This document shows positions 1 to 64,000 of a stretch of 64,000 nucleotides of DNA, one piece after another. The translations under genes were made by a program, and so were the position numbers. The stretch is taken from the NCBI GenBank assembly GCA_051313645.2, contig JBNRSN020000002.1, forward strand, positions 562,898,001 to 562,962,000. Direction: 5' to 3'. How positions within the stretch are numbered: the first letter of the stretch is position 1; each line of letters opens with the position of its first letter. Under the pieces are notes generated by a model. That model was not told where the DNA came from, searched no databases, and saw only the letters and a list, made by a program, of their open reading frames with translations. Source of the DNA: Centroscyllium fabricii (Eukaryota).

Positions 1-2242
1 GGTGAGGTCTGAGTGGGAATGGAACGGTGAATTAAATTGACAGGCCACCGGAAGCTCGGGGTCACCCTTACGGACTGAGTGGTGTGTTCCACAAAGCGAT
101 CACCCAATCTGCGTTTGGTCTCCCCAGTGTAGAGGAGACCACATCGTGAGCAGCGAATACAGTATACTAGATTGCAAGAAGTACAAGTAAATCGCTGTTT
201 CACCTGGAAGGGGTATTTGGGGCCCTGGACAGTGGGAAGGGGGGAGGTGTAAGGGCAGGTGTTGCATCTCCTGCGCTTGCACAGGAAGGTGCCGGGCGAA
301 GGGGAAGGGGTGCTGGGGGTGGTAGAGGAGTGGACTAGGGTGTCTCGGAGGGAGCGGTCCCTACGGAATGCTGAAAGGGGAGGGGAAGATGCGTTTGGTC
401 GTGGGATCACGCTGGAGGTGGCAGAAATGGCGGAGGATGATCCGTTGAATGTGAAGGCTGGTGGGGTGAAAGGTGAGGACAAGGGGAACCCTATCGTGGT
501 TCCGGGAGGGAGGGACAGGGGTGAGCGCTGAAGTGCGGGAGATTGAATGGACCCGGTCGAGGGCCGTGTCAACCACAGTAGAGGGGAATCCTCGGTTGAG
601 GAAAATGGAAGACATGTTGGAAGCACTGGTGTGGAAGGTGGCATCGTCGGAGCAGATGTGGCAGAGACGGAGAAACTGGGAGAATGGATAGAGTCCTTAC
701 AGGAGGCGGGGTGGGAGGAAGTGTAGTCCAGGTAGCTGTGGGAGTCGGTGGGCTTGTAGTGAATGTTGGTCAATAACCTACCCCCAGAGATGGAGACGGA
801 GATGTCGAGGAAGGGAAGAGTCGGAGATGGACCATGTGAAGGTGAGGGAAGGGTGGAAATTGGAGGCAAAGTGAATGAAATTGTCTAGTTCAGGGCGAGA
901 GCAGGAAATGGCACTGATACAGTCATCAATGTATCGGAAAAAGAGGTGAGGGAGGGAACCCGAGCAGGACTGGAACAAAGAGTGTTCCACATATCCCACG
1001 AAAAGGCAGGCACAGCTAAAGCCCATGCGGGTTCCCATAGCAACACCTTTAATTTGGAGGAAATCACTGGAGTCAAAGGAGAAGTTGTTCAATGTGAGAA
1101 CAAGTTCAGCCAGGCGGAGGAGGGTGGTGGTGGATGGGGACTGGTTGGGCCTCTGTTCAAGGAAGAAGCGGAGTGCCCTCAGGCCATCCTGGTGGGGGAA
1201 TGGAGATGTAGAGGGATTGGATGTCCATGGTGAAAAGGAAGCGGTTGGAGCCAGGAAACTGGAAACTGTCGAAGTGGCAGAGGGCGTCAAAAGAGTCACG
1301 GATGTAGGTGGGAAGAAACTGGACAAGGGGAGCAAAGATAGGGACGAGATAGGAAGAGATAAGTTCCATGGGGCAAAAACAGGCTGAAACAATGGGTCTA
1401 CCAGGGCAGTCCTGTTTGTGGATCTTGGGAAGGAGGTAGAAACGGGCTGTGCGGGGTTGGGTGACTGAGGTTGGTGGCTGCGGGGGGGAAATCTCCAGAG
1501 GCGATGAGATCAGTGACAGTCTTGGAAATGGTGGTTTGATGTTCGGTAGTGGGGTCATGGTCCCGGTGGAGGTAGGAGGAGGTGTCGGAGAGTTGGTGTT
1601 CAGCTTCCACTAAGTAGAGGTCGGTTCGCCAAACAACAACAGCGCCACCCTTGTCAACAGGTTTAATGACAATGTCGGGGTTGGATCTGAGAGAATGGAG
1701 TGCTGCAAGTTCAGGGAGGTAGGTTGGAGTGAGTGAGGGGAGCGGAGAAATGGAGACGGCTGATGTTGCAGCGGCAGTTAGCAATGAAAAGATCTAGAGA
1801 GGGTCGGAGGCCAGAGGGAGGGGTCCAGGCGGAACGAGAATTCTGAAAACTGGAGAACGGGTCAGCCGTGTGGGGGGAAGACCCCAGGCCTAAGAAGTGG
1901 GCACGGAGACGAAGGCGTCGGAAAAAGAACTCCGCATCGTGCCGAGCTCGAAATTCATTGAGGTGGGGGCGTGAGGGGATGAAGCTCAGGCCTTTGCTGA
2001 GGACTGATCGTTCAGGGTCAGAGAGGGGAAGGTCAGAGGGGATAGTGAAAACCCGGCAGGGGGTGAGATTGGGAGAAGGGGGGTCAGAGGAAAGTGAAGG
2101 GGAAGAAGGTTCCGGAGGGGCGTTGGTGTTCAAGAGTTGATGAAGCTTGCAATCATTGACAATAGAAAGGAAGAAAAAAAGCTTTTTGTTGAAGCGTCGG
2201 ATGAGTCGAAGGATGAAACGGAACTGTGGACCCGGACAGCTT
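1..2242 (-). mobile_element. Penelope-like retroelement (RT + GIY-YIG endonuclease), frameshifted, runs off window start
   Basis: Minus-strand ORF pieces carry PLE motifs: LSKGLSFIP, DIVIKPVDKGGAVVVW, RFYLLPKIHK..GRPIVSAC, TMDIQSLY, QIKGVAMGTRMG, FRYIDD, VPLVLTFHP. Bases 1-200 translate to a GIY-YIG-like segment (LVYCIRCSRCGLLYTGETKRRLGDRF). Confidence 0.9.
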
Positions 2243-2299
2243 GATGTTTATAACGCCTTCACCGACCCCCTTATCCCAACAGCAGATCATATTGGCACT

Positions 2300-2698
2300 T
2301 TCTGGAGCAGGAGTTGGCCATTCGGCCCCTCGAGCCTGATCCGCCATTCAATAAGATCATGGCTGATCTGATCTTGGCCTCAACACCACTTCCCCACCCG
2401 TTCCCCATAACCCTCGACTCCCCTGTTGCTCAAAAATCTGTCTGTCTCCACCTTGAATATACTCACTGACTCCGCCTCCACAGCTCTCTGGGGTAGAGAA
2501 TTCCAAAGATTCACGACCCTCTGAGAGAAGAAATTCCTCCTCATCTCCATTTTAAAAGGGCGACCCCCTTATTCTGAAACTATGCCCTCTAGTTCTGGAT
2601 TCCCCCACGAGGGGAAACATCCTCTCTGCATCTACCCTGTCGAGCCCCCTCAGAATCTTATATGTTTCAATAAGATCACCTCTCATTCTTCTAAACTC
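2300..2698 (-). mobile_element. CR1 LINE 3' fragment
   Basis: Reverse complement encodes the CR1 ORF2 C-terminus (RMRGDLIETYKIL...RRNFFSQRVVNLWNSLP) plus the shared 3' tail. Confidence 0.85.
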
Positions 2699-3689
2699 AT
2701 TAGAGGGACAGTTGTTGCATTGTGAAAATCCATTCCCACAACATTATTTTCCGGAATTGAATTGTAGTGCCTGCAGCTGTCTTAATGCAAAAGCTCATAA
2801 CTCATTTGAACCTTTTGTGCTGCATATCTATTCCTGTGCCTGAGACGGAAGGGCGCGTGCAGCACTGGAAGTGTTTCTGAAGTTCCACATAACCTTCTTA
2901 TCAGAGTTGAACAGATGGCAGTCGCTAAAGAGAGAAAAATCCAGTCGTTTTTTTTTAACCTGCATAAAATCCGAGGCGTTTGCTTTGAAAGAGCAAAACA
3001 CCTTCGGATTAAAAAGAAAATATTGAGTCAGCGGTGCACCTGTGGAAGATAAATCATTGAAGTGCTGCCGCAATGACTGGCAGATAATGTGAACAAAAAC
3101 TGAGTTGTAATGGTTCATCAAATTAAATGGAGTGAATTCAGACAATCAAATTACGAGCACAGCAACATTAATGCCTTAATTGGCTTTGCAAAGAATTGGG
3201 AGTTAATTAGTTTTACAGCAATGTGTCGCAAGGTCTTCAAATGAAGGAATTGTACAATTCGGTACCGCTGAGCTCATTTTCAGCTTTTACTTCTGATTCT
3301 GAAGACCACACAGTTTGCGAATCGCTCCTGATAATTAGTTGCACCCTCCTGGGGTCAAGCCAGAGTGCATCGCTTGGTACTGCCCGCAGCATAGGGAATG
3401 ATGGCTTTGCACCTGAGGGGACAACAGCATTATTTACAGCAAATACAATAGACAATTAATGGTGGAACTCTGTATGAGTGCCTTTGACACTAAGTACAGG
3501 GCCTGAAAAGTGCATTCCTTCATAGCGAGAGAGTGGTCTTCCTGGCTGGAGAGTCTCGAACCAGGGGTCACAGCCTCAGGATAAGGGGTCAGCCACTTAG
3601 GACTGAGATGAGGAGAAATTTCTTCGCTCAGAGGGTGGTGATTCTTTGGAATTCTCTACCCCAGAGGGCTGTGGAGCTGGGGTAGAGAA

Positions 3690-4116
3690 ACCATACTGAC
3701 AAGCTGCACCATCTCGGACCGGAAGGCCCTGCAGCGGGTAGTCAAAACTGTCCAACGAATCACCGGCACCCAGCTACCGTCAATTGAATGCACCTACCTC
3801 AAACGCTGCCCACGGAGGTCTCTGAACATTATTAAAGACCCCACACACCCCAGCCACAGTCTGTTCGCCCCCCTTGCCCTCCGGGAGACGCTACAGATCA
3901 ATCCGCACCCGCACGACTAGATTCAAGAACAGCTTCTTCCCCAGGGCTGTCAGCCTCCTGAACTCTAACAAAAAACTCCAGTATCTGCACACCTGAAATG
4001 TACTTTACTGTATGCAATTGTATGTAAATTATTTGCACTACTCTCGGGAGCGGCGAGTCTTCGTTTTGTTGTATTGTACTAGTACTCTGCAATGACAATA
4101 AAACTTGAATTGAATT
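3690..4116 (+). mobile_element. Rex1/Babar LINE 3' fragment inserted in a CR1 fragment (about 3535-4180)
   Basis: Homologous to the 3' end of the Rex1 copy at 53993-55715 (DRKALQRVVKT, RTTRFKNSFFPRAVSLLN). Ends AATAAAAC(TTGAA)n; CR1 sequence resumes after 4117. Confidence 0.8.
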
Positions 4117-4180
4117 GTGGAGGCTCAGTCGTTGAGTATATTCAAGACAGAGATCCAGAGATTTTGGGCTAACAAGGGAT

Positions 4181-4365
4181 ATAGAAACATAGAAGATAGG
4201 AGCAGGAGTAGGCCATTCGACCCTTCGAGCCTGCTCCGCCATTCAATGAGATCATGGCTGATCATCCAAACCCAGCACTCTGTCCCTGCCTTGTCCCCAT
4301 ATCCCTCGATCCCTATCGGGCCTACACCGACACATATCCCACCCTATCCCCGTAACCCCACATAT
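4181..4365 (-). mobile_element. HE1-type SINE 3' half
   Basis: Begins TAGAAACATAGAAGATAGGAGCAGGAGTAGGCCATTCG, the tail shared by more than 20 copies in the window. Confidence 0.8.
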
Positions 4366-4552
4366 TAGAAATGGCCGCTGCACATGCGCAGACCATTCAA
4401 AATGGCCGCTGCGCATGCGCAGACCATTCAAAACGGGGAGAGGCCCGCGCACCGCAAGCGTCCCTGGGATCACGTGGGCTGGCCAGCGGGATTCGTGCTG
4501 GACCACCGAAGGTGCCGAGTTATCGGGTGCCGGATTAACAGTGCACCACCTG
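4366..4552. mobile_element. Partial Tigger/pogo-like MITE
   Basis: Right TIR-like end GTGCCGGATTAACAGTGCACCACCTG and two GCATGCGCAGACCATTCAAAA modules. Confidence 0.6.
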
Positions 4553-5454
4553 CAATAAAATCATTTGGGACAATACTCGAGCAGCAATCAGTGAGTGAGA
4601 TCAGCGACTTAACTGAAATTGTGAAGTTGAACACCCCTCCGATACAGCACTGGTTGAACATTCTTCCAGCTGCTAAATCAGATTATCTCTGACTGTGGGG
4701 AAAATGGCAAGATCACAAGGTTTTCAAACATAAGGGGCATACTGGCTTCTTTACTCGGTTGTTATACATAAGGTCTTCCAGCAGCCTGTTAAACCGTAAA
4801 AGAAAATCAAATAAATCTTTATTCTTTCGTGGAGCCAGGACATCGTGGCCCTTTGAGAGATTTCATTGACGAAATCCTGGGAGGGTCACACGCCATGTCA
4901 GCCTTTCATTTTATAAGCATCTTCAAAGCAAAGAATTATTAATACCCTGAAATCAAACTATAGGGTCAGGATGCTGAATCCGTTCCCCCTGCGCTGTTTC
5001 AACAAATGCGTCAACCCTTTTATTTTAAACAGACTAGCACCTCCGTAAAACCATCCGTGAGGGGAGGGATTTCAGATAAATGTGCTCAGTGTCTCTGGGC
5101 CAATGAAGTGTTATATTTTTTCGAATGAAAATATATCTGTATCGGTACTTTTCCAAATAGGATGTTATGGAAAGTTAAAAGACTTATTTATAAAGACAAG
5201 TTGGCATGAGAAAGAAGACTTGCATTTATATAGCACCTTTCAGAACGTCCCAATGCTATTTATAGCCAATGAAGTACTTTTTCTCTTGATGTGTTATTGT
5301 TGTAATGCAGGAAATCCATTTGCTAATGTGCTTACAAGAGTTTGGGTTGAACTGCAAGGCCTGTGTCATAGGCCGAACTCTGAATCAGTGGCGTCAGTAA
5401 CTAAATCCTTGAATTGCACCAAAACTAACCTGCCCCGTGCAAAGTAACTGAATT

Positions 5455-5853
5455 TCCCAGAACAAGCGCTCTACTAGGAGCTCCGACACAGCAAGAGAGC
5501 CCCAGGTGGGCAGAGGAAATGCTTCAAGGACACCCTCAAAGTCTACTTAAAAAAGTGCAACATCCCCCACCATCGACACCTGGGAATCCCTGGCCCAAAA
5601 CCGCACGAAGTGGAGGAGAAGCATCCGGGAAGGCGGCGAACACCTCGAGTCTCTTCGACGGGAGCAAGCGCAAGGAGCGCTCGTCAACCCAAGCACCCCA
5701 CCCACCCGCCCCCTTCAACAACCGTCTGCCCCACCTGTGACAGAGACTGTAGGTCCCGCATTGGACTCATCAGTCACCTGAGAACTCATTTTTAATGTGG
5801 GAGCAAGTCATCCTCGGTTCTGAAGGACTGCCTAAGATAGAGATATAGATAGA
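5455..5853 (+). mobile_element. RTE-clade LINE 3' end
   Basis: Translates to KRAPGGQRKCFKDTLK...TWESLAQ...CPTCDRDCRSRIGLISHLRTH, the typical RTE C-terminus, followed by a simple-repeat tail. Confidence 0.8.
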
Positions 5854-6009
5854 GAACTGAACTTTAGCATGTTGTGATAGCTTTTCTTTCTTCTATTTTC
5901 CAATCATGGAGCGATTTAGTTTGTTAATAAAACCGCAAATTTTCTGATAACAGCCTACACTTCAGTGCAGTACTGAGACAGCGACGGATGAGACGTTAAA
6001 CCAAGGACC

Positions 6010-6840
6010 TGGCAGGTCCGCCCGATTTTGCCTCAAGTGGCCAATTAAATCCCCGCCGGTCAGCGCCGTTTTGAATACACACTTCTCAGTCAGGAAGCAT
6101 GGGGTGTCCTTTCAGATTCTGTGACCGGCCGGCTTTTGATTGACAGGCCTGAAAAGTTTCAGTAGCCAGAAACCACCAAGCCTGATTGACAGTTCTGAAG
6201 TGGTTGCTTTGTTTCAATGTTGACAGTGGATTGTGATGTCACAATCCAATGCAAACATTGAAACCACAAATCTAACAATTCAAGTGGCTTGACTGTTTGT
6301 TTGTGGTTTCACTGGAATGTAAACAGAAACTGATCCCCTGGGTGATTGACAGCTTGCTTCTCAGACACAGCTCGCAGCGTGATGTCTGTGAATGGCTGGC
6401 ATTTAAAGGTAAGTGATTTCTATTTTTTGGGGCTCTGAAGTTGTCACCCTTGGGTGGCAGCTGCACCTCCAGCATGGTGGAGGCTAGCAAGCTGCCGTGT
6501 GGCTACTGTGCCCATGCCTTGAAGGTGGCAGACACCCAGCTGATTGGATGCCCGCCACCTTTCAATGGCGGGGTTTGCACCAGGCGGGTTTTGGGTGGGA
6601 AGAGGGCGAAAATAGCTGGGGGCCCTTAAAATAGGATTACCCAGGCAATTAAGAGCCCTCAACGAGCTCATTGAGCATCCCCGCCGGTCAGCGGCAAACA
6701 TTCGGGGCGGGAAAACCCGCCCGAGGAAACTGGCAAATCGGCGGAGATCCAGCGGGGTGGCTTCCCGCCTGCCGGATTTGCGATTTTATCCCCCGCCCCG
6801 CCGGCAACCCGCACTCAGGGACCTTGGAAAATCTCCCCCC
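6010..6840. mobile_element. Harbinger-like non-autonomous DNA element, left end degraded
   Basis: Ends GGAAAATCTCCCCC. Shares internal blocks (GGCCAATTAA, GGGCCCTTAAAAT, CCCCGCCCCGCCGG) with 31818-32624. Confidence 0.55.
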
Positions 6841-7397
6841 TATTTTCTTGAAAATACATGGCTTTAACATGCAGGGGTTTGTATTGAAACTGAGATGATG
6901 CGGAATGACCTTTTTGTGTTCATAGAATCACAGAATGCTACAGCACAGAAGGAGGCCATTCGGCCCATCGTGCCTGTGCCGGCTCTCTGAACGAGCTCTC
7001 CGATTAGTCTCACCTCCCTGCTCTTGCCCGGCAGCCCTGCCACTTTTTTTCCCTTCAATATTTATCCTCTTCCCGTTTCAAAGTTATTATTAAATCTGCT
7101 TTCATCGCCCTTTCAGGCAGCGCATTCCAGATCACAACATCTCGCTGAGTGAATTTCTTTTCCTCATCTCGCCTCTGGTTCTTTTGCCAATCACCTTAAT
7201 TCCGTGTCCTCTGGTTACCGATCCTCCTGCCATTGGAAACAGATTCTCCTTATTTACTCCATCAAAACCCTGAAATCTTTCATCCCTGGTATCATTCGAG
7301 TAGATCTCCTCTGCACCCTCTCCAGGGCCTCTAATTTAGATGAACATGTGATCTAATTGGTTTTAGTTCTCCTTTTCCAGGATTCTTGTTTCTGATA

Positions 7398-7808
7398 ACA
7401 TAGAAACATAGAAGATAGGAGCATGAGTCGGCCATTCGGCCCCTCGAGCCTGCTCCGCCATTCAATGAGATCATGGCTGATCATCCAAACCCAGTACCCT
7501 GTCCCTGCCTTCTCCCCATATCCCTTGGTCCCCTTAGCCTTAAGAAATATATCTAACTCCTTCTTGAATATATTTAATGAATTGGCCTCTACGGCCTTCT
7601 GTGGTAGAGAATTCCACAGGTTCACCACTCTCTGGGTGAAGACATTCCTCATCTCTGTCCTAAATGGCTTACCCCTTATCCTTAGACTGTGACCCCTGGT
7701 TCTGGACTCCCCCGCCATTGGGAACATCCTTCCTTCATCTAGTCTGTCTAGTCCGGTTAGAATTTTATAAGTTTCAATGAGATCCCCTCTCATTCTTCTA
7801 AACTCTGG
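7398..7808 (-). mobile_element. CR1 (HER1-like) LINE 3' end
   Basis: ORF 7353-7967 contains EFRRMRGDLIETYKILTGLDRLD...QRVVNLWNSLPQKAVEA and the same tail as the HE1 SINEs. Confidence 0.85.
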
Positions 7809-8307
7809 CAAGTATAGAAACATAGAAGATAGGAGCAGGAGTAGGCCATTCGGCCCTTCGAGCCTGCTCCGCCATTCAATGAGATCATGGCTGATCATCC
7901 AAACCCAGTACTCTGTCCCTGCCCTCTCCCCATATCGCTCGATCCCTGTCGAACCTGCATATCCCACCCCACCCTATCCAGTGATCCTTGCTGGGAAGAT
8001 GGGGATTTGGGGTTAGGACACCGGTTTTCCATATTCAGGTCGTGTATGAAGGAGGACAAATGACACAAGGTGCCCAGGCATGACTGAGTGCCTTGGGGGG
8101 AAAAATAGGAAATAAACTGTTATACTTGCCTCAGCCCAATCAATATCATGAAATTAGTTTGTAACCTGAAGCAACTATTGATATCCCTGCAGCTGTCCAA
8201 TATATTGATGGAAATGTGTTAATCAGTGCTCCTCCATGAAAAGAATAATTACACATTGTCAGCCTTGCATGTAGACGAGAGGGCAATCCTTCAAAAATAA
8301 GATCCAT

Positions 8308-8622
8308 ATAGAAACATAGAAACTAGGAGCAGGAGTAGGCCATTCAGCCCTTCGAGCCTGCTCCGCCATTCAATGAGATCATGGCTGATCATCCAAACCC
8401 AGTAACCTGTCCCTGCCCTCTCCCCATATCCCTCGATCCCTATCGAGCCTGCACCCACACATATCCCACCCTATCCCCGTAACCCCACATATTCAATCCC
8501 CCTAACACTAAGGGTCAATTTATCCTGGCCAATCAACCTAACCCGCACATCTTTGGACTGTGGGAGGAAACCGGAGCACCCGGAGGAAACCCACGCAGAC
8601 ACGGGGAGAATGTGCAAACTCC
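8308..8622 (-). mobile_element. HE1-type V-SINE, 5' truncated
   Basis: V-domain (TGTGGGAGGAAACCGGAGCACCCGGAGGAAACCCACGCAGACACGGGGAGAATGTGCAAACTCC) plus CR1 tail. Confidence 0.85.
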
Positions 8623-8642
8623 ACGGTGCTCAACCAAATATA

Positions 8643-9068
8643 CTGGTTGAGCACCGTTAATCCGGCACCCGAGAAACCGGCAGCTTCAGACGTCCGGCAC
8701 AGAATTCCCCGAGTGGTCGGCGCATGCGCAGTGGTGCTCCTCACCGTTGCGAGTCGTCCGCCATCCCCGACTGGCCTGCGCATGCGCAGCGGCGCTCTTA
8801 GACGCTTCCCGCGCTTTACAAAAAAACCCTGTACCTGACATGAAGAAGGTCTGTGAGGCTTGGGCCCCGTGGAGTGTTGGACCGGGCTCCCTCCCGGGGC
8901 CTTTCCCGAATGTGCACTGGTCCCGACGACCATTCCGAATGTTCTGCGCATGCGAGCGGCCATTTTGAATGGTCGGCGCATGCGCTCGGGACTGCTTCAT
9001 TCGTTCGGGTTTTTGCAGTATTCCGGCACGGGCCTGGTCCCGGCCGTGCCGGATTAACAATGCTCAAC
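8643..9068. mobile_element. Tigger/pogo-like MITE
   Basis: TIRs GTTGAGCACCGTTAATCCGGCAC / GTGCCGGATTAACAATGCTCAAC; several GCGCATGCGC motifs. Confidence 0.75.
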
Positions 9069-9689
9069 GGAGGCGGTGGCATAGTGGTTATGTCACTAGA
9101 CTAGTAAGCCAGAGGCTCAGTCAAATGCTCTGAGGATATGGGTGTGGTAACCGTCTTACAGCTATATTACCACTGTATCACCATTGCTAATGATGGGCTG
9201 TGCAGTTGTTAGGCACAGCCCTGTTTACTATGACACTGCTGGGAACCAGGTCAGCCACACCCCCGACTCCTCCCCCAGGTGAGGCCCCGATATAGGTGTG
9301 GTCTGACCGAGGCTCCATCCATTCCTGTATAGTAGTTCGTAAGGAGAGTAGCTCCGTTCTTTAGTAATTAAAAGCCTTTAGTTTCGGTAACTACGCGTCG
9401 ACTCTTTTAATTGAAGACCTTGACGATACGTCAATGGGTTCAAATCCCACCACGGCAGCTGGTGGAATTTAAATTCAATTCAATTTAATTCTGGAATTAA
9501 ATGCTAGTCTTAGTAATGGCGACCATAATACCATTGTCGATTGTTGTAAAAACCCATCTGGTTCACTAATGTCCTTTAGGGAAGGAAATCTGCCGTCCTT
9601 ACCTGGTCTGGCGTACATGTGACTCCAGACCCACAGCAATGTAGTTGACTCTTAAAGCCCTCTGAAATGGCCTAGCAAGCCACTCAGTT
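9069..9689 (+). mobile_element. tRNA-derived SINE (second family), interrupted by a solo LTR
   Basis: A box GGTGGCATAGTGG and B box GGTTCAAATCC; near-identical to 19412-19900 and 33470-33944. Confidence 0.8.
9143..9433 (+). mobile_element. Solo LTR
   Basis: TG...CA termini, perfect 5-bp TSD ATGGG (9138-9142 / 9434-9438), ATTAAA signal. Ends related to 40656-40924 and 38473-38776. Confidence 0.8.
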
Positions 9690-10023
9690 AGAAACATAGA
9701 AACATAGAAGATAGGAGCAGGAGTAGGCCATTCGGCCCTTCGAGCCTGCTCCGCCATTCAATGAGATCATGGCTGATCATCCAAACCCAGCACCCCGTCC
9801 CTGCCTTCTCCCCATATCCCTCGATCCCTATCGTGCCTGTACTGACACATATCCCACCCTATCCCCGTAACCCCACATATTCAATCCCCCTAACACTAAG
9901 GGTCAATTGATCCTGGCCAATCAACCTAACCCGCACATCTTTGGACTGTGGGAGGAAACCGGAGCACCCGGAGGAAACCCACGCAGACACGGGGAGAATG
10001 TGCAAACTCCGCACAGATAGTCA
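9689..10023 (-). mobile_element. HE1-type V-SINE
   Basis: CR1-derived tail plus V-domain. Confidence 0.85.
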
Positions 10024-10034
10024 TTCAATAAGTA

Positions 10035-10382
10035 CAGGTCCGGCACCGTTAATCCGGAAACTTCAGTCGTCCGGAACAAATCCAGCCGACTGGTCTGCGT
10101 ATGTGCAAAATGGCCGCCGCGCTTGACTGCGCATGCCCGGGCCCCTGCCCGACTGGTTGCGCATGCGCAAAATGGCCGCCGCACTTGGCTGCGCATGCCC
10201 AGCCTCTCCCCAAACGATTGATGCTTCGGCGAGCGCATGCGCAGACCATTCAAAATGGCCACCGGCACACGCCATTTTGAATAGTCTGCGCATGCGCTCG
10301 CCGAAGCTTCAATCGTTCGGATTGTTCAGTAGTCCGGCACCGACCTGGTCCCGACCGTGCCTGATTAACGGTGTCGGACCTG
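10035..10382. mobile_element. Tigger/pogo-like MITE
   Basis: TA|CAGGTCCGGCACCGTTAATCCGG ... GATTAACGGTGTCGGACCTG TIRs. Confidence 0.8.
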
Positions 10383-11140
10383 TGCAACCAGTGGAGATTA
10401 CACAAAGGGCTAATTAGGTGGCTCAGAGGCCCCAGGAGGAGCAGTCGGACAATTCAGTCCCATCAGAAAAGAAATGAAAAGAGATGTTAGTCTACAAGAA
10501 AAACACCAAGGACAACATGGACTGTCTTCTTCTAACTTTAAGTTTAAAGTGAAGTACAAGCTGCGATACAGAACTGGCATCTGTTATGACACCCTGTTTA
10601 GGGGAAGAAGGAATAAAGCAGCTTTTAAATATCAATCTAGACTTGAACACTGCTTCAGGGCAGCTGCCTGGAGTTGTTCGTGAAATGTGGGCCGCATTCA
10701 GAATTATAGCTCTCAATCTGCAGTTTAAATAAAGTTGTTAATCCTGTTCAGTCTTGGAAAGCTGCCAGTGATGGGAAAGCAGGACATTTTGTTCAGGTCG
10801 TCAAACCATGATTCATCTCCGCCAGCAATAATGAACCATAAAGCCATGAAGGTTCCCCTGTTTGTGTAGATGATTGCCCAAAGAAACTGCAGTGGGTGCA
10901 TGGCCAGTAGTAATCATTCTATGGTAGTCAGCCGTAGCCAGGTAACTTCAAGGTGTGTCCAAATCGCGCGCCTCAAAACTCGATGCTGGTTAACACACTG
11001 GAGAATGTTGTTTCTCGTAGCTTCACACTCCTCCCCTTGGAAGATTTTAATCACTCTGGAATTCCCTCCCTAAACCTCTCTGCCTCTCTCCCTTCCTTTA
11101 AGATGCTCCGACCTCTTTGACCAAGCCACCTGTCCTAATA

Positions 11141-11455
11141 CAGGTTGAGCACCGTTAATCCGGCACCCTCGGGACCAGGCCGGTGCCGGACCATTGAAAA
11201 TTCCGAACCACTGAAGGTTCGGGGGTAGAACACTCCCCGGGGCCTGGAGCGCGCGGGTAGAACACTCCCCGGGAGGGAGCCCGGGGATGGAACACTAAAA
11301 AGCAGAAACACAAACGCCCAATGCCTTCGGCGCTCGCCCACCCTTCGCGGGAAACAGTGGCGCCACTGAGCGGCTGCTCCGCAAACTGAAGAGCGCCGGT
11401 TTTGATTCGTGCCGGACCACTGAAGATGCCGGACCATCAGGTGCCGGATTACCTG
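11141..11455. mobile_element. Tigger/pogo-like MITE inside an L2 3' fragment
   Basis: TA|CAGGTTGAGCACCGTTAATCCGGCAC ... GTGCCGGATTACCTG|TA (TA TSD). Confidence 0.75.
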
Positions 11456-11862
11456 TATCTCCTTGTGTGTGGCTCAGAGTCAGATTTTGTTTAATAATCT
11501 TGTGAAGCGCTGTGGGACGTTTTACAATGTTACAAGCTCTACATAAATGCAAGTTGCCGCTGTCAACTGTCAAAGTGTCACAGGTACGTGACACAGGGTC
11601 TGGTGGGTCAACCCGGTATAAAGTTTAAATCAACATGCCTGTTTCATTTGCAGATATCTTAAGTTGCTGACACCAACGGGTCTTGGCATCCTGATTTAGG
11701 AGTTAGCTGCCAATGAGGCAGCGGCACTAAGAACAGCCCATGCCAAACCTTTCGACCCACGATGTTCAAAACAGGACAAACCAGTGAATAGCAAATAAGG
11801 CCTAACAGGACTGAGCTACCTCGGGATGAGGCTGCCAGGGTTAGGGGAAACGAGGAACTGTC

Positions 11863-12316
11863 AGCCGTGGCTCAGTGGGCAGCACCCTCGCCTCTGAGCC
11901 AGAAGGTCGTGGGTTCAAGTCCCACTCCAGGGACTTGAGCACATAAATCTAGGCTGACGCTCCCAGTGCAGTGCTGAGGGAGTGCTGCACTGTCCACGGG
12001 GCCATCTTTTGGATGAGACGTTAAAACCGAGGCGCCGTCTGCTCTCTCAGGTGAACATAAAAGATCCCGCGGCACTATTTCGAAGTAGAGCAGAGGAGTT
12101 TTCCCCGGTGTCCTGGCCAATATTTTTCCCTCAATCAACATCACAAAAACAGATTATCTGATCATTATCACATTGCTGTTTGTGGGAGCTTGCTGTGCAC
12201 AAATTGACTGCCGCGTTTCCCACATTGTGACTACACTTCAAAAGTACTTCATTTGCTGTAAAGCGCTTTGAGACATCTGGTGGTCGTGAAAGGTGCTATA
12301 TAAATGCAAGTCTTTT
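11863..12316 (+). mobile_element. Deu-domain SINE (SacSINE1/AmnSINE-like), near full length
   Basis: tRNA head (GTGGCTCAGTGG ... GGTTCAAGTCC), central CAGTGCAGTGCTGAGGGAGTGCTGCACTG...GGATGAGACGTTAAA...AAAGATCCC..GGCACTATTTCGAAG, L2-like tail GCTATATAAATGCAAGTC. Confidence 0.75.
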
Positions 12317-13665
12317 TAAAAATCAAATGTTGGCCAGGGCACCGGGGAGAACTTATTGCTCTTCAAATAAATCTTTTACGGCCATGTGAGAGGGCAGATG
12401 GGGCCTCGGTTTGATGTCTCCTCCAAAAGAAGGCTCCTCCCTCAGTACGGCACTGAAGCAGGAGGGGTTTTATCAACAAAGTGTTAAAAGAAGCAAGTGT
12501 GGCACTTGCGGAATCTGCGTGCTTATCGTCGAGACCTCTAATATATTATCAGTAAATTGCCCTTGAGGCAGGTGACCTTTTTTATATGTAAAAGATGGCA
12601 ATTGTGTCGGGAGGGAGACTTCAGAAACTCGCTCCACAGAATCATCTAGCGGCCACTAGTGGCCATAGCCTGCAACTTCATAGTGACAGTTCACAGAGCA
12701 AAATTGGCTGAGAAATGTTGACATTGCAATTTACAATGGAAAAAGTTGACACAGAAATGTAACCCAAATCGCAACAGGCGGTAAGATTTGTGGACAGGAA
12801 GTGCGCAGGATTTTATAACTTAGGAAGCTGATGAATATTGCCGTGTCGTGAGTTTTAACGCCAAACTCTGAACAGCGTACAGCCACCCGTTGACATTTCC
12901 TTTTCGTCGTTTACTTTCCCTTTATTGAGGACTTCCTTTGTGATCTTTGCCAAACGACTGATGGTAAACCTCGCCATCGCAGCATTGATGTGTTGTTCCA
13001 TTGATTTTTTTTTTATCACAGCGATGTAGATATTGCATTTGAAAATCAAATTAAGATGTGGAACCAAAGGGCCCTAGGAAAAGTGATGTGAGGGATTTGG
13101 CAGCATGAAATGAATCTCAAGTTGTAACTCACGCCAGGGGCACTGAGCCAATGAGCCAAGTGGGCAGAAATCACAGTGCAAGCAGTTACCATTCCAGCAA
13201 GATGCAGTTGACCAGTCTGATTAAAATATACTTCTGGCTGGCATTTTGTGTTGCAATTGACTTTTGAATTGATTTTGTAGTTTACAGGAAATGGAAATAA
13301 ATGCAAGCAATGTCATTAGTTTTACATTTTGCATTCTTGAAAAATGCTAACGGTTTCCATTGATCGTGGATATGGTAATGGTGGCCGGTGGCCTAGACAC
13401 ACAGCTGCACTCCAAATTCTGACTTCCTTAATTGCGACAGTCGTAGAGTCGTAAATCATAGGATGGTTACAGCACGGAAGAAGGCCATTCGGCCCGTTGA
13501 GCCTGTGCCGACTCTCCGCTAGTCCCACTCCCCCCGCCCTATCCCCGTAGTCCTGCAAAATGTTTTCTTTCAGGTACCTATCCAATTCCCTTTTGAAAGC
13601 CACCATTGAGTCTGCCTCCACCACCCTCTCAGGCCTTGCATTCCGGATCCGAACCACTCACTGAG

Positions 13666-14183
13666 TGAGATGCCTCAAATCAAAGACGGCAGCGAGTTCT
13701 TAAACAAGTGGCTTTTATTCACAAGGAACATGAACCGTGTCCCCGATGAGCCTGCCCGGAATGAGAGATAAGTGGGCGGAGCATTCTCCTTTATACTAGT
13801 ACCCAGAGGCGGGGTCAGCCGGTACAGGTCCTCACAGAAAGGTACAGATATTAACAGATATATAACAAACACATTGAACAAAACTATATACAATAACCGT
13901 ACAGTGTGAATCACACCAAAAGGTTCATAGAAACATAGAAGATAGGAGCAGGAGTAGGCCATTCGGCCCTTTGAGCCTGCTCCGCCATTCAACGAGATCA
14001 TGGCTGATCATCCAAACCCAGTACCCCGCCCCTGCCCCCTCTCCATATCCCTCGATCCCTATCGAGCCTGCACCGGCACATATCCCACCCTATCTCCGTA
14101 ACCCCACATATTCAGTCCCCCTAACACTAAGGGTCAATTTATCCTGGCCAATCAACCTAAGCCGCACATCTTTGGACATCACA
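13666..14183 (-). mobile_element. Solo LTR containing an HE1 SINE (about 13928-14176)
   Basis: TGAGATG...CATCACA termini, TSD CTGAG; near-identical to 34049-34314; AATAAA and TATAAA on the minus strand. Confidence 0.8.
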
Positions 14184-15507
14184 CTGAGTAAAAATGTTTT
14201 TTCTTACGGCGCCTTTGGTTCTTTGCCAATCACCTTAAATCTGTGTCCTCTGGTTCTCGACCCTTCCACCAATGGGAACAGTTTCTCTCTCTCTACTCTT
14301 TCCAGACCCCTCATGATTTTGAACACCTCGATCAAATCTCCTCTCAACCTTCTCTGCTCCAAGGAGAACAATCCCAGCTTCTCCAGTCTATCCACGGAAC
14401 TGAAGTCCCTCATCCCTGGAATCATTCTTGTAAATATTTTCTGAACCCTCTCTAAGGCCTCCACATCCTTCCTAAAGTGCGGTGCCCAGGATTGGACACA
14501 ATACTCCAGTTGGGGCCAAACCAGTGTTTTAATAAAGGTTCATCATAATTTCCACACTTTTGTACTCTGTACCTCTATTTATGAAGCCCAGGATCCCATA
14601 AGCCTTGTTAACTGCTTTCTCAACCTGCCCTGCCACCTTCAATGATTTGTGCACATGTACCCCGAGGTGTCTCTGTTTGTGCACCCCCTTCAGGATTGTA
14701 CCATTTAGTTTATATGTCCTCTCCCCATTATTTCTACCAAAATGTACCACTTTACACTTTTCTGCCCATTTTACCAGCCTGTCTATGTCCTCTTGAAGTC
14801 TATCACTATCCTCCTCACTGTTCACTATACTTCCAAGTTTTGTGTCATCTGCAAATTTTGAAATTGTGCCCTGTACACCCACGTCCAAGTCATTAATATA
14901 TATCAAGACAAGCAGTGATCCTAGAACCGACCCCTGGGGAACACCACTGTATACCTTCCTCCAGTCCAAAAAACAACCGTTCACCACTACTCCCTGTTTC
15001 CTGTCACTTAACCAATTTTGTATCCACGCTGCCACTGTCCCTTTTATTCCACGGGCTTCAACTTTGCCAGCAAGCCTATTATGTGGCACTTTGTCGAACG
15101 CCTTTTGGAAATCCATGTTCACCACGTCAGCTGCATTACCTTCATCCACCCTCTCTGTTACCTCATCAAAAAACTCGATCAAGTTGGTTGAACACGATTT
15201 GCCTTTAACAAATCCGAGCTGGCTTTCCTGAATTAATCCACACTTGTCCAAGTGACTGTTAATTTTGTCCCTGGTTACGGTTTCTAAAAGCTTCCCCGCT
15301 ACCGAGGTTAAACTGACTGGTCTGCAGTCGCTGGGTTTATCCTTACACCCTTTTTTGAACAATGTTGTAACATTTACAATTCTCCAGTCCTCTGGCACCA
15401 TCCCCGTATCTGAGGTGGATTGGAATATTATGGCCAGTACCTCCGTGATTTCTCCCCTCAGCATCCCAGGATGCATCCCATCCGCTCCTGGTGATTTATC
15501 TACTTTA

Positions 15508-16282
15508 TGGCCCTGTCACACCTTGACGTTTTAGCCAGCGTATGCAAATTTGGCTAAAACGCTGAACTATCGATGTTTTTTTCAGTTTTGGGCGTATAAT
15601 AGCGTATTCATAACGAGTTGGACGTATGCATAACGTATTAGTAACATACACAGAACGTTTCGATAAGTTACAGATAACTTATACCAACGAATGCTTAGCG
15701 TGTTGTCGGCATTCACAACTTATGCCCAACGATAGTCTAACGTATGCATAGCGCACGGCAGCGTATCGCCGACGTTTTAGATAAATTTTGATACGTCGGC
15801 ATACGCTAGCTAAATCGTCAAGGTGTGACAGGGCATGACAGGGGCATAAGTTCTGTGGTCGTCCGGAAGACGTCAAATACGTCAATATGCGTTGGAGATA
15901 CGTTACACATAGGTTCAAAGCACGTTACTCATAGGTTAGAAATAAGTTCCGGGTACGCTAGACATTATCTCGACGTATTTTGACTTATGACTAACTTACA
16001 AGTAACGTGTGTCGACGTGTGTCAACGATCGCCTAACGTGCTTACAACGTATGGCCAGCGTATGCGGAACGTGTGAATCATACGCAGGATACGTCGAGAT
16101 TTTTTGTGCATGCGCAAAAATTCTCGACTTACTCGAAGGACAACGACGTATGCAACTTATGGCCAGCGTATGCCAGCGTGCTCTTAACGTATACAAAACG
16201 TACCCATAACGTATCCGACGTAAACCAGCGTTTTAGCCAAATTTGCATACGCTGGCTAAAACGTCAAGGTGTGACAGCCCCT
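15508..16282. mobile_element. PIF/Harbinger-like MITE with long TIRs
   Basis: About 55-bp TIRs (CTGTCACACCTTGACGTTTTAGCCAGCGTATGCAAATTTGGCTAAAACGCTG), TTA TSD; CR1 frame continues across it. Confidence 0.85.
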
Positions 16283-17626
16283 TTAAATGCAGCCAGCCTT
16301 TCGAATACCTCCTCTTTATCAATTTTTATGCTATCAAGTTATCTCCTCTACCTCCTCCTTTACTATGTCTATGGTTGCATCCTCTTCCTTGGTGAAGACA
16401 GATGCAAAGTGCTCATTTAGCACCTCAGCCATACCCTCTGCCTCCATGCGTAGGTCTCCTTTTTGGTCCGTAATCAGCCCCAACCCTCCTCTTACTACCC
16501 TTTTACTATTTATATGCCTGTAGAAGACTTTTCGATTACCTTTTATGTTGGCTGCCATTCTATTGTCATACCCTCTCTTTGCCCCTCTTATTTTCTTTTT
16601 CACTTCTCAGAGTCATAGAGTCATACAGCACAGAAAGAGGCCCTTCGGCCCATCGCGTCCGCACCAGCCAGCAAGCCCTGTATATTCTAATCCCATTTTC
16701 CAGCACTTGGTCCGTAGCCTTGTATGCTATGGTGTTTCAAGTGCTCGTCTAAATGCTTCTTGAATGTTGTGAGGGTTCCTGCCTCCACCACCCTTTCAGG
16801 CAGTGAGTTCCAGATTCCAACCACCCTCTGGGTGAAAAAGTTCTTCCTCCAATCCCCTCTAATCCTTCCGCCCCTTAGCTTGAAACTATGCCCCCTTGTT
16901 ATTGACCCCTCTACTAAGGGAAAAAGTTCCTTTCTATCTACCCTATCTATGCCCTTCATAATTTTGTACACCTCAATCAGGTCCCCCCTCAGCTTTCTCT
17001 GCTCCAAGGAAAACAACCCCAGCCTGTCCAGTCTTTCTTCATAGCTGAAGTGCTCCAGCCCAGGTGACATAGAAACATAGACATAGAAACATAGAAGATA
17101 GGAGGAGGAGTCGGCCATTCGGCCCTTGGAGCCTGCTCCGCCATTCAATGAGATCATGGCTGATCATCCAAACCCAGTACCCCGCCCCTGCCCTCTCCCC
17201 ATATCCCTCGATCCCTATCGAGCCTGCACCGACGCATATCCCACCCTATCCCCGTAACCCCACATATTGAATCCCCCTAACACTAAGGGTCAATTTATCC
17301 TGGCCAATCAACCTAACCCGCACATCTTTGGACTGTGGGAGGCAACCGGAACATCCTGGTGAATCTCCTCTGCACCCTCTCCAAAGCAATCACATCCTTC
17401 CTATAGTGTGGCGACCAGAACTGCACACAGTACTCCAGCTGTGTCCTAACTAGCGTTTTGTACAGCTCCATCATAACCTCCCTGCTCTTATATTCTATGC
17501 CTTGGTTAATGAAGGCGCCTCGGCTAATGAAGGCAAGTATCCCATATGCCTTTTTAACCACCTTATCCACCTGTCCTGCTGCCTTCACGGATCTATGTAC
17601 AAGTTCTCCTCTGACCATTCTATATA

Positions 17627-18037
17627 CGGGTCCGACACCGTTAATCCGGCACCGGTGGGACTAGGCTGGTGCCGGATTAGTGAAAAATCCGAATGATTGA
17701 AGTTTCGGCGAGCGCATGCGCAGACCATTTAAAATGGCCGCCGCGAAGGCCAGTGCCCATTTTGAATGGTCTGCGCATGCGCTCGCTGAAGCATCAATCG
17801 TTCGGGGAGAAGCCGGATCATGCTCAGCCAAGCGCGGCAGCCATTTTACACATGCGCAGCCAAGCGCGGCGGCCATTTTGCGCATGCACAGACCAGTCGG
17901 GCAGTCGGAGAGAGGCCCGGGCATGCGCAGCCAAGCCCTACGGCCATTTTGCGCACGCGCAGACCAGTCGGCCGGATTCGTTCCGGACGACTGAACTTTC
18001 CGGATTACCGGTGTCCGGATTAACGGTGTTGGACCTG
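17627..18037. mobile_element. Tigger/pogo-like MITE
   Basis: TA|CGGGTCCGACACCGTTAATCCGG ... CCGGATTAACGGTGTTGGACCTG|TA; inverted relative of 10035-10382. Confidence 0.8.
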
Positions 18038-18885
18038 TATAGCCTATTTGGAAGTTCATCATCGACCCCTCAGAGCTGAGGCTGCTGAGTGATAGCCACA
18101 TTGTAAGGTTAGCGCGCGTCTGTTGGGAGCAGAACGGGGTAGGTGGATCGTATTGCTTCTTCAAGCTTAAGGACCATCAGCTGAGAGTCGTACTTCACTC
18201 GTTCTTAGGCTAGATCCCTGAACGTGAGCATCTCGCAGAACGCTGCACCATTGAGTCGCCCACTGTGCTGCACTTAATCTGAACGGCTATTTTTCAAGGT
18301 CACGATGTAACCTTCCAGGGAGGCTTTAATTTTGAGTTGGTGTTTTCAGTGATTTTATCAAATTTTTGTCTTATAATACTCCTGTGAAGCGTCTTGGGAT
18401 GTTTTACTACATTAAAGGTGCTATATAAATACAAGTTGTTGTCGATGGAAATTTAAGACTTTCAATCAGTGCGAAGTTGCATTTGACGTTGTGCTCAGTC
18501 TCACGAAGACGAGGAGATTATTGCACAGGAAGAGCAGGCGTTAATTCCCGGCATCTGTTTCCAATGAGGAATGACGTCGGTGCAGTTAGGATGATGAGAT
18601 TCGTGCAGTTCCAAGAGCCAGAAGAAGAAGACAAATATTTTATGCGAAGGGTTGTTCGGATATGGAATCCCTCCAGCAGAAACAGCAGTGGAAGTAGAGT
18701 CACTAGTAGCTTTTAAAAGGGAAGTGGACAAATCTAAATATCCAGGAATATAAAGAAATATTTTTGATGGGTATGGGGAAAGGTCATGGGAATAAGTGGA
18801 TGTTCTTTCAGTGGGCCAGCATGGGCACAATGGACTGAATGGCCGCCTTCTGTGCTGTGAAATTCTATTATTAAACAGAAATTAT

Positions 18886-19277
18886 GGGTGGCACGGTGGC
18901 ACAGTGGTTAGCACTGTTGCCTCACAGCTCTGGAGACCCGGGTTCAAATCCGGCCTCGGGTGACTATCTGTGTGGAGTTTGCATATTCTCCCCGTGTCTG
19001 CGTGGGTTTCCTCCGGGTGCTCCGGTTTCCTCCCACAGTCCAAAGATGTGCGGGTTAGGTTGATTGGCCAGGATAAATTGACCCTCAGTGTTTGGGGGAT
19101 TGAATATGTGGGGTTACGGGGATAGGGTGGGATATGTGTCGGTGCAGGCTCGATAGGGATCGAGGGATATGGAGAGAGGGCAGGGACAGGGTACTGGGTT
19201 TGGATGATCAGCCATGATCTCATTGAATGGCAGAGCAGGCTCGAAGGGCCGAATGGCCTACTCCTGCTCCTATCTTC
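18886..19277 (+). mobile_element. HE1-type V-SINE, full length
   Basis: tRNA head GGCACGGTGGCACAGTGGTTAGCACTG..GGTTCAAATCC, V-domain, CR1 tail. Confidence 0.9.
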
Positions 19278-19411
19278 TAAAAAGGTCCACTGTACTACCG
19301 GTGTCTTCAGCGCTCTCACTTGAAGATTCACCTTTTCGAATCCACTGCAGTAGAAACGAGAACAGGTTACATTTCTAAATGTGAATTTTCAAATAAATTG
19401 CATTACAATTA

Positions 19412-19900
19412 GGGGAGACGGTGGCGTAGTGGTTATGTCACTAGACTAGTAAGCCAGAGGCTCATTCGAATGCTCTGAGGATATGGGTTCAAATCCCACC
19501 ACGGCAGCTGGTGGAATTTAAATTCGGTTCAATTTAATTCTGGAATTAAATGTTAGTCTTAGTAATGGCGACCATGATACCATTGTTGATTGTTGCAAAC
19601 ACCCATCTGGTTCACTAATGTCCTTTAGGGAAGGAAATCTGCCGTCCTCACCTGGTCTGGCCTACATGTGACTCCAGACCCACAGCAATGTGGTTGACTC
19701 TTAATGCCCTCTGAAATGGCCCAGCAAGCCACTCAGTTGTAAACAACCGCTGCGCAACATTGTGGGTGTACCTACACCATATGGACTGCAGCGGTTCAAG
19801 AAGGCGGCTCACCACCATCTTCTCGAGGGCAATTAGGGATGGGCACTAAATGCAGGCCTAGCCAGCCAGCGACGCCCCCATCCCATCAATGAATTAAAAA
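19412..19900 (+). mobile_element. tRNA-derived SINE (second family), full length
   Basis: A/B boxes; 3' tail GCGGTTCAAGAAGGCGGCTCACCACC...GGGCAATTAGGGATGGGC shared with the LINE at 23460-24815. Confidence 0.8.
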
Positions 19901-19976
19901 AAACAAAGTTATGCCTGGTATATTTGTGTGAAGGTGATTGGTTGGTCGTGACTGCGGCAGATCTGTAACTGATTAG

Positions 19977-20383
19977 ATAAACATAGAAACATAGAAGATA
20001 GGAGCAGGAGTCAGCCATTCGGCCCTTCGAGCCTGCTCCGCCATTCAATGAGATCATGGCTGATCATCCAAACCCAGTACCCGGTCCCTGCCTTGTCCCC
20101 ATATCCCTCGATCCCTATCGCACCTGCACCAACACATATCCCACCCTATCCCCGTAACCCCACATATTCAATCCCCCTAACACTTAGGGCCAATTTATCC
20201 TGGCCAATCAACCTAACCCGCATATCTTTGGACTGTGGGAGGAAACCGGAGCACCCGGAGGAAACCCACGCAGACGCGGGGAGAATGTGCAAACTCCACA
20301 CAAATAGTACCCGAGGCTGGATTTGAACCCAGGCCCCTAGCGCCGTGAGGCAACAGTGCTAACCATTATGCCACCGTGCCGCC
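19977..20383 (-). mobile_element. HE1-type V-SINE, full length
   Basis: Reverse-complement copy of 18886-19277. Confidence 0.9.
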
Positions 20384-20511
20384 CTTAGGAGTAGAATATA
20401 AAATTAGCTAAAGATGGGCAGCAATAAATTGTCCTAATATGGCCTGAAATCTTCTGATTGTCCAAAGGCTGGTTTATTTGCAACATTAAAGCCTCCCCAT
20501 AAGATATGCTA

Positions 20512-20950
20512 CAGGTCTGACACCGTTAATCCGGGAACTTCAGTGGTCTGGCACAAATCCAAAGTGGCTGGTCTGCGCATGCGCAGCGGCCATTTTGAAT
20601 GGTCAGGCAGCAGCTGTGGAAAGAGAATCAGTTCATGGCCTCGATATTAACCCCTCCCCCGTGACGAGCAGGAGAGGGTTAAAAAGTGTAATGCGGGTAA
20701 TGCAACCCTAACCCAACGCCATGCACGTATAAAGCGGCAGATATTGGGGTGCCCAAGTGTCCCATCGTGGAGCGGTGTAATGCTTATTAACATATCTAAA
20801 TTGGGCTCCCACGGCGCTATGAAACTACTTCCGCAACAGCCATTTTGAATAGTCTGCGCATGCCCTCGCTGTAACTTCAGTTGGTCGGATTTTTCATTCG
20901 TCCGGCACCGGCCTGGTCCCGACCGTGCCGGATTAACGGTGTCGGACCTG
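20512..20950. mobile_element. Tigger/pogo-like MITE with internal foreign segment
   Basis: TA|CAGGTCTGACACCGTTAATCCGG ... CCGGATTAACGGTGTCGGACCTG|TA. Confidence 0.75.
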
Positions 20951-21129
20951 TATCAGGAAGGTAAACGTGGAATTATAGAAACTTAGCACGGCAGCAGAAT
21001 GTCCGATACAGGAGTTTGCAAATTTGTCATTGACCTGAGATTGAGGATCTGGAGAGGGTGCAGAGGAGAGAGAGACCATATTAATACCTCACCTTGGGGT
21101 CTCTTAGTTAAGAGGATAGTTTCCAAGCA

Positions 21130-21567
21130 AGAAAGAACTTGCATTTCTATAGCGCCTTTCATGACCTCAGGACGTCCCAAAGCACTTTACAGCCAATGAA
21201 GTACTTTTTGAAGTGTAGTCACTGTTGTAATGTAGGAAACACAGCAGCCAATTTGCGCACAGCAAGCTCCCACAAACAGCAATGTGATAATGATCAGATA
21301 ATCTGTTTTATTGATGTTGATTGAGGTATAAATATTGGCCCCAGGGCACCGGGGATGACTCCACTGCTCTTCCTCAAAATAGTGCCGCGCGATCTTTTAC
21401 GCCCACCTGAAAGAGCAGACGGGGCCTCGGTGTAACGTTTCATCTGAAAGACGGCGCCTCTGACAGTGCAGCACTCCCTCAGCACTGCTCTGGAGTGTCG
21501 GCCTAGATTTTTATGTTCAAGTCTTTAGAGAGAACCCACAACCTTCTGACTCAGAGGCGAGAGTGTT
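21130..21567 (-). mobile_element. Deu-domain SINE
   Basis: Reverse-complement homology to 11863-12316. Confidence 0.75.
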
Positions 21568-21678
21568 ACCTTATATCGGCACTCATTTCTTAAGATAATT
21601 GATATGCAACAAAGTGCACAATCCTTAGACCATGTAAGACTTTTGTATGTTGCACTCATAGTATTAGGTCCATAAGAA

Positions 21679-22117
21679 CAGCGGTTCCCAACTGCCGGTC
21701 TGCGGGACAGTTTTACCGGTCCGCGGAAGGGTCTGTGAATCGGCGCATGCGCAGATCATTCGCCGACGGTCCGCGGAAGGGTCTGAGAATCGGCGCATGC
21801 GCAGATCATTCGCCGACGGTCCGCGGAAGGGTCTGAGAATCGGCGCATGCGCAGATCATTCGCCGACGGTCCGCGGAAGGGTCTGAGAATCGGCGCATGC
21901 GCAGATCATTCGCCGACGGAAGACGTTTAACGAGGCAGAGACAGAAGACAGCACCCCCCCCCCCCTCCCCACCGTCAGTGAAAAAAACTCCGCCAGCACC
22001 CCCCCCACCCGGGTCAGTCAAAGAAACTCCGGCAGCATCCCCCCCCCGCCGCCCGGTCCGTGAAAAAATTGACAAGCCCAAAATGGTCCGCGGTCCCAAA
22101 AAGGTTGGGGACCCCTG
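21679..22117. mobile_element. hAT (Charlie-like) MITE with internal 4 x 50-bp tandem repeat
   Basis: CAGCGGTTCCCAAC ... GGTTGGGGACCCCTG termini, 8-bp TSD CATAAGAA/CGTAAGAA; repeat units start at 21721, 21771, 21821, 21871. Confidence 0.85.
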
Positions 22118-22445
22118 CGTAAGAACATAAGAAGTAGGAGCAGGAGTCGGCCATACGGCCCCTCGTGCCCGCTCCGCCATTCAATAGGATCATGGCTGAT
22201 CCGAACTTAGACTCACGTCCACTTCCCTGCCCGCTCCCCGTAACCCCTTATTCCCTTATCAGCTAGAAAACTGTCTGTCTCCATTTTAAATTTATTTAAT
22301 GTCGCAGCTTCCACAGCTCTCTGAGGTAGCAAATTCCATAGATTCACCACCCTCTGAGGGAAGAAGTTTCTCCTCATCTCAGTTTTGAAAGGGCAGCCCC
22401 TTATTCTCAGATTATGCCCCAAGTTCTAGTCTCACCCATCGGCAG
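22118..22445 (-). mobile_element. CR1 LINE 3' end
   Basis: GHNLRIRGCPFKTEMRRNFFPQRVVNLWNLLP; (TAAGAACA)n tail; same subfamily as 23928-24644. Confidence 0.85.
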
Positions 22446-23459
22446 AAATTTTGATCCCTGGATATTGAGAATCTGGAGAGGATGCAGAGGAGAGTGAGAC
22501 CAGTTTGATACCTCGCCTTGAGGGCTCTTAGTTAAGAGGATAGTTTCCAAGAAAGGGCGGCACGGTGGCATAGTGGTTAGCACTGTGGCCTCACAGCGCC
22601 AGGGGCCTGGGTTCAAATCCGGCCTCGGGTGACTATCTGTGTGGAGTTTGTACATTCTCCCCGTGTCTGCGTGGGTTTCCTCCGGGTGGAAAGTGGGATT
22701 AGAATAGACAGGGCTTGATGGCCAGCATGGACGTGATGGGCTGAAGAGCCTCTTTCTGTGCTGTATAAATGCATGGGTGAGGGCAGGTTTGGGTCTGCCT
22801 TCAGCGCCTGTGCTTTTGCATATTGGCTGTTTTGAAACGTTAACAGAATTTTCTGCCATTCCAAAATAAAACACGAAGCAGTTGAGAGACGCTCGGACTT
22901 TGAGGTATGAGGAGATCATGTGACATGTCCTCGGGGTTTAATTATGGGCAAGAAACATCTCATTCTGAAAGATGCAAGCTTGTTTACTGGCATGGGAAAT
23001 AGAATCCAGCAGAGACTTATGAAGAGAGAAGCGAATCCATCGATGCCTTGTTTGGGTGCTAATGGCCTGTTCAGCCCATTAAGACGATTTTTAAGATTGT
23101 GAAACTGCACTTCCATGAACAAAACAAATGTTGGAAAATGCCCAGACACTATATTGAAGATGAACGAGGGGGTTCTCTCCAGTGTCTTCGCCAACATTTT
23201 TCCGTCAATAGTCACCACTAAAAGGCAGATTAGCCGGTTATCCGTCTCGTTGCAGTGCGTGGGATCTTGCTGTGTACGAATTGGCTGCTGCTTTTGCCCA
23301 CATAGCAACAGAGACTCCACTTTAAAATAATTCATTGACTGGAAAGGCCGTGAAGAGGCGTGTATAAATGCAAGATTTTCCTTTACTTTCTCTAACACGT
23401 GTAACAGTGTGAAAGATATAGAAATAATAATCCATTCAGTTCTTTTGGAGGAGTCCAGA

Positions 23460-24815
23460 AACCTAACTGGACCAGCGACATAAATACTCTGGATACCAGA
23501 GCAGGTCAGCGGCTGGGTATTCTGCGGCAAGTGTCTCACCTCCTGACTCCCCAAAGCCTTTCCACCATCTACAAGGCACAAGTCAGGAGTGTGATGGAAT
23601 ACTCTCCACTTGCCTGGATGAGTGCAGCTCCAACAACACTCAAGAAGCTCGACACCATTCAGGATGAAGCAGGCCGCTTGATTGGCACTCCATCCACCAC
23701 TTTCAACATTCACTCCCTCCACCACTGGTGCACCGTGGCTGCAGTGTGTACCATCTACAAGATGCACTGCAGCAACTCGCCAAGGCTTCTTCGGCAGCAC
23801 CTCCCAAACCTGCGACCTCTTCCACCTAGAAGGACAAGGGCAGCAGGCGCATGGGAACACCACCACCTACGAGTTCCCCTCCAAGTTACACACCATCCTG
23901 GCTTGGAAATATATCGGCCGTTCCTTCATAGATCTGGGGGTCCTGGTGCATGAAACACAGAAGGTTAGTCTGCAGGTACAGCAGGTGATCAGGAAGGCCA
24001 ATGGAATCTTGGATTTTATTGCAAGGGGGATGGAGTATAAAAGCAGGGAAGTCTTTCTGCAGTTATACAAGGTATTGGTGAGGCCACACCTGGAATACTG
24101 CGTACAGTTTTGGTTTCCATATTTAAGAAAAGATATACTTACTCTTGAGGCAGTTCAGAGTAGATTCACTCGGTTAATTCCGGAGATGAGGGGGTTGACT
24201 TATGAGGAAAGGTTGAGTAGGTTGGGCCTCTACTCATTGGAATTCAGAAGAATGAGAGGCGATCTTATCGAAACATATAAGATTGTGAGGGGGCTTGATC
24301 GGGTGGATGCGGTGAGGATGTTTCCACTGAGAGGCGAGACTAGAACTAGGGGGCATAATCTGAGAATAAGGGGCTGCCCACTGAGATGAGGAGAAACTTC
24401 TTCACTCAGAGGGTAGTAAATCTATGGAATTTACTACCTCAGAGAGCTGTGGAAGCTGCGACATTAAATACATTTATAACGGAGATAAACAGTTTCCTCG
24501 CTGATAAGGGGTTACGGGGAGCGGGCAGGGAAGTGGACGTGAGTCTAAGTTCAGATCAGCCATGATCCTATTGAATGGCGGAGCAGGCCCGAGGGACCGT
24601 ATGGCCGACTCCTGCTCCTACTTCTTATGTTCTTATTATGTTCTTGTAGTCGCTGGGTCAAAATCCTGGAACTCCCTCCCTCACAGCACTGTGGGAGCAC
24701 CTTCACCACACTGACTGCAGCGGTTCAAGAAGGCGGCTCACCACCACCTTCTCAAGGGCAGTCAGGGACGGGCAATAATTGCTGACCTTGACATCCTGTG
24801 AATGAATTAAAAAAT
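23460..24815 (+). mobile_element. CR1/L2-group LINE 3' region (partner of the second SINE family), interrupted by CR1
   Basis: SLSTIYKAQVRSVMEYSPLAWMSAAPTTLKKLDTIQ; resumes after 24645 with SKSWNSLP; same 3' end at 30578-30870 (-) and 43440-43780 (+). Confidence 0.75.
23928..24644 (+). mobile_element. CR1 LINE 3' end
   Basis: DLGVLVHETQKVSLQVQQVIRKANG...LYKVLVRPHLEYCVQFW...RMRGDLIETYK; tail CTTATGTTCTT. Confidence 0.9.
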
Positions 24816-24877
24816 GTCCGTGCATTGTAGTAACCAGTAAATGGAGTTGCAGTGTTGAGTGTTATATTTGTATTGTG

Positions 24878-25037
24878 CAAGAAGTCACACAACACCAGGT
24901 TATAGTCCAACAGTTTTATTTTAAATCACAAGCTTTCGGAGCTTATGCCCCTTCGTCAGGTGCCCTGACGAAGGGGCATATGCTCCGAAAGCTTGTGATT
25001 TAAAATAAAACTGTTGGACTATAACCTGGTGTTGTGT
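24878..25037. mobile_element. Fold-back PLE-derived mini-element with hammerhead core on both strands
   Basis: About 74-bp near-perfect inverted arms (24887-24960 / 24964-25037), 3-nt loop, 13-bp TSD TATTTGTATTGTG; CTGACGA-AGGGGCATATGCTCC-GAAAGCTTGTGA. Confidence 0.8.
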
Positions 25038-25377
25038 TATTTGTATTGTGTTACTGTGCTTGATTTTTTCATCATGAGTGATTAAAAAGCACATTTAAAA
25101 ATTACTACAGCTACATATTTTCATGGAGATTAGGGCAGAATCTATTAATTTCATTTCTAAAAGGAAAATTAATTCTTGGTAAAGTGTAATTAGCTGTTCC
25201 AAGCCCAGCGGGCTAATATTTTAAAAAGTGTACGCACACTCCAGATGCTTTTCGCTCCACACACAATTCATGTTACCATTGGGTACATTTAGCTTGCTGA
25301 TAGCCACATGCTGTGGAATAATAAAGCCCAGGATGCTTCTTCACTCCATCACCTCACATTACTCCCACCACCCGTGT

Positions 25378-25762
25378 CATAGACACATAGAAGATAGGAG
25401 CAGGAGTCGGCCATTCAGCCCTTCAATGAGATCATGGCTGATCATCCAAACTCAGTACCCCGTCCCTGCCTTGTCCCCATATCCCTCGATCCCTCTCGAG
25501 CCTGCACCGACACATATCCCACCCTCGTCCCATAACCCCACATATTCAATCCCCCTAACACTAAGGGTCAATTTATCCTGGCCAATCAACCTAACCCGCA
25601 CATCTTTGGACTGTGGGAGGAAACCGGAGCACCCGGAGGAAACCCACGCGGACACGGGGAGAATGTGCAAACTCCACACAGATAGTCACCCGAGGCTGGA
25701 TTTGAACTCGGGCCCCTAGTGCTGTGAGGCAACAGTGCTAACCACTATGCCACCGTGCCGCC
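25378..25762 (-). mobile_element. HE1-type V-SINE
   Basis: Full head, V-domain and tail. Confidence 0.85.
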
Positions 25763-25847
25763 ATCAGTGTCAGACCTGTAACTATCGGTGTTGCACCTTG
25801 CTGTTGGGAAGCTCAACTCTCTTCAGCCTCAACTCAATTTTGGTGGA

Positions 25848-26212
25848 AGAGAAAGAAAGACTTACATTTATATAGCGCCTTTTATGACCACCGGATGTCT
25901 CAAAGTGCTTTACAGCCAATGAAGTACTTTAGAAGTGTAGTCACTGTTGTAATGTAGGAAACGAGGCTGCCAATTTGTGCATGGCAAGCTCCCACAAACA
26001 GCAATGTGATAATGACCCGATAATCTCTTTTTTTTGTGATGTTGATTGAGGGATAAATATTGGCCCCAGGACTCCCCCAGATCCTCTTCGAATTAGCGCC
26101 GTGGGATCTTTTGCGTCCACCCGAGAGAGCAGACGGGGCCTCGGTTTCACCTCTCACCCAAAAGACAGCACCTCTGACAGTGCGGCACTCCCTCAGCACT
26201 GCACTGGGAGTG
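25848..26212 (-). mobile_element. Deu-domain SINE, head missing
   Basis: Homology to 11863-12316. Confidence 0.75.
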
Positions 26213-26245
26213 GAGGTGGGTTCCCAAACACTCACAAGCAGCATG

Positions 26246-26959
26246 GGGGGAAAAATTCGGTAGCGCCCCGTTACCTCGGCAGTGCGCTACTTTTAGCACC
26301 CAGGAAGCGTTCGCGCTGCTCCTCCGGAAATTGGGTTTTAGCGTCCCAAGTAGGAGGTGTGGCGCTACTGCAGGCACCCCACCTCGTTCTTTAGGCGCTA
26401 CCACTCAATTTCAGCCGCTGTAGGTCGCTGCGCCACGCTCTGCCGGCACTTCAGGCCTTCTTCCCCTAATTAAAGGGGCGTGGCTGAGCGCGGCTCGGGC
26501 CGGAGCCCCGTTGGGCTGCCGGGGATCGCAGTGCCGCCAAAGGAGCCCGGCACTCGAGGGAAGTGCCGGGCTCACGGAGCACAGCCAGCCCTCCGCGAGG
26601 GGGCATCGGGGAAGGCCGGGGACGGCAGAGGGGGCAGGTGCTGGCAGGTGGCCAGCAAGAAAAATGGCCGCCCGGCACCCCCCCCTTTAATTATCGCTCC
26701 CCTGCTGCAAGTACGCCCCCCGACCCTGTCGTTTGCAGCGTCCGGCGGTACGGCAGCAGGCGCGACTGAAGTTTGCGGCCGTGGGCGCTGCGCACTTCGA
26801 TGATGTCATCTGTGGTGGCGTAGAGCCGCGGGGCGTTACCGGCTACCACCCCCACCAGCGCCCCACTGAATATCGTGGGAGGCGCCGGCCCAGGCTTGCG
26901 CCCCATTAGCAGCCCTCTTGGGGTGCTAACGGGAGGTGCAAGCAACCAAATTTTCCCCC
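26246..26959. mobile_element. GC/CpG-rich Harbinger-like MITE
   Basis: GGGGGAAAAATTCGGT / ACCAAATTTTCCCCC TIRs, 3-bp flanks ATG/GTG; recurrent TAGCGCC/GGCGCTA motifs. Confidence 0.7.
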
Positions 26960-27296
26960 GTGTTCTCTTGTGCAAGGTGCTAGAGGCTGCCAGCTGAGTC
27001 CTTGCCTTCAGGAAAGGAGATTCCTGCATGTTTCATGCAGAATAAGGTTTACGGCTGTAATACATGGGGCTGGATGCTGTTCACGGTCTGGTAACGTACT
27101 TCTCAGTGTCCTGTGGCAGTGAATGATGGTTTCACTGCCTGGTGTGGTGATTATTCAGACGAGCAGGAAATTGCAGTAACACTTGGCAATTATCACTTGG
27201 CAGTTAACGGCTGCAGACATCATTCTGGATTTGAGCTGAAAGCCGCCGTCCGTGCTTCGGATCATTTTCTCCCACACAGTAAACTGAATGTCTCCG

Positions 27297-28385
27297 AGTA
27301 CAGAAAATGCTGAAAACACTCAGCCGGTCGGGCAGCATCTGTGGAGAGGGAAACAGAGTTAACGGGCCAGAATTTCGGGTTTGCCGGTTGGTGGGCAACT
27401 AGGACCATGCAGAGCCCTTAAGAACCGCACCAACATCGCACTTTTTTTACTCCCAGCATTTCGGCTCGGCTCCGCCCCCTTCCTGCGCAACGTGGCAGTC
27501 CAGCCACGCTAGGAGCGCAGTGTATGCCCCGCCCACAGATTCCAAATTTAAATTAAAAAACGCTCACAGATCCCCAATTTAAATTTAAAAATGCGCACAG
27601 ATCCCGAGTCGGACCTTTGTGAGAGCAGGGACGTGAGGCGCTGCACTCACAGACTCGGCAGTGAGCAGCGCGGCCAGTCCAGCTTTTGACCGAAGGTAAG
27701 TCAGCGATTTTTTCTCTTTGTTTTTTAACTTCACTAAATTAGTTAAAAATGCCAGAACTCTAAATTAAAAAATTAGCGATTTGGATTAGGTATAACAATT
27801 CAAAATCGGATTTGTAAATTTTTTTTTAAAACTTTAACATCAAAATTTAATGATACCGATCTGGCCACATTACTCCCCAAAACTGTTAAAACTTAAAAGT
27901 AAAGGTAAAAAAGTAACTTACCTTGTTTAAGAACGTTTTTCTCTCCCTCACGCACGAGTTACTGCAGCTTTTCTGAAGTGCATCTCAAGGCTCCGTTGCC
28001 CACGGAATCACGCAGCAAACTGACCCTTTTGCACCGGAAATCTTGGGTGCAACTCACTCCTGCGTTTGATGCTGAGGGCCCTTCTCCCTCAGCATCGGAA
28101 ATCTCGGACCCGTGGGCATCTCCCGTGCGTTCATCGCACGGGGCATTTCGTCCGTGGGCATCTGGTTTGAGGCACCCGAAATTCTGGCCCGCGTTTCAGG
28201 TCAGCGACCCTTCGTCAGAACCGGAAGGTGTGAAGAGATGGAATATCTTCCGGTTCTGCTGAGAGATTATCGACCTGAAACGTTAACTCTGTTTCTCTCT
28301 CCACAGTTGCTGCCCGACCGGCGGAGTGTCTCCAGCATTTTTCTCTCTTCATTTCAGATTTCCAGCATCCGCAGTATTTTACTTA
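27297..28385. mobile_element. Inverted PLE pseudo-LTR pair (second PLE family) split by a MITE
   Basis: 27297-27363 plus 28191-28227 is the reverse complement of 28247-28345; minus strand reads GTTCTGACGAAGGGTCGCTGACCTGAAAC. Confidence 0.65.
27364..28190. mobile_element. Harbinger-like MITE (GC-rich ends, AT-rich core)
   Basis: 17-bp perfect TIR GGGCCAGAATTTCGGGT / ACCCGAAATTCTGGCCC. Confidence 0.75.
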
Positions 28386-28639
28386 AGTACAGGGCCAGCG
28401 AAAAGGGGGCAGGGAAAGGGCCGAAGGAGAAGGTCTGTGATGTGATGGATGGCAGCAGTGATTTAATGACAAAGGTGATGATGGTGCGAGGCAAAAGGAG
28501 GTGATGATGAGACAAGTATAACACCAAAAGATGGGTCCAGAGGAGGTATAAATGGTTGTAACAGAATAGCAAAGGGAGAGGGAAGCATGGAAAATGTTGG
28601 AAAGGGAAGGCTCCAGTGGCCTGGGAATGTGGTGAAAGA

Positions 28640-30228
28640 AGGGAGCTCATGGGAACAGGAGTAGTCCATTCAGCCCCTCGAGCCATTCAAGGAGATCATG
28701 GCTGATGACTCATGGAAGAAGATAGGAGCAGGAGTCGGCCATTCGGCCCCTCGAGCCTGCTCCGCCATTCGATGAGATCATGGCTGATCATCCAAACTCA
28801 GCACCCCATACCTGCCCTCTCCCCATATCCCTCGATCCCATTAGCCTTTAGAAACATTGAAACTAGGAGCAGGAGTAGGCCATTCGGCCCTTCGAGCCTG
28901 CTCCGCCATTCAATGAGATCATGGCTGATCATCCAAACCCAGCACCCCGTCCCTGCCCACTCCCCATATCGCTCGATCCCTATCAAGCCTACATCGACAC
29001 ATATCCCACCCTATCACTGTAACCCCACATATTTAATCCCCCTAACACTAAGGGTCAATTTATCATGGCCAATCAACCTAACCCGCACATCTTTGGACTG
29101 TGGGGGGAAACCGGAGCACCCGGAGGAAACCCACGCAGACACGGGGAGAATGTGCAAACTCCACACAGATAGTACCCGAGGCTGGATTTGAACCCGGGTC
29201 TCCAATGCTGTGAGACAACAGTGCTAACCACTGTGCCACCGTGCCGCACAGTGGTTAGCACTGTTGTCTCACAGCACTCCTTCTTGAATATATTTAATGA
29301 ATTGGCCTCCACTGCCTTCTGTGGTAGAGAATTCCACAGGTTCACCACTCTCTGGGTGAAGAAATTCCTCCTCATCTCTGTCCTAAATGGCTTACCCCTT
29401 ATTCTTAGACTGTGATCCCTGGTTCTGGACTCTGCGACCATCGGGAACATCCTTCCGGCATCTAGTTTGTCCAGACCTGTTGTAATTTTATAAGTTTCGA
29501 TGCGATCCCCTCTCATTCGCATAGTGGCATAGTGGTTAGCACTGTTGTCTTACAGCACTAGAGATCCGGGTTCAAATCCAGCCTCGGGTACTATCTGTGT
29601 GGAGTTTGCACATTCTCCCCGTGTCTGCGTGGGTTTCCTCCGGGTGCTCCGGTTTCCTCCCACAGTCCAAAGATGTGCGGGTTAGGTTGATTGGCCATGA
29701 AAAATTGACCCTTAGTGTTAGGGGGATTGAATATGTGGCGTTACGGGGATAGGGTGGGATATGTGTCGGTGCAGGCTCGATAGGGATCGAGGGATATGGG
29801 GACAAGGCAGGGGCGGGTTGCTGGGTTTGGATGATCAGCCATGATCTCATTGAATGGCGGAGCAGGCTCGAAGGGCCGAATGGCCTACTCCTGCTCCTAT
29901 CTTCTATGTTTCTATTCTTCTAAACTCCAGTGAGTATAAGCCCAATCGACCCAATCTCTCATACGTCATTCCTGCCATCCCAGGTATCAGTCTGGTGAAT
30001 CTTCACTGCACTCCCTCCGTGGCAAGAACACCCTTCCTCAGATAAGGCGACCAAAACTGCACACAGTACTCATGGTGTGGTCTCACCAAGGCCCTGTACA
30101 ACTGCAGCAAGACATCCTCGACTCCTGAAAGGTCTGGCTCTAATTTTTAGACTCTGTCCCCTAGTCCTAGAATCCCCAACCAGCGGAAATAGTTTTTCTC
30201 TACCCTATCAGTTCCCCTTAATATCTTG
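28640..30228. mobile_element. Nested CR1 (-) with two opposing HE1 SINEs (28848-29245 -, 29520-29913 +)
   Basis: CR1 ORF2 pieces at 29277-29518 and 29914-30120 join across the SINEs. Confidence 0.8.
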
Positions 30229-31817
30229 ATGCAAATGTCAGAGTTGAAGTTTGTTTTCACTTGTGGTGAGGACACTGATAATTCACTCATGCCAACAGTG
30301 CTTTGTTGGCTTTTGGTTTTCTACGTTTGTTCAAGGACAGTTTAGCTGATGTAGAGACATTGGATACACACCAACAGAGCTACTTAGTGGAAGGAGAAAT
30401 GCCTCACACAACGACATGTTTTTTAAAACTTGCTCATGGGATGGATTGGCCATGATAAATTGATCCTTAGTGTTAGGGGGATTAAATATGTGGGGTATAC
30501 GGGGATAGGGTGGGATATGTGTCGGTGCAGGCTCGATGGGCCGAAATGGCCTCTACCTGCACTGTAGGGATTCTATGATGTGGGCGTCGCTGGCAAGGCC
30601 AACATTTATTGCCCATCCCTAATTGCCCTTGAGAAGGTGGTGGTGAGCCGCCTTCTTGAACTGCTGCAGTCCGTGTGGTGAAGGTGCTCCCACACGGCTC
30701 TGTTAGGGAGGGAGTTCCAGGGTTTTGACCCAGCGACAATGAAGGAATGGCCGATATATTTCCAAGTCAGGATGGCGCGTGACTTGGAGGGGAACTTGGA
30801 GGTGGTGATGTTCCCATGCGTCTGCTGCCCTTTTCCTTCTAGGTGGAAGAGGTCGTGGGTTTGGGAGATTGGGAGAAGCTGTTAAAGATGTAAACGCGCC
30901 ATTGGTGTTGTGCAGCAGTGAAGTTGACACAGCTTAATATTTTCAAAGTAAGCTGATTCTCAATTTGAATACTTCAAAAAATAAAAGGTTGTTTTGAAAC
31001 ACATGCTGGTGGGAACTCTGCAAAGTAGGAGTGTGGAGTTTGCACATTCTCCCCGTGTCTGCGTGGGTTTCCTCCGGGTGCTCCGGTTTCCTCCCGCAGT
31101 CCAAAGATGTGCGGGTTAGGTTGATTGGCCAGGATAAATTGACCCTTAGTGTTAGGGGGATTGAATATGTGGGGTTACGGGGATAGAGTGGGATGTGTGT
31201 CGGTGCATGTTCGATAGGGATATGGGGAGAGGGCAGGGACGTGATACTGGGTTTGGATGATCAGCCATGATCTCATTGAATGGCGGAGCAGGCTCGAAGG
31301 GCCGAATGGCCGACTCCTGCTCCTATTTTCTATGTTTCTATGTATCAATTTGATGGTCTTAGAATTTAGCTCAGTCGGTAGCACTCTCGCGTCTGAGCCA
31401 GAAGGCTGTAGGATCAACCACACTCCAGTGCTTGATCACATAATCCAGCCTAACATCTCAATCTCCATTGTCAGAGGTGCCATCTTTCAGATGAACCTTT
31501 AAACCGAGGTCCCTTCTGCCTGTTCAGCTGCAAATTGAAACCTAGAAAAATAGGAGCAGCATTCGGCCCTTCGCGCCTGCTCCGCCATTCAATATTGTAA
31601 TCTATATAACTGAGCCAATGGCAGGCACTGTTCCAGTGGAGCCAATGGGAGGCTCTGTTCTATATAACAGACCACATGATTTGTATCATCAGTACTGCAG
31701 TTCCGGTTAACCAGTCAAGACCTCTTGAAGTTACTCTCAGTCTCTGCTGCTTAATTATTTTTATGTAGTTGTGTAGAAAGGTACAAACACAACAAATATG
31801 ATCATGGGTGATCCTCT

Positions 31818-32624
31818 GGGGGGGATTTTCGCAAAGGTGTGGGAAGCGGGTGGGTTTTGGGCATGTCAGTTTTCTGACACGAATGTTTGAGGGCCTGGGA
31901 ACCCCACGCAATTTTGGCTTAATTGGCCAATTAATTGCCTGCGTGTGGGAAGGCCCTGTCAATGCACAATTTACAGTCGGAAAGCAGCAGCCTGCAGATG
32001 ACAGTCGGAGGCTTGATTGGCAGTTCTAGGGACTGTGTGTTGTTAGTTTCTATCGAAACAGTCCATTGTGACATCACAATGGGGTGCAACCAATCTCAAA
32101 GCCCAAGTGGGTTGAGTGACGGGCCTAAAGACACGCAGCAAAGCTTTCACAGTGAGGGGCCGTCTCTCTATGAAGCATTGCAGCATCTGTCAAGGTGAGT
32201 CTTTTCAGTGTTTTCTCCACAGCTGGTCTTCACCCAAAGGAGTCACTTACACATCCAGGGTGTTGAAGGCCTGGAAGGCATTCCTTCAATGCCTTGAGGG
32301 TGCAAGTGACCAAGCCGACTGAAATCCCGCTAGCTTTCACTGGCGGGGTTTCAGGATGGCAGGAAATGGGTGGGAAGGACTTAAAAATCATAAGGGGCCC
32401 TTAAAATGGGATTACCCATCTCAGTTAAGGGCCCCTAATTACCTCAATAATCAACCCCGCCAGTGGCGGGTGGGAAAGATTCGGGTTGGCTGGACACGCC
32501 TCCCGAAAACCGCAAAGCGAAGCGGATTCGGCAGATGGGGTCGGGACCCCGCCCCCCGGTTTTGGGATTTTATGCCCCGCCCCGCCGGAAACCCGCCCCC
32601 GCGGCCCGAGGAAAATCCCCCCCC
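31818..32624. mobile_element. Harbinger-like MITE
   Basis: GGGGGGGATTTTC / GAAAATCCCCCCCC TIRs with 3-bp TSD TCT. Confidence 0.75.
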
Positions 32625-33469
32625 TCTATCTTAATACCATATTCCTGCTCTTTCCCCATGCCCCTTGACGCCATTTTGCATCAGGAAATCTATCTACCTC
32701 CTTCTTAAATATATTCAGTGACTTGGCCTCTGTGGTAGAGAATTCCATAGGTTCACCACCATCTGAAGAAATTTCTGCTCCTCTCCGTCCTAAATGTCCT
32801 ACCTCGTATCCTGAGACTGTGACCCCCTCGTAATTAAAAGATCTGTTCAAAGGTGGTCAGGGGGTTCTCTCGGTATTCTAGCCAACATTTATCTCTCAAA
32901 CCAACAGCGCCAGAAAAATATCGAACTGGTCATTGGTTCCATTTGTTGTTTCTGGGACCTCTCTGTGCACGGATTGGCGACTGGTGTACCTTTATAACGC
33001 TGGTGACTCATTGATTGTGAATGGCATTGGGACATACTGAGGGCATGATAAGGCAATGTATAAATGCTAGTTACAATCGCAAAATGCGACGGATGCTGGA
33101 AATCTGAAATAACAACAGAAAACGATGGGAACATTCCACGGGTCAGGCAGCATCCGTGGAGGGAGAAACAGACTTAACATCTGTCCTCGATGCTGCCTGA
33201 CCTGCTGAGTGTTTCCAGCATTTTCTGTTGTTATTTTATAAATGCAGGTTCTTTGTTAAGATGCTGAGAGGTTGTTTCCCCTGCCTGGGGAGTCGAGAAC
33301 TAGAGGACACAGTCTCCGGATAAGGGGTTGGTCATTTAGGACTGAGATGAGTAGAAATGTCTTCCCTCAGAGGGTGGTGAATCTTTGGAACTCTCTGCCC
33401 CAGGGGGCTGTGAATGCTCAGTCATTGAGTATCTTCAAGGCTGAGATCGATAGATTTTTGAACTTTAAA

Positions 33470-33944
33470 AAAAAATTATTCATTGATGGAATGTGGGCGT
33501 CGCTGGCTGGCTCGGCCTGCATTTAGTGCCCATCGCTAATTGCCCTCGAGAAGATGGTGGTGAGCCACCTTCTTGAACTGCTGCAGTCTTACTGTTTTTC
33601 GTAGTGGTTGTTTACAACTGAGTGGCTTACTGGGCCATTTCAGAGGGCATTAAGAGTCAACCACATTGCTGTGGGTCTGGAGTCACATGTAGGCCAGACC
33701 AGGTAAGGACGGCAGATTTCCTTCCCTAAAGGACATCAGTGAACCAGATGGGTTTTTGCAACAATTGACAATGGTATCATGGTCGACATTACTAAGACTA
33801 ACATTTAATTCCAGAATTAAATTGAATTGAATTTAAATTCCACCAGCTGCCGTGGTGGGATTTGAACCCATATCCTCAGAGCGTTTGACTGAGCCTCTGG
33901 CTTACTAGTCTAGTGACATAACCATTACGCCACCGCCTCCCCCT
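33470..33944 (-). mobile_element. tRNA-derived SINE (second family), inserted in CR1
   Basis: Reverse complement of 19412-19900. Confidence 0.8.
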
Positions 33945-34048
33945 AGGGGAATCGAGGGATATGGGGATCGGGCAGGAAAGTGGAGATGAGGTCGGAGATA
34001 AGCCGGGATCTCATTGAATGGCGGAGCAGGCTCGAGGGGCCGTGTGGC

Positions 34049-34314
34049 TGAGATGCCTCAAATCAAAGACGGCAGCGAGTTCTTAAATAAGTGGCTTTTA
34101 TTCACAAGGAACTGAACCGTGTCCCCGATGAGCCCGCCCGGAATGAGAGATAAGTGGGTGGAGCATTCTCCTTTATACTAGTACCCAGAGGCGGGGTCAG
34201 CCGGTACAGGTCCTTCCAGAAAGGTACAGATATTAACAGATATATAACAAACACATGAAACAAAACTATATACAATAACCGTACAGTGTGAACCACACCA
34301 GAAGGTTCATCACA
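34049..34314 (-). mobile_element. Solo LTR
   Basis: TG...CA, TSD GTGGC/ATGGC, near-identical to 13666-14183. Confidence 0.8.
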
Positions 34315-34699
34315 ATGGCCGACTCCTGCTGTGATTTCTTATGCTCTTTCTTTCATCCTGCAGTATGAAAGCTGTCTCACCCAGAAAGTTGAGCATAATC
34401 GCTGCTACTTCGTAGTTTCGGAGGTAGCGAGAGTTCCTTCAGTGCTGCTCAACAGTGCTCCAATCAGTCCCAAATATTGCTGCAATATTTGCATCATATC
34501 AACACAACCTATGGCTTATCGTAAAACGACAACGGAAAATGCTGGAAACACCCGGGCTTAAATTACCCCCAAGTGTTTCAGGTGAAGCGTTAACCCTACG
34601 CTGCCCCCTCCGCAGATGCTGCCTGTGAAGCCTTGGGACGTTTTACTCCGTTAAAGGCGCTGTGTAGATGCAAGTTGTCGGCCTCTTGCATTATTCCAC

Positions 34700-35267
34700 G
34701 GAAGCTCAGCGTAAGCTCGAGGAACAGCTCCTCATCTTCCGATTGGGCACTTTGCAGTCTTCCGGACTTAATATCGAGTTCAACAATTTCAGATCATAAA
34801 CTCAAAATATATATTTTTATATATTTTTTATCCACACCTTTGGTTTGTGCCTTTTCCTTTATTTTTCTCTCCCACAGGGCAGCTGTCTCTCACTCTGCCA
34901 GCGCGTTTCACACTTCATCTCGAGCCGTCCTTTGTCTATTTACCCGTCCTATCACCATCTCGTCTCATCTCGAATATCTCTCAATGTCTCTTCACCTCTC
35001 ACAGACCTTCCCTTTTGTTCTTTCATCCCCTCCCCCGTTTCCCAGCCCCCAAACTTGCCTTTTAATCTGTTTCATTTTCTGCTTTTTTCTCAGTTTTGAC
35101 GAAGGGTTTCGACCCGAAACGTTGACTCTGTTTCTCTCTCCACGGATGTTGCCTGGCCTGCTGAGGTTTTCCAGCGTTTTCTGTTGTTATTTTGTTGCCT
35201 TTATTGTTGCCTGACCTGCTGAGCGTTTTTCTGTTTCTATTTCAAATTTCCAGCGTCTACAGTATTT
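34700..35267 (+). mobile_element. PLE 3' end (endonuclease C-terminus plus pseudo-LTR with degenerate hammerhead)
   Basis: RKLEEQLLIFRLGTLQSSGLNIEFNNF; 35092-35127 AGTT-TTGACGA-A-GGGT-TTCG-ACCC-GAAA-CGTT-GACT. Confidence 0.7.
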
Positions 35268-35520
35268 TAGAAACATAGAAACATAGAAACTAGGAGCAGG
35301 AGTAGGCCATTTGGCCCTTCGAGCCTGCTCCGCCATTCAATGAGATCATGGCTGATCATCCAAACCCAGCACCCTGTCCCTGCCCTCTCCCCATATCCCT
35401 CGATCCCTATCGAGCCTGCACCGACACATATCCCACCCTATCCCCGTAACCCCACACATTTAATCCCCCTAACACTAAGGGTCAATTTATCCTGGCCAAT
35501 CAACCTTCCCCGCACATCTT
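35268..35520 (-). mobile_element. HE1-type SINE 3' half
   Basis: Shared tail and body. Confidence 0.8.
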
Positions 35521-35901
35521 TATATTTTACTTTATATTTCCCCCGCATCCCGCCACCCCCTTATTTTTCAAGGCGCTGTCGGGGTTATTGCGTCAGGCGA
35601 ATGGTTTGGGTGTTGAGATGCGATGCAACTGCCTGAGGTCAGTGGTGTTTACGCTGCTGCAGACTTTGGACCGAGGAATGCAGCCAGGCAGGTGCCCGGG
35701 GCGCTTATCAATGCACTGAAAGCACGTCAACATTCTGATGCTTCACGGAGGCGCGCTCTATAAAGCAAGGACAAGAGGCTGCCGTCATTTCAGTCCTGTG
35801 TTTACCACTTGGTATCGCACTGGGTGTGTGTGTCCTGTGCGAGGAGACTGGGGCGAGTCTTGACATCGGCAGAGGAGAGGGGGCGTGCGAGATTGCCAAT
35901 A

Positions 35902-36579
35902 CAGGTTGAGCACCGCTAATCCGGTAACCAAAAAGCCGGCAACTTCGGTCGTCCGGCATAAAATGCCCTGGCGGTCCTGCGCATGCGCAAAGTGGCTGCC
36001 ACGGTCGATGCTTAGGCGAATGATCTGCGCCTGCGCCACCGAACGGCGAGCGCATGCGCAAATCATTCAAACGGCCACCGGAAGTTTTGAATGATCTGCG
36101 CATGCGCCGCCGAACGGCGAGCGCATGCGCAGATCATTCAAACGGCCACCGGAGGCTGGACCGACCTTTGCCTCCTCATTCGTGCGCCGCCGAACGGCAA
36201 GGATCTGTTGCTCGCTCCGGCCTCACTCCCTCAGCGCTGCCCGGTACCGCGCTCTACTAACTTGTTAGTGCTGTGCTGGGCCTGCAGCCTGGGCCTTAAT
36301 TTATGGTTGTGTGCCGGGGTGGGGTGGGGGTAGAGTCCCATCCTGTCTGCCTGTTGAGTCGAGCCGAGCCGAGGGATCTTTGCACGGCGGGTTCTGGGCG
36401 GCTGCAGCTACACCGCAGGTGATCAAAACTTCCGGGGGTCATTTCCAATGTTGTGCGCATGCGCGCGGCCATTTTGAATGGCGCGCGCATGCGCACTGGC
36501 CGACTTAATTCTCCCGTTTTTATCGGTATACCAGCCCAGGCCTAGTCCCGCCCGTGCCGAATTAACGGTGCTCAACCTG
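35902..36579. mobile_element. Tigger/pogo-like MITE
   Basis: TA|CAGGTTGAGCACCGCTAATCCGG ... GAATTAACGGTGCTCAACCTG|TA; six GCGCATGCGC motifs; internal duplication at about 36018-36152. Confidence 0.85.
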
Positions 36580-37192
36580 TACAAGAAAAGACATCAAGCA
36601 TGAATTCAAATAACTGCAGCTTAAAACAGACCTGTGTCACTCCGAGAAAAACAGGTGACTGGGCTTGGCACAAACCTGAAATTGAGATCAAATCACCACA
36701 TTGGGGCAGGGCAGGCTAAGGGTTCTGTCGGAGCAATTTCATCGAATCAGAGAATGGTTACAGCACAGAAGGAGGCCATTTGGCCCATCGAGCCCGTGCC
36801 GGTTCTCTGCAAGAGCAACTCAGACCTACGTTACCTCTAGACTCGAATGTTCCAATGCTCTCCTGGCTGGCTTCCTATAATTTGGGGCTGAACAAACAAA
36901 ACCAGCATTACAAATAACACATTTGCGTCACACTCTTTGTACTGATTCATGCTGAAAGAGCTAAAAAATGTTTAACTTATCCCATGTTTTTGGCAGTACA
37001 TGTACGAGCGTGTCTGGGCCCCAAGCTCTGGAATTCCCTCCATAAACCTCTCGGCCTCGCTACCTCTCTCTCCTCCTTTCAGACCCTCGTTAAAACCGAC
37101 CTCTTTGACCAAGCCTTTGATCATCTGTCCTAATATCTCCTTATGTGGCTCGGTGTCAAACTTTGTTTGGTAATCGCTCCTGTAAACATATG

Positions 37193-37951
37193 GGGCCAGA
37201 GCTCCCGATGAGCGCAGGAGGTTTTCAAGCCGGGTGTTAGCGCACCCGAGCTCCGAATCGCAGGGAGCTCCGTTTCCAGCTGTTACCTGCATTTCCGAAG
37301 GCAGCCAGCGGGGGATCGCGAGCTGCTGCGAGCTGGATTGCATTCGCCTGCGCACCAGGAGGTGCGCAGTGCACTTCCGATTTTTTTGCGAGTTTTTTAT
37401 CGGGGTAAGTATTTAAGATTTTACACTTAAAAATATCAGATGTAAACACCCGTTTTTAGCAGGTAAGTCTTTATTTTATAGAATTTAAGTATTTTTACAG
37501 ATTTTTAATTTTTTTTAAACTTTAAAGACAGGTAAGTATTCTTTTAGGCCAGTTAAAGATTTTTAAAAAAAATTCTAAATTTTTATTTTTTCTTTAAAAT
37601 CGGTAATTTATGTTAGTTAGAGTATTGTTAAAAAAAGTGGTGTTTTTTTAATTTTATTTTTGTGTTTAGATGTGTTTTTGAAGCTCTTCCTTTCAAAACT
37701 TACACAGATTTCTCCGTGTCAGTTTTGAATGGAGGATTGCTTCCATTGATTGGCTCCCTGCCGATCACGTGGTCTCGTGCGATATCTCGCGCTAACTGCG
37801 CCGTTGAGTTACACCAGCAGGGCGCTTAGAACTTTCAGCTGCTGTACACTCGGGAGTTCACATCGTAGAATTTCAAAACGGCAAAAGTGCCGGGTAAGTG
37901 TAACTTGGAGCCTTGCACTCGCACGAAGGCTCCAAGGCTAATTTCTGGGCC
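37193..37951. mobile_element. Harbinger-like MITE (AT-rich core family)
   Basis: GGGCCAGA / TCTGGGCC ends; colinear with 41088-41834 and inverted relative to 55814-56565. Confidence 0.7.
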
Positions 37952-38472
37952 ATTAATTAGGAGCAGGAGTCGGCCACTCGGCCCTTCGAGCCTGCTCCGC
38001 CGTTCAATAAGATCACGGCTGATCCGATTACTCCACATTCCCGATAACCTTTCACCCCCTTGCTTACCAAGAATCTATCGACCTCGGCCGTAAAAATATT
38101 CACAGACTCTGCTTCCACCGCCCTCTGAGGAAGAGTTCCAAAGACTCCCGACCCTCTGAGAAAAAAATTCTCCTCATCTCTGTCTTAAATGGACGACCCC
38201 TTATTTTTACACAGTGACCCCCTAGTTCTAGATTCTCCCACACGAGGAAACATCCTCTCCACATCCACCCTGTCCAGACCCCTCAGGATCTTATATGTTT
38301 CAATCAAGTCACTTGAAGCGCCTTGGGACGTTTCACCAATGTTAAAAGCGCTACATAAATGCAAGTCATTGTTGATGTGTATATATTTACATGTAAGGCG
38401 AGCACTTTGCTGCCACTCGGAAGCAGCTTCCACCGCCTTTGGGACTTGTCCTGCTTAATTGTGGTACCCGGG

Positions 38473-38776
38473 TGTGGTAAACCTGTAATACTGTTTCCCA
38501 CTAATACTGTGTTGTATATAGTTGCTCCTTGGTTACCATACTGTGCTGTATATAGTTATCTCCTTGTTACCTCTTGTCCCCACCGGTATCTACCTGGGAT
38601 GCCTCAGCCGGCTCCGCCTCCAGGCTCCACCCACAGACTGTAGTGTAAAGGTGGCAGCCATGTTGGCCTCATGGCATTCCAGGACCGGATAGCGATAAGA
38701 CCTGTACTCCAGTTCTTCGTTAGTAAAAGCCTCAATTACTTAACTTCGTCGACTCACTATAATTCATCGTGCATCA
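38473..38776 (+). mobile_element. Solo LTR
   Basis: TGTGGTAAAC...GCATCA termini with perfect 5-bp TSD CCGGG. Confidence 0.8.
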
Positions 38777-38933
38777 CCGGGCAGCAAGTCATTTGAACCA
38801 CTTGTTGTGGAATGATTGCCATGGGGGGCGGGGGTGGGTGGGGGGGGGGGGCGCGAATCACGCACCACATTCAGAAGCCAGTTGGGGTCACAAGTCGTTG
38901 TTCATTGGTGTTCATTTTTTTTGTGTATTGCAG

Positions 38934-39317
38934 GTTTCCGAGGTGTAGCCCGGGAGCGAGCATCTGATGATCACGTCCGGCGAGGAACTTGAGCAGTTAT
39001 CCTTCTGGGTGAGGCGGGAAGGGCGGTGCTGGTTTCTTCAGGATGGCCGGTGGCCCCCCCCCCCCGTGTCTGTGACGCCCAGTCAAGTGCCAATTGACGT
39101 CTGAAAGTTGGAGGGGTGGGGGGGGAGGGGGGCGGCGGGGCGAAAGGACGAGCACCAGCCAGAGAGTGATGGGATTGCTTTGCCATGGTCACGTAGAATA
39201 AATGGCCGTTAATGAGGAGCGCATTACTGCTTGCTGCTGCTGGTTGTCACTGCTGCTGCGTGGTCCTCTCTCGGACTTATTCACGTTCTCCGAGGCTCGG
39301 GCCACCCAGCGCTCACC
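38934..39317 (+). promoter_or_regulatory. NDST2: 5'UTR portion of the NDST2 first coding exon with upstream ORFs
   Basis: Polypyrimidine tract and acceptor TTCATTTTTTTTGTGTATTGCAG ending at 38933; upstream ATGs at 38967, 39043, 39169, 39185, 39202, 39212. Confidence 0.7.
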
Positions 39318-40310
39318 ATGGTAAACTTTTGGAAGTTTGTACGGAATTTTCGGCCACTTGAGCTGCACCGGTTGATCTTGTTGCTGATCGCGTTTAGCTT
39401 GATATCCATGTGTTTCTTGGCGTATTACGTGACCAACAGCCCGAAGATTAAGGAGGCCCTGCCCTTGCCCATCAGCGATTGCAACAGCCAGCACAGGATG
39501 TCGCTGCCGCCGCAGTCTCTCAAGCGCTTCATGCCCTCAGTGGACACGTCGAGGACTGACCCCGTGGTCTTGGTTTTTGCCGAAAGTATTTATTCTCAGT
39601 TGGGACAGGAAATCGTGACCATTTTGGAATCCAGCCGCTTTAAATATAGGACAGAAATAGCCCCGGGGAAAGGGGATGTGCCAACCTTGACGGAGAAAGA
39701 TCGGGGCAGGTACGCCCTCATTGTATATGAAAACATTCTAAAATATGTGAACCTGGATGCCTGGAACAGGGAGCTGCTAGATAAATACTGTATCGAGTAC
39801 AGCGTCGGAATTATTGGTTTCTTCAAAGCCAACGAGAACAGTTTGCTCAGCGCACAACTCAAGGGTTTCCCTCTGTACCTGCACTCGAACCTCGGCTTGA
39901 AGGACTACCACATCAACCCCAACGCCCCGCTGCTTTATGTGACGCGAGCCAATGAGGCGGAGCGAGGCCCCCTGCCGGGCGACGACTGGACTGTCTTTCA
40001 GTCCAATCACAGCACCTACGAGCCGGTCCTCCTGGCCAGCACCAAGTCGGCAGAGTTCATCCCCCACCTTAGCACGCACAAAGCGCTGCACGCCACGGTG
40101 GTCCAGGACCTGGGTCTGCACGACGGCATCCAGAGGGTCTTCTTCGGCAACAACCTCAACTTCTGGCTGCACAAGCTGATTTTCGTCGACGCCATCGCCT
40201 ACCTGGCGGGCAAGCGCCTCTGCCTGCCCCTGGACCGCTACCTCCTGGTGGACATCGACGACATCTTTGTGGGAAAGGAAGGGACCAGGATGAAAGTCTT
40301 GGATGTTAAG
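39318..40310 (+). CDS. NDST2: Bifunctional heparan sulfate N-deacetylase/N-sulfotransferase 2, first coding exon (331 codons, phase-0 donor)
   Basis: Kozak [45 protein letters not shown] matches the NDST2 type II membrane anchor; continues [55 protein letters not shown]; ends AAG|GTAAGC at the conserved exon boundary. Confidence 0.95.
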
Positions 40311-40482
40311 GTAAGCAGTCCCAAACGTGCTGTAGTTTCACTGAATCCTGCAATGATACAGCACAGATGGAGGCCATTGAGCCCGTTAAAACAAACTGTC
40401 CCAATCGCTCCCACCCCCTGCTTTTTCCACCATCGCTGTGCCAATTTTTTTTTTTCCTTCAACTATTTATCCAATTCCCTTT

Positions 40483-41072
40483 CATAGAATCATAGAATCC
40501 CTACAGTGCAGATGGAGGCCATTTCGGCCCATCGAGCCTGCACCGACACATATCCCACCCTATCCCCGTAACCCCACATATTTAATCCCCCTAAAACTAA
40601 GGGTCAATTTATCCTGGCCAATCAACCTAACCCGCACATCTTTGGACTGTGGGAGTGACGTATCGTCAATTAAGACACAAAGACGAATAGTTACCTCGAC
40701 TAAAGGCTTTTATTAACTACAGAATGGAGCGTGTCTCAGCTGAGCTCGTGTCTGTACTGACCGGGGGATGGTAGGCAATTACCTATATACCTGGACTCAG
40801 GGGAGGAGTCAGAGGTGGATCAGCTGAGGCAGGCTCCTGTATACCGATATCTACATATGTACAGTGGTGCATTATGGTACCATTACAGTGGTACAATACA
40901 GTGGTGAAATACAGGTTTACCACAGGGAGCAAACCGGAGCACCCGGAGGAAACCCACGCAGACACGGGGAGAATGTGCAAACTCCACACAGATAGTTACC
41001 CGAGGCCGGATTTGAACCCGGGCCCCTAGCGCTGTGAGGCAACAGTGCTTACCACTATGCCACCGTGCCGCC
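40483..41072 (-). mobile_element. V-SINE interrupted by a solo LTR
   Basis: SINE body resumes after the TSD at 40925. Confidence 0.85.
40656..40924 (-). mobile_element. Solo LTR
   Basis: TGACGTATCGTC...TTACCACA, perfect TSD GGGAG; reverse relative of 9143-9433. Confidence 0.8.
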
Positions 41073-41087
41073 CTTTCGAAAGTTATT

Positions 41088-41834
41088 GGCCCAGAAATTA
41101 GGCCCGCAACGCGTGAGTACCGACAGGGTACTCACGCGTCGGGCCATCGGAATTGCCGGTTTCCGGCATGCGCCGCGCATGCACGTGAAACCGGCAATTC
41201 CGATCCCCTGTCAGAAGGGGTCAGGAGCCGGAGCGCGTTGGCCTGCGCAGTAGGAGGTGCGCTAATGCACTTCCGATTTTTTTCTCCCTTTTTTTATCGG
41301 GGTAAGTATCGGGAAAGTTACGGCTGATATTTGTATCCGTGAAGACCCCTTTTCATCAGGTAAGTTTATTGAATTCAATTTAAACTTTTTCCCACGGGAT
41401 TTTCATTTATCAAAACTTTAAAGAAAGGTAAGTTGATTTGTAGCCCCGTTAAAGACTTGGATTATTTTTTCAAAATTTTGTTTAAAATAGCTTTATTGTA
41501 TCATGTATAGTTATTTTAAAAAATGTGATTTAAAAAAAATGTATTTTAAGGTTTACTGTGGTTTTGGGGCTGTGGCAAATCATAAGTTTGACAGGTCTTC
41601 CTGTCAAACGTATGAATGGAGCATTCTTTGCTCCGATTGGCTCCCCACGGACCACGTGATCCCGCGGGAAGCTTCGCACCAACTCCGATGTTGAGATGCG
41701 GCGGCGCGGGGCCCTCTCAGCAAGGCCCAAGATCGGGATTTCAGGATGGTGGAATCCAGAACGGCAGGCGCGCTCCCTAAGTGTGGGTTGGAGGCTTGCA
41801 CTCGCTGGAAGCCTCCAACCCGAACTTCTGGCCC
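41088..41834. mobile_element. Harbinger-like MITE (AT-rich core family)
   Basis: GGCCCAGAAATT / AACTTCTGGCCC TIRs; colinear with 37193-37951. Confidence 0.7.
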
Positions 41835-42615
41835 AGTATTGAATCTGCTTGCCCCAACCTTTCAGGCAGTCCATTCTAGCTCACAAAAAACTCACTGCGT
41901 TAAAAAAAAATTCTCCTCATGTCGCCTCTGGTTCTTTTGCTAATTACCTTAAATGTTAAAGCCGGATTCAAATTCTTCAACTGCCATGGTGGGATTTGAA
42001 CTCTCGTCCGCTGGATTTAGGGTCCATACATAGAACATAAGAAATAAAAGCAGGAGTAGGCCAATCGGCCCCTCGAGCCCGCTCCGCCATTCAATACGAT
42101 CATGGCTGATCTGATCCTAACCTCAAATCTACTTTCACTCTCCATCCCGCCCGAACCCATGTGATCTCCCGGGAGAGGCGAAAAGGTCCAGGAACATAAC
42201 CAGTACAGTAGCAGACCCACTCCCGATGGCGGCTTTCAGGGTGGGTTGATTGGGAATGACTTCTTTGGACCGATGTGAAATTTTAAATCGGCACCAGAAA
42301 ATATTCCACATCCAGCTTTAAGTACTGAAGCGTGATACTTTGATACTTAAAAACAGATTATGTTGATAAATGATCGTTTTATTAATATTTCAATCAAATG
42401 AAGATCTTCTCAGCGGGACATTACGGATTCAGCGGCTCGATTATCTTCGTTTTGAAGCTCATACTTGAATTTTTAAAACTTGTGTTGCATTTAGATTCAT
42501 AAAATAGCTTCAGAGAAACTTGCAGCACAGGAGGAGGCCATTCGGCCCATCATGCTTGTGCCGACTCTTTGAAAGAGCGGTTGCGCTTGGCCCCACTTCC
42601 CTGCTTTCCTTATGG

Positions 42616-43000
42616 AAGAAGTCACACAACACCAGGTTATAGTCCAACAGTTTTATTTGAAATCACAAGCTTTCGCAGCGTTGCTCCTTCGTCAGGTGAA
42701 GTGAAGAGATGCACATAGGCACAGCATATATAGTCAGAGAACAATGCTAGATGATTACAGGTAATCTTTCCAACTGCCCTTTATCACACCAGTTAGAAAG
42801 GGCAGTTAGAAAAATTACCTGTAATCATCTAGCATTGTTCTCTGACTATATATGCTGTGCCTATGTGCATCTCTTCACTTCACCTGACGAAGGGGCAGCG
42901 CTCCGAAAGCTTGTGATTTCAGATAAAACTGTTGGACTATAACCTGGTGTTGTGTGACTTCTTACATTTGTCCACCCCAGTCCAACACCGGCATCTCCAC
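42616..43000. mobile_element. Fold-back PLE-derived element (167-bp inverted arms)
   Basis: Arms 42616-42782 / 42797-42963, 14-nt loop, 3' extension CATTTGTCCACCCCAGTCCAACACCGGC; same family as 24878-25037. Confidence 0.85.
42880..42916 (+). ncRNA. Minimal type-I hammerhead ribozyme motif
   Basis: UCAC-CUGACGA-A-GGGGC(AGC)GCUCC-GAAA-GC-UU-GUGA: stem I UCAC/GUGA, intact core, stem II, palindromic AGCU stem III. Mirror copy on the minus strand at 42663-42699. Confidence 0.7.
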
Positions 43001-43127
43001 GTCACTGCTTTTCCTAGGTTGATGTCTTGCCGATATACTTTGTGGAGCAGGCAGGATTCTAGCGAATTAAATTATATTTTGCTTAAAGATTGCACAGTTT
43101 TATATACTACACAAGACTATTGCATGT

Positions 43128-43353
43128 TGACATGAATCAGTCATTGATGAAAGAAAGGCTTATGAAATAACACTGAGCGGCCTGCGGGTGGCGCTGACCA
43201 GGGAGAGTATAAATACTCGGGCACGGGCCCAGCTTGCTCAGGACATTCTTTAACAGGAACTAGTGAAGGACAACTAGACCTCCATGTTGTAAAACAGTTG
43301 ATTAAAGCTTTGTTTAACGCTTAGACCAAGTGCCTTGGAGTTTTCTTACGTCA
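43128..43353 (+). mobile_element. Solo LTR
   Basis: TGAC...GTCA termini, perfect TSD CATGT, TATAAATA box, ATTAAA; second copy at 60964-61617. Confidence 0.85.
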
Positions 43354-44174
43354 CATGTCTTTCCTTCTCATAATGTTATGTTCAAAAATTTAAGGGGGTT
43401 GGTATTACAGCAGTTAGTGCGTCTACAAGATACACCGCCGCAACTCACCAAGGCTCCTTCGACAGCACCTCCCAAACCCGCGACTTCCACCACCTAGAAG
43501 GACAAGGGCAGCAGGTGCATAGGAACACCACCACCTCCAAGTTCCCCTCCAAGTCACACACCATCCTGACTTGGAAATATATCGGCCTATCCTTCATCGT
43601 CGCTGGGTCAAAATCCTGGAACTCCCTCCCTAACAGCACTGTGGGAGCACCTTCCTCACACGGACTGCAGCAGTTTAAGAAGGCAGCTCACCACCACCAC
43701 CTTCTCGAGGGCAATTAGGGGTGGGCAATAAATGCTGGCCTTGCCAGCGACGCCCACATCCCATAAATGAATTAAAAAAACACCGATAATTATAACTCTC
43801 AGACGCCATCAGCTCATTTTAAAATTTTCGACCTCAAGTTCCTGCACAGTCTACAGTAAAAGAAAGTATCAGCTGATGGGTTCTGGCAGCCTTCAGTCCA
43901 CCTTCCAATTGGCTGCTTCGTTATTAGTGACGACCTCCAATCCCGGTGGCAAAAGCCGACTGTTCTTGTGAAATGCGGACAAGCTGATTTGGGCCAAAAT
44001 GCAGAGTCCGTTAAAATGCTGACGGCTGTCATTTATATATCCCAGCATTCACACTCGGCCGACATTCTGAAATTTAGATGAACTTTATTTTGATGAACAT
44101 TTTTTTAACGTCCTACTGTAGATTAACAGTAAACCAGAGAAACAAATCTCCCCAGTTAAGAAGCAATGTCTTTC

Positions 44175-44560
44175 ATAGAAACTAGGAGCAGGAGTAGGCC
44201 ATTTGGCCCTTCGAGCCTGCTCCGCCATTCAATGAGATCATGGCTGATCATCCAAACCCAGTATCCCGCCCCTGCCCTCTCCCCATATCCCTATCAAGCC
44301 TGCACCGACACATATCCCACCCTATCCCCGTAACCCCACATATTCAATCTCCCTAACACTAAGGGTCAATTTATCATAGCCAATCAACCTAACCCGCACA
44401 TCTTTGGACTGTGGGAGGAAACCGGAGCACCCGGAGGAAACCCACGCAGACACGGGGATAATGTGCAAACTCCACACAGATAGTACCCGAGGCTGGATTT
44501 GAACCCGGGTCTCCAGTGCTGTGAGACAACAGTGCTAACCACTGTGCCACCGTGCCGCCC
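44175..44560 (-). mobile_element. HE1-type V-SINE, full length
   Basis: Head, V-domain, tail. Confidence 0.9.
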
Positions 44561-45188
44561 ATCAGAGAGCTAAATGTTGCTTCCTTTCATAGCATCATAC
44601 AGCACAGAAGGAGGCCATTTGGCCCATCGTGCCTGTGCCGGCTCTTTGAAAGAGCTCTCCAATTAGTCCCACTCCCCTGCGCGTTCCCCACAGCCGTGCA
44701 GGTTGATACATGATACATAGAAACATAGGAGCAGGAGTCGGCCATTCGGCCCTTCGAGCCTGCTCCGCCATTCAATGAGATCATGGCTGATCCTCTATCT
44801 CAATACCATATTCCCGCTCTCTCCCCATACCCCTTGATGCCTTTTGTGTCTAGAAATCTATCGATCTCCTCCTTAAATATATTCAGTGACTTGGCCTCCA
44901 CAGCCTTCTGTGGTAGAGAATTCCACAGGTTCACCACCCTCTTAGTGAAGAAATTTCTCCTCATCTCAGTCCTAAATGTCCTACCCCGTATCCTGAGACT
45001 GTGACCCCCTCGTACTCGACCACTCAGCCAGGGGAAACATCCTCCCTGCATCCAGTCTGTCTAGCCTTGTCAGATTTTTATACGTTTCAATGAGTTATTA
45101 TCGAGTCATCGAGTTTTCCAGCACAGAAAGAGGCCCTTCGGCCCATCGTGTCCGCGCCGGCCATCAAGCCCTGTCTATTCTAATCCCA

Positions 45189-45254
45189 GAAGTCACACAA
45201 CGACTTCTTGCATTTGTCCACCCCAGTCCAACACCGGCAACTCCACATCATGCA
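45189..45254 (+). mobile_element. Minimal fold-back PLE remnant
   Basis: GAAGTC-ACACAAC-GACTTC plus the same 3' extension as 42964-43000; 13-bp TSD TATTCTAATCCCA (45176-45188 / 45255-45267). Confidence 0.75.
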
Positions 45255-45975
45255 TATTCTAATCCCATTTTCCAGCACTTGGTCCGTAGCCTTGTATGCT
45301 ATGGCATTTCAAGTGCTCATCTAAATGCTTCTTGTATGTTGAGAGAGTTCCTGCCTCTACCACCCTTTCAGGCAGTGAGATCCAGATTCCATATATTGCA
45401 GGATTGCTGCAGCTTCCTCAATATTTGCACCCTCCACCCCCACCAGAGCAGGTTTTAAAGGCAATTCTTATTTAAAATGCAAGTTATTTGAAACTATTAC
45501 ACTTGGAATACAGTAGAATTGTGACCGAGCGAATGCTCCAGCTTCTGCTGAAGAGTATTCTTTTACATAGAATGCACAATTTGAACAGGTTGAAAAATGA
45601 CTTGGGACTGCCAGAATAATCGCCAGTCGTTTACTTTGCGTAACTTGCCCCCAGGCAAGTTTTCAAGGCGACTCTTTAATATGCAAGTTATTTGAAACTA
45701 TTACAGACACACAGAGGTCTGCAGGGAGGATGGTGATGGCTTGGCAGTGCGTCCCTTGCGACATCATCTTGAAATGTACAATAGAGGCAAGCGCATTTTT
45801 TTGGAATGGGGGAAGGGAAGCTGGGAGCGAAAAGCTGGCGTGGAGGGAAATTCCACTGAAACGTTTTCCTCCGCAGTCATTGATCCCTCTGCAGTTTATT
45901 ACCCCCTGCGCGGCCGCCGCTGGTGAACGACCTGCGCGGGAGCGCGAGATTGATGCACGGCCGCAGTGGCTTCTC

Positions 45976-46385
45976 ATAGAAACATAGAAACATAGAAGAT
46001 AGGAGCAGGAGTAGGCCATTCGGCCCCTCGAGCCTGCTCCGCCATTCAATGAGATCATGGCTGATCATTCAAACCCAGTACCCTGTCCCTGCCTTCTCCC
46101 CATATCCCTCGATCCCTATCGAGCCTGCATCAACACATATCCCACCCTATCCCCGTAACCCCACATATTCAATCCCCTAACACTAAGGGTTAATTTATCA
46201 TGGCCAATCAACCTAACCCGCACATCTTTGGACTGTGGGAGGAAACCGGAGCACCCGGAGGAAACCCACGCAGACACGGGGAGAATGTGCAAACTCCACA
46301 CAGATAGTCACCCGAGGCTGGATTTGAACCCGGGTCTCCAGTGCTGTGAGACAACAGTGCTAACCACTGTGCCACCGTGCCGCCC
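45976..46385 (-). mobile_element. HE1-type V-SINE, full length
   Basis: Head, V-domain, tail. Confidence 0.9.
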
Positions 46386-46772
46386 TATACTTCAGAATTC
46401 TCTCTCTCTCGAAATTTATATTTTATAAGTTAAAAGCACTTCTGAAAATTTAAGAAATGTATTTGTCGAAACCATGCCACAATATTGTTAATAGGTTTTA
46501 GATAAAAGCAAAAACAGCAAGTTAATGTCCAATTTAAATATACTGTACAAGGCATATACATGAAATTCACTTGAATACTGTTGAACCAGTTCAGAAAATC
46601 AGATACAAACAATTGCATTAGACAGCTGCAAAGAGGTCATGCAACAAGGTGCTGACATGAATGATACAATTTATTGCATCAGTCGCAAGAATGACAAAAG
46701 AATGAGAGAAATATAAAGACTGCACCAAAAGACAACAATAGAAATCACAAGGTCTTGTGTGCACATATACAA

Positions 46773-47380
46773 GCAAGATGGTGGCGCGCATAGACGCAGC
46801 GGCCTTGCGTCTCCCGTTTTTTTAGTGTCCCTGGTCCCGCCCTGTTCCTGGAGAGGACAGCGGGGTCGGTGGAGTGGAGCACCGGTGCTCCTCAATCGGG
46901 GCACCGGTGCTGAACAAGCCGTCGCGGTCGTCGGAGCGCCGGGGTGCTGAGAGCGGGCTCAAAGAGTCGTCGGGGCCGTGGGCCTCGAAGAGTCGTCGGG
47001 CCGTGGGCCTCGGAGAGCCGTGGGGCTCGAAGAGTCGTCGGGCCGTGGAGAGCCGTGGGGCTCGAGTAGTCGTCGGGCCGTCGGGCCTCGGAGAGCCGTG
47101 GGGCTCGAGTAGTCGTCGGGCCGTGGGGCTCGAGGAGTCGTCGGGCCGTGGGCCTCGGGAGAGCTGTGGGGCTCGAGGAGTCGTGGGGCCGTCGGGCTCG
47201 GTGAGATGGAACAGGGGTTTGCTCTGTCCACTCCCCTGGCATCGTGGCTGCAGCGCCTGGTGGGATGGAAAGGATCAGACTGGGACCAAGGACATTTAAT
47301 AATTTGGGAGATTGCATGTTTGCATTTCGTTGTTCTGTGTATGTTCACTTTACAATGACAATAAATTGAATCTTATCTTA
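46773..47380 (+). mobile_element. Probable non-autonomous Rex1-like retroposon containing a GC-rich minisatellite (about 46960-47200)
   Basis: Starts CAAGATGGTGGCGC; ends CAATGACAATAAATTGAATCTTATCTTA like the Rex1 tails; irregular GAGTCGTCGGGCCGTGGG repeats. Confidence 0.5.
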
Positions 47381-48054
47381 TAAATCAGTGAAATGCCAAT
47401 GTTTTACCTGTCCGATGCATACATTTTAGAGATCCACTACAGCTCGAGACAGCTTCCTTATATTGCTACTGTTAATTGAACGTAAATTTAAACAATACCA
47501 ATATTTGTATTGCGGAGGAAGAACTAATAATTCTTCCGGTCATGGGGTGTAATGTTTGCATGGCCTCGCACAGTGGCTGGAGCTTGCAAGCACAAACTCT
47601 ACATACCCTAACCCACTGTATCCAATGAGCTTCAAGCGGCTTACATTCCAGTTGTTGCAATTGGCTCAATGTTGATGCAAAATACATTCCTGCAATATTA
47701 ACATCCCTCACCTCCAAAGCTTTGCCCAGCTAAATGTTTACACCATTACCCATCTCAATTAGAGATGCATGTGGAACACACTACTCCTTCCAGTCCTCAA
47801 AAGCAAGTTTGCCAACAGAAAATTTCCCATTTTTGTATGTTTACAGTATACCACATAAGAAAGGAATACATCCAAAAGATCCCGTTTTTCAAAATAAGGC
47901 AAACAAACCTAACATTTCTCCCCAAAATCTAAGCCATCTCTCGGTGGCAGAGGGGAACAAAGAGAATGTTCTGTCCCCTTTTATGTACGCCATGTTGTGT
48001 GGTTGTAGTTACAAATCTCAATAGATGCATTTAAAAAGACAGCTCAATCAAGAC

Positions 48055-48600
48055 TTTACAACAACTTGCATTTACATTGCACCTTTAACATAGTAAAATG
48101 ACCCAAGGCGCTTCACAGGAGCGTCATCAGACCAAACGTGACACTGTGATATTAGAACAGGTGACCAAAAGCTTGGGCAAAGAGGCAGGCTTTGAGGAGG
48201 GAGAGGTAGAGGGGTTGAGGAGGGAATTCCAGAGCTTAAGGCCGAGGCAGCCGAAGGCACGGCCGCCAATGGAGAGGCAAAGGAAACTGGGATTGTGCAA
48301 GAGGCCAGAATTGGAGGAATGCAGCGATCGGAGGGTTACAGAGATAGGGAGGGGTGAGGCCGTGGAGGGATTTGAACACAAGGATGAGAACATTAAAAAT
48401 CGAGGCACTGCTGCACTGGGAGCCAATGTAGGTCAGCAAGTACAGGATGATGAGTGAGCGGGATCTGGCGCGAGTTAGTCTGCAGGCAGCAGAGGTTTAG
48501 ATGAGCTCAAGCTTGCGATGGGTGGGAGGTGGGAGGCTGGCCAGCAGAGCATTGGAATAATGGAGGCAACAAAGGCATGGATGGATGAAGGTTTCAGCAA
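48055..48600 (-). mobile_element. L2 LINE 3' end
   Basis: FNVLILVFKSLHGLTPPYL and IGGRAFGCLGLKLWNSL; tail AATGTAAATGCAAGTTGTTG. Confidence 0.75.
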
Positions 48601-48989
48601 ACTCTGTTACACAAGAATACAGATTAGTAGACATGCTCTGCAAGATTCTCATCAGCTGGAGTCAGCCAGCAGTGTGCCGACTTCCCTTTGTTTGATTGGA
48701 ATATTGTTATTTCCAGGTCTTTAGAGGAACCCTTCTATTAAAAGGATCACTCTGGAAAGAAAAGTTGTTAAATAATTATATAAAACAGAGAAACAAATAC
48801 TTTACACTTAACATAACATCCCCCTAGTTACATTTTTCTTTAATAAAATGGTAGCTTTAAATATGAAAAAACAAAATCATTTGTTTAGAGCATCTCATCT
48901 CTCGCTTTTCTCTCTGTTTGTCCTTTGGCCATTTTACACCATCCCTTTAATGTTTCTCTCATTTCCTTCTTTTCCGGACTACTGAACGT

Positions 48990-50490
48990 CAGCCAGTGGC
49001 TCAGTGGGCAGCACCCTCGCCTCGGAGTCAGAAGGTTGTGGGTTCGAGTCCCACCCCGGAGACTGGAGCACAAAAATCTAGGCTGACGCTCCAGTGCAGT
49101 GCTGAGGGAGTGCTGCACTGTCAGAGGTGCCGTCTTTCGGATGAGACATTAAACCGAGACCCCGTCTGCCCTCTCAGGTGGACGTAAAAGATCCCATAGC
49201 CACTATTTCTAAGAGGAGCATGGCAGTTATCCCCGGTGTCCTGGCGCCAATATTTATCCCTCAATCAATTGCTTTTTAATCTGTTCCATTTCCTGCTTTT
49301 TTCCCAGTTCTGACGAAGGGTCTTTGACCTGAAACATAGAAACATTGAAGATAGGAGCAGGAGTAGGCCATTCGACCCTTCGAGCCTGCTCCGCCATTCA
49401 ATGAGATCATGGCTGATCATCCAAACCCAGCACCCTGTCCCTGCCTTCTCCACACATCCCTATCGAGCCTGCACCGACACATATCCCACCCTATCCCCGT
49501 AACCCCACATATTCAATCTCCCTAACACTAAGGGTCAATTTATCATGGCCAATCAACCTAACCCGCACATCTTTGGACTATGGGAGGAAACCGGAGCACC
49601 CGGAGGAAACCCACACAGACACGGGGAGAATGTGCAAACTCCACAGAGACAGTCACCCGAGGCTGGATTTGAACCCGGGTCTGCTAGAAACATAGAAACT
49701 AGGAGCAGGAGTAGGCCATTCGGCCCTTCAAGCCTGCTCCGCCATTCAATGAGATCATGGCTGATCTTTGGCTGAGATCATGGCTGATCTTTCAAGTTCA
49801 GTACCCCGTCCCCGCCTTCTCTCCGTAACCCTTAATCCCTTTAGCCTGAAGAAATATATCCAATTCCCTCTTAAATATATTTAATGAACTGGCCTCCACT
49901 GCCCTCTGTAGCAAGGAATTCCACAGGCTCACCACTCTCTGGGTGAAGAAATTCTTCCTCGTATCTGTCCTAAATGGTTTACCCCTTATCCTTAGACTGT
50001 GGCCCCTGGTTCTGGACTCCCCCGACCATCGGGAACATTCTTTCTGAATCTAACCTGTCCAGGCCTGTCAGAATTTTATATGTTTCGATGAGATCCCCTC
50101 TCAATCTTCTAAACTCCAGCGAGTACAAGCCCAAACTACACAATCTCTCCTCGTAGGTCATTCCTGCCATTCCAGGTATCATCCTGGTGAATCGTTAACT
50201 CTTATTTCTCTCTCCGCCGATGCTGCCTGGCCTGCTGAGTTTTTCCAGCGTTTTCTGTTGTTATTTTGGATTTCCAGCATCCGCAGTATTTTACTATCCT
50301 AACAAAACACAAAATTATTTGGTCATTATCACATTGCTGTTAGTGGGAGCTTGCTGTGCGCAAATTGGCTGCCGCGTTTCCCACATTACAACAGTGACTA
50401 CACTTCAAAAAGTACTTCATTGACTGTAAAGCGCTTTGGGACGTCCGGTGGTCATGAAAGGCGCTATAGGAATGCAAGTCTGTCTTCTTT
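48990..50490 (+). mobile_element. Deu-domain SINE split by a PLE fragment, itself split by an HE1 SINE and CR1
   Basis: SINE 48990-49268 resumes at about 50300; PLE 49270-49335 resumes at 50193. Confidence 0.7.
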
Positions 50491-50893
50491 TCAGCGGTAT
50501 TCCTTTGTTTCCAGTTATCTCTTCCTTACCTTTCGATTGGCCTGTTTCTGATTTTTCTCCCCTTCCTGTTTTTTTTTTTAGGCCTACTGGCAGTAGGGTT
50601 GAGCGTATTCTGGCGGTTTTGTCACGTGATCCTCCGGAGTGGTTCTTGGCGCCGCCCCCCCCTCAGAGGCGAGAACGCGACCCCGCTGCTCCGTGGCTGA
50701 CACTCCCGTACTCCGGATACGGGAGAATCCGGATATCATAACTGGGTTGGCCGGTACCTTGAATGGTCACTGTAACCATCGGATTATTACAAGCATGTCA
50801 CGCTGCCTGCTACACTGCTGGACAGTGCAGCACATTACCGACTGTCTGCTTTTCAAACAGCCAACTAATCAGCAGCTTAGCCCCTCCCCTTCA

Positions 50894-52440
50894 ACAACAA
50901 TAACTTGTATTTATATAGCGCCTTTAACCTAGTAAAATGTCCCAATGCGCTGCACAGCAGTGTTACAAGACAAAAAATTTGACACCGAGCCACGGAAGGA
51001 GAAATTAGGGCAGGTGACCAAAACCTTGGTCAAAGAGGTCGGTTTTAATGAGCGTCTTAAAGGAGGAAAGAGAGGTACCTATTAAGTCCGCGCTATCTAG
51101 GATTAATAACGACAGACTCGACGTTGAAGGTACAACTCCAGGTGATGTTTACTGGTCATAGTAAAATCTGGAACTAGCTTGTAGCGCTCCTCGCGCTTAC
51201 ATATGTACATGAGTGGTGAACCGCAGTACTGCAGTGTACTGACGCCGCACAAAGTAGTGCCCAATGGTATTCAAGCATTTCACAATGTTAAGGATCGTAT
51301 AGAGACTTTTAGAATCCTGACTGGTTTAGACAAGTTAGATGCGGGCAGAATGTTTCCAATGTTCGGGAAGATTAGAACCAGGGGTCACAGTCTAAGGATA
51401 AAGGGGAGGCCATTTAAGACTGAGATGAGGAGGAACTTCTTCACCCAGAGAGTGGTGAATCTGTGGAATTCTCTGCCACAGAAGGTTGTTGAGGCCAGTT
51501 CGCTAAATATATTCAAAAGGGAGTTAGATGTAATACTCACAACTAGGGGGATCAAGGGGTATGGCGAGAAAGCAGGAATGGGGTACTGAGGTAGCATGTT
51601 CAGCCATGAACGCATTAAATGGTGGTGCAGGCTCGAAGGACCGAATGGTCTACTCCTGCACCTATTTTCTATGTTTCTAGACACCACAGTAACGAGGCAG
51701 AGAGGTTTAGGGAGGGAATTCTAGAGCTTGGGGCCCAGGCAACAGAAGGCACGGCCACCAAAGGTTGAGCGATTATAATCAGGGATGCTCAAGAGGGCAG
51801 AATTAGAGGAGCGCAGATATCTCAGGGGGGTGGGGCTGAAGGAGATTACAGAGATAGGGAGAGGTGAGGCCGTGGAGGGATTTGAAAACAAGGATGAGAA
51901 TTTCGAAATCGCAGCGTTGCTTAACCGGGAGCCAATGTAGGTGAGCGAGCACAGGGGGTGATGGGCGAACAGGACTTGGTGCGAGTTTTGGATGACCTCA
52001 AGTTTACGTAGGGTGAAATCATAGAATCCCTACAGTGCAGATAGAGGCCATTTCGGCCCATCGAGCCTGCACCGACACATATCCCACCCTATCCCCATAA
52101 CCCCACATATTCAATCCCCCTAACACTAAGGGTCAATTTATCATGGCCAATCAACCTAACCCGCACATCTTTGGACTGTGGGAGGAAACCGGAGCACCCG
52201 GAGGAAAACCACGCAGACACGGGGAGAATGTGCAAACTCCACACAGATAGTCACCCGAGGCTGGATTTGAACCCGTACCCCTGGCGCTGTGAGGCAACAG
52301 TGCTAACCACTATGCCACCGTGCCGCCCTGGGAGGCCAGCCAGGAGTGCGTTGGAATAGTCAAGTCTAGAGGTGACAAAGGCATGGAGGACGGTTCCAGC
52401 GGCGGATGAGCTGAGGGAAGGGCAGTCCTGACGTGCAGAT
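50894..52440 (-). mobile_element. L2 LINE fragment with nested LTR-like segment, CR1 (51293-51680 +) and V-SINE (52016-52328)
   Basis: LHAFVTSRLDYSNALLAGL at 52330-52390 and L2 tail at about 50894-50925. Confidence 0.7.
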
Positions 52441-52457
52441 TTCCAGCAGCCACAATA

Positions 52458-53175
52458 CAGGTTGAACTTCGTTGATCCGGCACCCGAAAAACCGGCAGCT
52501 TCAGACGTCCGGCGCAGATTTCCCCGAGTGGTCGGCGCACGCGCAGTGGTGCTCCTCACCGTCCGCAATCCCCGACTGGCCTGCACATGCGCAGCGGCGC
52601 TCTTCAACGCTTCCTGCACTTTACAAAAAAAAAACATACCTGACATGAAGCTCGGGCCCCGTGAAGTGTTGGACCGGGCTCCCTCCCGGGGCCTTTCCCG
52701 AATGCGCACTGGTCCCGACGGCGTGGCTTCAGCAGCACCCGAACTTCCGGGGTGTGTCCCGATGGCGTGGCTGCAACTGCACCCGACCTTCTGGGGCGTG
52801 TCCACAACCATGCCTGACCTTCTGGGGCGTGTCCCCATCGAGTGCTCCAATCCGCTGAGGCCTCACAGACTGCTTTACCGGCGAGCTGCAGAGCTTCATC
52901 TCGCAGAGTGTTCCCCTCCCCCATCCCGGTACTCTGCTCTGTTCCACCCGCGAGCCGCGGGGAGTTGTACTGCTCCACCCGGAAATCGCTCTGTGCTCTG
53001 CCTTCACCCGCACGCTGCAGCCACCTGCACTGGTCTGCGCGTGCTGCAGCCGTTTCGAATGTTCTGCGCCTGCGCACGGCCATTTTGAATGGTCCGCGCA
53101 TGCGCTCGGGACAGCTTTATTCGTTCGGGTTTTTCAGTATTCCGGCATGGGCCCGGATCAACGAACTTCAACCTG
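52458..53175. mobile_element. Tigger/pogo-like MITE
   Basis: TA|CAGGTTGAACTTCGTTGATCCGG ... CCGGATCAACGAACTTCAACCTG|TA; relative of 8643-9068 with an extra internal segment. Confidence 0.8.
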
Positions 53176-53349
53176 TATATAGAATGACATGCAATTTACC
53201 GCATAGAAACAGGTAATTCGGCCCAACTGGTCCGTGCCAGTGTTTATGCTCCACAGGACCCTCCTCCTGCCTTACGTCATCTACCTCCATCAACACAACC
53301 TTCTATTCCTTTCTCCCTCCTGCTTATCTCGCTTCTTCTTAAATGTATT

Positions 53350-53783
53350 CCTTAAACAGTTTTGGTTTCCATATTTAAGAAAAGATATACTTGCTCTCGA
53401 GGCAGTTCAGAGAAGATTCACTCGGTTGATTCCGGGGATGAGGGGGTTGACTTTTGAGGAAAGGTTGAGTAGGTTGGGCCTCTACTCATTGCAATTCAGA
53501 AGAATGAGAGGCGATCTTATCGAAACATCTAAGATTGTGAGGGGGCTTGATCGGGTGGATGCGAGACTAGAACTAGGGGGCATAATCTGAGAATAAGGGG
53601 CTGCCCTTTCAAAACTGAGATGAGGAGGAACTTCTTCACTCAGAGGGTAATGAATCTATGGAATTTGCTGCCTCAGTGAGCTGTGGAAGCTGTGACACTA
53701 AATCAATTTCAAACGGAGATAGACCGTTTCCTAGCTGATAAGGGAATAAGGGGTTACGGGGAGCGGGCAGGGAAGTGGACGTG
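53350..53783 (+). mobile_element. CR1 LINE fragment
   Basis: QFWFPYLRKDILALEAVQRRFTRLIPGMRGLTFEERL. Confidence 0.85.
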
Positions 53784-53992
53784 AGTTACTGAGTGATACG
53801 AAATTAAATGTGGATCACAACTCTCTGAGCTAATTAACTCGGGGGTGGGGGGTCCTGCATAGAATTTACAGCACAGAATCAGGCCATTCAGCCCTGGGGA
53901 CGACACGGTGGCACAGTGGTTAGCACTGCTGCCTCGCAATAAAGAGCTCCTGGGTTTGAATCCTGCTTGGCCCAGGAGCTTTCTGCATGGAC

Positions 53993-55715
53993 TTCAATTC
54001 AATTCAATTCAATTCAATTCAATTCAAGTTTTATTGTCATTGCAGAGTACTAGTACAATACAACGAGACGAAGACTCGACTCTCCCGAGAGTAGTGCAAA
54101 TAAATTACGTGCAAATTGCATACAGTAAAGTACATTATCAGGCGTGCAGGTACCGGAGTTTCTTTTTAGAGTTCAGGAGGCCGACAGCCCTGGGGAAGAA
54201 GCTGTTCTGAAATCTAGTCGTGCGGGTGCGAATTGCTCTGTAGCGTCTCCCGGAGGGCAAGGGGGCGAACAGACTGTGGCTGGGGTGTGTGGGGTCTTTA
54301 ATAATGTTCAGAGACCTCCGTAAGCAGCGTTTGAGGTAGATGCTTTCCATTGACGGTAGCTCTGTACCGGTAATTCGTTGGGCAGTTTTGACTACCCGCT
54401 GCAGGGTTTTCCGGTCCGAGATAGTGCAATTTCCATACCAGACAGTGATGCACCTTGTCAGTATGCTTTCCAACTTCTACCGCTGCACAATAGAGAGGAT
54501 GCCGGATGACAGCCTGGCTTTCTTCAGCTTCCTTAGGAAGTACAGGCGCTGTTGGGCCGTCTTAACCAGAGAGGAGGTGTTTAGTGACCAGGAGAGATCT
54601 TCCGAGATGTGGACCCCAAGGAACTTGAAGCTGGACACCCTTTCCACCTCAGCCCCTTGGATGAAGATGGGGGTGTGTCTTCTGCTTCCAGTCCTCCGGA
54701 AGTCCACTATGATCTCCTTGGTTTTCTTGGTGTTCAGTGCCAGGTTGTTGTCGGCACACCAACCCACAAGGCGCTGGATCTCATCCCTGTAGGCTGACTC
54801 GTCGTTGTTGGTGATCTGGCCAACCACCGTGGTGTCATCCGCGAACTTGATGTTCGTGTTGGAGCCATGGACAGCCGCACAGTCGTGAGTGAAGAGGGAG
54901 TAGAGGAGGGGGCTCAGCACACAACCTTGTGGGGCCCCCGTGTTCAGGGTAAGGCGGGGGGAGGTGAGGTTGCCTAACTTCACAGACTGTGGTCTGTTGG
55001 TTAGGAAGTCCAGGGTCCAGTTGCAGAGGGAGGTGTTCAGGCCGAGGGTGAGGAGTTTGGTAGACAATTTGCTGGGGACGATGGTGTTGAATGCTGAGCT
55101 GTAGTCAATAAACAGCATTCTGATATATGTATCTTTGCTATCCAGGTGGTTTAGTGCAGAGTGAAGAGCCGTAGTGATAGCATCTTCTGTAGATCTGTTC
55201 CCACGGTAGGCGAACTGGTATTGGTCCAGGGCGGCGGGGATGCTGGCTTTGATGTGGGCCAGGACCAGCCGCTCGAAACACTTCATGATAATGGGTGTAA
55301 GTGCAACAGGGCGGTAGTCGTTCAGGCACGTCACGGCCGTTTTCTTGGGCACAGGGATGATGGTGGCGGTCTTGAAGCAGGTAGGGACAGCTGCCTTCTC
55401 CAGTGACAGGTTGAAGATGTCAGTGAAGACTTCAGCCAGTTGGTCGGCACATTCTTTGAGTGCCCGGCCGGGGATGCCATCAGGACCCGTGGCCTTCCGT
55501 GCGTTCACTCTACGTAGAGCACCTCTAACGTCGGAGCAGGACAGTGTTAATGGCTGGTCTTCCGGGGATTGCAGGACTTTGGTGGCTGGCTCCTTGTTGT
55601 CCCTGTCGAAGCGAGCGTAGAAGTTGTTGAGTTCCTCCGGTAGGGAGGCATCGCCGGTCGGGGGGCTGGTGTTTCTGCACTTGTAGTCCGTGATGGACTG
55701 TATGCCTTGCCACAT
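53993..55715 (-). mobile_element. Rex1/Babar LINE, 5' truncated, RT frame nearly intact, inserted in a V-SINE
   Basis: [64 protein letters not shown]; (TTGAA)n tail at 53993-54026. Confidence 0.92.
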
Positions 55716-55813
55716 GTTTGCATGTTCTTCCCGTGTTCGTGTGGGTTTCCTCCAGGTACTCCGGTTTCCTCCCACCACCCAAAGACATGCAGGTTAGGTG
55801 AATTGGAGATATT

Positions 55814-56565
55814 GGCCCAGAAATTGTAGTGGAGCCTTTCATGCGGGTGCAGAGCTGCTTAACGCACTTTAATTGCCCATATTCACTTTTGATTTTTTGC
55901 ACAGAGAAATTCCCATTACCCCTGCCTGTCAGAGCTCCGTGTGAGTTCTGAAGGGCGTAATTAGTGCGAAGTGGCGTTTGAGACCAGCTGATTGGCAGTG
56001 AGCCAATCAGTGGAAGGAATTCTCCGTTCAAAACTTCCACAGAGAAATCTGTGCGATTTTTGAATGGAGAGATTCTCAAAAGACATCTAAACACAAAAGT
56101 AAAATTTTACAAACACCACATTTTTTAAACATTACCCCAACTAACAAAAATAACCTATTTTAAAGAAAAAATAAAAATTTGCAGAATTTTTTTTAAACTT
56201 CCAACAGGTCTAAAAAAATAATTACCTGTTTTTAAAGTTATCAACAATTAAAAACCTGAAAAAACAACAATTAAAATCAATAAAATATATACTTACCAGA
56301 TAAAAACAGGTGTTAACGACTGCTTTTTTTCCAGCGTTGATTTCTCTTCTCTTGGTCCGCTGAAAAATGTTAAAAAAACATCGGGATGTCTGGGCGGTCC
56401 TGTAGCGCGATGCTCCCTGCGATGGACCTCGCAGGGAGCACTGACCCCGCCGCTGGGCGGCACAGGAAGTCCTGAAGCGTGCGCACCGGCTCCTTCCTGC
56501 GGGTTTAAGCTCTGGTGCACTCGCAGAGCTCAAACCCGATATGCGATAACGGGAATTTCTGGGCC
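55814..56565. mobile_element. Harbinger-like MITE (AT-rich core family)
   Basis: GGCCCAGAAATT / AATTTCTGGGCC perfect TIR with 3-bp TSD ATT. Confidence 0.8.
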
Positions 56566-56790
56566 ATTAAAAAATAAATTGCCCGTGAGTGTGTGTGTGG
56601 GGGATCTAGTTCTTCGAGTTGGGGGTGTCGGGGGATATGGGGAGAGGGTAGGAGGGGGGTGCTGGGTTTGGATGATCAGCCATGATCTCATCAAAATGGC
56701 GGAGCAGGCTCGAAGGGCCGAATGACCTACTCCTGCTCCTATCTTCTGTGTGTTTCTGTGTGTCGACGTTTCTGCTCCCTGCCATGCGTT

Positions 56791-57091
56791 TGTAGGAGTC
56801 GGCAGACTTCCTACTCGCGTTTCGGAGTAAAAAGACGCGGGGTGCAGGAACACAAGTTAAACACGTCTTTATCACATTGTGCAGCAGTACAAACTGTTCG
56901 AAAACGCCCGCGAATCCGCAAAGCACTCTGGGGCGCATGAGTCGACCTGAGTGGCAGTTCCTTAGGCCACTGAGGGACTGAGGCTGGCGAACCGGTTGTC
57001 CAATCGGACTGCGTGGGCGGGACCGACCGTTGCATGGGGATTATGCCTGAGAGGGGGAGCCCCGGTGGCTCTCCTGGGAAGCGCCGCTACA
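56791..57091. mobile_element. Solo LTR
   Basis: TGTAG...CTACA termini, 4-bp TSD CGTT. Confidence 0.7.
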
Positions 57092-57774
57092 CGTTTAACC
57101 TTGAAACAGAGAGTGGTTAGACTGTGGAACTTGCTACCACAAGGAGTGGTTGAGGCGACTAGCATAGATGCATTTCAGGGGAAGCTTGATAAACACATGA
57201 GGGAGAAAGAATATGTCGATGGGGTGATATGAGGAAGGGTGGGAGGAGGTGCGTGTGGAGCGTAAACTCCGGCAGGGACCTGGTGGGCCGACTGGCCTTG
57301 TTTCTGTGCTGTGTGTTCGATGTAATAAATATTACTTTTATGTCGACTCTATTTTGTTGCCTGAAATAATTCCGTAAAAGGATGCTGCATCTGCACGTAT
57401 AACGCCGGTTACTCCCAGAAGCTGGACAGCAGCCGCCGAAACGGTTTCAACTTTGCGCCTCTGATGGTGGGTCAGCAAGGTGCGAGGAGGACACAGAGGT
57501 CAATTTTCCTGAAGGTGTGGGAAATGGGTGGGTTCCCCGCTGATCACTTTATCTTCCCGCTTTCTGAAGGGTGTGGAAGCTCCACGCAAATTTGGCTCAA
57601 TTGGCCAATTAAATCCCCGAGTGTGGGAAGACCCTGCCAATTGATTGATTTTACATAGAAAGCGGGCGGGCTTTGCATTGTGTCAGCAGCAGAGCCGATG
57701 ATGGGCAGCTCTTAAGTGCCCTGGTGTTTTTCTTTGTGTGGTTTCAGGGCATTATGATGTCATAATCAAATCTT

Positions 57775-58952
57775 CTTCTTCTTCGTGTCCATATACAAAG
57801 CTATTCAGCTTATATAACGTCCAACCAGTGCTTGGTACATTGCTGTCCCTTGATGTTGTAGAGTGCTAGGTCCTTTGCTGTGCAGGGTCCACCTAACAGA
57901 GGACATCGAAGGAGGTGCTCCATGGTCTGGGGTTCTGTGCCACAGTCACATGTGGTTGGGCCACTAAGATAACCCCATCTGCTTAGGGCTTCCCTGGAAC
58001 GGCCAACACCTGAGCGGAGTCGGTTCAAGCATTTCCATTTTGCCCAGCTGTTATCTCCTGGTGGGAGGGTTTCGGCAGGGGGGATGAGCATAGTCGAGCT
58101 GTGTGGGTGTTTGGACAGCTTTTCCTTCCACATTTTAAGGCGGGCTTCAGATGGTGTTGTCTCCAGTGGAGCAGTGCTGGTCAGGAAACTTCTCCGTGAT
58201 TTTAGTCGGCTGGGGGCAGGTACATGGCCATGTAGGGGGTGCCTCTCATCTGTGGTTTGCCTGCGCCGCTCTGTCCTGCTGGCTACCGCTCTTCTGATGT
58301 CTGGAGGGGCGATACCTGCCAGGATGTACAGGTCGTTGGTGTTAGTGGGCTTCAGGCACCCAGTGATACATCTGCAGCTCTCGTTAAGAGCGGGGTCCAG
58401 TTTTTTAGCATGGGTGGATCTTTCCCACGCTGGGCTGGCATATTCTGCAGTAGAGAAGCTGAGGGCAAGGGCTGTGGCACGTAGTGTCTTGGGACATGCA
58501 CCCCATCTGGTGTTGGCGAGTTTGCGCAGGATGTTGTTGCGGGTGCTCACTTTTGCCTTTGTCTTCATGATGTGGGTTTTGAATGTAAGGCATCTGTCGA
58601 GTGTGACTCCGAGGTAGACAGGGTGCTCAGAGTGTGACAGTGGTATTCCACACCAAGACACATTCAGTTGGCGCTTAGCTTCCTTGTTTCTCAGGTGAAA
58701 AGCGCATACTTGTGTTTTTGCTGGGTTGGCACGTAGATGGTTCTCTTCATAGTAGGTTGTTAATCCTGAGAGGGCGTCGTTGAGCGTTTCCTCAATACTA
58801 ATGAAGTCTGTTCCTTGGGCGGTGATGCACAGGTCATCTGCATATGCAAAACGACGGGTGACATCATCTCTGGGTTGGTCGTTTGTATAGATGTTGTACT
58901 GAAGTGGGGCAAGCACGCTGCCTTGTGGGAGGCCATTCTTCTGGTTGCGCCA
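57775..58952 (-). mobile_element. Vingi/Ingi-like (I group) non-LTR retrotransposon, 5' truncated, open ORF
   Basis: NGLPQGSVLAP, FAYADDLCI, YLGVTLDR, RKLANTRWGA, C-terminal CDCG..QTMEHLLRC; stop at 57810; (GAA)n tail; TSD ATCAA(A/C)TCTT. Sits inside a Harbinger-like element (about 57495-59570). Confidence 0.75.
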
Positions 58953-59584
58953 TCAACTCTTAAGAGTGACAGCTTTAACTAGGCTGGCTCTGTTTGTGGC
59001 TTCAGAGGAATCTGAGCACAATGTAATGTTAACAGAAACTAACACCCACTGGGTGATTGACATTTGTAAGTGCTTTGCTTCACGGGCATCCTTCTGACAG
59101 CTCCGCAGTGCGTTGTCTCTGAGCCACTGAGACGCAGCTGCTAAGTAAGGTTTGTAAAGGTTTGTGGCCACTGATGTTGGGCACCCTTGGGAGACAGTTA
59201 CACCTCCAGCATGTTGGAGGCCAGCAAGCCATTCTGCAGCTGCTGTTTCCCATGCCTCGAAGTTGGCAGTCACCAAGCCGATTGTGTGACTGCCAGCTTT
59301 CAACGGCGGTGCTCCCACCAGGCGGTTTCGGCGTGGGAAGAAACTCAAAATGGCAATGGGCCCTTAAAATGGCATTACCGATGCCAATTAAGGGCCCCTA
59401 ACGAGCCTAACGACCATCCCCGCCGATGCCGGGCAGGACTGAGGCGGGCCGATCGGACCCGCCGGGTGAAATTGACAAGCGGGCAGGAAGGCGGCGGGAG
59501 GAGTCGCGGACCCCCGTGTTAGCGATTTTCCCCTCCCCTCCCGCTCAAAAATCCGCCTGGCGGCTCCAGCAAGGTGGACCCCAA

Positions 59585-60467
59585 AGAGTCTGCAAAGGGT
59601 CAAAGACAGGTTAAGTGAGTAGGCACAAATTTGGCAGATGGAGTACAATGTGGGAAAATGTGAGGTTATCCACTTTGGAAGGAAGAATGAAAAAGCAAAT
59701 TATTATTTAAATGGAGAGAGATTACAGAATGCTGTGGTACAGAGGGGTCTGATGTTCCTCGTACATGAGGCACAACAGGTTAGCATGCAGGTACAGCAAG
59801 TAATTAGGAAGGCTTCTGGAATGTTGGCCATTATTGCAAAGGGGGATGGAGTATAAAAGTAGGAACGTTTTGATGCAACTGTACAGGGCGCTGATGAGAC
59901 CGCACTTGGAGTACTGCGTACAGTTGTGGTCTCCTTATTTAAGGTAGGATATACTTGCATTGGAGGCAGTACAGAGAAGGTTCACACGGTTGATTCCTGG
60001 GATGAAGGGGTTGACGTATGACGAAAGGTTGAGCACGCTGGGCCTATACTCATTGGAGTTTAGAAGAATGAGAGGTGATCTTATTGAAACACATAAGATT
60101 CTGAGGGGGCTCGACAGGGTGGAGGCTGAGAGGATGTTTCCCGTCGTGGGGAAATCTAGAACTAGGGGGCATAGTTTCAGAATAAGGGGTCGCCCATTTA
60201 AGACAGAGATGAGAAGGAATTTCTTCTCTCAGAGGGTCGTGAATCTTTGGAATTCTCTACCCCAGAGAGCTGTGGAGGCGGAGTCATTGAGTATATTCAA
60301 GGCGGAGATAGACAGATATTTGAACTACAGGGAGTCAAGGGTTCTGGGGAGCGGGCGGGAAAGTGGAGTTGAGGCCAAGCTCAGATCAGCCATGATCTCA
60401 TTGAATGGCAGAGCAGGCTCGAGGGGCCCAATGGCCGACTCCTGCACCTGTTTCTTATGTTCTTATG
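59585..60467 (+). mobile_element. CR1 LINE 3' end
   Basis: WQMEYNVGKCEVIHFGRKN...EAVQRRFTRLIPGMKGL...QRVVNLWNSLP; tail CTTATGTTCTTATG. Confidence 0.9.
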
Positions 60468-60963
60468 ACGCCTGCCTTCACCGCAGTGCTCATCAGCGCT
60501 AATTGTTAGTGTAGCATGATTATGTGACGCCGTTACTTAAAGACAGACGGGAATTGTTAGCTCCTGTTAATCTTTGGTCAACCTAGCGAGAGCAGAGCTC
60601 GTTAGGAATCCCGAGTTTAACCCGCTCCGCAGAAACAGAGCTGGAGAGAATGTCTGGTATTCTGGCGCAGTGTTAATGCAGACTCTGAACACCAGAATTC
60701 CATCTGAGAAGAAAAACTGAAGCTTTACATTCGTGACAACCCCTTCAGAACTTCGGAAAAAGATTCCTACCGGCAGAAAACGAATCATAATAATGGGGAA
60801 GTACGGATGGAAGTGAAGGAATAATCGTTCATCTTCATCGCACCCGATCAGCATTCGTCAGTTTGCATGTCCAGGACTCTCATGTGTTTCATACCTTGCA
60901 TATCAAGAGACATCAATCAATGATTGAGAATTTGCATCGGAGAATTTGTGTCAAAAAAGGGGT

Positions 60964-61617
60964 TGACATGAGTCAGTCATTGATGAAAGAGAGGCTTATG
61001 AAATAATACTGGGCGGCCTATGGGTGGCGCTGTCCAGGGAGAGTATAAATACTCGGGCACGGGCCCAGCTTGCACAGGACATTCTTTAACAGGAACTAGT
61101 GAAGGACACAACTAGACCTCCATGTTGTAAAACAGTTGAGTAAAGCTTTGTTTAACGCTTAGACCAGTGGTCCCCAACCGCCGGTCCGCGGACCGGCACC
61201 GGTCCGCGGGACAATTTTACCGGGCCGCGGAAGGATTTGCGCTTCCTCTTTTAAACAACGCTTTTTTTTGGACCTGGACTGCTTGTTTCCGTCTGTGCCT
61301 CATGTAACGATGCACAGACGGAAGCCGTTTAATGAGGCACAGACGGAAGCGGTGAAAAAAAAGGCGTTCGAGGCACAGACGGAAGCGGTGAAAAAAAAGG
61401 CGTTTTGTTATGCCGCTTGATTGCTTGAACTTGATTCCCCCCCCCACGCACCCCCGCCAGCACCCCCCCCCCCGCCAGCACCCCCTCCCCCGCCAGCACC
61501 CCCCCCCCCCCCCCCGGCCGGGCCGCGAAAAAATTGCGAACCTCAAAATGGGCTGCGGAGCAAAAAAGGTTGGGGACCCCTGGCTTAGACCAAGTGCCTC
61601 GTAGTTTTCTTACGTCA
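60964..61617 (+). mobile_element. Solo LTR interrupted by a hAT MITE
   Basis: Near-identical to 43128-43353; GGGT on both flanks. Confidence 0.8.
61165..61582. mobile_element. hAT (Charlie-like) MITE
   Basis: CAGTGGTCCCCAACC / GGTTGGGGACCCCTG TIRs; perfect 8-bp TSD GCTTAGAC; empty site visible in the 43128 LTR copy. Confidence 0.9.
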
Positions 61618-62309
61618 GGGTTTATAACAATTTATTTTAGCAGCAGACTGATGAAATCTGTAGATATTAAGTAGAAGCAGCTTCAGTCACTGGTCTAGTT
61701 TTTGATTTCAGCCAGATGGGGCAGGGGCGACCACCGCTAACCCCCGTAATCCTAGAGTAAGGTGAGGGGACGAAAATGACACCAGCTTTTTGCTCCTGAT
61801 TGCGACTCAGCAGCCATGGGCTTGAAGCACGCTGGCGTGAATATTTGGTGATCCCAGGATTGTTCTCCGCTGTAATAACAGCAGAAAGTGCTGGAAACGC
61901 TCAGCAGGTCAGGCAGCGTCGAGGAGAAAGCAACCGAGTCAACGTTTTGGGTCGAACCCTGTTTCTCTCTCCTCAACGCTACCTGGCCTGCTGAGTGATT
62001 CCAGCATTTTCTGTTGTTAACTTCAGATTTCCAGCATGCGCAGTATTTTGCTATTGATCTCAGCTGTGCTTTCGTGGTTGAACCTCCCCACCTGATCTGA
62101 TATAAGAATGGTTTGGGGTACCAGAATGTGGTTGCAAGCGGAGCCCAGTGGTGACTTGGGGTGGGGGGGCGGGTGATGAGGGTGTGGGGGTTGGAGGGAA
62201 GGAATGCCAGATACAGGAAACTCTCTTTTAACCGGCACCCGCATATCTAGAAATCTCTCTTAACCGGCAAAATTCAGGAGTAGGTTCAGGTATGTTTTAC
62301 TAGGTATTA

Positions 62310-62980
62310 GTGGTCATGTAACCGGGGTTCCTGCACCTGTGGCCGTGTAACCGGGACTCCTGGATCTGTGGCCGTGTAACCGGGGTTCCTGCATCTGCTC
62401 CGCCATACGGCCCCTCGAGCCTGCTCCACCACTCGGCCCCTTGAGCCTGCTCCACCATTCGGCCCCTCGAGCCTGCTCCACCATTCGGCCCCTCGAGCCT
62501 GCTCCACCACTCGGCCCCTCAAGCCTGCTCCACCACTCGGCCCCTCGAGCCTGCTCCACCACTCGGCCCCTCGAGCCTGCTCCACCACTCGGCCCCTCGA
62601 GCCTGCTCCACCACTCGGCCCCTCGAGCCTGCTCCACCACTCGGCCCCTCGAGCCTGCTCCACCACTCGGCCCCTCGGGCCTGCTCCACCATTCGGCCCC
62701 TCGAGCCTGCTCCACCATTCGGCCCCTCGAGCCTGCTCCACCATTCGACCCCTCGAGCCTGCTCCACCATACGGCCCCTCGAGCCTGCTCCACCACACGG
62801 CCCCTCGAGCCTGCTCCACCACTCGGCCCCTCGAGCCTGCTCCACCACTCGGCCCCTCGAGCCTGCTCCACCACTCGGCCCCTCGAGCCTGCTCCACCAC
62901 TCGGCACTTCGAGCCTGCTCCACCATTCGGCCCCTCGAGCCTGCTCCACCATTCGGCCCCTCAAGCCTGCTCCACCATTC
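62310..62980. repeat. Minisatellites: 3 x 29 bp (62310-62396) then about 22 x 26 bp derived from the CR1 tail
   Basis: 26-bp unit CGGCCCCTCGAGCCTGCTCCACCA(C/T)T; runs directly into CR1 tail sequence (AAGATCATGGCTGATC) at 62984. Confidence 0.95.
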
Positions 62981-63845
62981 AGTAAGATCATGGCTGATCT
63001 TCAACCTCAACTCCGCTTTCCCGCCCGATCCCCATCAATGTTCCCCGTTCGCTGCCAGTTCCCCACGCGGCACGCTTCCTTTAAAGCGCAGTCCCTTTAA
63101 ATTTTTGGCGTGCGTGGTATTTACAATGGAAAAGCCGGCGAGTGGCCTGCGTGGGAGCTTTCCCATTACTGCGTGGTCATGCAGCTTAGAGGGAACATTG
63201 ATCTTCATATCCCTTGATTCCCCAGACTCCAAAAATCTATCGATCTCAACCTTGAACATACTCAATGACTGAGCATCTACAGCCCGCCAGGATGGAGAAT
63301 TCCAAAGATTCACCACCCTCTGAGTGAAGAAATTCATCTCATCTCAGTCCTAAATGGTCGCCCCCCTTATCCCTGAGACTGTGAACCCCCCAGTTCTAGA
63401 TTCTCCAGCTGGCATTTGTGGATCAATGCCAAATGTATTTATATGCCGTTCCTTTGCCTGGGGATGAATTTACTACGTTAAAGGCATTATATAAAGGCAT
63501 GTTGTTTTAATTTGACACCAGTGTAAGCGTAGGAATGTCGTACATACACGTTAAGCCTTCATCTGTTAGAATCATAAAGCGTTCCAGGACAGCAACAGGG
63601 CACTTGGACATTGAGTCTGCACCATAATCGCACTCTCCTGCTCGCTCCCCGTCCCCATTCATATTCCTGTTTTTTTCAAGCAACAATTGAAATCACTTTT
63701 AAAATAATTTACCTACCCAGCTTTGACAACAGCTTAATGTCGGCAACAGCCATTTCCAGGATTATGCATCTTAGCTACTTTGTACAGTAAAGCCAAACCA
63801 AAACTATATATACTCAAATCAAAAACCTGATGGGGCCGTGCCCCA

Positions 63846-64000
63846 GGTTGGAGAAGCTGGATTTGTTTTCATTGGAGCAAAAAGGAGGTTGAGGGGTGAT
63901 TTGAGGTGTACAAAATTATGACGGGTTTGGATAGGCTAGATGGGGAAAGGCTGTTCCCACTAGTTGATGGTGCAAGGACTAGGGGGACACAGGTTTAAGG
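63846..64000 (+). mobile_element. CR1 LINE fragment, runs off window end
   Basis: RLEKLDLFSLEQ...VYKIMTGLDRLDGERLFPLV..RTRGHRFK. Confidence 0.8.

What the first reader, a model, noticed from the sequence alone, without database searches (positions are those of the whole stretch)
42616..43000. Fold-back Penelope derivative carrying a hammerhead ribozyme motif on each strand
Seen: a 348-bp palindrome with 167-bp arms. Each arm contains UCAC-CUGACGA-A-stemII-GAAA-GC-UU-GUGA (+ 42880-42916; - 42663-42699), with a complete hammerhead core, stem I, stem II and a self-complementary AGCU in place of stem III. Established: PLE pseudo-LTRs carry minimal hammerheads thought to cleave as dimers, and PLE insertions can be inverted. 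Inference: this is a non-coding ribozyme-bearing hairpin retroposon. A transcript from either strand contains one ribozyme and its antisense, so the long hairpin would compete with ribozyme folding. It lies about 2.3 kb downstream of the NDST2 coding exon, within the pre-mRNA.
Basis: partly seen in the sequence, partly recalled or inferred. Interest (0 to 1): 0.75.

Follow-up and report, generated by a model that had tools for sequence, protein, structure and literature searches.

The report
Truncated Penelope retrotransposon stump, shark intron
This 390-base mirror-image stretch is one of very many stumps likely left when a Penelope-type retrotransposon inserts its ribozyme-bearing end twice, head to head; the pattern is already described, and the ribozyme is predicted to be silenced here.

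Summary
The palindrome and both hammerhead motifs are real and at the stated coordinates; one arm's stem II carries a mismatch. It is best read as an ordinary, heavily 5'-truncated Penelope-like element (PLE) insertion: inverted pseudo-LTR, direct pseudo-LTR, a 41-bp tail at one end and a degenerate target duplication. It does not look like a hairpin that spreads as a unit. Two more copies in the window share the outer end but have different centres and arm lengths. In public contigs the arms lie 10^4-10^6-fold above single-copy depth, this centre at only 0-16-fold. Opposite-strand minimal hammerhead pairs 100-700 bp apart (Cervera and de la Pena 2014) and inverted pLTR plus tail (Arkhipova 2013, Craig 2021) are in print. 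Both ribozymes lie in the later-transcribed arm, so read-through RNA is predicted to bury them, and opposite-strand copies cannot dimerise in cis. The inversion likely forms by priming on both target strands (inferred). The parent coding element was not found; cleavage and expression are untested. This scan noted the same pattern in two other shark genomes. Interest is low.

The parts
42601..42615 (+). Left copy of a degenerate ~14-bp target-site duplication, at the end of a high-copy repeat fragment (CR1/SINE-type tail, label recalled)
   Evidence: Aligns with 43005-43018; 0.8% of 3000 random window pairs scored as high. The repeat fragment matches another copy at 44586.
42616..42790 (-). Inverted, 5'-truncated pseudo-LTR copy without tail (mirror part 42616-42782; parent-like sequence runs on to 42790)
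   Evidence: In all 4 runs, contigs of other copies leave the reference behind 42790 with the same letters (table 7).
42663..42699 (-). Minimal type I hammerhead motif, core intact, stem II broken by a G-G mismatch at 42676
   Evidence: The family majority letter at 42676 restores the pair (table 3).
42790..42799 (+). Inversion junction: a 10-nt word repeated from 42803-42812, likely a locally templated insert from end joining
   Evidence: Depth at 42796 is 52/78/0/11 in the four runs (table 4).
42797..42963 (+). Direct, 5'-truncated pseudo-LTR copy
   Evidence: depth falls from the outer end towards the centre (table 2).
42847..42879 (+). TATA-like run (42847-42853) and Inr-like TCACT (42875-42879), mirrored on the minus strand at 42726-42732 and 42700-42704; promoter activity untested
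   Evidence: Positions; a similar arrangement is described for an Adineta Penelope pLTR (PMC3846280).
42880..42916 (+). Minimal type I hammerhead motif: 4-bp stem I, CUGACGA core, bulged A, 5-bp stem II with one G-U, GAAA, palindromic AGCU, predicted cut after U42912
42964..43004 (+). 41-bp one-sided 'tail'; right boundary of the insertion
   Evidence: Also present in the copy at 45202-45250; 415 contigs of run X2 diverge behind 43004 with low agreement (table 7).
43005..43018 (+). Right copy of the degenerate target-site duplication
24878..25037 (.). Second family copy: fold-back with ~79-bp arms and a 3-nt centre right at the hammerhead, no tail, exact 13-bp duplication (24865-24877 / 25038-25050)
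45188..45254 (+). Third family copy: 14 bp of inverted end, 7 bp of direct end, full tail, no hammerhead, exact 12-bp duplication (45176-45187 / 45255-45266)
39318..40310 (+). Host context: coding exon of an NDST-family gene ending in a GT donor; the element is inferred to lie in the following intron
   Evidence: PDB NDST1 E=2e-148; Pfam HSNSD_N; donor sequence.

Best explanation
It is likely a dead-on-arrival stump of a very abundant Penelope-like retrotransposon: two independently truncated copies of the ribozyme-bearing pseudo-LTR end sit head to head, one with the 41-bp tail, between likely duplicated target bases, and the ribozyme is predicted to be silenced by its own antisense arm. Likely origin (inferred, about 0.55): the element's nuclease cut both target strands about 14 bp apart. 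One 3' end primed reverse transcription at the end of the tail and the other at the pseudo-LTR end 41 nt further in. Both cDNAs stopped after about 170-210 nt and were joined, leaving a short templated duplication at the junction. The palindrome is therefore rebuilt at each insertion and is not inherited as a unit. In a read-through transcript of either strand the antisense arm is made before the ribozyme arm, so the RNA would be a ~167-bp duplex, a likely target for editing or silencing rather than self-cleavage. A host function is not indicated.
For: Shown: (1) Three copies in the window share the outer end within a few bases but have three different centres and arm lengths; 2 of 3 carry the tail, always on one side; 2 of 3 have exact 12-13-bp duplications and this one a degenerate one. 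(2) In public contigs of 4 runs from three organisms, summed depth over the folded arms is about 2e4-2e6 times the single-copy flank and falls from the outer end to the centre, as 5' truncation predicts. Depth at the centre (42796) is 6, 16, 0 and 1 times single copy (order of magnitude only). (3) 15 of 472 joints were displayed; their inverted arms (27-88 bp) and direct arms vary with offsets from -91 to +56, and 4 of the 15 go from the inverted arm straight into the tail, like the copy at 45188. A tail-only arm cannot template the inverted arm, nor the reverse. (4) A second hammerhead-bearing repeat family forms head-to-head pairs at three more places in the window. (5) In print: dual minimal hammerheads 100-700 bp apart on opposite strands (PMC4209133); inverted truncated copy plus 30-40-bp tail (PMC8557442; PMC3846280); a PLE protein that cuts and extends both strands and starts at two RNA sites bracketing the tail (PMC11167929). 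(6) P(stem II) is 1e-12 to 1e-16 for read-through RNA at 5 of 5 lengths tested.
Against: No reverse transcriptase ORF could be linked to this family: the decayed RT/GIY-YIG frame at 1-2250 shares no DNA with it above chance, and two metagenome scans gave nothing and one chance hit. PLE membership therefore rests on architecture. The target duplication of this copy is degenerate. The displayed joints have short sides (19-29 nt), and tail-only joints could also be later deletions from longer palindromes. One displayed joint (42658 to 42884) has depth 1490 and 990 in the two organism-A runs, about 170-200 times single copy, which could mean that some fold-backs do multiply as units. No listed contig bridges either flank junction of this copy in organism A, and 43020-43101 is uncovered there. 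A transcript starting inside, at the Inr-like site, would lack the antisense arm and is predicted to form stem II (P 0.62-0.98), so silencing is not certain.
Confidence: 0.87

Rival explanations
1. Same identity, different origin of the inversion: one cDNA folds back on itself (self-priming), copies itself, and the endonuclease resolves the hairpin 41 nt short of the end, leaving the one-sided tail. The 0.3 refers to this step only.
For: Proposed in print: self-priming inferred from palindromes at inverted junctions (PMC3846280) and endonuclease resolution for the tail (PMC8557442). Both arms share a family variant at the mirrored positions 42714/42865, where about 55% of run-X1 depth has the other letter, as a single template predicts. 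Some displayed joints are near-symmetric (offsets -1 and +1).
Against: Here the tail-less arm is 8 nt longer at the centre than the tail-bearing arm. 4 of 15 displayed joints, and the copy at 45188, have little or no mirrored sequence on the tail side. The purified anole PLE protein extends both strands.
Confidence: 0.3
2. A non-autonomous hairpin retroposon, transcribed and re-inserted as one palindromic unit by the PLE enzyme.
For: Both ends carry the pLTR end and one carries the tail, the likely cis signal. TATA-like and Inr-like motifs are present in both arms. A different junction recurs at about 170-200x depth in organism A.
Against: This centre is at 0-16x single-copy depth. 3 of 3 window copies have different centres. 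The arms differ at 6 positions, one of which breaks stem II. The promoter-like motifs point outwards, so they would not transcribe the whole unit. Contig mean depth can be inflated by words lying wholly inside an arm.
Confidence: 0.07
3. A domesticated intronic regulator of the NDST gene: self-cleavage, small-RNA hairpin or antisense promoter.
For: It lies 2.3 kb behind a coding exon, on the inferred pre-mRNA; the plus-arm motif is formally intact; the minus-arm promoter-like motif points towards the exon.
Against: Tens of thousands or more of similar ends exist, so an intronic position is expected by chance. The element appears absent at the matching site in organism F (inferred from one contig). 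The best Rfam miRNA match is 53.8 bits against a cut-off of 150. Substitutions look unconstrained.
Confidence: 0.04
4. Assembly or library fold-back artefact.
For: No listed contig spans the element or its flank junctions in organism A; long palindromes are error-prone.
Against: The arms differ at 6 sites, end at the family boundary, carry a tail on one side only and sit in different flanks with a duplication. One contig at single-copy depth is laid across 42796 in each of two organism-A samples, with a 2-nt insertion (table 4).
Confidence: 0.02

Closest known systems
Complex insertions of endonuclease-bearing Penelope-like elements: inverted pLTR plus tail (Arkhipova et al. 2013, PMC3846280; Craig et al. 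2021, PMC8557442)
   Same: Head-to-head inverted truncated copy, one-sided tail (41 bp here, 30-40 bp described), target duplication, pLTR of about 200 bp with TATA-like and TCACT motifs.
   Different: No ORF at all: both copies stop inside the pLTR, so the whole insertion is a 390-bp palindrome plus tail. The parent element was not identified here.
Minimal hammerheads of metazoan PLEs (Cervera and de la Pena 2014, PMC4209133)
   Same: Short stem I, bulged base between positions 9 and 10.1, G10.1-C11.1, palindromic 15-16 positions, no stem III. Pairs on opposite strands 100-700 bp apart are reported there, for Schistosoma.
   Different: Stem II has 5 bp rather than the 7-8 bp of the Schistosoma families; cleavage of this sequence is untested; sharks are not named in the parts read.
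Poseidon PAc of Anolis (Frangieh et al. 2024, PMC11167929)
   Same: Tail defined by two end points; hammerhead in the pLTR, which there needs the element's protein to cleave and is dispensable for insertion in vitro.
   Different: In PAc the ORF starts at stem II and the tail lies over 100 nt into the ORF; here no open frame runs through hammerhead and tail. The parts read do not address inversions.
Non-LTR retrozymes of animals (bioRxiv 10.64898/2026.07.22.740005)
   Same: Non-coding, PLE-derived, type I hammerhead, found in the one chondrichthyan sampled there.
   Different: Retrozymes are head-to-tail tandems with ribozymes on one strand that can release unit-length RNA; this is head-to-head with one ribozyme per strand.

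Membership tests
EN+ Penelope-like element insertion | RT plus GIY-YIG ORF in the element or in a linked parent | tested here: inconclusive
   No ORF in this copy. A decayed RT/GIY-YIG frame at 1-2250 is not linked by DNA. No parent was retrieved; no whole genome is held.
EN+ Penelope-like element insertion | Terminal pseudo-LTR carrying a minimal hammerhead | tested here: met
   Core intact in 4 of 4 arms that reach it; descriptor hits 3 against 0 in 100 shuffles.
EN+ Penelope-like element insertion | Inverted 5'-truncated copy in head-to-head arrangement | tested here: met
   variable centres in 3 of 3 window copies and in 15 displayed of 472 joints.
EN+ Penelope-like element insertion | 30-40-bp tail at one end only, optional | tested here: met
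   41 bp here, present one-sided in 2 of 3 copies; boundary at 43004.
EN+ Penelope-like element insertion | Target-site duplication | tested here: met
   Exact 13 and 12 bp in the other two copies; degenerate ~14 bp here, null fraction 0.008.
EN+ Penelope-like element insertion | Dispersed copies with variable 5' truncation | tested here: met
   Folded depth falls from the outer end to the centre in 4 of 4 runs.
Minimal type I hammerhead ribozyme | CUGANGA / GAAA / UH core with stems I and II and palindromic positions 15-16 | tested here: met
   Fully met by the plus arm; the minus arm has one stem II mismatch. No Rfam hammerhead model matched.
Minimal type I hammerhead ribozyme | Self-cleavage as dimer or with protein help | not testable with these tools
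   Folding only: an AGCU-centred homoduplex of -4.3 kcal/mol against -67.6 for pairing with the antisense arm.
Non-LTR retrozyme | Head-to-tail tandem units, each with a ribozyme on the same strand | tested here: not met
   One motif per strand; no tandem units.
MITE / self-propagating fold-back element | Fixed internal sequence and symmetric ends shared by many copies | tested here: not met
   The centre differs among copies and is near single-copy depth; the ends are asymmetric because of the tail.
Known miRNA precursor | Rfam score above the gathering cut-off | tested here: not met
   MIR1027 53.8 bits against 150; mir-4742 25.3 against 85.

The most novel reading that the evidence does not exclude
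Some fold-backs of this family escape being dead ends and are re-mobilised as non-autonomous palindromic retroposons (one other junction recurs at about 170-200x single-copy depth). The outward-facing promoter-like motifs in each arm would then make short RNAs free of the antisense arm, in which the hammerhead folds and cleaves in trans or with the PLE protein, including an antisense RNA aimed at the NDST exon.
Probability: 0.08. Interest if true: 0.6.

Novelty: new member of a known kind. Interest (0 to 1): 0.2.

Why it matters
The copy itself matters little: it is one of very many stumps with a published architecture. The family is useful as material. How Penelope-like elements make their inverted ends is unsettled (self-priming versus endonuclease resolution in print; one full-text search for Penelope, twin priming and inverted listed two papers on other subjects, seen as listings only). 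A genome with this many short fold-backs, each recording two truncation points, a tail and a target duplication, lets the two-primer model be tested by counting. It also implies a large load of perfect intronic RNA duplexes in these genomes.

Tried and rejected
No whole genome is held for the window, so no genome-wide BLAST or orthologue check was possible. Rfam gave no hammerhead family, only sub-threshold miRNA-type hairpin matches. Two metagenome pattern scans for a parent element gave 0 loci and 1 locus, L001, a bacterial-looking contig sharing only the 20-nt pattern, dropped as chance. Pfam found no family in 3 of 3 fragments of the decayed frame at 778-2247; its RT and GIY-YIG motifs were read by eye from the translation (labels recalled). 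No RNA holder was listed among 21 runs, which says nothing on expression; 4 of the 21 were laid, all as contigs. The hole at 43020-43101 in organism A proves nothing. The bacterial promoter scan is irrelevant to this host and found nothing. Five of the 6 arm mismatches are A/G changes on the sense strand; I considered editing of the template RNA and dropped it as too few to test. Table 3 showed 40 of 117 variant rows, none inside the catalytic core, so core conservation across the genome is inconclusive. Lunse et al. (RNA Biol, dimer cleavage) is not held and is known only through the review PMC6765202. Searches for Penelope, shark and hammerhead ribozyme and for shark genome, Penelope and palindrome listed no paper describing this family; Repbase, Dfam and paper supplements were not seen and may hold it. 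Look-ups of earlier scan notes by sequence and by place returned nothing.

Full report
Observation. The window holds a 348-bp palindrome at 42616-42963 with 167-bp arms, a 14-nt loop and 6 mismatches inside the arms. It folds at -308.5 kcal/mol, and 0 of 100 shuffles fold as well. Each arm carries a hammerhead core on its outward-reading strand (+ 42880-42916, - 42663-42699). A descriptor asking for the core, stem I, stem II and a self-complementary stretch in place of stem III found 3 sites in 64 kb with one stem II mismatch allowed and 2 with none, all in this family, and none in 100 shuffled windows. The plus-arm motif is formally complete. The minus-arm motif has a G-G mismatch in stem II where most family copies keep the pair. 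Rfam listed 7 weak matches at E<=5, none a hammerhead. An NDST-family coding exon ends 2306 bp upstream with a GT donor. The name NDST2 and the host being a shark are recalled from sequence likeness and were not tested by a call.

Full anatomy. The insertion runs from 42616 to 43004. The right arm continues into 41 bp (42964-43004) that have no mirror on the left. Behind 43004, 415 contigs of run X2 diverge with low agreement, which marks the family boundary. The flanks 42601-42615 and 43005-43018 look like a degenerate 14-bp duplication; 0.8% of 3000 random pairs scored as high. At the centre, contigs of other copies in all 4 runs follow the left arm to 42790 and then continue with the same unrelated letters. 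The left arm is thus parent sequence to 42790, 8 nt beyond the mirror of the right arm's start. The junction holds a 10-nt word repeated from 42803-42812. Each arm has a TATA-like run 22 nt before TCACT, just ahead of stem I, an arrangement described for a rotifer Penelope pLTR; activity is untested.

Other copies. BLAST of the element against the window finds two more. At 24878-25037 the arms are about 79 bp, the centre is 3 nt and lies right at the ribozyme, there is no tail, and the duplication is an exact 13 bp. At 45188-45254 there are 14 bp of inverted end, 7 bp of direct end, a full tail, no ribozyme and an exact 12-bp duplication. The outer end is shared within a few bases; the centre differs in 3 of 3. 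A second repeat family with a hammerhead-like core forms head-to-head pairs at three further places.

Public runs. Of 21 listed runs, 4 were laid on 42200-43400 at 85% likeness: two samples of organism A and one each of organisms C and F. Summed depth over the folded arms is about 2e4 to 2e6 times that of the unique flank and falls from the outer end towards the centre in 4 of 4 runs. The tool warns that this is no copy number, so it is an order of magnitude only. At 42796 depth is 52, 78, 0 and 11, or 6, 16, 0 and 1 times single copy. This centre is not amplified. Of 472 joints, 15 were displayed. Their inverted arms are 27-88 bp, offsets from symmetry run from -91 to +56, and 4 of 15 land inside the tail. 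Their short sides are 19-29 nt, so single rows are weak. One joint (42658 to 42884) has depth 1490 and 990 in organism A, which counts against the claim that no fold-back is ever multiplied; it may also be inflated by words inside an arm. In organism F one contig at depth 15.4 covers 42997-43122. Its match begins where the tail end resembles the left flank (42593-42612), and its remaining 79 letters on that side are not listed on the tail. I infer an empty site in F; this was not displayed directly. No listed piece bridges the flank junctions in organism A, but one single-copy-depth contig per sample is laid across the centre with a 2-nt insertion.

How it most likely arose and behaves. Shown: architecture, variable centres, one-sided tail, duplications, truncation gradient. 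Inferred: a PLE ribonucleoprotein nicked both target strands and primed twice, once at the end of the tail and once at the pLTR end, and the two short cDNAs were joined head to head. This follows the purified anole PLE protein, which cuts and extends both strands and starts at two RNA sites bracketing the tail (PMC11167929). It explains why the tail is one-sided, why the tail-less arm can be the longer one, and why some copies have a tail with almost no mirrored sequence. Self-priming of one cDNA with endonuclease resolution is the published alternative and stays open at about 0.3. In read-through RNA of either strand the antisense arm comes first; P(stem II) was 1e-12 to 1e-16 at 5 of 5 transcript lengths, and pairing with the antisense arm is -67.6 kcal/mol against about -10 for the ribozyme fold. 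The two motifs cannot form the dimer in cis. An RNA starting at the Inr-like site would lack the antisense arm; stem II is then predicted at P 0.62-0.98 and stem I at 0.10-0.97 depending on length. These are equilibrium predictions, not measurements.

Comparison with what is known. Cervera and de la Pena 2014 (PMC4209133; parts 1-2 of 4 read) define the minimal motif, report pairs 100-700 bp apart on opposite strands and many truncated single copies, and find no monomer cleavage and low dimer cleavage. Craig et al. 2021 (PMC8557442; passages) and Arkhipova et al. 2013 (PMC3846280; passages) describe the inverted truncated copy, the 30-40-bp tail and palindromes at inverted junctions. Frangieh et al. 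2024 (parts 1-2 of 4 read) show that the anole hammerhead needs protein and is dispensable for insertion in vitro. The retrozyme preprint (10.64898/2026.07.22.740005; part 1 of 5 and passages) defines retrozymes as tandem units, which this is not. Passages of PMC6765202, PMC6155905 and PMC2377424 add that PLE ribozymes are slow even as dimers and that the Drosophila element has an internal TATA-less promoter. Lunse et al. was not available. No supplements were read. It works like, and by architecture is, a truncated PLE insertion; the coding parent was not found, so the clade is unassigned.

Verdict. Real, correctly described and ordinary: a new instance of a known insertion pattern. Two earlier notes of this scan reached the same reading in other shark genomes; they came after my own reading and are not independent support. 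Interest 0.2. The remaining value is the family as a large natural sample for testing how Penelope inversions form.

Noticed in passing
window 1-2250 (-): Decayed, frameshifted Penelope-like ORF with a YIDD motif, a cysteine-rich linker and a GIY-YIG-like end (Neptune-like by recalled features). Pfam found nothing in three fragments. Not linked by DNA to the family studied.
   Followed up: partly
window 27300-28381, 33092-33237, 61874-62019; single copies at 35096-35270, 49310-49334, 50189-50293: A second repeat family with a hammerhead-like core and a varied stem II, also in head-to-head pairs; the pair near 28200 appears split by an ~830-bp insertion.
   Followed up: partly
joint 42658 to 42884 in runs X1 and X2: One fold-back junction with a 5-nt insert has depth about 170-200 times single copy in both organism-A samples: the best lead for a multiplied fold-back.
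   Followed up: no
window 43128-43349: Another high-copy repeat, apparently missing at the matching site in organism F (one contig at the same depth on both sides).
   Followed up: no
window 10210-10320 and 17689-17805: Two related ~110-bp palindromes with 49-50-bp arms, unrelated to the Penelope ends; possibly a MITE-type family.
   Followed up: no
window 4056-4105 and 54024-54079: Two related short palindromic ends centred on GTACTAGTAC.
   Followed up: no
window 18963-20308 and 28849-29914: Long inverted pairs (317 and 396 bp, 94-95% complementary) made of repeat fragments.
   Followed up: no
window 62300-63270: Long tandem-like array built from a short repeat unit, giving repetitive open frames on both strands.
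   Followed up: no
window 42657-42922: 5 of the 6 arm mismatches are A/G on the sense strand; too few to test for editing.
   Followed up: partly
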